This document shows positions 1 to 64,000 of a DNA stretch of 64,000 nucleotides, piece by piece. Position 1 is the stretch's first letter, and each line of letters opens with the position of its first letter. The DNA comes from the human T2T-CHM13v2.0 reference genome, Homo sapiens. Where the stretch lies: NCBI RefSeq assembly GCF_009914755.1, contig NC_060928.1, one strand, 5' to 3'. The translations under genes were made by a program, and so were the position numbers. Under the pieces are notes generated by a model. That model saw only the letters and a program-made list of their open reading frames with translations, was not told the origin of the DNA and made no database searches.

Positions 1-724
1 TCCTTATAGGTGATATGTGTGTTTCAAAATAACTATATGTTAAATCTTATTAAATTTTATGAAATACATTGATATTAGTGTCACTTCAAAAATGAGCTTC
101 TATGAGGTGATACTGCTGGGAAGTACTGTCATGGCATCAACCAAGTGCAGTTGGCAATTATTTGCATTCTGACTGAAAGCACCTTTTATCCCAGTACTAA
201 TGGGACTAATGAAACATAAGAAACTTCGTTTCTTTAGCTGAGGACTATACTATAATAGAATGAGAGGGGAAAATAAATCTCATTACACTCATGGACATGT
301 TATGACACGAAAGAATTGCATTTCTTAAAACAAAATCACTTCAGTTTTATCTATTATCTATAAAACCAGATTCTATTGCTTTTTAGTATTTGTCATATAA
401 TTAACTTATAGAGTTGGCCTTAAAACTACAGGAATATAACAGCTGTAGCTCTAAAAATACAGCTTTTAAATAATTTGTAATTGAGGACTTATATTGATAC
501 TATTTTTTAATGTTACTTTTTGCACACCAGAAAATAATGAGTAACACCACAGGATTCAGAATCTTAATTTCATTCAAAAATATAAAATCTTTATTAGGGT
601 TAATTAAAAATAAATAAATAATAATATATTTTCTTCAGCATAAGACACAGAAACCTTAAATAAAAGTTTCTTGGCAAATATTATTTTCTCCCGTGTTTTC
701 CGAATTAAGCATCACAGCTAAAGC

Positions 725-1330
725 TCATTCATTCAGTGAATAAACATTTATTGATCAATTGAAAGTGACTGGTGCTGGCAATAGAGCAATAAAAAAAATA
801 ATGACTCTTCCTACTAATTATTGCATCCAGTGTCAAACACTCATATTAAATAAATCATAGCTAAAATAATAATACACTCACAAACAGAAATAATACTAAG
901 ATATAATCAGGTAAAAGTATAAAACAGAGAAGCATGCATAGGTTTATCTTGAAAAATTTCTTCTATTCTGAAATATAAATAATATATAAGTGTTACCTAA
1001 GTGGATGCAGTGACGGGCAAAACAAAGAGCAAGAATAGCACATTCAAAAATACTTTGAAGAGGCCAGTTGGAATGGAATATCAAATGAAATACCAATCAG
1101 AAACCTGGGAGATAGAACTGGAGAGAAAGGCAAGGAGATGAAATCATGCAACGGTGTATTGACCAAGTTAAAGACAGCATATGTTATGCAAAGAGCAATG
1201 GGAAACTACTAGAAGTTGGTTTTTGTTTTTATTAATAGTGGATGTTTGACATGGAAAATGTAAATTTTGAAAATGCTGTTTTAGTTAGAGTATAGAGAAA
1301 TATACAAAGCTGGTTAAGAGGGGACCCATA
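725..1330 (-). mobile_element. L2 LINE 3' fragment (degraded)
   Basis: Starts CATTCATTCAGTGAATAAACATTTATTGA, the reverse complement of the L2 3' terminus, followed by purine-rich L2-like body. Boundaries approximate. Confidence 0.55.
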
Positions 1331-2345
1331 ATTTTTCTATCTTTTATGGGTTTTTCTAGCTATCATCAGCATTCCTGTTCTCCTAGAACATTTTCCATCA
1401 GGCTTCCACCACTTGAAATGTAGCATTGATAAAATATTTATCTTTGTATGTTTTGTTTTGCCATGGTAGACATAAGGAGAACACATGGGAATCATTTATC
1501 TCACTGCCAGATGTAAGAGTGGAAAGATATATCTTGGTACATTTTCTGGAGTTTATGGGTTCATGTTATTAATCTCAAGTTGCTTACAGATCCCAAGCCT
1601 ATAGAAAGTGTATAAGGTTGCCAGATGCCTACGTCTAAAATTAAATCAGAGTTGAGAGTTAGGACCATATTTGTAGGGTTTACAATCCAATGTATTCATC
1701 TGTTACAATATGGCTTATTATGAGAGATGGATTATTATGTTGAGAAATTGCAAACACTAAATCTTTTTCAATGCTGGTCAAAACATATTTATTGAGCTGG
1801 GCTTGTGTCGACTGCATTACCTATTCCCTTCCCCTGGTACTGAAATTTTCAGTCTTCACCCATTTTACATTCCTCCAGTGATACTGACACCAAAACTACT
1901 AAGAAGAAGGTACTGTGCTGGCAAACCACTGCTTAATTGCAATTTCTAAATATAATCACGGCAAATGCTTTTTATTTTCCTCTAAAAAAAGGAAATTCTG
2001 TCCACACATTCTATTTGATAACTGAATTGTGTGTGTGTGCATGTACATATGTTTTCTCTAACTATATATTTGTTAGAAAATTAATATTCATTCATGTAAA
2101 CATGAATACATATAATTATAAACATAACTGAAACCACAGAAAGACTCAGCAGAAAAATGTGATTATATTAGCATTTAAAAGAGCAATACTAATAATTTTG
2201 TTTAAAATTCAGTTACATAGTTTGGCATAGAGCAATTAATGAAGCGGGAAGAATACTAGGAGCAAGTGTTAAAGAACATAAAGAAAGAAACTTTCATGTC
2301 AATATATTATTTATTTAATTGTATACCAAATCATAAAAATAAAAA

Positions 2346-2374
2346 AGAGAGAGAGAGAGTGACAGAGAGAGAGA
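2346..2374. repeat. (GA)n microsatellite, interrupted
   Basis: GAGAGAGAGAGAGTGACAGAGAGAGAGA read directly. Confidence 0.9.
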
Positions 2375-3554
2375 AGCAAACAGAGGGCATTTTATTTAAT
2401 GTTTCTGTTTTAGAAAGTAGCCATTAGATCTGTTCATAAGAGTAGAGATTTGGATCCTTCAGATAACTCAAGGAGAGAATGAAATCATTTCAACTGCTCT
2501 CTAGGAGGGTGGAGCATTCATTGTGTTTCAAAAGACAAAACTCTCTTCTGAGTAGGATAAAGAGCTCTTTTGTTGTTAAGAACTAGAGCTCATTTTTTCA
2601 TTTAGAATCACTTTATTGTGGAAGGCTACATCTTAGGTTTTGGATATGAGACTGGCTAAACTGAACAAAGGCCCTGTTTTTATAAAACTTAGGGAATACT
2701 AATCACAGAAATAGGAATAAAATTGCAATTGTGGTAAGTTCCACAAAAGGTTATTTACATAACAAATAATATAAGAAATTTTCTTTGATAAAGAAGTTAT
2801 AGAAAGTGTTGACAAGGAAGCTGAGATATGAAAGATGAGAGAAGTCAGATCATTCAATATAACAAATGTCCTTGGACAGCAGGATGGTAAGCACATAGAG
2901 CAAGAGAAGGCCTGAGCCCTTAAACAATGTGTGTGTTAAATGTGATTAGGCTAAGAGTATGTTAGGGAGGAAGAAGAAATTTCATTTAAACTTTATGGTA
3001 GATTACCATCTATCTTACCATCTCTTTTGAATGGTTAACCAGGCTCCAATTTATAGATTAAAACAATTAAATGAGAGCTCTTGAGTGAGGACATAAAGAG
3101 GAAGGGATTTTTACCAGGGAAGAAAAAAGAGATGGGACATATGGAAAAGATCCTATGACTAACATATAAATACTGGGTCCCATATTTAGGAGTTCTTGCC
3201 TACAGAGTGTTAGAGACAGTAGCTTGGAAGAAATAGTCCTTGTGGTACAAGACTTTAAATGACTGACTTGTAACTCATGAACAGACCCAGCACAGCAGCC
3301 CCTACACAACTTACAATGGCAGTTTCTTGGTGGGGTTAAAAAATATATATATAATAATACCGCTTTGCTCTTCATGTCTTAGCATTCCACATAACTTTAT
3401 AACCTTATGAGGGATCTTTCTCCTCTACACTCAAGTTACTAATAATTATTAGCATAGGGTAGGAAGAGGCTCTTATATCAGGAATTTGAAGCTAAAATGA
3501 AGCATTAAAAGACCCAAATTAGAGACAGCGGGAAGTGATAATTCTGTTAAGATA

Positions 3555-3740
3555 ATATTAGCTACTGCTTATTTAATGTGTATTCTGAATCACACACTGT
3601 GATAAACCTTTCATAAATTTCTTCATTTTATTTTCTCAATAGCCCTATTTAGATATCACTACTATATTTAGGCTCTTAGAGGTTATAAAAATTGATCAAG
3701 ATCATTAAGTATTCTGTGCTTAATTATAAAATCCATGCAT
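3555..3740 (-). mobile_element. MIR SINE (degraded)
   Basis: GCTACTGCTTATTTAATG...TCTCAATAGCCCTAT...GGCTCTTAGAGGTTA resembles the reverse MIR core. Confidence 0.55.
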
Positions 3741-4658
3741 TTCCTTATATCTGTCAACTGTGTTGAATGATGATGGTAGACTGAGCCGCATGAGGTCTGA
3801 AAAGATGTTACGGAATTTGAAAATCGGGGACCCTGGTAAGGTTAATATTCATAGAGTGAATATTAGTCGCTTGCAGAGGAAAGAGAAGTGAAAAAAAGAA
3901 GCTAAAAAATGGGAAGTAAGAGCTTGGTGTATTCATAAGCAAGGAAAATTATACGACTGAGGCCAAGAAAAAGGAGACTGTTTTATTTTTCCCCAGAAGA
4001 TGTACTGACTTTTAAAAGACAAAAAAAAAAAAAAGACAAGGTAGAAATTGAAGAATTCAGAGATTGAAAATGTAACTAATGTCAGAACTTTTCAGAGGTG
4101 GCAGGCAGGGATGTAACTCATAGTGTGCAGATGGAGTGATTTGCCTAGGAAAGGAGTAAGGGTAGCCCTTTCTTTGATGCAGAATAGAATACAGTAAAAC
4201 CAGCAGAAAACAAACAAACTTTTTTGGTGTTTAACTGTGAAGTTTTTCTTTTCCTGCAGAACAACATAAACATTTCTCATTCTGGAATTCAAGCTGTCCA
4301 TTAATTGGTATCAAATCACCCTTCCCTCTTGTCATGTCACAAACCAATCTTTTATTCAGGCTAAATCACTAAATTCATTGTCATTGTCATCTGAATACAG
4401 CTCCTGTTTTCGCATGTCAATGTCGCATTTAAATAGTTCTCCCAGCACAGATGTCTCTCCCTTCCATCACAGCCACTAACATCTCTTATGTCCAGTCTCA
4501 ATCTACCTCCTCTGTAAAGCCTTCTTCAAAGCCACAGTTTAAAATTATCAATCATTGCTTCTTAGAAGGAATTGCATGTACAGAGTGTTAATCATTTATA
4601 ATTATACATTCTGATACTATTTATTGCACTTTATGAGTATGCATATATCCACATATAT

Positions 4659-5040
4659 AGTTATGGACTGAACTGTGTCTCCTCGACATTCATATATTGA
4701 AGTCTTAATTGCCAGTACCTCACAGTGTGACTGTGGTGAAGATGGAGACTATAAAGATGAAATTAAATTAAATTTGAGATCATATGGATAGGCTTAAACC
4801 AATGTGACTGGTGTCTTTATAAGAAGAGGAGACTAGAGACAAATACACATACAGAAGGATGATCATGTCAAGATACAGAGGGAAGGTGGCCATTTACAAG
4901 CCAAGAGGAGAGGCCTCAGAGGAAACCAACACTACTAACATGTTGATCTCAGACATCTAGCTTCCAGAAATGTGAGACAATACATTGTTATAGCTTAAGC
5001 CACCCAGTCTGTGGTATTTGCTATGATAGCCCTAGAAAAA
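4659..5040 (+). mobile_element. MaLR solo LTR, MLT1B-like
   Basis: GTTATGGACTGAACTGTGTC start; AAGCCAAGAGGAGAGGCCTCAG; ends AAGCCACCCAGTCTGTGGTATTTGCTATGATAGCCCTAG. Confidence 0.85.
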
Positions 5041-5384
5041 ATATATAAATATATAAATATACATATATATAACATATATACAAATATTAATATAAATGGA
5101 CATATACTCATACATATTATACATAAATATGTATAATATACCATACAGTATATGTAAAATATATACCTATATATACCAGTGAATATAATATTTATTTTAC
5201 ATATATCATCAACAAATACGTGATAGTTTCCTTAATATAAACACATATCACCCTTAATGTTTCACACAGTGTCTTATATGCAAAGTTGGCATATTGTACT
5301 ATTTAAACTTTCACTCTATGGAGCAAAACAGATATGAGTTTTAGAAGCTTTTTACATAACTCCTCTATAAACTTTCATACCACA

Positions 5385-5499
5385 GTTAACTCTTCTTAGC
5401 CTTAGTTTCTTCATCTGTGTCATGAGGATAAGGAGGGTTTGTTTCTCTTAAGTATATTATAATAATTAAATGAGGATATTAATGTAGAATGCTTAACAT
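5385..5499 (+). mobile_element. MIR SINE, 5' part (split by MER52; resumes ~8025-8070)
   Basis: CCTTAGTTTCTTCATCTGTG...ATTAAATGAGGATATTAATGTAGAATGCTTAACA matches the MIR core/3' region; it continues ACATAATACAAGGTACAGAGTAA after the LTR. Confidence 0.7.
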
Positions 5500-8024
5500 T
5501 GATGGCAGCAGCAGGCCATGTGAAGCCACTGCTGCCATCGTACTAGCTGCAGCAGGGAGGCATAAGTGGAGGCAGCAGGAGTGGCTGCAGAAGCAGCAGT
5601 GGTGGCAGTGGGTCTCCTGTGCCCCATGTTTCTGAGGAAGCCTACTGTACCACCCCTACCCTTGCATGGTTGGGAAGGATCTGCTCCCAGGCCCAGAGCC
5701 TCTGCCATGGCCTCAACCTTGCTTCCTGCTGCATCCTGGGGGCCTGCGTGCACTTGGCCGAAGATGCAGGCAGGACTTGCAGGACTGGTCCCAGGAGTGT
5801 CAGGTTTGTTTGTGAGGGGTTGGACAGGGCCGCCATGCAACCTGCACCTGTCCCACCACACAGAGAGCCACGGCAATGGGGCCAGGCCTAGTCGCCCACA
5901 GGCAGGGGATTAGTGCAGTCAGGCATGAAGAGGTGGGCAGAGAGGGGCCCTGGGGAAGAGCTGGGCCCAGGGCAGTGTTGCACTCCACAAAGCCGGCAGG
6001 AGCTGGGAGGAGGCAGGACCCCTGCCCTCCTTGGTGGGGCTGCAGCTGTCCAAGTTGCAGCTGTGGACCTAGGCATCTCTGCACTCTCAGGGGCCCAGGA
6101 ACTCCCGGTCTTGCCCTCGCAGGCTTGGAGGTATCTGCTCCCACTGTCTGGCCTCTGGCTGCTGTAGCCACCTGCTCTGATCATGGAGTAAAGTTGAGGC
6201 CAAGCCCACAGGTCCTGTCGCAACCCAGCTGAGTGTGCACATGCTCAAAGCAGGGCTGACACACCAGCCCCCTGCCACCTTGGCCCCCTCTGGATTTTGG
6301 GCACCAACAATCATGGAGGGTGGCCAGGGGGTGCTGAGGGCAGCTCAGCACTGGCCTGCAAACACCCCTTGGTACAAACAGCCTAGGCACTATGAAAGCA
6401 GGCAGGAGGCAGACAGGCTTCTGGAAGGGGGGGGGGGTCCCAGGTGAAGCCCTTCCTTCAAGCTGAGAAGGGCCTGAAGCCTAGGGGCCCAGCTGCCTGT
6501 CCTGCAGAACACAGTGGGAACTTGTGGTGCCTTTTCCGGGCAGGCCCATTGTTGAGAACAGGTCCCCCAAAATCTGGCTGTAAACTGGCCCCAAAACTGG
6601 ACATAAACAAAATCTATGCAGCACTGTGACATGTTCGTGATGGTCATGAAGCTGACGCTGGAAGGTTGTGGATTTACCAGAATGAGGGCAAGGAACACCT
6701 GACCCGCCCAGGGTCGAAAACCACTTAAAGGCATTCTTAAACCACAAACAATAGCATGAGCAATCTGTGCCTTAAGGACATGCTCCTGCTGCAGATAACT
6801 AGCAAAACCCATCCCTTTATTTTGGCCCATCCCTTTGTTTCCCATAAGGAATACTTTTAGTTAATCTATAATCTATGAAAACAATGCTTATTGCTGGCTT
6901 GCTGTCAATAAATACGTGGATAAATCTTGAGGCTCTCAGCTCTGAAGGCTGTGAGACCCCTGATTTCCCACTCCACACCTCTCTATTTCTGTGTGTGTGT
7001 CTTTAATTCCTCTAGTGCCACTGGATTAGGGTCTCCCAGACCAAGCCGGTCCCGGCAGCCCATAGCCTATCAATAGGCTGGCACGCATTTCCTCCCCTCT
7101 GAGGCCTATAAAAGCCCCAGACTCAGCCAGACTCCAGGAGATAATGAGATGGCCAGCTGCAGGGAGGAACTACTCTCCCTTCTGAGAGCTGGATACTCAT
7201 TGGGATGACCAGCCTGACAGAGAAGAGCTACCCTCTCTTCTGAGAGCTGAAGAACTGATGAGACAACCAGCTGAAGAGAAGAACTACCCTCTCTGCTGAG
7301 AGCTGAACACTTATTGGGACACCCTACCTATGGAGAGGAGCTGCCCACTCTGGGTCTCCTCTGAGCTGTTCTATCCTCAATAAAGCTCCTCTTTGTCTTG
7401 CTCACCCTCCACTTGTCTGCATACCCCATTCTTCCTAGACACAGGATAAGAACGCCAGACCTGCCAAATGGCAGGGCTAAAAGAGCTATAACACAAACAG
7501 GGATGAAACATGCCTCTTGCCCACCACATTATGGGCAACAAGGAGAGATGAGAGAAGGACAGAAGAGCTGCAGCTCTTTGGGTAGCCCAGAGCTAGTAGC
7601 TCCCAGAGCCTGGCTGTGACTTCCTCTTTAGGGTTCTGTGGTTCCTGGCATCTCCAAGCTTCCAGGTGCCACACAGCATTCCCCAGTGTCAGCTGTAGAA
7701 GCTGCTTATGGAACACCTGGTCCAGTCGCAGCCTCACAGGGAGCTGACACCCATGCTCATGCCTGGAGCTGCCCACCCTCTCACAGCCAGTGTGCCTGGC
7801 TGTGCACAGTGGCTGGACCCTACGCTTGCTCACATCTCTTGCTGCTGTGCACCTGGCTCAGCCTTAGCAAGTGTGGGATCCAGGATGGTAGCAGGAGCTG
7901 AATGCAGCCTGCCAGGCTGAGTGGGCAAAATGAGCCCAGTGGGCCAGAGCAAAAATCGGGCAAAGATGCCACTGGCCACAGATGTTTGTGGCTGGCAAGG
8001 TGACATCCCAATGATCCTGTAACA
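5500..8024 (+). mobile_element. ERV1 solo LTR, MER52 family (with nested MER9)
   Basis: TG...CA termini (TGATGGCAGCAG...GATCCTGTAACA); 4-bp TSD ACAT at 5496-5499 and 8025-8028; GC-rich body; internal CTACCCTCTC..TGAGAGCTG repeats ~7165-7310; TATAAAA ~7107 and AATAAA ~7379. Confidence 0.88.
6550..7057 (+). mobile_element. ERVK solo LTR MER9 (HERV-K9/HML-3)
   Basis: TGTTGAGAACAGGTCCCCCAAAATCTGG...AAACTGGCCCCAAAACTGG start; ends GGTCCCGGCA; 508 bp; perfect 6-bp TSD GCCCAT at 6544-6549 and 7058-7063. Confidence 0.92.
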
Positions 8025-8459
8025 ACATAATACAAGGTACAGAGTAATTGTTAGCTAGCATTACTTTACTTAGTCTTTGATTCATAAATATTAATTAAAG
8101 TTACTAATTTGAGAAATAAACTATTTAAATATGCTCCAACTCAATCTTCTAATAAAGTTACTGCTATATATCTTTAACTATTAAATATTTTCCAAGATTT
8201 TATTTTTAAAAAAATATATATGATTTCAGATTATATTTTTAACATTGGATAGCATTTATGTATTAAACAGATATTTTGTAGAAACGTACACATTATTTTT
8301 CTGATAATCCTGATAACCAAAATTTATATGAAAAAATTTAAATTATTTTACTTCAGATGATTTAAAATGAGCACATAGCCATTTATCATATAGAGCAGAT
8401 TTACAGGATTCTCATTGTTTAAAACGAAATTACTATAAGGAATGAAACATTTTAGTACT

Positions 8460-10100
8460 CTTTTTCAAAACTTTCTGAGTTGACAGTAGAGAGTAAGCTA
8501 TGATTCCAAACCAAAGAATAGGCAGAGATCTTAAAAGGTATTAAAAGAGCACCAAAGTTGCTTTTCAGCATGAGTTCCTCTCAAACTCCTGGAATACTGA
8601 ACTAGTTTGTACATACTAAAAGAAGGACAAAATATAAAACCTAGACTCTACCCAATGTGGAAAGTATAATAAGACATCTTAGTTAAGTTGGAAGACAAAA
8701 GCATCTCATTATAGAGGTAAAATAGTTTTAAAAAAATCCCTAAACAAAAGGTATAGGACAGAAACTCACTTATTTCAACTATGGCACTAAAGAATAGAAG
8801 GGGTGAATTCCCCCTGAGAATTCATACTACCTCAAACGCTGACATGGATGGAATCACTGAATTGCCACAGAGCAGTTGAAATACTTCAAATAAATTAATA
8901 TAAAATAATTTCAGATTGGTAGTACCACTAATCACTCTTGAGAAATAAATTAACCTGTAGAAACAATCAAGCCCTAGCTTCTAAAAATTTGTTCATAAAA
9001 AGTGTCAAGGAATACAATCAGTACAAAATCAAATGCTACAAAACACAAAAAAGACCCAAAACAACACACACAGTGAATTAAATCAGCGAAAACAATAAGC
9101 AGCTGAAAATATCTGAAGAGAAGATTTCAGGTAACAAAATTTTCAGAAAAAAAAATTTTAAATGTTGGCCAATACGTTTTAAAAAATTAAAATAAAAATA
9201 TGAAAGTATAAACAGAACTAAAAATAAGGAAAAGCAAATAAAATTTTATAATAAACCAAAAGGATATCTAGAAATGAAAAACAGAATTGTTGAAATATTT
9301 AAAATCAAGGACAAAATTTATAGCTTAATAGACTTAGTTGAAGAGAAAATCAGTTAACTAAAATAGATTTCTGAAGAAATTTTCCATAAAAAAATAAAAG
9401 TTATAAAAGACGGTAGGTATAAAAAAACAAAGATCAAGAAATAGGTAATGAGAATGTAAAATTCTACTCAGTGTTTAAAAAAAAGTAGAAATGAGATTCT
9501 TAATGAATTAATTAAAGACATTCACAGATTCATAAAGCCCTGTAATACTAGCTAGAGAATAGAAAAAGTAATTACACCTGTATCTACAATATAAAAAGAC
9601 AACAAAAAACTAGAAACCAAACAGAAATAATAATTGAACAACAAACTTCTCAATAGCAATAATTTAGAAAAAGTGATTTTTTTAAGTTGATAAGCTAAAA
9701 CACAATTAACCCAGAATTGTATTCCATAAAAACTGTTTTTCAAGGGCAAAAGTAAAATAAAGACATTTTCAGACAATAAAAATCCCATTTATCAATAAAA
9801 GAAAATCTAAGGAATGCCCTCTAGTCAGAAGGAAAAAGCTCATTGATGCTTTCTGCAGGTCTGATGAATTGACCTGCAGAAACAAAGTAAGCCCTACCTT
9901 TAAAAAATTTGCTCAGAGAAAGTTCCAAGGAACATGACTAGTGCAAAATCAAATGCCATAAAATATAAAAGGACACAAAAAGAACACAAAACACAGTAAA
10001 TTAAAATCAGCAAAAACAATAAGCAGCTGAAAATATCTGAAGAGAAGATATTTTAGGAAAGATTGATAAATATGTGAATAAAACTTAGGAATATTAACCA
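8460..10100 (+). mobile_element. Old L1M 5'/ORF1 region, degraded, with internal ~175-bp duplication
   Basis: A-rich with ORF1-like motifs (GAAGAGAAAATCAGTTAACT, CCCAGAATTGTATTCCA, AAATAAAGACATTTTCAGAC). Confidence 0.65.
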
Positions 10101-11300
10101 TATAAAATTATTTACATGGTTATATTCATAGGGAAAAAATGATTCTCAATCATTACCTTAAAGCATAAACAAAAAGTAATTTTAAAAGGATTATGGTCTT
10201 GAAAGTAAAGCTGCCTATATGAAACTATACAACTTCTAAAATCTAGAAAGTGGAGAATATAATATCTGCATCCTTGGTTTAGGGAAAGATTTCTTAGAAT
10301 AGAAAATTAGTAATGCCAAAATAAAAGAAAATAAGTTAGACTTTATTAAAATTAAACTTTTTGAAAATAAAAAGACACTAAGTAATAAAAAAGATTAAAA
10401 AGACAATATATCCAAAATATTAAACTGAAAAATAAATTATTTACAGAATACATAAAGAACCCTTCAAATTTGGTAAAAATGAAACGCCCAATAAAAATGG
10501 ATAAAAGACTTGAATAGAAACTTTCTTATACAAAGTGACCATAAAAAAATGTTCAACACCTTATTTATGAGGTAAGTTTAAATTTAAAACATAATGAGAT
10601 TTCACCTCACCCCAACTAGAATCTGGTTTAATATTAAAGACTTAACATGCCAATTGCTAATTAATATATGGAACAATTGGACATCAGATACACTCTTCCT
10701 GGATATGTAAAGTTATACAAACACTTTGGCAAAGAGTTTTATGGAGTAAAGTATATAATTACCATAAGAAATTCCACTCCTAAACATTCATGAAAAATAA
10801 AAATATACATCACAAAATACATGTATGCAATGCTCATAGCACAATGCTCAATGTTCATAATAAACAAAGCTGGAAACAAACCAATTATTCATCAACAAGA
10901 GAATGGATAAAGATAGATGAGGTATTAATATAACGATATACTAGGCAGTAATACAGTGAAGGAATTCCTGGTGTCCACAGCTGCATGAATTGACTTGAAA
11001 ATCTTTATGCTGAGCATAAGAATCTGTGCAATAAAGAAGACAATTTTATGACCCTATTCTACAATAGGCAAGTTCTATAACAGACAACAATAATTCATAT
11101 TAATAGAAATCATATTAATAGTTGCTTGAGGTGAGAAGTGTGGGAATGATTTATTGGAAAAGAGCACAGGAGATGTTTCTTAGGTGTTGAAAATTTTCTA
11201 TATCTTGGTTACTGTTATATTTAACAAGTGCTTACATTTGCCAAAATTATGCAAAGTATTCACTTAAATTCATGTGTACATTAAAAAAATAAATCTCAAT
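10100..11300 (+). mobile_element. L1ME-like ORF2 3' end and 3'UTR
   Basis: GGGAAAGATTTCTTAG, AAAATGGATAAAAGACTTGAATAGA, AATTCCACTCCTAAAC, CTGGAAACAAACCAA, GAATGGATAAA; old 3'UTR. Confidence 0.75.
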
Positions 11301-11663
11301 AATGCATATTAAAATAATATATATTGACCAAATTGTTTTTATGTAAGAAGAATATCTCAAATTATTTTAAAATTTAGCATTATTATTCACCATAATACAA
11401 AACTTTCAATGGTTGCTAAACAATGACTGGTAAAATTAAAAATCTGCTCAAAGATTAAAAAAAAAATCTCATGGCAAATTATGAATGATTGATAGTTTCA
11501 TTATATGAACAGATATTATCTACCAAAGTTTTAAGACAAATATTACTCTTCATGAAATGATGAAATATTATCTTTACATAAGGATCATTTTTCACCAGTA
11601 CTATTTAATACTCACCAGAGGTTCTAAATTCTGAGGTAAAAGAATATGAAATAAAAAGCATAA

Positions 11664-12180
<517 letters not shown>

Positions 12181-12681
12181 AAAAAAGACAGCATTGACAA
12201 TCACCATATTAAGTAGACAGAAATAAACTATATTCAAAGTTTTTGTAGGAGAATTATTACATTTTATTAAAACATGCTAAAAAATAGACAAACTTTGTTG
12301 TTCTTAGATTAAAAATGTCCGTATTTTAAAGATTTTTTAAAATATTTAATTTGATCTATGAATTCAGCACAATCCCAATTAGAATCCCAATGTTTTAAAA
12401 TATAATTTAAAACCAATGTCACATTAGTAGTAAAAATTGTACAGCAATAAGATCTAACATACTAGTGTACAAGTTGTTGAGAGAACCTACCCCATTAGGT
12501 ATCAGAGCTTATTAAAACCTATCACAACTATGGCAATGTGATTTATTGTAGATATAGAGTAATAGAAAATGACAAATTCAATCAATGCATATGTATAATC
12601 GTTATTAATGACAAGCATGAGTATTGCAGTTGAAGAAAACAAAGAATGGCCTATTCAATAATTTATGTATGAATAATTGTT

Positions 12682-12930
12682 TATTATGGATTGAATGTTG
12701 TGTCCTCCTCCCCCAAATTTATATGTCGAAGTCCTAATCCCCAATGTCATGATGTGTGGAGATGAGGCTTTTGGGAGGTAATTAGATTTAGATGAAGGTG
12801 ACCACAGAACCGAATCAGCCGGAAACCTGATCTTAGATTTTCCATGCTTCAGAGCTGTGTAAATAATTTCTGTTGTTTAAACCATACAGTTTATGTTATT
12901 CTGTTATAGCAATCCAAGAAGACCAATACA
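12682..12930 (+). mobile_element. MaLR LTR MLT1A-like, internally deleted
   Basis: TTATGGATTGAATGTTGTGTCC...TTTGGGAGGTAATTAG, jumping to CCTGATCTTAGATTTTCC...GACCAATACA. Confidence 0.8.
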
Positions 12931-14882
12931 ATTATACATTTGGAAAAAATGTAATTTTTCCTCCTTAAACTTTAAATATTTGAAAAAAATAGTTCAAAGT
13001 GAATTGTGGATATAAATGTCAAAGGAAGAACTTAAAAAAAAAGTGGGCTTTTTGAGATGAAAGTATGAATTTCTTTTAGAAAACAACATGTTTAAGCAAA
13101 AAGAAAAATATTTATAATTTGTATATTAAAATTATCTGTTTATCAAAAACACTATATGGAGTCTATAAAGATAAGCTACAAAATGAAAAAAATATATTTG
13201 CAGCTCATTACTTGCATTTCACAAAAAAAATACAAATGAATAATAAAATTTTTTAAGGCTTTCAAATTGTTTAAGAAGGAGGAAATGACCTGTCCTTCTA
13301 ATGTTGCCACACCGAGACTGCTATTTTTAGCTACCCAATTTTCCAAACAGTTCTGCTCCCAACCCTGTTTGTCACTTCTTTAATTAAGTGGTGATGTTCT
13401 TTTAACTCTAATCCTCTTTTGTGCTAGCTCTGGTAATCTAATGCTATCATATTATAGAGACCAAACATAAATGTCACCTCTGCAAAACTTCCCTTTTAGG
13501 AGAAGCTTTTATCTTCTTGGAAATGTAATAGTTAGGGATAAATATAAAAAAGTGAATCCGTTCTAATATAGACAAAAATAGGAAGCAATGGGAACACTCA
13601 TCCATTTATACTTGAAGTGTAAATTGATGCAACTATTTTGAAAAATAGACTTCCCCTAGTCAAATTAAAACGTATGCATGCAAAATGACTTGAATCTACT
13701 CCAAGGCATGTATCCAAAGTTTTACGTATATGTGCCAAAATACACGTCCTAAAGTGTTCACAGTAGTATTGTTCATAATAACAAAAAACAAAAGGAACTA
13801 ATCCACACGTTCATTAAAAGGAAATGGCAGTACATATATTCTTTAATGTATTGGACAGCAATGGAAATCAAGTAATCACTACATGCGTTAACATAGACAA
13901 ATCACAAAAACTTAACACTGAATGAGCAAGTCCACAAAGAATGCATATGCTGCTATGGAATATTCAAAACAGGATAAATGATTACTTATATATAAAAGTG
14001 GCAAAACTCTAATGGAAGGTAATGGAACTATCACTATGAAATTTAATGTAATATTGACCTCTGGGGCTTTGCAGAGGACAATCAGAAAGAGCAGAAAGAG
14101 AGTTAGCGCTTACAGTATGAGTAATACTTTACTTTTTTTCACTTGACTGGCCTATACATGTATACCTTTTTTAATTTTTAGAATGTAGTGATGTATTTGA
14201 ACACTCTTTTGTGGGATAAGGTGTTTACTAATAAAAAACCAAATGATTATTGATGAAAATGAATGATTCTTGGTCATAGTCCTATAGAAAACAACAAACC
14301 CTTGCCCATAAATAGTTATATTAAAACACTGGAATATCATTATATATACATATATAATTTATTTATATATATTTATATAAAGGAAGTTCTGAATTTGAAA
14401 TAATATGGATGATTATCCAGCCTCAGTTTCATTAAAATGTCAGATAATTTGATCTTTACTTAATAGCATTTTGCAGAAATGAGCCACCATTTTACAGTTA
14501 AGGCTATCATTAATCAGCATGGCATCAATTTGGACAGGGAGATTGATATTTCTTGCAACAGGCTTCATGATAACCAAAGCTGTCTCACTTTACCTGTTCC
14601 TAGGGATTACAGATGAGAAATTATTAAAAAATAGGGATTATATGATGTTATATCATATAGTATATGAATACAGAATTTAGACTAGTTAATTCAAGATTGT
14701 GAGCTCACATAAAAGACATAAAATTATGTACTTACCAACTCCTAAAAAAGTATGTTCTTACAATAGTCATTTGATTTCGCCTGATTAAGGAGATAATTAG
14801 TAAATTTATTCCTAAAATAGTTACAGTCATTCCTGTTCATTAAATCATCTAGTGGTCTGCATGCAGCACCAAGTGGATAGGA

Positions 14883-15335
14883 CATTAATTTCCTGGGGCT
14901 GCCATAACAAAATACCACAACCTGGGTGGGTTAAGAAATATAAATGTATTGCTCTGTTTACAGTTCCAGAGGCTACAAGTCTGATATCAAGGTGTCAGCA
15001 GGGCCTTGCTTCCTCCGAAGGTGTTAGGATTTGTTTTATGCCTCATTCTGGTGATTTCATGGCAATCTTCAGTGTTCCTTGGCTTATAGGTGCATCACTC
15101 TGATCTATGCTTTCATGTCCATGTGCGGTTCTCCCTGTCTATCCCTGTGTCCAAATGTTTCCCTTTTAAAAAAGACAAGAGTCATATTGCATTGGGGACC
15201 TAGGGACCACCCTAATGACCTCATTTTAACTGACTATTTCTGTAAAGATACTATCACCCAATAGGTTCACAATATGAGGTACTTGGGGTAAGAAATCCAA
15301 GATATTTCAGGGGAATTCACAATTTAACACGTAAT
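14883..15335 (-). mobile_element. MaLR LTR MLT1C-like
   Basis: GGGCTGCCATAACAAAATACCACAA...TCAAGGTGTCAGCAGGGCC...AATGACCTCATTTTAACT: reverse MLT1 LTR. Confidence 0.85.
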
Positions 15336-16069
15336 CTATGGTTTCATATGAAATATTTTATTAGTACTTTTAAATAAATTCAAAATTTGTTTACAAATAA
15401 AATTTTGCTTTCCTTTTAAAATTAACAACTCAATGTTTAGTTTTAATTTTTAATGCTGATTTATAAAAGCAAAAGAAATAGGAAATTGTTTCTAAAGTAA
15501 TTATAGTCTTGATGAACACTGAAACACAACCTCTAAAATTTTGATGATTAGCCATTGGCATAAAGTTTTTCCTCTTACATTCTTCACGTAAACATGAAAA
15601 ACAGGTGTATAACATTCAAAATATTAAAGAAAATTCTTCTTTGCATAAAAATTGCATGGCATCTGCATTAAATCCAAAGCTACTCTAAAGAATGTATAAG
15701 ATTCTATTAGGACCAATTAAATTTAGATTTAGAGCAAATAAAAATCTGAACAGTATAGGAAGATTGTTTTTTGGAAAGCAAAATTTGGCTTTCCGGGAAA
15801 AAGCCCACATATTTAGATATACAATTATATTAATAAGCAATGGAAATGTAGCTTTGTTAAATTGTGTCCAATTGAGCAAATGTTTACTGAGTGCAAGGTA
15901 TTGTTTAGAACACTGTGGTTATAAATGTAAATAAAGATCAGAAAATTTTCCTTCAATATCTTAGATTGATATTTCATACTTTAGTTAACATTCTTGTTTA
16001 TTCTCTTAGCTGGATTGAAAATAGGAACTTATTTTATATATCAATAAGTAGCATGAAAATGTGATAATA

Positions 16070-16310
16070 ATAAAGATAACTACAACTTTGAAAATTTGCC
16101 ATGTGCCATGCACTGTGGAATACTATATATCAAGTATATCATTTGATCCTCACAATCACACCATGAGATTTCAGGTACTTCAGATACCCTTTAAATATCA
16201 GGAAAGTGACAATTGTAGAACATAAATTATTTGTACTGTGTCACATAGCTAAGACGTGAATTGGAATCCAGGCAGCCCAAATTAAAAGCCAAAGCAAGTG
16301 TCTTAAAATC
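16070..16310 (-). mobile_element. MIR SINE
   Basis: ATGTGCCATGCACTGTG...TCATTTGATCCTCACAA...GTCACATAGCTAAG...GAATCCAGGCAG. Confidence 0.75.
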
Positions 16311-17559
16311 TTAAAATCTTTATATAGAAAGCCCACATGTATAAATAACATTTCCATATCAGTCCTGAACTGCAGTTGGGAATATTAGAAAATTAGTAAA
16401 TGGTAAAGAGGATAGTTTACTTCAATGGTAAGAACCTTATCTTCCTTTTTCTCTCCACTAGCATTTTTGATTTTTGTTTTTTTTTTTTTTTTACTTTGTG
16501 AACTTAAAACACTAGACAAAACTTCACATACTACCACATGTAAATTTAAGAACAAATATATATATATATATATAATATAAAATAGTATTTGCAAGAATTC
16601 TTTTTACATAAAGTTCAAGTTCTTCCTCTTTAAGAAACTGGTAAGTCTTTGAAATTAGTATTCTAAGAAAAAAATACCTCTATCCTGCTCTGCTCTGAAC
16701 TTCCCCATCATCCTACATTTCAATTGCTATACTTTTGTTTGTCATGCTGTTCTTTATTTACAACATACGAACTAGATTTGACTACATCCTCATCTCGTGT
16801 CCTTTTAATTTTTCTTCAAAAAGCTTTTTTTTTAGGCTTTGCATGTATGATAAAATGCTGAAATTTTAGTTTTAACTTCTTCCTCTAGAAGGTTGCTATA
16901 ATGAAACACTAAAAATACTGTTTGCCTATTTTAGTTATTATCCCACAGTAATTTACCTCCAATTGCTTTGCCCTGCATCTTCATTTTCTTTGTACATCTG
17001 TTAACATCTGCCATGATTACCACTAGCACTGTGTTAGGTTACCCAATAGGCCGACTAAGTTCAAGATACTAGCAAAGCCATACAACATGTCTGCCACACG
17101 TGCCCTAAACCCCCGGCACACACACACTTCTTTGAAATAAATTATATTTATGGTGCCCATAGAACTTTAGAATTTAGAATTTTTTTGTACAATTTGATTA
17201 TAAAATCTGATGAAATGATATATAATAATCTAGTCTAGTTCATATAATATTTTCAGACTTTATGGGCTCTCTGTATACACACACACGCAGACTTTCACAC
17301 ACACATACACACACACATAAGCATATAAGTTATTGTCTTGGGATAGATCAGAGCACTGTTGAACTCTCCTGACTTACTGAATGATTTATTTCACTTTTAA
17401 CGATATATGAAGAGGACGTTTCATAATTTTTTAGTGCAAGAAAGTTGTTCTGTCACATTGAGCATAAAAATAAATTCATTTTTGATCAGTAAACATAAGA
17501 GTCATGCAACTTCCCATATGACTTCATTAGACATATACCACCCCACATGACTGCACCAC

Positions 17560-18360
17560 CTAAGCATTTTATACACAATAAAATATAGGATACAGAGGCA
17601 TAGGGAAGCATAGACCATTTGGGAAAAAAACTATGGAAGCCTCCAGATGAGAAATGACATTTAAGTTGGATTTCAAAATATGGATAAGAAATAGACAAGC
17701 CTAAAAGAGGGACATTTTAGATAGAATTAATTGTATGAGAAAAGATCCGTGCTGTCAAGGTCTATGGCAATCACCTATTTTTCAGCCTATCTTTTTCTGA
17801 AACAGTATTTATAATCTATTTTCACAAAGCTGGCTCCTTCTTGTCATTTATTTCTCAGGTTTAATATTACCTCACTCTACATTCAAGGAATATTCCCTCA
17901 CAAACCAAGTAAATCTTTATCTGAGCACCCAGTTTTATCCATTTTCTTTTTACATAAATTACTATTTATAGATAGGATGGCTGGGGAATCACTAAGAGAA
18001 AGTGAAATTTGAGCAGAAACCTAAATGAGGTGAAGGGATAAACCACATAAAGTGTTGCAGAGGAATGTGCCAATCAGGGGGAGCAGAGAAAGCAAAAGCA
18101 TGCATTAGCTTGGTATGTTTGTGAGCACCAAGACTGCCAACTTGGCCCATGTGGTAGAGTTAGTGTGGTAGAAAGTGGTAGGACATACATGGTCAGAGGT
18201 TGTATAATGAGAGGTTTTATAAATCATTGAAAGTAGTTGGAATTACAATTGTAATATGATAAAAAGCCATAGAAGAAATTTTTAATAAGATGGGGAACAT
18301 ATCATTTACACACACTTTTTAAAAATGTGATTTTTGGGAAAATGACTATAAGATAGGCAA
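17560..18360. mobile_element. L2 fragments, mixed orientation
   Basis: GAAATGACATTTAAGTTGGATTTC and GTGAAATTTGAGCAGAAACCTAAATGAGG (reverse L2) flank GCTGGCTCCTTCTTGTCATT (forward L2). Confidence 0.55.
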
Positions 18361-19539
18361 TGTAGTTTCAGCTCAGTATATTAAAAAAAAAGAATTGTAC
18401 CTATGATATAGTCACAAAGTCTTGGGAAAAATATGCTTCCAGAATTGCATGGTTTCTTCTAAGTAGGGAGACCACTGGTAAATTATTCTTAAAAATGTTT
18501 CAGCCATTCATGTTGACCCATCTAATAGATGGATGTCCCGAATGCAGCATGAAGCAGAAAGACCACTGAGTTGGATATCCCACTACTCTAGGCAAGAGAG
18601 AATGAATCCTTGGTTTTATCAGTTCAGGTTAAGTGAAGAAACCTTTAGCACCCTTAGGAGGTATGACTAACAGCTTTTCCAGGAAAATAAATATATTGCA
18701 TTACCAGTTGTGTCTGTATTCTTATATCCCTATTTAGTTAGTTTTTTTAATATTTTTTTTAACTTGGTGCTATAGATTGGGTGAATCTTGAGAGCTGTAT
18801 AAGTTTGGAGTAAACCAAACCTAAACAGAGTGGTAAGTTGCATGTTTTCTGCTGGGCCTACATCTGGTTCTACTTTAGAGTTCTGTGGGAATTTTTATCT
18901 TTTTAGATCAATGAAAAACCATCAGGAAAATCCCTATACTAGACCAGAATGTGCCTTCACACTCAAGTACAGCATATATTGAAAATATTGCTCACTTTTA
19001 ATTTGAAGCTATTGTAATTAACAGATTGTGACTAATGTATATCTTTCTTAGAAAAACATACCAATACCTTTGTAGGTTTTCCAGAAATCTAGATGCAACA
19101 TCAGGAAATAGGATGTAATTCTGCTATTTTCCTGTGACATAATCGAGAGCCCACAGTTTCTTCCATAGAAACATAATAATGGAATTTCTGCTAGTGAAAC
19201 AGAGATCCAATCATCCCAATTAAGCTTTATTACAAACTAAATACAAACTTATCAGTTTATATGTGCAAAACATCCACCATTAAATTAGCCATGTCAATTT
19301 TAAGCCATTGAAAAGTACTACTTTTACCAGAAACCATGAAGTAGCATGGAAGATTTATATATACTGCTTAGTATTGAACAAAATGAGGAATGAAGAGATA
19401 GTGCATATCTTTGGTATCTGTCTCTTGATAACCCAAACCTTCAATACATCATTATTTAAAGAAACCATAATAAGGTCTGGAAAGCAGGATTTTGGAATGA
19501 TGGTGTAAGGGTCACTGAAAATCTAGTACATAAACTTAT

Positions 19540-19920
19540 ATAAAAAAGATTTACCTAATCAACACATATGTACACAACAACTGCAGAACTCATATTCTTT
19601 CCAAGCACACATAAAACATTTAGCAAACTGACCATATGATGGACTATAGGATGGAGCATAAAGCGAATCCCAACCAATTTCAAATGACGAAAGAATAGAG
19701 TATAATCTCTGATCACCAACAGCCAAAAATCACTCACAAAAAGACAACCAAAAAATCCCAAAATGTTTTAAAACAGCAACACACTCTAAGAAATTAATAA
19801 GCTAAATAAGAAACCACAACTGAAATCAAATTGTATTTTGAACTAAATGATAATGGAAATACATCCTCCCCAAACCTGCAGGATGCAAAAGGTGTGCTTC
19901 AAAAAAAATTTATCACAACT
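19540..19920 (+). mobile_element. L1M ORF2 (endonuclease-region) fragment
   Basis: CAACAACTGCAGAACTCATATTCTTTCCAAGCACACAT, TATTTTGAACTAAATGATAATGGAAATACA. Confidence 0.75.
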
Positions 19921-19950
19921 GCAGACCAGATCCTGCAAAAAATTAAAGAG

Positions 19951-20371
19951 GGTAGTGGGCTGGATTGGGTCCTCTGTGGAAACATTTTTTATGATCTTAA
20001 CTTCCAGTACCTGTAAATGTGACCTTATTTGGAAATAGGGTCTCTGCAAGTATAATCAATTTAAGATAAGGTCACATTAGATTAGGGTAAACCCTAATCC
20101 AATATGACTGGTGACCTTATAAAATAGAGACATTTGGAGACACAAAGGACAGACACACAGAAGGCCATGTGATCATGAAGACAGAGATCATAGTAATGCA
20201 CCTACAGGCTAAGGAACTTTGAGGATTTCCAGCAAACACTGGTAGCTAGGAGGACACAAAGAAGAAATTATCTCCTAGAGCCTTTCAAGAGAGTATGGCC
20301 CTCCCAACACCTTGACACTGGACTTCTAGTCTCTAGGACTGTGAGACAATGAATTTACACTGTTTTATGCC
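19951..20371 (+). mobile_element. MaLR LTR MLT1C-like, 3' truncated
   Basis: AATGTGACCTTATTTGGAAATAGGGTCT, CCCTAATCCAATATGACTGGTG, GGACTTCTAG...ACTGTGAGACAAT; stops at TTTTATGCC. Confidence 0.85.
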
Positions 20372-20399
20372 AAAATAAAAGATCTTTCAAAATTACTGT

Positions 20400-21210
20400 T
20401 TTCCACAACTACAGGTTTTTTTTTGTTTTTACAGTATAAGAAGCATTTATTCCATAAAAATAGTTGAATCTTTGTAAGAGTAGTAACCTTGGTGGTACTT
20501 TAATTTACTCCATTTCCATTCCCATCTTCCTAACTGTGCACTGTCCTCAAAAATAATAGCTACTTTGCAACCATTGTAGCTGCAAAAAACAACAGTGGAG
20601 GGACCACTGGAGTAGGCAGAATGAACCTGTCTACAAAAAGCCTCATCTTCAACGAACTTCACTATCTTTTAGCTCCATGGAAACACTGAATTTGCAGAAC
20701 TTGTCATAATTTCCTACCTTAAATCTCCTTCATTCAGAAGAGCTTTAACCTAAGGGCATTGTCAAAAACAATGAACAGCAATAGTTCAAATCATATCGTC
20801 TGAAGCTGTGAAACTAGTGGTGATCAATAAAAAGCAAGAACTATAAATGAAGGTCTGGGGAATCAGGTGTCCCTAAGGGGTACTAAAAAGCTCCTACATA
20901 GAGAGATCTAGGAGGTTGTGTGGATTGTGAGCGGGTCCAGGAAAAGTCTGTGAAGTCGCTTTATCTCTCAATTCTGGCTGATGTTGAGGTCATTGCAAGA
21001 ACTAAAGGTAAGAAAGCGTTTTAAAGTACTAGAGAATAGAAAGCAAGAGTAGACACAAACACAGGAGCTGTCAGCAAAAGACGAAAGGTGGAAGACTTAA
21101 CCAAGTTAGATCATTGAACAATGATTTGAGTGGCCATACATCAAGGAGAATAAGCCTTAAATAAACTAGTCCAGGAATGTCACTAAACAAACAAAAATCA
21201 ACAACAAATT
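20400..21210 (+). mobile_element. Old L1M 5'UTR-like fragment
   Basis: AGAGCTTTAACCTAAGGGCATTGTCAAAAACAAT resembles L1M 5' regions. Confidence 0.5.
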
Positions 21211-21214
21211 ATTT

Positions 21215-21480
21215 GTGTAATATGGCATTTGAGACTGGATGAGTTTTCCAAAGGAATGAAGGTAAATCATAATAATAGAAATAAAGATTTCAAAAGAGAG
21301 TGACAAAAACCTGGACATTAGGTGGATGGAAAGAAATCAGAAAACAAGAGATAGAAAGAGGCAGCCAGGAAGGTGAGAATAAGGCTACAAGTGTGCAACA
21401 TTGGGATCCAATTGAAGAAAGGATAATAAAGAGAAAGGTGCTATCAAATACAGCAAATATAGCTAAGTCAAAAATGAAAG
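21215..21480 (-). mobile_element. L2 fragment
   Basis: GAGACTGGATGAGTTTTCCAAAGGA...GCAGCCAGGAAGGTGAGA...TCAAATACAGCAAATATAGCTAAG. Confidence 0.55.
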
Positions 21481-22088
21481 AGTAGGAGATGAGGTCAGAA
21501 AAGGGAAAATAGATATTGTGGAAATCCTGAAATTCTTAAAATGATTGAAGAGGTATAAGGGAGCATGACAGTAATGGTGAGACTTCGTTAGAAGGAAAAA
21601 TAATTGAATTGAGATTAAGATACATTTATCAATAGCATTCATAATTAAACTCATTTTAATCCCTACAACAGATTTTTTTCTACAGATTCAAGCATGATAT
21701 AATGGTGTATAATGCTCATTCCAATATCAAATATATGACAGATGGAATTTTGGAGACGATTTGTTTTTTAGTTGTAGGTAAGTGTACCCATCAATTGGAC
21801 ATAGTGTGTCTAGTAAAGACAATCATACAATATATATCAAGAGAGAAAGTTCAATAGAAAGGATTAATAACGTGTTTGTTGAAAAGCTTAAAGCACATGC
21901 ATACGAACTGAATTATCACAGAGATAACAACTGAAGGAAATAGCAGCTAAGAACAAAGAGAATATAGTGAGATTATCAGACCCTAGAAAAGACCCTACAG
22001 AGTTGGTGCTCAGACTCTGAGTGGGGCTTTGGCAAGCTGGTGCTATAACACTCACACGATTAGGCTGGTTTTAAGAATTGTGAAAAAG

Positions 22089-22386
22089 GGCCAGGCGCGG
22101 TGGCTCACACCTGTAATCCCAGCACTTTGGAAGGCTGAGGCAGGCGGATCAAGAGGTCAGGAGTTTGAGACCAGCCTGACCAACATAGTGAAACCCCCAT
22201 CTCTACTAAAAATACAAAAATTAGCCTGGCATGGTGGCTAGTGCCTGAAATCCCAGCTACTCAGGAGGCTGAGGCAAGAGAATCACTTAAACCCAGGAGG
22301 CGGAGGTTGCAGTGTGCCAAGATCGCGCCAATGCACTCCACCTTGGGTGACACAGCAAGACTCTGTCTCAAAAAAAAAAAAAAAAA
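22089..22386 (+). mobile_element. AluS (Sg-like), full length
   Basis: Complete dimer with poly(A); degenerate TSD AAGAATTGTGAAAAAG / AAGAATCTTGAAGAAG. Confidence 0.95.
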
Positions 22387-23985
22387 GAATCTTGAAGAAG
22401 TTAGAGGCTGAAACTAATGGTTGCTGTGCAAATAAAAGGCAGTTGCCAACTAAGCTGACAGAAACCATAAGTAAAATAGGATGAAAGAAACCCTTCTCCT
22501 ACCCTTCTGAAAGACAATAGCTTAATCTGTACAATATGCAAATGTAAAGCTTAATATAATATGCATTGAAAATCACTAAAGCATTACCAACTAAGGAATA
22601 AATGTAATATAAAAATCCATATTGTAAATCCTGTGTTTGCTAGAACTCTATATTTCAACTCTCAAGACACACATTTCAGGGGAAACTACCTTACTTATCA
22701 ATTCCTTCTATCAAAAGATAGAAAGATAGAAAGAATTCAGGTCAGAGATCTTCAATTTTCATTATGCAGGGGTATATAAATAAGAAAAGCTACACTTATG
22801 TCAATTATTTCTTAACAGAAATTTTAGTAAGCACCCATTCACCCAAAAATAATCAGAAAATTGGGTCTTTTGGTTAATTGAACATTCTTGTAATTGACAT
22901 TTGTCAAATATATCATACATGGATTAACAGTGTTCAAAAAACTAGAATAAAATTACATGCACTTGACATCAGAATTATAACTTTAAGGCTCTTCCTAGCT
23001 GTATAATTCTGAACCTCTTCAGAATATACAAGTGCTCAGACATTACTTAAAGTATGTCATTGATTTAAATTAATCAACAAATAATTATATTTGTATAACA
23101 TTTAGGAGTAAAAGGTTAAGCTAATAAAACTGAATTGTTATTGACTCTTGGACACAGCTTGAAATTTGATTATATGAAATACATTTGTGAAGTAAAATTA
23201 AAATAAACTAGAAAATGTTATTGGATAAAAAAATTCTGTCTTTCTAGTTGTTGGTTTTCTTGGTTAATGGGTGGGTACGTACTCTATTAAGCTTTAATAA
23301 AATGATTGGTGTCTACCTTAATAAGATACATTTTCTAATATTATTATGACTTTTCTCTACACTTGCATGGTATTAGCAATACATTATACTAGCAACAAGT
23401 AATCAGCAATATATTAGCATTATATTTTCATTTCTCCTTTGAATTTATTTATCTGCTAGTAATCTTTTACATGATAATGGAAAAAAATCAGAAGTTGCAT
23501 ATGTGTGCTATGAAAACTATTTTTACAGCAAACTGATTGGAGAGCATGTAATTTTTTTTGTCTTCTATTGATCATCACTACCAACTAGTTCAAAGAGTTT
23601 TAATAATCCTTAAAATACAACAACAGTTTTAAAAATGTATTGCAAATTTGTTTGTTCCCTGAAAAGAAAATAGCCTTTTTCATACTGGAACTGTCAAAAA
23701 CTATTACATTAACTGGTTCAAGTGGTACAAGTAGAAAGGAGATTATCGTTTAATAACTTAAAAAATCATTTGCCATGTTACTGTCTTTTGTTTATTAATA
23801 AGGTGTTCTGAAAATTATTACTATGTTGAAAGAAAAAAATTCCCACAATATATTGTCATTACCAGGTATAGACTACAAATAATAAAACTTATAATTGGTT
23901 AAATTAAGTTGTGAAATAAAGAAGGTTCAGATTAGCATTGATCATGGCCATGGATTTTATTTTCCTTTAATTTTATTTAAAAAAT

Positions 23986-24880
23986 TAGCAACCCCACTAG
24001 TGGGTATTTATCCAAAGGAAAGGAATTCAGTATAATGAAGAGATGTATGCAACCCCACGCTTACTGCAGCACCAGTCACAAGAGCCAAGATATGGAATCA
24101 ACCTAAGTGTCCTTAAAAAATAAATGGATACTGGCCAAGATGGTGAAACCCCATCTCTACTAAAAATACAAAAATTAGCTGGAAGCAGTGGCGGGAACCT
24201 GTAATCCTGTACTCAGGAGGCTGAGGCAGGAGAATCGCTTGAACGCGGGAGGCCGAGGTTGCAGTGAGTCGACAGTGCACCACTGCACTCTAGCTTGGGT
24301 GACAGAGCAAGACTCCATCTCAAAAAAAAATAATAATAAATAAATAAATAACATGCATTTTAAAATGTGGTATATATACACAATGGAACACTATTCAGCC
24401 ATACAAGACAATGACATCTTGTCATTCCTGGCATCATGGATGGGCCTGAAAGACATTTGTTAAATGAAATGAGTCAGACACAGAAAGATAAATATCCCAT
24501 GTTCTCACTCAAATTTGGGAGTTAAAAAATGCTGAGCTCATAGTAGAGAGTATGATTGTGGTTATTAGGGGCTGGGAAGTGAAGAGGAGAGAAAAGGACA
24601 GGGACAGGTTGGTTAATGGATACAAAATTACAGCTAGATAGAAGGAATAAATTCTAGGGCTTTCTATAGCATCGTTGGGTGAATATAGTTAACAACAATT
24701 TGTTTTATATTTTTAGAAAGCTAGAAGAGAGAATTTTGAAGTTCTCAACATAAAGAAAAGATAAATGTTTGAGGTGATGCATGCATTAATTACTCTGATT
24801 TGATCATTACACATTGTATGCACGTATTAAAATATCACTCTATATCCCATAAATGTGTACAATTATCATGTCACCTAAAT
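23986..24880 (+). mobile_element. L1MA 3' end
   Basis: GGGTATTTATCCAAAGGAAAGGAA, GCCAAGATATGGAATCAACCTAAGTGTCC, TACAAAATTACAGCTAGATAG, GATAAATGTTTGAGGTGATG. Confidence 0.88.
24131..24350 (+). mobile_element. AluS, 5'-truncated, inside L1MA
   Basis: Begins CTGGCCAAGATGGTGAAACCCC; right monomer; (TAAA)n tail. Confidence 0.92.
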
Positions 24881-24884
24881 TTTG

Positions 24885-26270
24885 TAAAATTAACAGCCTT
24901 ATTGAGATGTGATTGGTATATAGTAATGGCATATATTTCAATTTATAATTAGATCATTTTTAACACACCTGTCAAACTGCCAACACAATTGGAATGGTGA
25001 ACACATAAAACACAGCCAAAAATTTCCTTACAATTCTGTGTAATTCCTTCCTTCCATATTTTCCTGCCATCTTATATCCCCTGACAACCTCTAATCTGCT
25101 TTTTTATATATATTACTTTGTATTTTCTAGAATTTCATAAAAATGTAATCATATGGTATGTACTTCTGGGAAGAGGGGTCTAGCTTCTTTCACTCACAAC
25201 AATTATTTTGAGATTCATACACATTATTACAGGTATCAAAAGTTAAATAATTTTTATTGCTAACTAGTATTTCATTGCATGAACATATTGTCGTTTGTTT
25301 ACCTATGTACTTGTTTATGAACATTTTGTTTGTTTCTACTTTTTGGCTATTACACATAAAACTGCTATGAACATTCACGTGCAACTTTTTGTACAGAAGT
25401 TTACTTTCAAAAATATTGGGAGAGGAATGGTTAGGTGATATTAGAGGCGTATGTTTAACATTTTAAGAATGTCCAAATTATTTCTAAAGTTATTGTTACA
25501 CTTTCATTTCCAGTAGCAGTACCTGAGTTCCAATTATCTAAATCTTCACCAACTTGTTATGATCAGATGTTTTATTTTGGACATTCTAATAAGTATGCCA
25601 TAATATTTTATTATGGATGTAATTTTATTACTCCAGCCATTAAAAATGTCAAACATCTTTTCATATGTTTGTCATTTGTATTTTTTTTGCTATACTGCTG
25701 CTTACATTTTTGTCTGTTTTTTGAACTGCATGGTTTGTTTTCTAATTGTTGAGAGTTAAGGGTTCTTTATATGTGCTAAATTCAGTCCTCTTTTAGATGT
25801 CTGATTTGTAATTTTTTTTTCCCCAGTTTGTGGCTAGTCTTTAATTCTCTTACTAGTTAGTGTCTTTTAAAAATTAGAAGTTTTTAACTTTGGTAAAGAC
25901 CAATTTAGCATTTATTTTACCAATTCTAATGATAATTTGTTACCTAAGAATTCTTTGCCTAACTTAAAGTCACAAATATTTTTCTTTATGATTTCCTTTA
26001 GAAATTTATATTTTTATATGTTATATTAAATTATATGAATCTTTTTAGTTATTTTTTGTAGATGTGAGGTATCTATCTTAAAGTTTCTTTTCTGGAACAT
26101 AAATATCCAATTATTTCAACACTATTTTAAAAATTATTGTTTCTTCACTGAATTGAATGGTGCTTGCATCTTTGTCTAAAATCAATTGGCTGTATAGGTT
26201 CCAGTCAATTTCTGGACTATCTGTTCTGATCCATTGATTTATTTATGTATCTTGTATTTATTATTGGTTA
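24885..26270 (-). mobile_element. Old L1M (MC/MD/ME) 3' region
   Basis: TTGAGATTCATAC, CTGCTATGAACATTCACGTGC, TTTGCCTAACTTAAAGTCACAAA, TTTCTGGACTATCTGTTCTGATCCATTGAT. Confidence 0.8.
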
Positions 26271-26416
26271 TTGTATATGTGCTATAATTACCACTGAATG
26301 AATGATTAAATCATGAAGATTACAACGGCCATCTATTATAATTGGTTTTATTTTTCCTTAAGAAATATTTTATGTTTCAACATTCAACATTACAGTAAGA
26401 AAATTTTAACATTATA

Positions 26417-26774
26417 CAGTAATACATTGCTTAACAATGGGGATACACTCTGAGAAATGCATAAATGCATCCATAGACAATTTTGTAATTATGGGAACAT
26501 TATAGAATGTACTTACACAAACCTAGATGTTATAGCCTACTACACCCTTAGGCTGTATGGTATAGTCTATGTCTCCTAGGCTACAAATCTGCACAGCATG
26601 CTCCTGTATTGAATAATGTAGGCAATTGTAACACAATCATAAAAATTTATGAATCCAAACATACTGAAACATACAAAAGGTACAGTAAAAATACAGTGTT
26701 ATAATCTTCCAGGACCACTGTCATATATGTGGCCTATGACTGACCAAAACATTGTTAACTGGTGCATGACTCTG
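26417..26774 (+). mobile_element. Tigger3a/MER7A-like DNA transposon (TcMar-Tigger)
   Basis: TA|CAGT...CTG|TA termini; GGGGATACACTCTGAGAAATGC; GTACTTACACAAACCTAGATG; ~358 bp. Confidence 0.88.
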
Positions 26775-26970
26775 TATGTATAACTATACATAAACACTCA
26801 CATATATGTGTATATTTATATGCAAGATAGTCTTTAATTGTTGAAATAAAGTAATAAAACATACGTACTATTTCTTTTTCTTTCAGGGTATGAAATCTGT
26901 GTTTATTCATTTATTTTTTTTTTTTTTCCATTATCACAAACCCTTGTAGCAGAGCACATCTGCCCATGAT

Positions 26971-27264
26971 CTTTTCTCTTTTTTTTTTTTTTTTCACTTT
27001 AAGTTCCGGGATACAAGGGCAGAACATGTAGGTTTGCTACATAGGTATACATGTGCCATGGTGGTTTGCTGCACCTATCAACCCGTTATTGAGGTTTTAA
27101 GCCCTGCATGCATTAGGCATTTGTCCTAATGCTCTCCCTCCCCTCTTCCCCTATTCCTCGACTGGCCCCAGTGTGTGTTGTCCTCCTCCCTCTGTCCATG
27201 TGTTCTCATTTCTCAACTCCTGCTTATGAGTGAGAACACGCGGTGTTTGGTTTTCTGTTCCTGC
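26971..27264 (-). mobile_element. L1PA (L1PA7/8-like) 3' end, ~290 bp, 5'-truncated
   Basis: Poly(T) then ACTTTAAGTTCCGGGATAC...GTGCCATGGTGGTTTGCTGCACC...GAGAACACGCGGTGTTTGGTTTTCTGTTCCTG; no clean TSD. Confidence 0.92.
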
Positions 27265-27409
27265 ATACACACAATTTCAAAGTGAAGAGTGCTATATGTA
27301 ACAATTGCTGAGACAATGTTCTATATTAACATTTTAATACAAATAAGATAATCTTAGTTGTCAGTTTTTTCTCTCCTGATATTATCACTATATTCCTATA
27401 AACTATATT

Positions 27410-28190
27410 TTTTATTGAAGTTATTAATGAAGCACCTACCTTATTTCAACTATAGTTCTAAGCATTGCACAATATCATTAAAAAAACAAAAATACCTACC
27501 CTTATCAAGTTTGCATTATATTTTGAAGAAATAGACAGAAAAATAAATAAGTAAATTATATAGTATGTTGGAAGGTGATAAATGTTCTGGGAGAATTAAA
27601 AAAATCAGAGGATGATTTGGGCATATTGCTGGGAAGAATGTGTTGCTATTTTAAGTAACGTAGTAGAAAAAGGTCTGACTGAGTTGTAGTAATATCTGAG
27701 CAAAAAGTGCAGGTAGTAAAGGAACTAATCATGGGAATAGCATGTCCGGCAAACCACAAGACCCTAAGGAGGGAACATACCCAGCATCACAAGAGATGAG
27801 CACAGGGGTCACGGGGCTGCTGCAGAGGGAGAAAAGCGGGTTGAGTGAGAGAAGATGGTGTGAGGGAGATAACAATGGGGCTATAAGGGAGCGTCTGGAA
27901 ACCAATGATAAAATAATTGGCTTTTATTTGGGTGTGATGTGCAGTCTTTAGAGAGTTCCGTGGTTTAATTTATGTCTAACCAAGTTTCCTCAGGTTACTG
28001 TGCTAAGAACAGACTGAAGGGGTCAAGAGTGGAAATAGGGATGGCAGTTAGGAGACTATTTAAATCACCAGGATGAAAGACAATGACAACTTGAACCAAG
28101 TTATGGCAATAAGGTGGCAATAAGTAGAATCTAAACATATTTTAAAGGCAGAGCCAAGACACTGCTGATAGAACAAGTGAGATCATGAAA
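27410..28190 (-). mobile_element. L2 LINE fragment
   Basis: AGCACCTAC, GAAGGTGATAAATGTTCTG, GCAGTTAGGAGACTATT, GACAACTTGAACCAAG, TTAAAGGCAGAGCCAA. Confidence 0.75.
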
Positions 28191-28700
28191 GAAAACTTCC
28201 CCAATTCTTCCCCATGTATAATATATGATACAGAATTAACTAATTCAACTACATAAATTTGAACCATATATGAAATAATTAGCGTAATTATTTCCCCTAG
28301 TATTCTAATATTTCTTATCCAAAAGAGGCTTCCAAAAAAAAGAATTCCACACATACAATTATGGTAGCACATAAAAATGTAATGTGATTTTCTTCTTTTA
28401 TTTATGCGAATTCTTATTCTAGGACATCGTAAACAATATTATCATCATCATCTTCATAAATTTTAGGAGGCCTTCGTTTGCACAAAAGAGTCATTAGAAA
28501 GGGCTAAAATGTTGTTACTTTCAATTGAAGATGGTCTCCCTTTGTGTTACAAATGTGCACTCTACTTTCCACACTTTCCTCACAGTCATTTTCTAGGAAA
28601 AAAAGTCTCAGCATTATATTTCTGAAGAGAGATGACAATATGTGAAAGCATGCATCTCTCCACAGTAACCATAACATCTGGAATATTCTAATGTCCTTAC

Positions 28701-29160
28701 TTTGGTAGACTGGATCATTGTTCTCACTTTCTACCTGTCTCTAAACCTTTTTTTGCCCCTGACTTTGTTATATCTACCATTAGCATGATAAAAAGTATTC
28801 CTGAAACCGTTGATATTGGATGTGGCCAAATGACTTGCTTTGGCGAAGGAAATATTAGTAAGTATGACATAAACAAGGTACCTTAATGTGCCTAGGTGCT
28901 TTGGCTTCTCTCTTTTGCTTCTTTAACCATTGTGAGATAGACATGCCCTCTATCGCTGATGTCTCTTCAGCCTGGGCTCAGAATGGACCAGTGGAGTGAG
29001 CCAGACCCTGGCCAGAAGTCTGAAGCCAACCCAGCTGACCCACCCATACCCTAAAACAGGAATGCTCCTGGTGACTCACAGAATAGAGAGGAAGAAAATA
29101 TATGTGCATTGTTTTAAGCTGAGTTATTCAGCATTTTTGCAGCAATAGTTAACTACTACA
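28701..29160 (+). mobile_element. Old MaLR LTR (MLT1H/I-like)
   Basis: GTGGCCAAATGACTTGCTTTGGC, TTCAGCCTGGGCTCAGAATG, ends GCAGCAATAGTTAACTACTACA. Confidence 0.75.
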
Positions 29161-29504
29161 CTTACATATGTAAATTTGTGAATGTTAATATTCAAATCAT
29201 CTTTCCTTTATGAACAAGTATTACCCCTCCTTTATAAAGAAATGTCATCTTTATGAATGAGAAAAATATCATCCTCATTTCACAGAAGTGATTAAGGTAC
29301 CAAGAGGAATTCTGTGGTTAAATTCTCAATCACAATTTTGAAAGAAAGTAGGGAGACAAATATTTTAAAGTAATAGTAATAATAATATCAACTAGTTAGC
29401 ATTATATTCTTAGGCAGTTGGTGATAAATGTATTACAGATGGTATATTTTTTAAGCCTGGTTGAAAACCCTATGAAAAAGGTGAGGTTAATAACATTGCA
29501 TAGA

Positions 29505-29667
29505 GTGGTGTTCCTCAAAGCAATGGTCTCCAGAGAAACAGTATCAGCATCACTAGGGAGATTGTTAGAAATGCAAATTAATGGGCTGCATTCCAACCTA
29601 CTGAATCACAAACTTTGGGAGAAAGTTCCAGGAACCTGCATATTTTAACAAATATGAGAACTACTGG
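29505..29667. mobile_element. MER5A hAT-Charlie MITE
   Basis: CAGCATCACTAGGGAGATTGTTAGAAATGCAAAT...ACCTACTGAATCA...TTTTAACAA...TGAGAACTACTG. Confidence 0.85.
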
Positions 29668-29749
29668 AGCTGGAGGAAGGAGTGCAGAGGACACAGAGGT
29701 TAAGTAACTTAGACAAATAAAATAGCTAATAAATGTTTGTTTTAGAATT

Positions 29750-29970
29750 TTAACCAAGCATTCTTCCACCAGAGCTTACATTATGTGGTAGGTGCTGTAC
29801 ACATAATTTCATTTAGTACTCAACAAACCTACAAAAAAATTTTCACTCCAGTTTTTATTAATAAGGAAACTGAGCTCCAGGGTTTCCTTAGTTAATAAAT
29901 AGTTAATAAGTCATGAGCTGGTATCCATAACTTGATCTATTCAACTTCAAAGGCAGTATTTTACTACTAT
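29750..29970 (-). mobile_element. MIR SINE
   Basis: CTCAACAAACCT...TAAGGAAACTGAGCTC...GAGCTGGTATCC. Confidence 0.65.
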
Positions 29971-30619
29971 TCAAAAACTGATTCACAAGAAAGTCCAAAG
30001 ACATAGGGTATCAAGGAAAGTTTTTCCACAAGTAGAATATAATCCTTTAAGATTACTCCAAGACAATTGCATAGAAAATGCAAGACTTCCTGTGTTGTCA
30101 GTGGACTGTGTCTTATACTAAAAAGTAAAGACTAGCAACACATTTAATCTGTGAAATATTTCTAAACAGTCTATTCTAAAAAGAGTTTTGTTGAAAATTG
30201 TTTCAAGATAAATTATGAAAAACATAATTATTTAATAAGTTACTCACACATTAATTGAATTTTCAATTTCGCCTGTATGATAGGTTATAAGCACTGGCCA
30301 GTGGATCAAATTTTGGTGAAGTAGAAAGTTTTGTTTGGTCCATAAAGTAGTTTTTGGTTTGTTTTGTTTTTAGTGTTTTTGTTTGTTTGTTTGTTTTGTT
30401 GTTTTCTGGGGTTTTGTTTATTTTGGTAAAAACAAATCTAAATTTAAACATGAGAAGGAGTTACACAAAAAAACCTATATATTCAGGTTTCTTTTCAAAA
30501 ATCAATCCTAGCAACACTAAACGAAGTTATAGATGATACAAAATATGACAGGTAGAAAGCCACGTCTAGTCGAGGCACTCTCTCTCCAGTTAGCCACTTC
30601 CTATCAACAAATGACATTT

Positions 30620-30845
30620 GAGTAGCCCTCAAGAGGCTGGAGTTGATTGTTTGGGGTTCAATCCTTGCTTTACTATTTAATAGCTGTGTGACTTTGAGCA
30701 AGTTTCATTGATTCTTCAACCATAAAATAGAGATGATAATAATACTGTAGGGGTTTGTTGTGATAAATTAATGATTTAATGAATTTTAAACGGTCAGATT
30801 ATTTTCTGGCATCTAGTAAGTGTTTAATAAATATAAGCTATTATT
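30620..30845 (+). mobile_element. MIR SINE
   Basis: GGGTTCAATCC...TAGCTGTGTGACTTTGAGCAAGTT...TAAAATAGAGATGATAATAATAC...TAATAAATATAAGCTATTAT. Confidence 0.85.
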
Positions 30846-31398
30846 TGTCTTTTTAATAGTAAATATTATTTTTTCTATATTCATATTTTGTTTTTGTGTT
30901 TGTTTGTTTGTTTTCAGGGATGTCAAGCAGGTCCCCAGAAGAAAAGAGATGGCATGCGTAAGTTAGTATAATTAAGGAAAGATTTAATAAAAGGACATTT
31001 TTTTTAAATGGGTAGAGTGTAGGAATGGTGGAAGATGTCAGCAACCCTAGGCCTGAAGGCTAATTTGACTCATCTGAGGTCAGTACTATATAATTGCTGT
31101 GTGTTTCTCTTCTACAGGTATTAAAAGGTACTTATTTACAAATGTTTTATATGCAAAAGCTTATCAATGCACACCATATGTACACAGGTAAATTCAATAT
31201 TATGAAAAATTCCTGGAATTGTCTATCATGTCACACTTCCCTCTCCACTTATATGTAGACACGTGGTAGATAAAATATTTTCTAAAAAAAATAGAAAATA
31301 TTTATAAGCATAGAAGCATGAAAGTCAGTAAACAAATGTTATTTTCAGGATAACTAAAATACTAAAGTAGTAAAGTTATAAGAAAACAATTCAATTAT

Positions 31399-32027
<629 letters not shown>

Positions 32028-34399
32028 TTATTAAGCTTCTCTGCTTCTCCTATTTTACACTGCTCTCAAAAAGATAATCATTCTAAGTAATAATTTTTAC
32101 TTATGATTAACACTTGAAATTACTCTGAAAATGGAAGCCAGTATTGAGCAAGATGATATTTTGAGAGCTAGGAGTCATCCTGATAAACTACAATAGAAAC
32201 ATTTTATGGAGAATATTATTTTCTGTAGTATGAATGGAAGTACATTAAGTCATCTCTTATCCTACAGTTTAGGAAGAGATTTTCTGCTGACAAAAATCAT
32301 ATGCCAAAAATATGAATTTATAAGATAATTAATACTGTGAATTATTTTATAGTCTTACATTAAATATCATTGTTGTGATTGCCTGTAGTAAGTGTAAGAT
32401 TCAAAGCTTATATTGTCATACTTATTGTTTTTAAAAAATATGTTTTAAGGTATACTCATGTTTCCTTTATTCGTCTGTCCAGTATGCACAGAAAATTTTA
32501 AATGTTACATTTAATTCCTAGTGTAGTTTAAGCCACTGGTTTTTTCTCTCTCATAGAATGTTTATTTAAGAATCCTGGTATAGCGTTATATTTATTCATG
32601 GTACTTGTAGCTTTATATGGTCTCTCTAAAATGTCTACCTGCAAGGAATAAGAAGATTGGATTTGACACTAGATCATCTACTGACTGCAAAATAATTTTT
32701 GTCCTCCATTGCATATACTTCACATTAGAAGTAGAAGACATCCTTACCTGAAACAGATGCAAAAAATCCTTCTTCCTTAAGAGTGTTCATTTTTCACAAA
32801 ATCTCTAGGTTGTCCAATGCTTATAGTGTGATATTCTGGGAATCCTTCTTTAAAAAAAAAATTCCATTACAAATTTTGCTATAATACACAGCCTATTTTT
32901 TTCACACCCACATACCCACACATCCACTAACATTCGTTTTCTAAAGTGTGAAACAGGACTTCCTGGTGGCATCTTCACATTTTACGTAACTGTTGATGAA
33001 GCCACTGCTGACACTGGGAATGTCACTGTAAAATCCTGAGACTTCTGGGGGAAAGAAAGTGTTATCCAATTATTTGCTTAAAATATAGCACTGGCAAGTA
33101 ACTGAGAAGGCAGTATCAACCTAACTGTCAACCCTTCAAAATCCACAGCCTACCAGTTTGAGGCAACTTACTTGTTAAAAGCTTTTATTAAACAATTTAA
33201 AAACTATGAATTATAGAGTTTTCCTCAGTTAGAAGATGAGAAGAAAATATCTACTCAGCAAAAAAAAAAAAAAATGAGGTGATATGATTTAAATTGGTTG
33301 ACTTCACAGTCTGAATTCAGGGGATAGTTGCAGAGCTCAGTTTGCGTTGGGTAGCTCTCAAATGATTGTGCTCTTAAAGAATTATTTTGCAAGCACATCA
33401 GGAATAGTCTTAGAGAACTGTAATTTTCTGAATAGTTCAGGAAAAAAATGCTTAGGTTGAATTTCTCTGATCATTGAGGGGAACTGATATTTCCTTGGTC
33501 TGACTTATTTTTCATTTATATCCATATAGTTACTTGCAAACCCTTATGTCTATTTACTGTTCTATACAGTTAATTTTATATCTTCTGTTTCACCATTTTG
33601 AAATGGCTTATGTGAGGTCCTGATTATGAAAGCATGTTTTACTCTCACGGATCCAAACAGGAAGGGAAAAGAAACTCTTTACATGAAATTATAATTTTGA
33701 ACAGAGACAAAATTGAGATCATTATTTCAATTAACATATATTAAATGATTGTGATCAAATGCAGATGACTCGTGGGTTATTGTTGTATTTATTTTTCCTG
33801 TTAATGAAGAGAATTATTAACTGGATAAGTGATGTGGAATTATTGTAATGATCATTAACTGTGTATAGCCATGTTTCTTCTGGAATTCTTAATACTTCTA
33901 CTTTTCAGAATTTATGGCATTACTTCTTAATCTTACTTTTGCTTAAAAACTCAGGTAAATATTAAACATACCATACATAAAATTAGTATTTTTATCATGC
34001 AGCCACTGATGTGAATTCCTGTGTGTGATTTTGCTACAACCACTTACAACATTTGTAATACCATTTCACAAATCTTCGGCTAATGCATTGATTCTACACA
34101 GTAAAGCATAAGTTAATAATACTTAAGCAAGCATAGATATTGCTGTCCTCTATTACTCAGGCAAGTTCAAGAAATGGGCATAAATTTTTGCTTTTAATAT
34201 TAACCATGGAAAATTATTAGTAACTTCCGCCTAAGCAGTCTTGGAGATGATGACCTCTTGCTTTATTTACCATAATGTCTGCTATACTTTATAATAAGCT
34301 TCATATATGTATATGATATTAATTTTAATATATTTAAAATGTTAGTAAGTAAAAATAAAGTACACTGAAACTATTTTCATATGCATATAACAAATATTT

Positions 34400-34965
<566 letters not shown>

Positions 34966-35219
34966 CTTCTATTTCCAGCTTGATTACTTTGAAGTAATTA
35001 GTTTTAATAATATTGTGTACATTATTAAGTTATTCTAGTCTTTGTTATGTGTATATATGATAAGGTAATAGTTTATTGTCTCAAAATTCTCTTTCTTAAT
35101 GGATTATTTAGCAGTACAACACTTTCTTTTCACTAAATACTCTTATAATTTTAATATGTATAGTTTGGTTTGTGTGTTTTCAATATTTTGGAACATTATG
35201 TACATACTGCTGCTTTCTT

Positions 35220-35675
35220 CCTAATATTTGTCCTCTCATTCTTAGAATGAATGAGTAAATACATGGCTACTTTGAAAAGACTTTACATTTCTCATTCCAT
35301 TTCATATCTAGGCATGGCCAATGAGATGATGCTTAATCAGCAAATGTCCTGTATTTTCTTCCATAAACCTTCTTTAAAGGTGAAAATCTTATATGTATTC
35401 TTATTGTTTCTTCTTCCTTCCCACTGCCTAGAATGTAAAGAAGACGGCTGGAGCTGAATCAGCCATCTTTGACTATGGTGTTGCTCTGAGAATGGGATTT
35501 GCACAAGGCTAAGTAACATCATAGAAGTAGCCCAGGTGCCTGAGGACTTCAAACACCCAAGCCTCCACTACAGCCTCAATTTCCTTCCTTACATTGTTTA
35601 TGTGAGAAAGCAATAAACTTCTATTTTGGTTAATGCACTATTATTTTGAGTTATCTGTTACTCACAGCCAAACTG
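35220..35675 (+). mobile_element. Old ERVL/MaLR LTR (LTR16-like)
   Basis: GGCCAATGAGATG, GCTGGAGCTGAATCAGCCATCTTTG, TATGTGAGAAAGCAATAAAC, TCTGTTACTCACAGCCAAA. Confidence 0.7.
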
Positions 35676-36294
35676 GGCTGAAAAGTCATCAAATCCTTGT
35701 GCCCAGCTTCTATACAAATAGAGAGTGCTACTCTACTAAATTAAAGTTAAGTAGTATTGGTCAATGTTTTAGCAGGAAATATTTTCAGTAACTGTCCTTG
35801 AAAGGACAGATATCTTTCCCCATGACACAAATATGCTCACTCTGAGCTAATGTGCTCAGACATTCACAGTGGAGGTGTTGGAAGGTAGACTAGAAAGATA
35901 AAATGGAATCTGAATGGAATTGTTTATTACGTTAGAACTGTTATAACTCCCCCTGGCCCTGGCCTAACTGCCCTTCACCCCCACATCTTGACCCTGACTC
36001 TTGCCCATTATAACTATGTCTGGCTTGTACTAGTTTCTGTTTTAATTGAAAATTATTACTTTTAATATGAAAAACTGATGTATAAAATGGTAGTATTTAG
36101 TTGAATAAACATAATGACAATTGAGCTTTTAGATGACATTTAAATGCTCAGAAATATGACACAGGAAATTTCTATATATAATGATAATATAGTAATTTAA
36201 AATATGTGAATGTAAAAAAATTTCGATATCATAATATTATTCATTCTATATGAGATTTAGGAAATACAACATAAATATATTTTGCATTTTTTAT

Positions 36295-36589
36295 ATTATT
36301 ATTATTGTAGACAGAGTTTCACACTCTTGTTTATGCTGGAGTGCAGTGGCGTCATCTTGGCTCACTGCAACCTCCACCTCTCAGGCTCAAGGGATCCTCC
36401 CACCTCAGCCTCCGGAGTAGCTGAAACTACAGGCTCATGTCACCACTCCCAGCTAATTTTTGTATTTTTAGTAGAGACGGGCTTTCACCATGTTGCCCAG
36501 GTTCGTCTTGAACTCCTCACCTCAAGTGATCCCCCTGCCTCAGCCTCCCAAAGTGTTGGGATTACGGGTGTGAGCCATTGCACCTAGCC
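36295..36589 (-). mobile_element. AluJ-like
   Basis: GGCTCAAGGGATCCTCCCACCTCAGCC (J-type); (TAT)n tail; diverged. Confidence 0.9.
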
Positions 36590-37543
36590 ATTTTAAAATA
36601 TTATTTTTAAAAGATTTATATTATTCATAAGTATTGCTTAATTGAACATCATTTTAGATATGCTATATATTTTTCTTCATTATGAGACATATATGTCCAC
36701 AAAAGGTATTTCATGTAAGACTTAAAAAAAAAAAAAACTTGTCCAAACACCTTTTGTGAAAGAGACATATGACGTATAACATGATTATTGTGATTTAAAT
36801 CACCCAAACAAACACTGAAACACATAATTTGATCATGGATGTAGATCCAGCTATAAGGCATGGATTCTTATTGCGAGTGTACCTCGCAATAAGAGTGTAT
36901 CTTTATCGTGAGTATACTGAAATTCATATCAGGTTACATAGTTTTTATGGTTCTACCATATCTGATGTTCCATTACATCAGAAATGATGTAGAGCAACAA
37001 ATCTAAGATACACGGATATGACTTGTTCCGCTAAGAAAAAAGCAACAAAAATAAGTAACATTTGAAGATAGCTGCTTCACTATTACCAAACCCTTAGAAA
37101 AATCTTGCGCATGATACTGTTCCATTACCCACTCATTTATTTAATCATATAAATAATGCAATCCATTGGAGTAAAATACCAACATGTCAAAGTGTTTGTT
37201 TATTTGAAGAGTTAGGTAAGATAATTGGTAAAGTTTTTTGACAAGATAGTTTTCTAATTCTAACTAAATATTTAAAGATTTATTGAGAATATTTTAGGGA
37301 CTACAGGCAACATTTTCATGTAAAGAGAAGATTGATTCTGAATGTGTATAGCTTGTAAAAATCAAACACTTGCTGCTTTAAAAACGATTTGGGGAGGCCT
37401 GTTTTTATAATATAGACCTTTCTTATAAATAGTGAAGTGAGGAATAATATTGGAGTTATTTAAAGATACAGCAAACTTAAATTGGAAATGAACCACTTTT
37501 TATAGTACATTTGTGAAGCTCAGGAAAAATTTAGATTTTATTT

Positions 37544-37800
37544 GTACTAACAAAATGTCCTATTTTTATCAATATTTTTAAGAATATTTTTATTAGTACT
37601 AACAAAATGTCCTATTTTGTATCACTATTTTAAAGAATATTTTTATTACTACTAATAAAATGTCCTATTTTTATCAATATTTTAAAGAATATTTTTATTA
37701 GTACTAATAAAATGTTCTATTTTTATCAATATTTTAAAGAATATTTTAGTACTATTTAAATGTCCTTTTTTATCAATATTTTAAATAATATTTTTAAGTA
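37544..37800. repeat. AT-rich minisatellite, ~52-bp unit x ~5
   Basis: Unit GTACTAACAAAATGTCCTATTTTTATCAATATTTTTAAGAATATTTTTATTA; copies start at 37544, 37596, 37649, 37701, 37749. Confidence 0.95.
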
Positions 37801-37849
37801 GAAATATATCCTAGAATTGTATATTGCTCCTCTTTTCTTCCCATATGTA

Positions 37850-38810
37850 TGTACAACTAGGGTGACTTCTATTTTCCAGATAATTCTTTTCCTGGGTTTC
37901 ATCTATATATGCAACTCTCTAATCAACATTTTTAATTTTCCCTAAAATTCGTTTAACTGAAACTACAACTTTCTCCTTTCCCAAACAGCCAATTTTTCAG
38001 TATTCTATTCCTCAGGAAACCAGTGATGTAGAAAATTGACCATAATTCTTTCTTCCCAAATCCTGTATGTGACTACCACTTCCTGATCTACACCCACTAA
38101 AGCAAGTGCATATACTCAGCCTTTTGCATTCCCACACATGATGGCATTAATTTTAAGGATTAGAGGCTAGAATAATTGCCCAGTATTTTAAAATTAAATA
38201 TTTATCCCCTTCAATTCACTGTTAATATATTTCATATATTTATAAAATATAAATATTCTACTTCTTGCTTCAGTTACTCACTTTTACCTATAGGAGAAAA
38301 ACAACATATTCAATCACCTAAATAATGACGAAGGAGGCGTCAAGTTCTGCCTCTAACATCATCCCTTACTGAAATTCTCATCAGATATCACTCTCTAACC
38401 ATATCAAAATACTTGCAGTTCTGAAAGTTTGTTTTTGCTAAGAATGGTCTTTTTGTTTCAACTTCTCCCACCACCACCCCTTACCCCCACCATCACCACA
38501 ATCCCTATGTCACCTTATCTCTATGAGTAAAGCCTACTCATTGTTCAAGAGTAAAGTCATATAACCTCTGTGAGGTTTTTCCTGGATTCCAGAGATACAA
38601 TTTACCACTCTTTCCTTTGTATACAACTGTACCCACTGTTTACTTCTACAGTGACTCCAGAATCTTAGTATTGTATTTACAGTTTATGTATCAGTTTCCC
38701 TCTAATAGATTGAAAGCTCACTGGGGTGTGTATCATGCCTAATTTATTTTGATATTCATACTATCCAACACGAGGCCTTCAGAAAGTCATCACTGAATGA
38801 ATAGATGAAT
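37850..38810 (+). mobile_element. L2 3' region, degraded
   Basis: CCTACTCATTGTTCAAG, CCCTCTAATAGATTGAAAGCTC, ends CTGAATGAATAGATGAA. Confidence 0.65.
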
Positions 38811-38883
38811 TACAAAATAACAACAACAAAAATGAAATCTATAGAGTCCTCGACCATAAGCAAAGATCTTTCATATTGCATCC

Positions 38884-39221
38884 TGCTGTGGTTTGAATGT
38901 GTCCCCTGCAAAATTCAGATGTTGCAAATGTGATAGCATTAAGAGGGGAGGCCTTCAAAAGATGATTAGGCCATGAGGCTCCTCCCTTGTGAATGGGTTT
39001 AAGGCCCTCATTAAAGAGACTTCATGCAACGTTCAACTGGCTTCCCCTTCCACCTTCCACCATGTGAGGATACAGTGTTCCTTCCCTCTGGAGGATACAG
39101 CCCTCACCAGACAACTGAATCCACTCCCTGACCACCAGAAGTGCGAAAAAATAAACTTCTATTCTTTATAATTTCCCCACCTGAGGTTATTCTACTGTAG
39201 TAACATGAACAGACTAAGATG
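38884..39221 (+). mobile_element. MaLR solo LTR MSTD/MSTC-like
   Basis: TGCTGTGGTTTGAATGTGTCCCC...GACTAAGATG; 5-bp TSD CATCC/CATCT. Confidence 0.85.
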
Positions 39222-41664
39222 CATCTTAAGAAATAAATTTCACAAATACATAAAACACAAAATGTAAAAAATCAAGACTTCAACTTTACATACTAAAAAC
39301 TCTAAAATATTATTTTCCTAGTGACGTTTGAGTAAAGGAGTGGAAATTTGAAAGCAAGTCTAATAAAGAAACAGTAGTATTTCAGTTTTTCAAACAGAAA
39401 GTGTTATTGAAATATCCTGATGATTTGAAAAAGCCATGTGATTAGGATTATATAAGAATTTAGATTCTGTTTGGGCTTTGTCATAAGAAGTTATGGGATT
39501 CTAGGAAGTCATTTACTTTCTCTGAAATCCAGCTTTTTGAGAGTAGGACTTAGTGACTTCTTAATTTATGTTTAGCCCAGAAACCTCAGAAAATTTTATT
39601 TTATGGTTGTGGAGTTATATAATCTTGATAATAATCAAAATGATTTTTATATTTAATTTTCTTTACTAATGTAAATAAAAACTAGAGCTTAGTATTAAAA
39701 TGTAAGCTTTGTTTAGGAATTTTCTGAAAATCTTCTTCCTGCATGCTCTTTTCTTTTTTAAAAAAATAATTGTCAATACAGGTTTCCAGTGACTTTATTC
39801 AGTTTATTGGACATTCAAAATACTTCAGACTCAAATTTTCCAAAGAAGTGATTAATTTTAATAAAACAGATTTATATATATTTGGAACAACATCTTAACC
39901 ATATTTGAAGTGTGAAAGCAGCTTATACCTTGCCATGGCATCATGACAATTAGATTTGCATTTTATCACACAGATGGGGGTAAATGCACACAGATACAGA
40001 AAAACACATACCTACTTCGTACCCAGAAAAGAAAAAAAAAGCCTGAGTAGCCTGTCCAGTTGGTCCAGCTGTAGTTTTCAAAATAAAGGAAGCCTTGGCC
40101 TTTTCCTGCAAATTACTGACTCAGTAACAACAACAAAACCCCATTGTTTCTTTGTTTTTTATACTTCTGCCTAAAGGGATAACCCTGGTAGCTGGAATTC
40201 ACAAACACATTTATGGGAAGGATTCTTGCGGACTTATACTATTAAATTTATAGATTTTCCCTTTTTTGTTACTAATATTCTTCTTTGTCCTCAGTTGGGA
40301 CTGCTGGTCCTTGGAACAAACTTCTCCATTTCAACTTGTCTGGACTGGTTTTCTTTCCATGTATCAGAGATCTGCTCTGATTTTTCAGAGGATGTTAATT
40401 CTTTTTTATTTTTTTTTCCTTAGCTCTCTATATTGTTTTTTGTTTTATCCAAAATGTATTGTTTTTCTTTTTCTTTTTGGCTTTGTTTTTTGTGTTAAAT
40501 TTTCTTCAGATGTTTGGTAATCTTTTGATGGCTATTTATATTTAAGTGGGAGAAACTGAAATAATAAATGGAAGCTTCAGGGTAGTGGCTTGGCTTGCTG
40601 AACATTTAACAGAAAGTTGTGTACCTGATTGGTGGCAGACGGCACTATGTCAGCCTAGAGGGACCTTGTCTTTCATGCCTATGTCTTTTAATGACGCTCT
40701 TGTACAAAAGCATACATTGTTTTACACGATAATATATACCTACATGTAAGAGAAGGTAGTTCTGCCAAGTAAAGTGTCTTCTGGGGAGATATAAATCCAT
40801 GTCACATTTAACAAGCCATGCAGAGGTGCTTTTGAGCATAAGGCATTCTGTTTATATCATGCAATAATGATTACCAAGGCCAAGCTTATTGGAACATTGT
40901 AGCTCAAAGATCTACAGGCTGGCTTTCCATTATCTTGCAGGTACTATAAATTAATTCCATTTTATCTGGATAAAAATTAACTTAACCACCCTGATCTACT
41001 TTCCTAAGGAATGTGAAGGTGTGACAAATTAAGGGGAATAGACAGTAAAGGAACAAGAAGAAAAAATACATAACAATTTGTAGAAGCCATGAGGCACTAG
41101 AAAGTATAGCACTAATTGTCTAGTATTACTAGTAGACTAATTATATATCATATTCTATTATAATTATATTTATTCAATTATTATAATTACAAATGTATAA
41201 TGATTTTTATAAGCCAAGAAAATATGGTGTTAATAGTTTAGTGTTATATTCTGTGAAGTCACCTACTTGTGAAAATTAATTTTTTCAATCCTCATAAACA
41301 CCTATGAAGAAAATGATTAAAACTGTTAAAAAAAATCTACTTTGAAAAGATTGGGGAGCTAAGGTGACCATGAAGAAAAGGGGCCAATATCTGACAGAAG
41401 AAGGAAACAAGAGACAAACCCAGTGCCTCAGATTTCCTCTAGAAGAATCTGCCAATTCCAAATGAAGTGGTCAAAAGACAAAACTGGAACAGACAGAGAA
41501 CCAAAAATTGACAAGCTATATCCAAGAATGAGGGTAAGCAAAGGAGATTGGCCTTAATAGGGTCAAAACTCAGTTTCATATTATCTCAATCCCTGAAACT
41601 GCTGTAAGAAAATTGCATAAGCCTGGTCACTTAATAGAAGCAAATGTAAATCATTCCTGGAGAG

Positions 41665-42227
41665 TGTCAAAGATAAATCTGGACACTAGTTAGAGTAGTA
41701 AGAATAGATTTTACTCAGTACTATACTATTTTAATCAGTAATATGTTATAAGGAAAAGAATCTAGTGTGAACTGAAGTCAAGTTCAATTTGTACTTAAGT
41801 GACTTCGCATTTTATAGGAACAATGAGAAAATAGGAAGTGAGGCAAGCAAAGGATTAGTAGAGGTAAGAGAATGAAAACTTCTAAAAATTGGGAAGGAGG
41901 GGTGTAGGTTCATGTGAAATCCACTGGCATTTGTTAATTGGAGCTTATGGAAGTCAGACTCCTGCCCCTCCAGGGACTGGAAGACAGGGGCCCTATCCTC
42001 AGGTCTTGGCTAGAACAAACAATAAACTCTTTCGGCAGCCTTGAATTTTCTCTGGCATGCACTTTAAGGGGGAGCTATGATTATCCTAAGAACTCAGCCT
42101 TCAGCTGTTAGAAATTACATTAGTGTTTTTTTCAAGTCTTAATAGATCAATTCTGAGGCCTCAGAAGGGACCTTAGAGGACTCAGAGGAGCCTGGCTAGA
42201 ATTTGGTCAAGGAGATAATCTTTGACA
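41665..42227 (-). mobile_element. ERV1 solo LTR, MER67/MER31-like, inserted in old L1M 5' sequence
   Basis: 10-bp terminal inverted repeat TGTCAAAGAT...ATCTTTGACA; reverse strand starts TGTCAAAGATTATCTCCTTGACCAAATTCTAGCCAGGCTCCTCTGAG; 4-bp TSD AGAG/AAAG. Confidence 0.8.
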
Positions 42228-43404
42228 AAAGATAGTAACATTCCAAGTTTCAAATTTATCTCATAATTTTTCATATAAAATTTTCATAATTCAAGAAAGA
42301 ACAAAATATATGGTGATAAGATAATGAGAATACTAAGGGAAAAACAAATAATAAAAACAGACCTCAAGAGATCTATGCAATGAGATTATAAGATGTAGAA
42401 TTTAAAATATTTGAATAGATCTGAGGTATAGATAGTGCAATTTAATAAAAAATATAAGATAAAAATATTTAAAAAGAAAGAACAATATTTTCATTGTTTG
42501 CAAATAGTGTGAGTATATAAGAAACCTGGTAATCTCCAAACAAATACTACTTAAATAATGAGTATAAAAAGTAGACCAAAATAAATATCCACAATTTTTA
42601 CATGAGTTTTAAAACACTATTTTTTAAATGCATTATTTACAATAGGCACACACACAGTAAGAATGTTAATCAACTATTTTTTAGAAAGCAGTAACTATAT
42701 TATTAAAACAAAATCTTAATTTGTTTTATAAAAACATACATATATAATAATAATATGATCTGATTGTGAAATGACAAGTAAAATTATTTTCTCAGTGTAA
42801 TAATAGGTAACACTAATAGCTATTTGTGCCATTAACAATTCTTCTGAGAAATAGATTTACATATCCAATGTGACTTGACAACTTAATTTGAATATATAAT
42901 AATATTTCAAAGTTAATATGGCCAAAATAAAGATATTGAATTCTTCTTCCTATCACAAGGTGAAGATGTATTATGCCTGAAGACTAAGGAGTTTTGAGGA
43001 ACAGTGATTTGAAATAACGTTGTCAAACTTTCATTAAAGATTGAGACCATCTTCTAGAATTCAGTACCAAGGATAAGAAAAAAAGGAACTAAAACTCCTT
43101 CTATATGCCATGGGGAATCTAGAAGCTTACTCCTTGTTTGTTGATTGACCAGAACAAAAAAAGAAACTAAACTATAATCTTTTGAATGATAAGATAAATA
43201 TTAACATGTAAGTCAAGCAATATTTTTGTCCTTAGCATTGTTCTGTATATACATACCTAATAATTGCAATAATTTTATAAGCTATGAATTTACAACTGTT
43301 CACCAAGGAGCTACTTATAGATATGAACTCGATTTTACACTATTGAACACAATTATTAATACTTCCTTGCACATTACATCTTTTTAATCAAAATAATTCC
43401 AAAG

Positions 43405-44200
43405 CTGGTTCAACAAATATTTAGTAAATGTCTATCACTTGCCAGGCACTTTCCTGTGCTCTGATACTATGGCGGTTAAATAATAATAATAAATTAGATA
43501 TTTATCTGCCAACATGGTTTCATGGGTTCAAAGTCTAAAAGGCAAAACATGTCATTTCAAAAATGTGTCCACTTATCCTTTTATAATAATAAATTAGGAC
43601 ATGGGCTATGAAGAAAATGAATAGAGTCCTGGGCTAGGAACAATATAGGATGAAGAAGAAAAGTATTAAAATAATTTTCTAGTCAGACACTAGTCAGAGA
43701 CTCTCTGGAGCAGAAATAAGCAGAAATCTGGAGGAAAATTATACTTAAATATGAGGGAATGACATATGCAAAGGTATTCTGCTGAGGAAGGGGCTGGTGT
43801 GTCTGAGGAAATTATGGCCCACATAGGTAAAATATAGGAATCTGGGGAGAATGTTGAAACTGAAGACTATGCAGAGACTTTGTAGAACATGGCGAAGAGT
43901 TTAAATTTTGTTTCAAGATCAGTTTGAATTTTATTCATGTTCCATAGAACCTCATTGAAGAATTTTAAGCAGACAAGATAAAAATATCTAATTAGCTTTT
44001 TTAATGAGATTGCTCTCTCTATTGCAGGGAGAAAGGATAAGAGCTGGGACAGAGCAGAGAAGGTTCTGTCAAAAGTTATCCCAACATTATAGGAAATTTG
44101 CAGATAGTGGCTTGGGGTAGGTCTGTGCAGTGGGGATAAATAAATGTGGATATATTCTGAATGGATTTTATTTTGTGCTGCAACAAAATTAACTGGACAT
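43405..44200 (-). mobile_element. L2 LINE 3' fragment
   Basis: TTCAACAAATATTTAGTAAATGTCTATCACTTGCCAGGCAC start; GAAGAATTTTAAGCAG. Confidence 0.75.
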
Positions 44201-44807
44201 CTCAGATTCACAGTTCTTTGCATCTTCTACCTTGGAAATACCTTGCTTTATGTGTTTCTGAAGGTCGCACATTTTCCTTTACTAGAAGCCAGCAGTTTAC
44301 ATTTTAGGGATATTGTAACAAAAGTTTGAATGTGAAATGTAGGTTACACTGCATGATTTCTAAATTTAAATTCAACTTGAAATTCTACTTTTTTGATAAG
44401 AAAGGACAATTTATTAATGGGGGGAAGTCTTAAAGTAAGATGTGTTTCTTAGATTATAAAGGTCATTTTCATCTCAGAACATTTTTCTTAGGAATGTAGA
44501 TTAAGATACTGGTAAAAGAACTCTGGTTGGAGAAACTTGATCCCAGAACATTAGACATAAGTCAGAGATGGCTCCTTATATTTATTGGGCAAGAGAAACT
44601 GCCATCAGACAAAGTATGTTTAATCCAGTAATTAGGTCCATACTGGGTAGAAGTGCTTGACTATATCCACACTACACCACTTCCGCTTGTTTGGATTAAG
44701 TCTTGGGTCTGAAGATAACCTTCAAAGCAGGAGTCAGAAATTGTGTCTTCTAAAATTAATGATGTGTATAGAGTAGTTTTGAACAGACTTCAATTAACCA
44801 AGTCAAT

Positions 44808-46245
44808 GATTATCTTTGTTTTGTGTTGCTATATCAAAATACCACAGACTGGGTCATTTATTAAAAAAAGAAATTTATGGCCAGGTGTGGTGGCTCACAC
44901 CTGTAATCCCAACACTTTTGGTGGGGGGGGTCAAGGCAGGATGATGGCTTCAGGACGGGAGTTTGAGACAAGTCTGAGCAGCATAGCAAGACCCCATCTC
45001 TACCTCCTCAAAAAATGTATTTTAATTATCCAGGCATGGTGACTCAGATCTATAGTCCCAGCTACTTGGAAGGCTGAGGTAGGAGGATAGCTTGGGCCCA
45101 GGAGTTTGAGATTGTTGTGAGCTATGTTGTGGCACTGTACTCCAGTCCGGGTGACAGAGTGAGACTCTATCTCTTAAATAATAAAGGAAGATATTTCTTA
45201 CAGTTCTGGAGGCTGGGAAGTCCAATATCAAAGTGCCAAAATCTGGCAAGGGCCTTCATGCTGCATCAGATCATAGCAGAAGGCTTGCAAAGATAAGAGA
45301 GCATGTGAGCAGGAAAGCAAGTGGGGAATGAAATCCCTTTTACAACACATCTACTCCTGTGATAACTAACTCACTCCCTCAATAAAGACAAACTCTTTCA
45401 TTAATGCAGAAACCTCATAACCTTATCATGTCTTATTAAGCCCCACTTTCAAATGCTGTTGCATTGGAAATTAAGTTTCCAACACATGAACCTTTGGGGA
45501 TACCTTCAAACCACAGTATACTGCCCTTGGTTCCCAAAATTCACATCCTTCTCACAATGCAAAATATGTTCATTCCATTCCAATAGTCTCAGAAGTCTTA
45601 ACTCATTCCAGCATCAATATACAAGTCCAAAGGCCAGAGTCATGTCTAAGCTAGATATGGGTGAGACTTAAGTCATAATTCATCCTAAAATAAATTTCTC
45701 TTCAGCTATGAACCTGTGAAATTAACAAGATATGTGCTCCCAATATACAATGGTGGGACAAGCATAAAATAGACATTCCTATTCATAAAGGGAGAAATAC
45801 ACAAGAAGAAAGCAGTCCCTAATAAGTCCAAAGCCCAATGGGGAAAACAACGTTAAGTCTTAAGGCTGGAAAATAATCTTTTTTGACTCTGTATCCTATA
45901 TTCTAGTGGGGTGAGGATTGGGCCACAAAACCTTTCACAGTCCTGCCTTTATGGGTTTGCTGAACACAGGCCACACTGTATCTCTCACAGTTTAGTGTCT
46001 TCTGCCTGCAGCTCCCTCAGATTGGTTTTGCACACTGGTAACTCTACAGTTCTGGTGTCTTGGGGTGGCCCTGATTCTGTGGATCTACTAAACATTGCCT
46101 TAGTGGGGACTTTCCACAGTGGCTCCTTTCCTGTGAGAAGTCTCTGCCTGGCCCGAGACTATCCACAACATCCTTTAAAATCTAGGTGGAAGAAGTCATG
46201 CCTACACAAATCTTGCATTCTCTGCACCTGCAGAATTAGCACCAG
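44808..46245 (-). mobile_element. MaLR MSTC/D LTR (44808-45519) plus MST-internal fragment (45520-46245), truncated
   Basis: AATACCACAGACTGGGT, CAGTTCTGGAGGCTGGGAAGTCCAA, TTCAAACCACAGTA, then internal CAAAATTCACATCCTTCTCACAATGCAAAAT and TACAATGGTGGGACAAGCATA. Confidence 0.85.
44879..45185 (+). mobile_element. AluJ
   Basis: CATAGCAAGACCCCATCTC and AGGAGGATAGCTTGGGCCCAGGAG (J-type). Confidence 0.9.
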
Positions 46246-46514
46246 AGAAAACCAAACCCATGAAGACCAAGATGGCCAAAAAGACACCTAAGCCACTGAA
46301 TGATTGGGAAGTGAGACTGAAAGTTTCTTACCAAGATTAAGACTTTCTAAACCACCTTGTAAAACAAACAAAAATAAACAAACAAACAAAAACACCTGTT
46401 TGTAACTTGCTCTTCAAAAATCTCTTGACAGGATGCCAAGTAGAAAAGAAACTTACTCTTAATATATATTTGAGATATAATTAATAATTTGGCTCAAAAA
46501 AACTAATAGCAGGA

Positions 46515-47985
46515 GTTCTTAGTTTTATTTCCATTATACAAAGAACTTTGAAGACACCACTCCATTCCTTATGGAACAATCATAGCTGAACAAACTAAAA
46601 ATCAATAATGTTTCTAATATCCATCAGATAATTGACGTAGCAGGACGAACTGCTTTCCTGAAATCTGGAGAAACAAGCGAACCTAAAGTAATAGTCAAGA
46701 TCTCTTTACATGGAGCAGAAGCCACTGGAACCAAATGAATAGTAGTTTTGATAAGTAATTGGTGGGTGAGTGTGGGCTACATTGAATATGAGAAAATTCT
46801 AGGGGCTGTAGCCTTCAGAGGACCCCTCACTTTCATAAGATTTATGTTCAACCCACCATGGCGAAGATGCGAGAAAGATCTCCCCATGACTATAGAAGGG
46901 GGACAAAAGGAGTAATCCTTGTGAATTAACACCATGACATTAACAAAGGCCTACTATCCTGAAGAAGACTGTACCAGAGTTTTCTAGAGCCTTAATAGAA
47001 GGTCATTCTTTCCACCCTAGCCCCCACCAGCATTCCTATATCAGATAAGAAGGGAAAAAAGATACACAAGAAAAAAAACTTACACAGGTCACAGGCCAGA
47101 GACACAACGCACAAAAGACTGAGATAAATTTTAAGGTTATAAAAAGCCTTCCTCCCTCACGTGTTAACATTACACCACCAGAGCTCATGTATTTAATAAT
47201 AGTGGGTAACAGCTGAAAAAGTTGCAAGATACAGACTCTTTCTAATAAGGAATACTTAAGAAGGCCAAAGTCACGAGGAGTGGCAAAAAGAACAGCAGAA
47301 AAATTTAAAGCCTCTGCCATGTAAATTGCAGAGACCAAGAAACAAAGCCCAACTTCTAGTTAAATTAACACAAATTCTCACGTTAGAGAAACATTATACT
47401 TTGTTTCTGTTATCTGATGAACATACGTGGTTTCTGGCAAAAACCACAAGTCATGCTCTAGGCCCTGAGGAAAAAGCCTGAAGAGAGAAAACAAAGATAA
47501 GAACCTGACTCAGATTTGACACAGATGTTGAAGTTATCAGACAGACAACCTAAAAATAACTATAGTTAATATGCTAAGGGCTGTCATAGAAAAAGTTTAC
47601 TATTATAAGAAAGAACAGATGGGTAATGTGAGTCAAGAAATGGAAATTTTAAGAAAGAATCAACAGAAAATTCTACACATGAAAAGCATTGTAAGAAAAT
47701 TTAGAATGTCTTAGATGGATGCATATTAGACTGGAAATGACCAAGGAAAGAATCAGTGACCTTGATGATATGTCAGTAAAAAGTGCCCAGAATAAAATGT
47801 AAAAAGAAAAAAAATGAAAAAACAGAACATAACATCAAAGAATGACAGAACGATTTTTAAAACTGCAATATAGACATAACTGATATAAAAACAGAGAAAG
47901 AAAGAAAAATAAAATGCAAGAAATACTTGAAGCAGTAATGGCTGTGAACTTTATAAAATTAATGAAAGACATCTAACCACAGATC
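46515..47985 (+). mobile_element. L1M (MD/MC-type) 5'UTR and ORF1 first half
   Basis: GCTGAACAAACTAAAAATCAA, CAGATGTTGAAGTTATCAGACAG, GAAAGAATCAGTGACCTTGA, ACCACAGATC. Confidence 0.75.
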
Positions 47986-48024
47986 TCATGTTCTCATATT
48001 GCTTAGTACTACTATTCCTCCCCA

Positions 48025-48200
48025 ACTCCAGAAGCAAGTGCTTATTGAGAAAAAGAAGAAGCCAAATTTAACAATTATTTGATTGGTTGCAGTTATAAAG
48101 TTGCTTTTTTTGTTGTTTTTCACCTTACTCAAGTCTCTAGTTATGTAAGTATAAGACTGTTGGCTCCTTCTGATTGGATGAGCTTAAGTTCTGTTTTACT
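48025..48200 (-). mobile_element. ERV1 (MER4-group) LTR fragment, apparently continued at 50684-50765
   Basis: TTTGATTGGTTGCAG and CTGATTGGATGAGCTTAAGTTCTGTTT motifs; family not pinned down. Confidence 0.45.
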
Positions 48201-48384
48201 TTTCCTTTGCTTTTTAAAAAATCTTAATTAAATATATTTTACTTAAAATAGCAGTTAATGTCATACCAACATCTTGTTAGTTGAGAAATTGTATGCTTTT
48301 TATAAACATAATTAAAACCTTATAAAATTCAGAGTACTACTATTCTTAGTACCACTGTTCCTGCAGCTAAACAACTCATTCTTC

Positions 48385-50460
48385 CTAGTGCACACCATAA
48401 AAGAGTATAGAAAAAATACAATAAGTTAGATAAAATGAAAAACTGTAAGTGTTCAATTAATCCAAGCAATGACAGAAAAGGAAGATAAGGAGACAGAGAA
48501 CAGAGGCAATAATTATGAAACATGTAGCAAAAGTAGCTGAATTTTAAAGACAGTAATTAAATTGTATGACATGGACTGCATGTTTTTAAAAAGGACATAA
48601 CTTGTAAGACTTAAAAATAAAAGCAATATGCAACATGCTTTCAATAGATGCATTTTAAAATATAAAGTCATGGAAAAGTTCAGATAACATAATGGAAAAA
48701 GATACAGCATGAAAAATATAAACTCAAAAAGTTAATGTGGCCATATTAGCATTAGACAAACCAAACTGCAGTACAAGGAGTATTGCCAGAGATAAAAAAG
48801 GGCACTTCATAAAGATAAAATGGTCAATTTAATTTTTCTAAATATATACTAAATGACAGAGCATCAAAATTCATGAAAGCAAAATTGGCAGCACTAAAGA
48901 AAGAAAAGTATACATTTGTAATAATAGTGAAGAATTTGACATCCTTCTCTCAATAATTGATAAGGCAAGTAGACAAAAATATATTATTGTAGAAGATTTG
49001 AACAACACAATCAACTAAATTAGTCTAATTAATATTTACAGATCACCATAGAGCTATAATATATGCAAATTATTAACTGAATACATTTCAAAGTTTTGAA
49101 ATCATACATAGTATCTACTATTAGCCCAACAAAATTAAATTAGATACATAAAAAAGATACATAGTTATTCCCTAAAATACTTAGTAATAAAGCAATATTC
49201 TCCTAACTAGAACTACTGGTTAAAAAAATAAATTACAAGGGAAAATAGAAATTATTTCCAGTTGAATGACAATTAAAGTACAATACATCAAAATTATTAG
49301 GGGATAAAATTAAATATTTGCGTGGAGGAAAATGTATAGCTTTAAAGGCTTACATTATTTTTTAAAAAAAGGGAAAGTATAAAATCTGTGAGCTAAATTT
49401 TCCACTTAAAAGCCAGATGAGCAAATTAAAGAAGCCAGAAAACTATATTAAAAAAATTTAAGAACAAATTAGTTTTTAGAAGAAAGAAAAGAATAGCAAA
49501 AATCAATGAAATAGAATTCAAATTAGTAAAAGACAGAGTTGGTTATTTAAAAAGATTAATGGAATTGATAGACAAATAACAAGACTGATCAAGAAAAAGA
49601 CATTAACATTTTTAGCAACAGAAATTAAAACATGATCATTACAGTTTCTATACATATTAAATATATAATGAATTCATAACTATAAACAGCATTAGTAAGT
49701 TTTGATAATATTTGGGATTTAGAAGATCATTTTCTTGGAAAATACAGGTTACCAAAACTATCAAAAGACAAAATATAAGCTTTGAATACCCCTATATTGT
49801 TTTTTTAATTTATAATTTAAAATCTTTCCACAAAAATTCCAAGCCCAGATTGCTCAATTAGTAAATTATTTCAAATATTTAAGTAAAATCATTGATTAAT
49901 TAGAAGAGAAGTGAATGCTTCCTAAAGCATCTAATCCAGCTTTCAAAAATTTCCAAAAACATTACTGATAAAGTTATAGATTAATATCATTCATGGATTT
50001 AAATTGAAAAATTCTCAAGAAATATCAGCAAATTGAAGCCAGTAATACATAAAATATAACACTACGAGGAGAACTAACTCCAGGAATGTCAGCTTGGTTT
50101 AACATTTGAAAATCAACCAATGTAAATCAACACATTAAAAAGCTAGCAAAAAAATACACCATCTATGTAAATGAAGAAAAAAAACTTGCCAAAAATTATA
50201 TATGCATTCTGGATAAAAACTCTCAGCAAATTGGAAGTATAAAATTAATTTCTCATCATTAATGGTAAAGTGGTGAAGTTTTAAATGTTCCTCCCCTATG
50301 AAAAGGCAAAATGGTAAATTTAACATGGCCCTTGAGGACTTTATTCAAAAATGTGATAAAAAAGAATATTTATGAAAATTGAAAATAAAAGAAATGCAAC
50401 TGTTTGCAAAAAATAGTTATTGTAAAGAATTAATAATACAACAAAGCTAATAGAATTGTA
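48385..50460 (+). mobile_element. Old L1M ORF2 5' half
   Basis: CAGAGATAAAAAAGGGCACTTCATAA, TCTCTCAATAATTGATA, GAAGATTTGAACAACAC, CAGGAATGTCAGCTTGGTTTAACAT. Confidence 0.8.
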
Positions 50461-50503
50461 AGTTAATATAGTAGAAAACAGGCTGCAAAGTTAATAACCT
50501 AGA

Positions 50504-50597
50504 TTTTTTTTTTTTTTTTTTGAGACAGGGTCTTGCTCTGTCACCAGGCTGGAGTACAGTGGTGTGACCTCTGCTCACTGCAACCTCCGCCGCCCGG
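50504..50597 (-). mobile_element. Alu 3' fragment (~94 bp, AluSc-like), no TSD
   Basis: Poly(T) plus GAGACAGGGTCTTGCTCTGTCACCAGGCTGG...CAACCTCCGCCGCCCGG, then an abrupt switch to non-Alu sequence. Confidence 0.9.
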
Positions 50598-50683
50598 AGA
50601 ACACGCGGTGTTTGGTTTTCTGTTCCTGCATACACAATTGCAGGAGTTGAGAAATGAGAACACATGGACAGAGGGAGGACAAC
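50597..50683. other. Templated insertion: direct copy of 27232-27276 plus inverted copy of 27177-27223
   Basis: 40-nt exact identity 50597-50636 = 27232-27271; 40-nt exact identity 50640-50679 = reverse complement of 27184-27223. Confidence 0.9.
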
Positions 50684-50764
50684 AACACAAGCATTTAGCA
50701 GAAATGACCCAAGTTTAGTTTCATTTATGTCTGTAGTCTTAAGCAACGTCAAGGCTATTTTTAA

Positions 50765-52975
50765 GGCCTAGGCATATTATACTTAAAATTCTTTAAAACA
50801 ATTATAGGAGAAAATCTTAGAAGTAGTCAGAGAAAAAATATATATGTAAGAGAAAAGATAAAGAAGATAGTAGATTGGAAGCAATGCAAGTGAGAAAACA
50901 AAAGAGAAAAATCTTTAATGTAATGCAAAAGAAAGAAAACTGTCAACATGGAATTTTATATTCAGTGAAAATGTCTTTCAAAAGAGAAAGTAAAATACAG
51001 ACTTTTTAGACATGCAGAAGCTGAAATAAGTTTTCACCTGAAGACTTGTGCCATAAGACATTTTAAAGAAGTTAATTCTTGTAAGGCAAAAGAAAAATGA
51101 CATTAGATGGAAATATGGATTTACACTATACAAATAAATGAAGAGCAATGGAAATGGTAATTCTAGGGGAAATATCAAAGATTTTTCTTTTTATTTAAAT
51201 CAATTCAAAAGATAATTGTTTAAATATGTGGGATACAAAACATTAACACACATATATAAATATATATGTAACACACCTATATTAACATATTTGTTAACAC
51301 ACACATATATTAACATATATAAACACACATATATTAACATTTGCATGTTAACACATACATTAACATATATATGTTAATACACATATAAACATGTATGTTA
51401 ACACATATACATATGTATATATTGACATATATGTCAATATATGTGTTAATATGTCACTATGTATGTGTGCATATGTTAACATATATGTACATATATATGT
51501 AACTTGTATGACAATAGTGTCATAAATGCCAGGAAGGAAGAAATGGAAAATTTCTTCTATGATAAGATTGTTGTACTATAAATGAAATACTATAATATCA
51601 ATTGGAGTTAGGCTGCATTAAATTAATGATGAATATGATAAATCCAAAAGAAACCAATAAAAAAAAAGAACTATACATAATAAACCAACAAAGGAGATAA
51701 AATGAAATCATAAAATTTATTAATCAAAAAATGTAGAAAAAAGTAAAAAGAGAACAAAGAGCATTTATGGCAAATAGAATCCAAAAGGAAGGTCATAGTC
51801 TTAGTGCTAATATAAATAGACACATTATATGCAAGTGTTCCACATAGTACAAATAAATAAGAAAAATAGTCCAAAAAAATTGATAAAAAAATTGAATAAA
51901 AATAAAAACAAGAGAGACCTAACTATACTTATTACAAAAAAGCTAACTTTAAATAACCAGACATTTATTATTAATAAATAATAATAAGACATTGAAAAGG
52001 AAATAAGGAAAAAAAATACCATCCTAACTGTAGGTAGAAGACTTGTTAGAGAATAAAAAATCAAGCCACAGGATGGGATAAAAATATTCATAATGAAGAT
52101 ATCTGAACAGGACTTGTATTGGAATATATTAAAGATTCTCAAAACTTAATAATAAAACAAAAAAATTAAACAAATAAAATTTTTCCACAGATACTTCATT
52201 AAAGAGAATACATAAAGAGATGAAAAGTATATGTAAAGATTCTCAGTATTACTCAGGAAAAGCTAAGTTAAATTAAAACCACAATATATACCACTATACT
52301 TCTATTAGAATGGCTATAAAGACTGTCTATACCAAATGATAGTATGAATGTGTTGGAATTGGAAATGTTATACACCACTGGTGGGAATGTAAAATGGTAC
52401 AAGCAATTTAGAAAATGGTTTGACAGTTTCTTAAAGTGTTAAACAGATGTCTACCATAAAATCCAGATGAATGAAAGCATACATTCATAACAAATACTTG
52501 TGCACAAGTGCTCATAGCAGTTTTACTTGTAATAACTTTAAACTGGAAATGGCTCATATGGCAATCAGCAGATAAAAATATAAATTATGTAATATCTACA
52601 TAATGAAAGACTTCTCAGCAATTAAAAAAGATTTAACTATTGATACATAATAACATGGATGAATCTCAAAATGATTATGCTGAGTACAAGAAGTCAGAAA
52701 GAATAATGTGTGATTTCATTTACATAAATCTTTAGAAACGGCAAACCAACATAGTACAGAAAGATGAACAGTGTTGTCCTGGGGAGGTGGAAGGATAAGG
52801 AAGCAGGGAGGGGTGGGATTACAGGAGACATGAGGCAGTATGGAGATGATGCATGTTCACCTTCTTGATTATGGTGAGGATACCTTTTGTATAGACATGT
52901 ATCAAAATTAGCCAATGATGCTTGTTAATTGTGTTTATTAACATCAATTTTACCTGTATAAAGCTGTAATATTTT
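50765..52975 (+). mobile_element. L1M ORF1 second half, inter-ORF, ORF2 start, then jump to 3' end
   Basis: CCTAGGCATATTATACTTAAA, AACTGTCAACATGGAATTTTATATTCAG, GGTGGGAATGTAAAATGGTACA, ATGGATGAATCTCAAAA. Confidence 0.8.
51240..51505. repeat. AT/CA low-complexity repeat with embedded palindromes
   Basis: ACATATATTAAC-type units switching to GTTAATAT; perfect palindromes at 51359-51378 and 51417-51442. Confidence 0.85.
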
Positions 52976-53710
52976 TTTAAAAGTATAACAACAGATGGGA
53001 AGTGAGAATGTTGGTAGGTAGTAGGGAGTCTATATTTTTTAGACTATAGAAAATTGAATTCCTAATTAAAATTACAACTCTAAACTCTGCACCAGACGAA
53101 GTTCATATTACAAGATAACTCACTGAAACTTTTAAAGTACAGATAATCCCCACAGTCTTTCCACATTTCTGGCACATATTCAAAGACCCACTGATTTTAA
53201 ATATTTTTAATTTAATTTTTAAAATGATGTTAGATTTACAGAAGAGTTGCAAAGATATTACAGATATTTTCTGTGTACTTCTCATCCCAGCTTTCCCTCA
53301 TATTAACATTTTATGTAACCAGGGCACATTTGTCAAAACTAAGAGGTCAATAATGGCACAATATTGTAAATGAAACTACGAACTTAATCTGGATTTCACC
53401 AGTTTTTCCAATAATATATTTTTTCTTGTTCCAAGTTTCAATTAAGGGGCCCACATTATATTCAGTTTCCATTGTTCCTTTGACACTTCTAATCTGTGAT
53501 GGTTTCTCAGTCTTTCCTTATTTTTCATGACATAGAAACTGAAGCGTGCTGTTCATGAATTTTGTAATGTGTTCCACAATTTTGGTTATTTCAATGCTTT
53601 CTCGTTATTCAACTGGAGTAATGAATTGTGGAGCAATACCACAGAGGTAAATTTTTTTTCATCATATCTTATCAAGGAGAACATGATATTATGGCTTTCT
53701 ACTGGTGGTA

Positions 53711-54051
53711 TTTATTTATTTATTTTATTTTATTTTATTTTATTTTATTTTATTTTATTTTATTTTATTTTATTATTTCTTTGAGGTGGAGTCTTGCTCT
53801 GTCGCCCAGGCTGGAGTGTAGTGGCGCGATCTCCGCTCACTGCAAGCCCCGCCCCCCGGGTTCACGCCATTCTCCAGATTCAGCCTCCTGAGGAGCTGGG
53901 ACTACAGGCGCCCGCCATTACGCCTGGCTAATTTTTTGTAGTTTTAGTAGAGACGGGGTTTCACCGGGTTAGCCAGGATGGTCTCGATCTCCTGACCTCG
54001 TGATCCGCCTGCTTCGGCCTCCCAAAGTGCTGGGATTACAGGCGTGAGCCA
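53711..54051 (-). mobile_element. AluY with long (TATTT)n tail
   Basis: TTCACGCCATTCTCC, TTAGCCAGGATGGTCTCGATCTCCTGACCTCGTGATCC; TSD TCTACTGGTGGTA (53698-53710) / TCTACTGGTGATA (54052-54064). Confidence 0.95.
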
Positions 54052-54497
54052 TCTACTGGTGATACTAACTTTCATCACTTGGATAAGGTAACATAACCCG
54101 GGTTTATATACTATAGATCTCCTCCTTCCTTGGTAATTAATAAATATTATGTGGCGTTACATGGAGACTACGCAAATATTCTGTTTGCCTGAAACTTTTA
54201 CCCACTAATTTTAACATTCATGGTGGATTGTGCATTTATGCCTGTGGCATTCTAATGGTGATTTTCTGTTTTCCTCATTTATTTCACATTTTAAAAATGG
54301 ATTTATTCTGTAAGAGTTGTCATCTTCCATATATTATTTATTCAGTCATTTCTTTATATCAGTATGCACTCATGGATATTTATTTTTTCTTTAGTCTAAA
54401 GCCAATACTATTTTTATTTATACTTGTCTTCAAACTGTTTGAGCGTTGACCACTTGGGGCTTTTTCAAATTGTCTCTTTCAAACTGTCTCTTGTGTA

Positions 54498-54683
54498 TCA
54501 TTCCCACCAGCATTCACCATTCCCGGCGCCAGTCCTGGCCACTTAGTATCTTAGAGGGGTAGTTTTATGCACGCTTGTTTTCACTAGGTGAGAACCAAAC
54601 ATCTCTGGAGTTCCTTCCTGGTCCTGCTCATTATTTCAGAGGGGTAGATTTTTAAAAAACAAAACAAAACAAAACAACAAAAA
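54498..54683 (+). pseudogene. Unidentified short retroposed sequence (156 nt plus A-rich tail)
   Basis: Interrupts L1MC; TSD CAAACTGTCTCTTGTGTA (54480-54497) / CAAATTGTCTCCTGTGTA (54684-54701); tail AAAAAACAAAACAAAAC at 54654-54683. Confidence 0.8.
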
Positions 54684-55330
54684 CAAATTGTCTCCTGTGT
54701 ACTTTTGATATGCTCTCATCTTTGTGTTTTAGTTGTTGTTAGCCTTCCTTACCTTCTGCCACGATGAGTTGTTTCAGGGTCCTCTTGGCTTTTACCTTTT
54801 CCAGACTTGGAATAAATTGTGAACTACTTTTCCAAGGAGCCCTGTCTCTTTTACCGAATAGTGGTAGTTAGGAACTATTTTCCTAGTGCTAGGTACGCTC
54901 TTTATTACCGGAGTGTCATCAGTTGTAGGCCCACTCCACCGACAGAATGTGGAAATAAATGTTATCTGTACTAGCTCATGTTTATATATATTTGTGTATT
55001 TATTTATTTATTAATCTGTGTTTATATATAATGTATATATATGCACATCACATATATGAATAATGTCAAACATACACACACCCCAAAATAAAGCAAAATG
55101 TGAGTTCATACTGATATATCTGATCAGTCCACAGGGGTTAATACCACAGGGTTCATTCCATTATTACCCTTTTGCTCCTTTGAAACTTCTTTTTCCAACT
55201 AAATAAAAAATTGGTTTGTATTATCTACAATACATTTACATATTTGCTGAAACCTCGTATATGTGTAGTTTCAGAATTGCTAATACATATCCCTGTGTGA
55301 AACAAACTTGTTTACTAGAGTAGTAAACAA

Positions 55331-55409
55331 TTGCTTCCCAATTCGTGAATTGGTGTTTGCTCAAATTAACTCTATGATTTTATTGTTGTGTCAGTTTTTC
55401 TTTTAACAA
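55331..55409 (+). mobile_element. ERV1 (MER4-group) LTR 3' terminal fragment
   Basis: CTTCCCAATTCGTGAATTG..TTTGCTCAAATTAACTCT...GTTTTTCTTTTAACA, a typical LTR end. Confidence 0.55.
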
Positions 55410-55768
55410 TAGAAAGTGCTGACCTGAGAAATATAATCCCAGTGAGAGAGGGGAGTGGACCTTTTTTACAGGAGAAAATACACAGGAAGAGGCAGGTAAG
55501 AATTGAGACAGAGAAAAGTAAAAACAGAATTAACTGATTATAATTCACATTCCAGATTCACTTGATTTCTTGTTTCCTGTCCTCCTATTCTAGGGGATAT
55601 CTGAACACTGAAGAACTAACAATGTTAACACTCTGCTCCCCTTTTCTTAAGTAGCTCAATGAATTTCCATTATTTGTAACCAAAAGAACCTCAACTAGAA
55701 CAAGGAACATGGAATTCAAAGAACCTAGTCTGTTAAAAAGTCTGTTTCTGCACTTCCTCAAGATCCTA

Positions 55769-56158
<390 letters not shown>

Positions 56159-56766
56159 TTATCAAATGATCTCAGAGAACCCTTTACTTTTAGAAATGTA
56201 AATGTATTCAACTATACACGTGTTAAACATATTTTATAATGACATATGATATTGACTCATAAATATATATTATCAAATGCCTAAGACATACAAAAGGACA
56301 TATTTATAAATTTATTGTTTTAACTATGAAACAAGAACATTTAATTGAAGGAAAGAAATTTGCTTTGATCTTAATGATAATCATAATAAATTTGATTTAT
56401 GTAGTGAATTATATTTCTTCCTGTCAAACTACAACACAGAATACTCCTTGTTCTTAGCAATTCTTCATTATAAGTTTTTGAAAATAATAACTGAGATTAA
56501 GAAGGGTTGAGAATAAAAATAATGCATTTTCAACAGATTAATTTTAATTATTAAATAAAAATTTAAGTCTTTATATATAGGTAAAAATTGGTTTGAAATG
56601 GCTCTTATTTTTATATCATATATAATGACATTGTAATACTAAATCAAAATATTCATTTAGATTTTTAAATGTTCATGGTAGAGCATATTAAATGTAGTGA
56701 CCAACCTCACAGTAATAAAACACCTTCTTAAGGAACAAAAGATAGCTAACTAAATTTTGTATGTTT

Positions 56767-57072
56767 CTGTTTTTTTTTTTTTTTTTTTTTTTTGAGACGG
56801 AGTCTCTCTATGTCACCCAGGCTGGAGTGCAGTGGCACGATCTCGGCTCACTGCAACCTCCACCTCCCTGGTTCAATTCCCCTGCCTCAGCCTCGTGAGT
56901 AGCTGGGATTACAGGTGCACACCACCACATCCAGCTAATTTTTTGTATCTTTAATAGAGACAAGGTTTCACCATGTTGGCCAGATTGGTCTCGAACTCCT
57001 GACCTGAGGCAATCTGCCTGCCTCAGCCTCCCAAAATGCTGGGATTACAGGTATGAGCCACCATGCCCAGCC
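56767..57072 (-). mobile_element. AluS, full length
   Basis: Poly(T); 13-bp TSD ATTTTGTATGTTT at 56754-56766 and 57073-57085. Confidence 0.95.
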
Positions 57073-57410
57073 ATTTTGTATGTTTATTAGAAAAATTTAA
57101 AGTAAAAAAAAAGTATTATAAGATGGATTATACCTACACATATATATAATTTTCATTAATAAGTGAGGTAGTAAGGTAAGTATGAAAACACCTTAAAAGG
57201 AAAACCGAGGCATAAAGATGAAAAAAAGTTTTAAGGTCACAATAAAAGTCAGTGCCCATACTAGAACCAATGATCTTCCTAATGTTCACCTAGGGCTTCA
57301 TCTTCTACCCCAGTTTCCTTCCACAAAGCCCAACAACTGTTTAATTCTATTGCAATGGTAAAGGGTAAAATTGAGGGGAGGGAGTACTTCTCCAAGAGTC
57401 TCATTCTATT

Positions 57411-57444
57411 TGTGTGTGTTGTGTGTGTGTGTGTGTCTGTGTGT
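57411..57444. repeat. (TG)n microsatellite
   Basis: Interrupted TG run, read directly. Confidence 0.9.
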
Positions 57445-57689
57445 TTCATGTGCTGTTAAATGCTAATATTCTGTGTTAGCGCAGGAGATATGTGATGGAG
57501 TTTATACAAAAAAAGATAATTTGCAAGTCATACATACTATATTTTGATTAAAATGTTGCTGACATGCTTTTTTGAAAAGGCCTTTTCTAAACTCTCTACA
57601 CACTTCCACTGGAACTCCAGTACAGTTTCTGCATCATGGAATACAGAAGGAACATACAGTGAGGCAAGATAGTGTGTTGAGAATTATAG

Positions 57690-57830
57690 TAAATAACTAA
57701 GTGAGCCCACTAGAAGGATACAATTTCTTTGGGTAAGACATGAAGATAAATAAATGGAAACTGGATATCTTTAGTACCTAACAAAGTTTCCAGCATACAG
57801 TAAGTACTCAATAAATACTTTTAAAGGATC
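57690..57830 (+). mobile_element. L2 3' terminus
   Basis: AGTACCTAACAAAGTTTCCAGCATACAGTAAGTACTCAATAAATACTT. Confidence 0.7.
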
Positions 57831-58019
57831 ATAAAAGTTTTTAGAAAAGGATAAAACTTTTTAGAGAAGCCAGGTAATTATTTTGTTTGATCCTTTGTGT
57901 TGGAATAAAAATAATGAATTAAAGTGGAAAAAAAGATAAAATCCATCTCAGCAAATTTATAGGAACCAATTCCTGGAACACTTTATCTATTTACTTATTC
58001 CCATCCACATAGATTAAGC

Positions 58020-58278
58020 TATATATATATACACACATATATATATATATACATATACATATATACACATATATACACATATATATACACATATATATAC
58101 ACATATATACACACATATATATACATATATACACACATATATACATATATACACATATATATACATATATACATATATATACATATATATACACATATAT
58201 ATACATATATACACATATATACATATATATACACATATATATACATATATATACACACATATATATACATATATATAT
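58020..58278. repeat. Compound (TA)n/(CA)n microsatellite, ~260 bp
   Basis: Continuous ACATATAT/ACACATATAT units. Confidence 0.97.
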
Positions 58279-59602
58279 CTTCACAGCAATGAGATAATCA
58301 AGTGCTTTATAAAATTCCTTATTAGTCAGTGAGATTAATACTCATCTTAATTTTACTTATAAACATTTACTTATAAACTGCCTTAACATTTGTGAAATAT
58401 GTGATATTATGTGACTTGCAATAATGAATAAATCATTTTCATTGATTTAATAAAGACAGTATTTTCCAAGCAAATAGGACAATGGAGTAGATTGGTTATA
58501 ATGTCTTCATCATCACTATCAGTCACAAATGCATGTGATATTGGTCTATTTGCATACGATGTTTTGCTGGGCACTTCTAACACCTTCTTCAGTGAATAAA
58601 TCAGCAGCAAGATGACAATAGTCTTCTGGAAAGCAATCAAACTTTAAAACAATATTGAAATACATGGTTAGGCAAGAAAAATGTTTGCCTTAAAAGTTCC
58701 GGATATTATGGGAAGTCAATGTAGATATTCAAGATTAAGTTCAATATAAAATTGTGCACTATATTTTGAGAGTGATACTTAGCACCGAGCTTTTACTCTT
58801 CTAAAGTGCTTTTGCATTTACTAGAAACAAATTAGAGCAGGGAGATAACTTTTTTCAAAATATTACACTTATTTGAATCTCATTTATACAGAGCTTTGAA
58901 TTTGGCAAAATAATTCAATGCAAATCTTTCCAGTAATATGTCTTTTATCAAAGCTCTGAGATTTATTTCCAATTTTTCCACAAACAAGTCCCTTCTTTAC
59001 TATCTCCATTTTCTATTTTAGTATGTCAAATAGCAAAATGAAAAATAGAAAGGAAATAGCATTAATCTGTCATGGCACTAAATACTAGTCCCAATTTTGC
59101 TTCCCCCAATCTTAAGGGGCAAAATGTGGCTGGGTGGACAATAATTTTTATCTTCTCAATATACGGTATTTTTGTGTAGTTCACCATAAATCAGTCTCAA
59201 ACTTAACAGGACACTTTAAAGACGCATCTCCTAATGTTCTTACTCAGTTCCATTATATTTTACAGGTTCATTATAAGCTAAAATGTTATGTAATTGAAAA
59301 ACAAGTCATGTCAATTATGTTTATTGTTGACAAAATGTTTACTCTGTAAATATCAATTATTAAGAAATATGACTTGAGAAAGGTGTATAACTGATAAGTT
59401 TTATCAAGGTAATCAAATGCAATAATGTTCTCCATCAATGAGACTCTTCTCTCTGTGATTTTTAAATGTTCACAGGCCACAAAAGTTTCAAAGCTCACAT
59501 TGCTTCTACAACCAGATTCCAGGATTACCAACACACACATAATACAAATGCAATGGCTCTGATTTCACACCTATTTAAATGAGGAATTTAAAAGATGGCC
59601 TT

Positions 59603-59921
59603 AGCCGGGTGAGGAGGCTCACGCCCGTAATCCCAGCACTTTGGGAGGCCAAGGCAGGCAGATCATCTGAGGTCAGGAGTCTAAAACCAGCCTGACTAAC
59701 ATGGAGAAACCCCATCTCTACTAAAAATACAAAATCAGCCGGGCGTGGTGGCACATGCCTGTAATCCCAGCTACTCAGGAGGCTGAGGCAGGAGAATTGC
59801 TTGAACCTGGGAGGCGGGAGGCAGAGGTTGCAGTAAACCGAGATCGTGCCATTGCAATCCAGCCTGGGCAACAAGAGTGAAACTCAGTCTCAAACAAACA
59901 AACAAACAACAACAAAAAAAA
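59603..59921 (+). mobile_element. AluSp-like, full length
   Basis: ATGGAGAAACCCC and CAACAAGAGTGAAACTC diagnostics; internal 7-bp duplication GGGAGGC; degenerate TSD AAAGATGGCCTT/AAAAATGGCGTT. Confidence 0.93.
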
Positions 59922-60606
59922 TGGCGTTTTTTGTCATAATTAGAGTGTATATGGCACAGGCTATTCAGCCCTAACGAGCTCTTTCTTCCTTGCCAGAAAG
60001 TCATTCCTCAGCATCTTTTTTCACTGCAATTTTGTCCAGAGAGAAAAAAGAGAGAGAATTTTCTTTCTGATACAGAGAGGTAAGAGAGAAGCGTTCACAC
60101 TTTTTGCTTTGAGTGTTCATTCAGTGAAGACAGACATAATGATCGAAGTTGCTGCACCACTTTGTGACTGCTTGAGACTTCTAACCCCTGAACCATACAT
60201 CTAAAGCTCTTACAATATGCAACCTAAATATACGGGCTAATAATCTAATGAACTTTCAAATAAAACACCAGTATAATCAAGGTGAATGCTAAATTTTGTC
60301 TTTTTTCTCCCTAGAATTAGCTATGTGTCAACTCTGTGTAGATTATTATTTCCGCAAACTGAAGTAAGAGAGAATAGTTTGAAACAAATTATAATATTAA
60401 TTCTAAGAATTCATTTCACTTAGTATTATATAGGCATTTGCTTAAAGTCATGCTTCTCAGAATCTACATAATAATTTACTTACTTTATAAATATAATGGG
60501 TGTGGTTTTCTTTTTGTGCCATGACATAACAACTTTTTCTCAAAAAGAATGTGTTGGAATTAATTACTTCTGACAATAACAGTATAGCATCTCACGATAT
60601 AGTGAT

Positions 60607-60880
<274 letters not shown>

Positions 60881-61217
60881 TTAGCTCAAAGGAAACTCTA
60901 ATATTAATTTTATTAATTTTTTACCACTTATTAATTTCATATCACTTTCTCAAATATTCCTTTGCTTTCCACATATTTCTGACTTTCTAATAAATAATTA
61001 GTTAACTTTCAGGAATAGAAAAATTATTTATTCTTTGCCACACAACTCATGCTTTTTGAAAACCCAAAATGTAAAACAATCTTTAAGAATATAAAAATAT
61101 TCTAAGTTGTAATTTAATTAGACAATAGAGTTAATAGAGTGCTTAACTGCCAAAATCTTTAAGTTAAAATAGTGAATAATATAATTACTCATGTTTATAA
61201 TAAACAGTTTCCAGATG

Positions 61218-61530
61218 TTTTTCTTTTTTTTTTTTTTATTTTTGTTTTTGTTTTTCTGGCGAGGTCTCACTCTGTCTCCCAGGTTGGAGTACAATGACAC
61301 GATCTCAGCTCACTGCAACCTCCACCTCCCAGGCTCATACAATCCTCCTGCATCAGCCTCAAGATGAGCTGGGACTACAGGTGTATGCCACCACACTCAG
61401 CTAATTTTTTGTATTTTTGGTAGAAACAGGGTTTCACCATGTTGGCCAGGCTGGTCTCAAACTCCTGAGCTCAGGCCATCATCCCTCCTCGGCCTCCCAA
61501 AGTGGCTGGGATTACAGGTGTGAGCCACCC
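61218..61530 (-). mobile_element. AluJb-like
   Basis: CCCAGGCTCATACAATCCTCC, CTCCTGAGCTCAGG; flanking ATGTTTTTC on both sides. Confidence 0.9.
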
Positions 61531-62899
61531 CAATGTTTTTCATTACTGAAGAAACATTTGCAAAAAAAAACTTACCACCAAGCTTATTGTTATTACAATT
61601 ATTACTATTATGGGAAATACTTAAGAGGGTGAACACTTAACATGTTCATTTCCTTTTTCCAGTTTTTGTCTGTTCATTTTCAAATCACAGGAAAGTTGCC
61701 TTTGTGACTAAGGTTAGTCTGTTTAAATATACCAAGATATATCACATGGGTTTTAAAAGGAAACTCATTTCCCCATTTTGAGAAATCAGTCTGATGTTCC
61801 CTACTAAGACGTTTGGACAGATGATTATAGCTGTTCAGCCAATGAACAAGCTGCATCACTGCCAAGACTTCCTCCCTCCAGTCACGGATTAGTGATCTTT
61901 GGGCAGCTGCCTATGCAAGAACGAAAAGATGCATGTGTGTCTGTCTCAAATCCTCTATAGTAATTCTAATTGACTGCAGTGATATCTACTGGTGACAGTG
62001 GAGAAGGTTGACAGCTTCAGGCCTTGTTGTTGCAGCCAAAAAGCTACTCTCATGAAGATCTTAGATGAGTATATTAAGTACTTCCACTAGCTCAGCTGGT
62101 GAAGTTACTTTAGCTCACTTGGCATGAGCACTGGCCTGAGAATAGTAAATCAGCTCTTAAAAGTATCTTCTTGTCATCTGAATTGTAAATGTTCAGTGAG
62201 CTAATCCACATCTTCTTTTATAAATAGAACTGACCCTCTAGCACTGTAGTACCATCAGGCAACTTTTTTCCCTCATTTTGTTAACTTTTCCTTTGCTTAA
62301 CCCTATTTGCCCTTCTATACACAGTAAGTGGCAATCTTAGAATAGCTCAAGATAAAATATCATAAAAGAGGATCACAGGTGAACAATACAGTACATCAGT
62401 GTGCTGGACTTTTATGTAGTAAAAGGCTGTCAGGAGTTAAACTTCTTTAAATTGTTTGTTGCAGAGGAGTAGAAGAGTATCCACTTCAGAAAACTCAGAG
62501 CAAAGGAAACATTCAGTTAGACAACCCAACAAAGTGCTACTGCTTTTAAGTAACATACATGATCAGAGTTTTCCCAAATTATCTGAAATAGTTCATGAAC
62601 CTCTATTTTAGATGGTTTAAGGAAACAATAGAAGTTCATCATTTTTAATATACCATAATTCGACATTGAGAATAAACTGTTTCACTAGATTGTAATGATT
62701 TAGTCCTGCTTTAGGCCGGACATAACAGTATGTTTACACATTTTCTTTATCTAATGATACATAAAATACTCTTTTAAACACAATCATAAACATCAACAAA
62801 GACATCTGAAGACTCTGAAGTCTTGCTTTTAACATAGACAAATAATTGCCCGAGGCACAAAACTTCAAGTTTTCCAGCAAATAAAGCATGCAATTAACA

Positions 62900-63050
62900 A
62901 AGGAGCTAATTGAATTTTTTCTTACTTGATATACTTGACAGAATGGGCTGTGCTTTATTGACTTTTACATACCCAGTTCCTTGAACATAGGACAGCATAA
63001 ATAGTAGATGGTTAATAATTCATTGCTAAATACAGAAATGAAGAATAAAT
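62900..63050 (+). mobile_element. L2 3' terminus
   Basis: ACCCAGTTCCTTGAACATAGGACAGCATAAATAGTAGATGGTTAATAATTCATTG. Confidence 0.55.
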
Positions 63051-64000
63051 GACACTTAATTGCAGCAACACAGTCTTACCATTTCTGAACTTCATTGGAA
63101 AGTAAAATTGGCAAAATCAAATTTGGATGGTGCAGTGACAGTTTATCTGTCCTTACAAGGATGCCCTTATAAGTGAATTTAATTGCTTGTTTTATCTAAT
63201 TAGAAAACCTCTAAATATCCCAAAGATTATTAAGTTTCCCTCATTCATCACATTTTAATATTATCCAAGTGTTATAAATTACATGGCATAGGCATTTTAC
63301 TAACATAGTTCTGTTTAGGATAAGTAATATTTTCTCATTAAAACCTTTTTGTGATTTTTCCCCAAAACTATAAATCCTATTATTCATATATAGATCTTGT
63401 TATCTGGCTTAATTTAAAATTAATATGCTCATGATATTTTCTCTCTATAGGAAAAGCAGAGCAAGTCACTTTCTACACTGATGCAGGTTTATAAATGGAT
63501 AAATCTAATCCCTTAAAGCATACAATTACATATAGTAACACCCAAAGAAAGCAAGCTGGCCTTTAAGCTAGGTTTTAGTTCTGTGTTTCCAAACCCAGTT
63601 TCACAAAGGTTTTCATTATTGCTTATTTTAAATATCATTTGCCAAGCTCAACTGCCCTCAGGAACACCTTGCCCTGTAGATGCACAAATGATATGATTAG
63701 GATACTAATAAGAAACAGTGGTTAGAAAGCAAAAAGAGCCACTTGGGCTAGCTCTGAAAGCACCAATCCCTTCAAATAACCAAGATACCATTTATATGTT
63801 CTAAGATATTTGTGATGGAAAAGTAAACAAACAAGAAATTTCTATAGATTATAACAAGACATGTTTTAAAACTATTTGGTTTGAGATTCAGATCTGCTGG
63901 ATTGCTTCATTACTCAAATTTCACTCTCCAAAATTATTTCTTATTATATTGGCTTACAATGACCCTAAAAGAGAAATTAAAATGCAGAAAAGCATTCAGG

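What the first reader, a model, noticed from the sequence alone, without database searches (positions are those of the whole stretch)
50597..50683. Junction patched with two pieces copied from 23 kb away, one inverted
Seen: immediately after a truncated Alu, 50597-50636 is identical over 40 nt to 27232-27271. It includes the L1PA truncation point and its unique flank (CTGC|ATACACA, then ATT). Next, 50640-50679 is the exact reverse complement of 27184-27223, the adjacent donor stretch; a 1-nt G microhomology joins Alu and insert. Because the copy spans the L1/flank junction, it should come from this specific locus rather than a generic L1 RNA. Inference: long-range in-cis template switching (FoSTeS/MMBIR or polymerase-theta templated insertion) at a rearrangement or Alu-insertion-mediated deletion, recording a past physical contact between the two sites.
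Basis: partly seen in the sequence, partly recalled or inferred. Interest (0 to 1): 0.75.

Follow-up and report, generated by a model that had tools for sequence, protein, structure and literature searches.

The report
Repair patch in shuffled human DNA
Two short pieces copied from a spot 23 kb away seal one of six junctions in a 9-kb stretch of old repeats that was cut up and reordered, likely in one repair event and likely only in the human lineage; no functional effect is evident.

Summary
Observation confirmed: both 40-nt matches are exact, and the donor is this locus. The Alu-insertion option fails: donor and copy differ by at most 2 substitutions, far less than the Alu piece has drifted (combined P about 0.009), and there is no target-site duplication. 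The patch is one of six junctions between 46244 and 55332. There an LTR-like repeat lies in three pieces (one inverted), an L1 ORF1 is split, and a MaLR-like element and the Alu are cut off. Short copies from the same donor lie at other junctions (3 of 8 matches of 11 nt or more fall in 275 nt of junction filler, P 4e-6; a gapped test was not significant). A published fixed human-specific 2.9-kb inversion (chr4_inv92) maps to about 50802-53704 under a recalled, unverified hg38 offset. Best reading: clustered breaks rejoined out of order by synthesis-dependent microhomology end joining. Known class, intergenic, function unlikely.

The parts
27174..27278 (.). Core donor: truncated end of an L1 3'-end fragment (L1PA-type, label recalled) plus its flank
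26966..27266 (-). Donor L1 3' fragment with poly(A); no target-site duplication found; 23 of 250 non-CpG sites differ from the majority of 19 paralogs
27622..27658 (.). Possible second donor spot: three adjacent matches (9, 9, 15 nt) to junction fillers at 47995, 48377, 48239
   Evidence: weaker, post hoc
50504..50597 (-). Poly(A) and last 76 nt of an old Alu, cut at 50597; rest of the Alu not in the window; no near-identical source among 40 scored genome hits (best 93-94%)
50597..50639 (+). Patch piece 1 = 27232-27276 less one CA unit; 1-nt overlap with the Alu
50640..50689 (-). Patch piece 2 = reverse complement of 27174-27223 with two mismatches; starts with a 6-nt inverted repeat of piece 1 (7-bp stem); ends in 6 nt shared with the right flank
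50684..50770 (+). Fragment h: third piece of an old LTR-like repeat; begins where fragment c stops; 5-nt overlap with the L1 ORF1 piece at its right end
48030..48202 (+). Fragment c: middle piece of the same LTR-like repeat; 18 of 39 genome hits stop at 48202, 1 goes further
55332..55409 (-). Fragment m: first piece of the same LTR-like repeat, opposite strand
55323..55331 (.). Junction filler B5, 9 nt; forms the right arm of a perfect 10-bp hairpin (55308-55330)
46245..46257 (-). Junction B0: MaLR-like hits stop at 46244 (26 of 40 non-self rows exactly, none of the left-hand ones past 46254); a 12-mer equal to the reverse complement of donor 27245-27256 starts at 46246
46587..47988 (+). Fragment a: 5' part and first half of ORF1 of an old L1; 46258-46586 before it has no paralog hit
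   Evidence: L1 label by collinearity in paralog L054
47989..48029 (.). Junction filler b (41 nt), with three 9-mers matching the donor region and a 13-mer shared with filler d
48203..48396 (.). Junction filler d (194 nt, no paralog), with two donor 11-mers (48279, 48355) and a 15-mer from 27644-27658
48397..50503 (+). Fragment e: inter-ORF and ORF2 piece of a second old L1; no close copy among 40 scored genome hits
50767..55322 (+). Fragment I: second half of the L1 ORF1 (Pfam PF17490 at 22.6 bits, cutoff 22.2), L1 3' parts and an old minus-strand L1 3' element; likely the body of published inversion chr4_inv92
53698..54061 (-). Younger Alu with 10-nt target-site duplication; its left edge coincides with the inferred right end of chr4_inv92

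Best explanation
The 93-nt patch was copied from 27174-27276 and joins a cut Alu to the middle of a cut LTR-like repeat; it is one of six junctions between 46244 and 55332 that likely arose in one germline event, likely in the human lineage, by clustered double-strand breaks rejoined out of order through synthesis-dependent microhomology end joining of the polymerase-theta type. Shown: donor identity, the broken repeats and where each piece resumes, single copy of all large fragments among scored hits, youth of the copy relative to the Alu. Inferred: five fragments (u+a, c, e+Alu, h, I) were reshuffled and mostly inverted, with loss of the Alu 5' part, the LTR 3' end and the rest of the MaLR-like element. 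Inferred for the patch: the two broken ends each copied adjacent, non-overlapping stretches of the donor's minus strand (the right end primed by 6 nt, the Alu end by 1 nt); the left tail folded back on itself to make 6 nt that paired with the right tail. Inferred: the donor region was exposed as single strand near the breaks and also fed short pieces into other junctions.
For: Donor. Age: Alu 4 of 60 against 2 of 178 (Fisher P 0.037), CpG 6 of 8 lost against 0 of 4 (P 0.030), combined 0.009; donor L1 23 of 250 against 2 of 178, P 0.0002; 1.1 changes expected at a recalled 0.6% per lineage since the chimpanzee split. Breaks with both ends kept: c|h with about 0 nt lost (L073 369|370), m|c with at most 39 nt, a|I with about 55 nt; one paralog, L089, tiles h, c and m in the order and strands expected. 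Sharp edges at 46244, 48202, 50684, 55322/55332. Shared donor: 3 of 8 matches of 11 nt or more lie in 275 nt of filler (P 4e-6); without the post hoc B0 filler 2 of 7 in 244 nt (P 3e-4); 0 of 1691 pseudo-donors and 0 of 1258 pseudo-targets match filler d as well at k=11. 6-nt overlap at the right end expected 2.5% by chance. chr4_inv92: inverted in all 10 non-human primates, concordant in 17 of 18 human haplotypes including CHM13, 1 NA; its downstream flank shows 8.5% and upstream 2.7% apparent human-lineage divergence, as expected if the event is wider than listed.
Against: No ape sequence could be examined, so the ancestral order is reconstructed from repeat tiling only. The hg38 offset rests on recalled PCDH10-DT coordinates; a search for them found nothing; the listed length is 2902 against 2933 for 50771-53704 and 2782 for the alternative 47989-50770. 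Donor signal in filler d is test-dependent: gapped score reached by 25 of 299 pseudo-donors, P 0.02 at k=9, donor tile ranks first of 619 at k=11 but not at k=10 or 12, and 7 of 132 control targets reach the same cover with some tile. The fold-back stem has a 6-8% chance level within the donor. Piece orientations in d do not follow the simple two-end order. The polymerase cannot be read from sequence.
Confidence: 0.55

Rival explanations
1. One replicative multi-switch event (FoSTeS/MMBIR): a collapsed fork jumped between templates about ten times, visiting the donor several times.
For: Templated pieces in both orientations, 1-6 nt overlaps, repeat-unit slips; PMC4617611 invokes template switching for complex deletions with distal templates.
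Against: No large fragment is duplicated; three nested returns to within 0, 39 and 55 nt of a departure point come naturally from breaks that keep both ends and need coincidence under fork jumping.
Confidence: 0.22
2. Several independent events of different ages; the patch marks only the human-specific one and the short donor matches elsewhere are chance.
For: Single junctions cannot be dated without orthologs; gapped and k=10/12 tests are weak; only one 2.9-kb inversion is listed nearby.
Against: The junctions are chained by shared breaks (c|h, m|c, a|I); binomial P 3e-4 to 4e-6 for donor pieces in fillers; raised divergence in both flanks.
Confidence: 0.13
3. The patch was reverse-transcribed from a read-through RNA of the donor locus, both break ends priming on one RNA (twin-priming geometry) by L1 ORF2p or polymerase theta.
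For: Both pieces can be read from the donor's minus strand, the sense strand of its L1; they are adjacent, non-overlapping, 8 nt apart; ORF2p bridging of break ends is reported.
Against: No poly(A), no target-site duplication; some filler pieces need the other strand or a fold-back; no transcript is annotated over the donor in the hub table.
Confidence: 0.07
4. One reading: the patch closes the 5' junction of a new truncated Alu insertion with target-site deletion.
For: Alu piece has a poly(A) and is cut at the patch; templated DNA at retrotransposon junctions is described.
Against: Alu much older than the copy; no duplication; reported templates lie typically within 15 bp of the site; the right flank resumes a repeat broken 2.5 kb upstream.
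Confidence: 0.02
5. Assembly artefact or chance match between L1 copies.
For: L1 3' ends are abundant; 35-nt exact matches to piece 1 exist at two other loci.
Against: Junction 25-mer exact only at donor and copy; 10 shared minority states; copy and donor differ at three places; CHM13 agrees with hg38 in orientation at chr4_inv92.
Confidence: 0.01

Closest known systems
Complex deletions with templated insertions, 'Ins with MultiDup and Del' (1000 Genomes, PMC4617611; passages read)
   Same: Germline junction holding two or more copied pieces; distal template over 10 kb away, seen in 41 of 1,651 complex sites.
   Different: Here the patch belongs to a multi-fragment inversion/reordering, likely fixed, and other junctions seem to share the donor.
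Distant inverted insertions at breaks in yeast RPA/Rad27 mutants (PMC11724301; passages and section 19 read)
   Same: Two pieces of one distant locus in opposite orientation, adjacent with little or no overlap, about 6 nt between them, short overlap at one end.
   Different: 6 nt overlap at the right end exceeds their 0-4 nt; natural primate germline; embedded in a larger rearrangement.
chr4_inv92, fixed human-specific inversion (PMC11092980; passages, section 40 and rows of Tables S7, S9, S12 read)
   Same: Likely the same event: inferred window place 50802-53704.
   Different: Listed as a simple low-impact 2.9-kb inversion; the rows seen give no junction anatomy. The window shows six junctions over 9 kb.
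Germline chromothripsis/chromoplexy-like rearrangements with polymerase-theta-type junction insertions (PMC8052244; passages read); SD-MMEJ snap-back model (PMC5728401, PMC2943611; search listing only)
   Same: Many breaks, fragments rejoined in new order and orientation, small losses, templated or patchwork fillers.
   Different: Scale of 9 kb on one chromosome, intergenic, likely fixed in a species.
Templated DNA at L1/Alu insertion junctions (PMC11702581, bioRxiv 10.1101/2024.08.27.596794; passages read)
   Same: Short genomic copy next to a truncated retroelement.
   Different: Alu predates the copy; no target-site duplication; template 23 kb away.

Membership tests
Templated insertion at a rearrangement junction (distal template) | Insert matches one identifiable locus better than any other | tested here: met
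Templated insertion at a rearrangement junction (distal template) | Flanks were not adjacent before (true junction) | tested here: met
   Alu cut at 50597, LTR-like piece starts mid-element at 50683-50684 in 11 of 14 hits
Templated insertion at a rearrangement junction (distal template) | Donor retained (copy, not move) | tested here: met
Alu insertion-mediated deletion / TPRT junction | Insert and Alu of the same age | tested here: not met
   combined P 0.009
Alu insertion-mediated deletion / TPRT junction | Alu absent from outgroup orthologs | not testable with these tools
   no primate genomes held
Retrocopy of the 48203-50597 block | Surviving source locus, poly(A) tail, target-site duplication | tested here: not met
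   no close copy, no tail or duplication at 48202; a T-rich endonuclease-like site is there, but 7% of window positions lie within 2 nt of one
Chromothripsis-like break-and-rejoin | Several clustered breaks with both ends retained | tested here: met
   c|h, m|c, a|I
Chromothripsis-like break-and-rejoin | No copy gain; some fragments lost | tested here: met
   (scored hits and window only)
Chromothripsis-like break-and-rejoin | All junctions arose together | tested here: inconclusive
   shared-donor tests mostly for, partly null; needs ape orthologs
Chromothripsis-like break-and-rejoin | Usual working threshold of about ten breakpoints with random order (recalled criterion) | tested here: not met
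   six junctions found; works like it, below the usual count
Polymerase theta-mediated end joining | Microhomology of 2 nt or more or templated fill at junctions, fold-back synthesis | tested here: met
   6 nt at 50684, 5 nt at 50767, 7-bp stem at 50624-50645, 10-bp hairpin at 55308-55330
Polymerase theta-mediated end joining | Template within about 100 bp of the break (recalled norm) | tested here: not met
   donor 19-28 kb away in the present genome
Polymerase theta-mediated end joining | Dependence on POLQ | not testable with these tools
   historical event
FoSTeS/MMBIR | Copy gain of kb-sized segments | tested here: not met
   only pieces of 50 nt or less are duplicated
chr4_inv92 (identity with this event) | Coordinates overlap after liftover | tested here: inconclusive
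   recalled offset gives 50802-53704; not verified; no breakpoint within 53200-53712, but the Alu at 53704 would stop an alignment
Alu-Alu or L1-L1 recombination inversion | Inverted homologous repeats at both breakpoints | tested here: not met
   Alus at 50504 and 53704 are co-oriented; no hit for the recalled hg18 prefix in the table of PMC2603318

The most novel reading that the evidence does not exclude
A 9-kb chromothripsis-like shattering became fixed in all humans, and at least four of its six junctions were patched from one single-stranded DNA or RNA template 19-28 kb away, with both break ends of the main junction priming side by side on the same template strand. Catalogued small 'simple' human-specific inversions would then hide one-step multi-break events readable from human sequence alone by repeat tiling.
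Probability: 0.35. Interest if true: 0.65.

Novelty: new member of a known kind. Interest (0 to 1): 0.45.

Why it matters
It ties a catalogued fixed human-specific inversion to a nucleotide-level repair history, and shows that the listed 2.9-kb 'simple' event is likely a six-junction shuffle. One distal donor feeding several junctions speaks to where repair templates come from. The test is cheap: complete ape genomes settle it in one alignment. It also warns that the very high 'divergence' listed for this inversion is likely misalignment. Functional weight is low: the site is intergenic, about 5 kb from a predicted lncRNA and 86 kb from PCDH10-DT (hub table), and was classed low-impact with no regulatory overlap.

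Tried and rejected
Target-site duplications for the Alu and the donor L1: none. Near-identical source for the Alu piece or for the 48203-50504 block: none among scored hits, so a retrocopy or plain duplication was rejected. The two old L1 pieces e and I as one element: rejected, they overlap in the inter-ORF region and are only about 66% alike. A breakpoint at 53.5-53.7 kb: rejected, hits span it. Missing parts (Alu 5' part, LTR 3' end, MaLR continuation) in the window: not found; DNA beyond the window was not examined. A one-sided template left of 27278: dropped after matches at 27622-27658 appeared. Gapped similarity test of filler d: not significant, 25 of 299. Pfam scan of 12 frames: only 1 relevant hit, so other L1 labels rest on paralog collinearity and recall. 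Supplement searches without a relevant row: PMC4617611 (1 file held, its Tables 12-13 not seen), PMC6749001 (12 of 14 files, two cut), PMC2603318, PMC6191304. PMC6178954 not held. No paper joined PCDH10, inversion, human-specific and chimpanzee/4q28 (0 papers with 4 of 5 terms); searches gave no listing on this junction, but the library lacks most subscription papers and large tables.

Full report
1. The observation. Both matches are exact at the stated coordinates. The donor is the best non-self hit in the genome for each piece (40 of 147 candidates scored). A 25-mer across the L1/flank junction is exact only at donor and copy, with one 1-mismatch site elsewhere. Donor and copy share 10 minority states against 31 paralogous L1 copies. 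Piece 1 is 27232-27276 less one CA unit; piece 2 is 27174-27223 inverted with two mismatches at 27182 (copy agrees with 31 of 31 paralogs) and 27183 (donor agrees with 30 of 31); the same place can also be read as a 3-nt slip.

2. Not an Alu-insertion junction. The Alu piece differs from the majority of 66 other Alu ends at 4 of 60 non-CpG sites and has lost 6 of 8 CpGs, an average old Alu. Donor and copy differ by at most 2 substitutions in 178 lineage-sites and keep both CpGs: Fisher P 0.037 and 0.030, combined 0.009; copy lineage alone gives 0.085. Against the donor L1's own drift (23 of 250) P is 0.0002. No target-site duplication exists and no near-identical Alu source was among 40 scored hits. 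The Alu was cut long after it inserted. Zero to two changes fit the roughly one expected since the chimpanzee split at a recalled 0.6% per lineage; the 95% range reaches 4% per lineage.

3. The patch is one junction of six. Right of the patch an old LTR-like repeat (TG...CA ends; family not determined) starts in mid-element: 11 of 14 hits begin at 50683-50684. Its preceding part lies at 48030-48202, where 18 of 39 hits stop and 1 goes further, with about 0 nt missing between the two. Its first part lies on the other strand at 55332-55409; none of 39 hits crosses 55322-55332, and the 9 nt between form one arm of a perfect 10-bp hairpin. One paralog tiles all three pieces. An old L1 ORF1 stops at 47988 and resumes at 50767, about 55 nt on (Pfam PF17490 for the second half). 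A MaLR-like element (label recalled) stops at 46244 in 26 of 40 rows and its continuation is not in the window. So the order is Z | u+a | c | e+Alu | h | I | m, and three breaks have both ends retained. No large fragment has a close second copy among scored hits.

4. A shared donor. Outside donor and patch the window holds 8 matches of 11 nt or more to the core donor; 3 lie in junction fillers: 46246 (2 nt from the MaLR edge), 48279 and 48355. P is 4e-6, or 3e-4 without the junction I found through its match. For filler d, 0 of 1691 pseudo-donors and 0 of 1258 pseudo-targets do as well at k=11; P is 0.02 at k=9. Three more matches (9, 9, 15 nt) point to 27622-27658. Against: a gapped score is reached by 25 of 299 pseudo-donors; the donor tile is first of 619 at k=11 but not at k=10 or 12; 7 of 132 control targets reach the same cover with some tile. 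I hold the shared donor likely, not proven.

5. A published inversion. PMC11092980 lists chr4_inv92 at hg38 chr4:133003573-133006475 (2902 bp; macaque 2881), inverted in all 10 non-human primates, concordant in 17 of 18 human haplotypes including CHM13, classed fixed, intergenic, low-impact. An offset from recalled hg38 coordinates of PCDH10-DT puts it at 50802-53704: left end near the h|I junction, right end at the edge of a 354-nt younger Alu that would stop a human-macaque alignment; no true breakpoint lies in 53200-53712. Its listed divergence is 2.7% upstream, 9.4% in the body and 8.5% downstream, against 0 to 0.7% for neighbour chr4_inv90, as expected if the rearrangement is wider than listed. 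The offset is not verified. A listed human-specific inversion within 3 kb of a given point by chance has P about 3e-4. The alternative placement, 47989-50770, would still be this event.

6. Mechanism. Shown: donor, junction positions, overlaps of 1, 6 and 5 nt, two fold-back stems, no copy gain, youth. Inferred: clustered breaks, fragments rejoined out of order with end losses, gaps closed by short templated synthesis. For the patch, both pieces can be read from the donor's minus strand: the right end primes at 27174-27179 by 6 nt (chance 2.5%) and runs to 27223, 8 nt short of where the Alu end starts at 27232; the left tail folds back to make 6 nt that pair with the right tail (7-bp stem, chance 6-8% within the donor). 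Polymerase theta is the usual enzyme for such scars (established knowledge; PMC8052244 passages), but its templates are normally near the break, so the donor must have been exposed and close, or released as a fragment as proposed in yeast (PMC11724301 section 19). FoSTeS/MMBIR, separate events, and an RNA template remain rivals.

7. Comparison and verdict. Distal templates are known: 41 of 1,651 complex deletions. Two inverted pieces from one distant locus are known from yeast. Templates at retrotransposon junctions lie mostly within 15 bp. The inversion is catalogued. What I did not find in print (searches; tables not held may bear on this) is this junction anatomy. New member of a known kind; interest 0.45. 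Repeat family names other than L1 ORF1 and Alu are recalled, not from a call.

Noticed in passing
window 26907-26995: The donor L1 has a second T run and 43 unique nt beyond its tail, like a short 3' transduction; absent from 19 paralogs; no target-site duplication found, so the donor site may itself have been altered.
   Followed up: partly
window 34608-34945: Young full-length Alu with a perfect 17-nt target-site duplication and AluYa5-like marks (label recalled); candidate human-specific or polymorphic insertion.
   Followed up: partly
window 51970-52037: The old L1 in fragment I jumps from the start of ORF2 to its 3' end, an internal deletion of unknown age.
   Followed up: partly
window 9089-9125 and 10013-10049: 37-nt exact direct repeat 924 bp apart in otherwise old sequence; may be another recent templated copy or small duplication.
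   Followed up: no
window 37552-37760: Local tandem units about 52 nt apart with 27-31 nt exact matches.
   Followed up: no
window 55326-55335 and 27300-27309: 10-nt match between the B5 junction and the donor flank; cannot be told from the fold-back reading.
   Followed up: partly
hg38 chr4:132,123,898-132,146,887 (outside the window): PMC11092980 lists two abutting inversions (chr4_inv89, inv90; the second fixed human-specific) about 0.86 Mb upstream; possibly another complex event.
   Followed up: no
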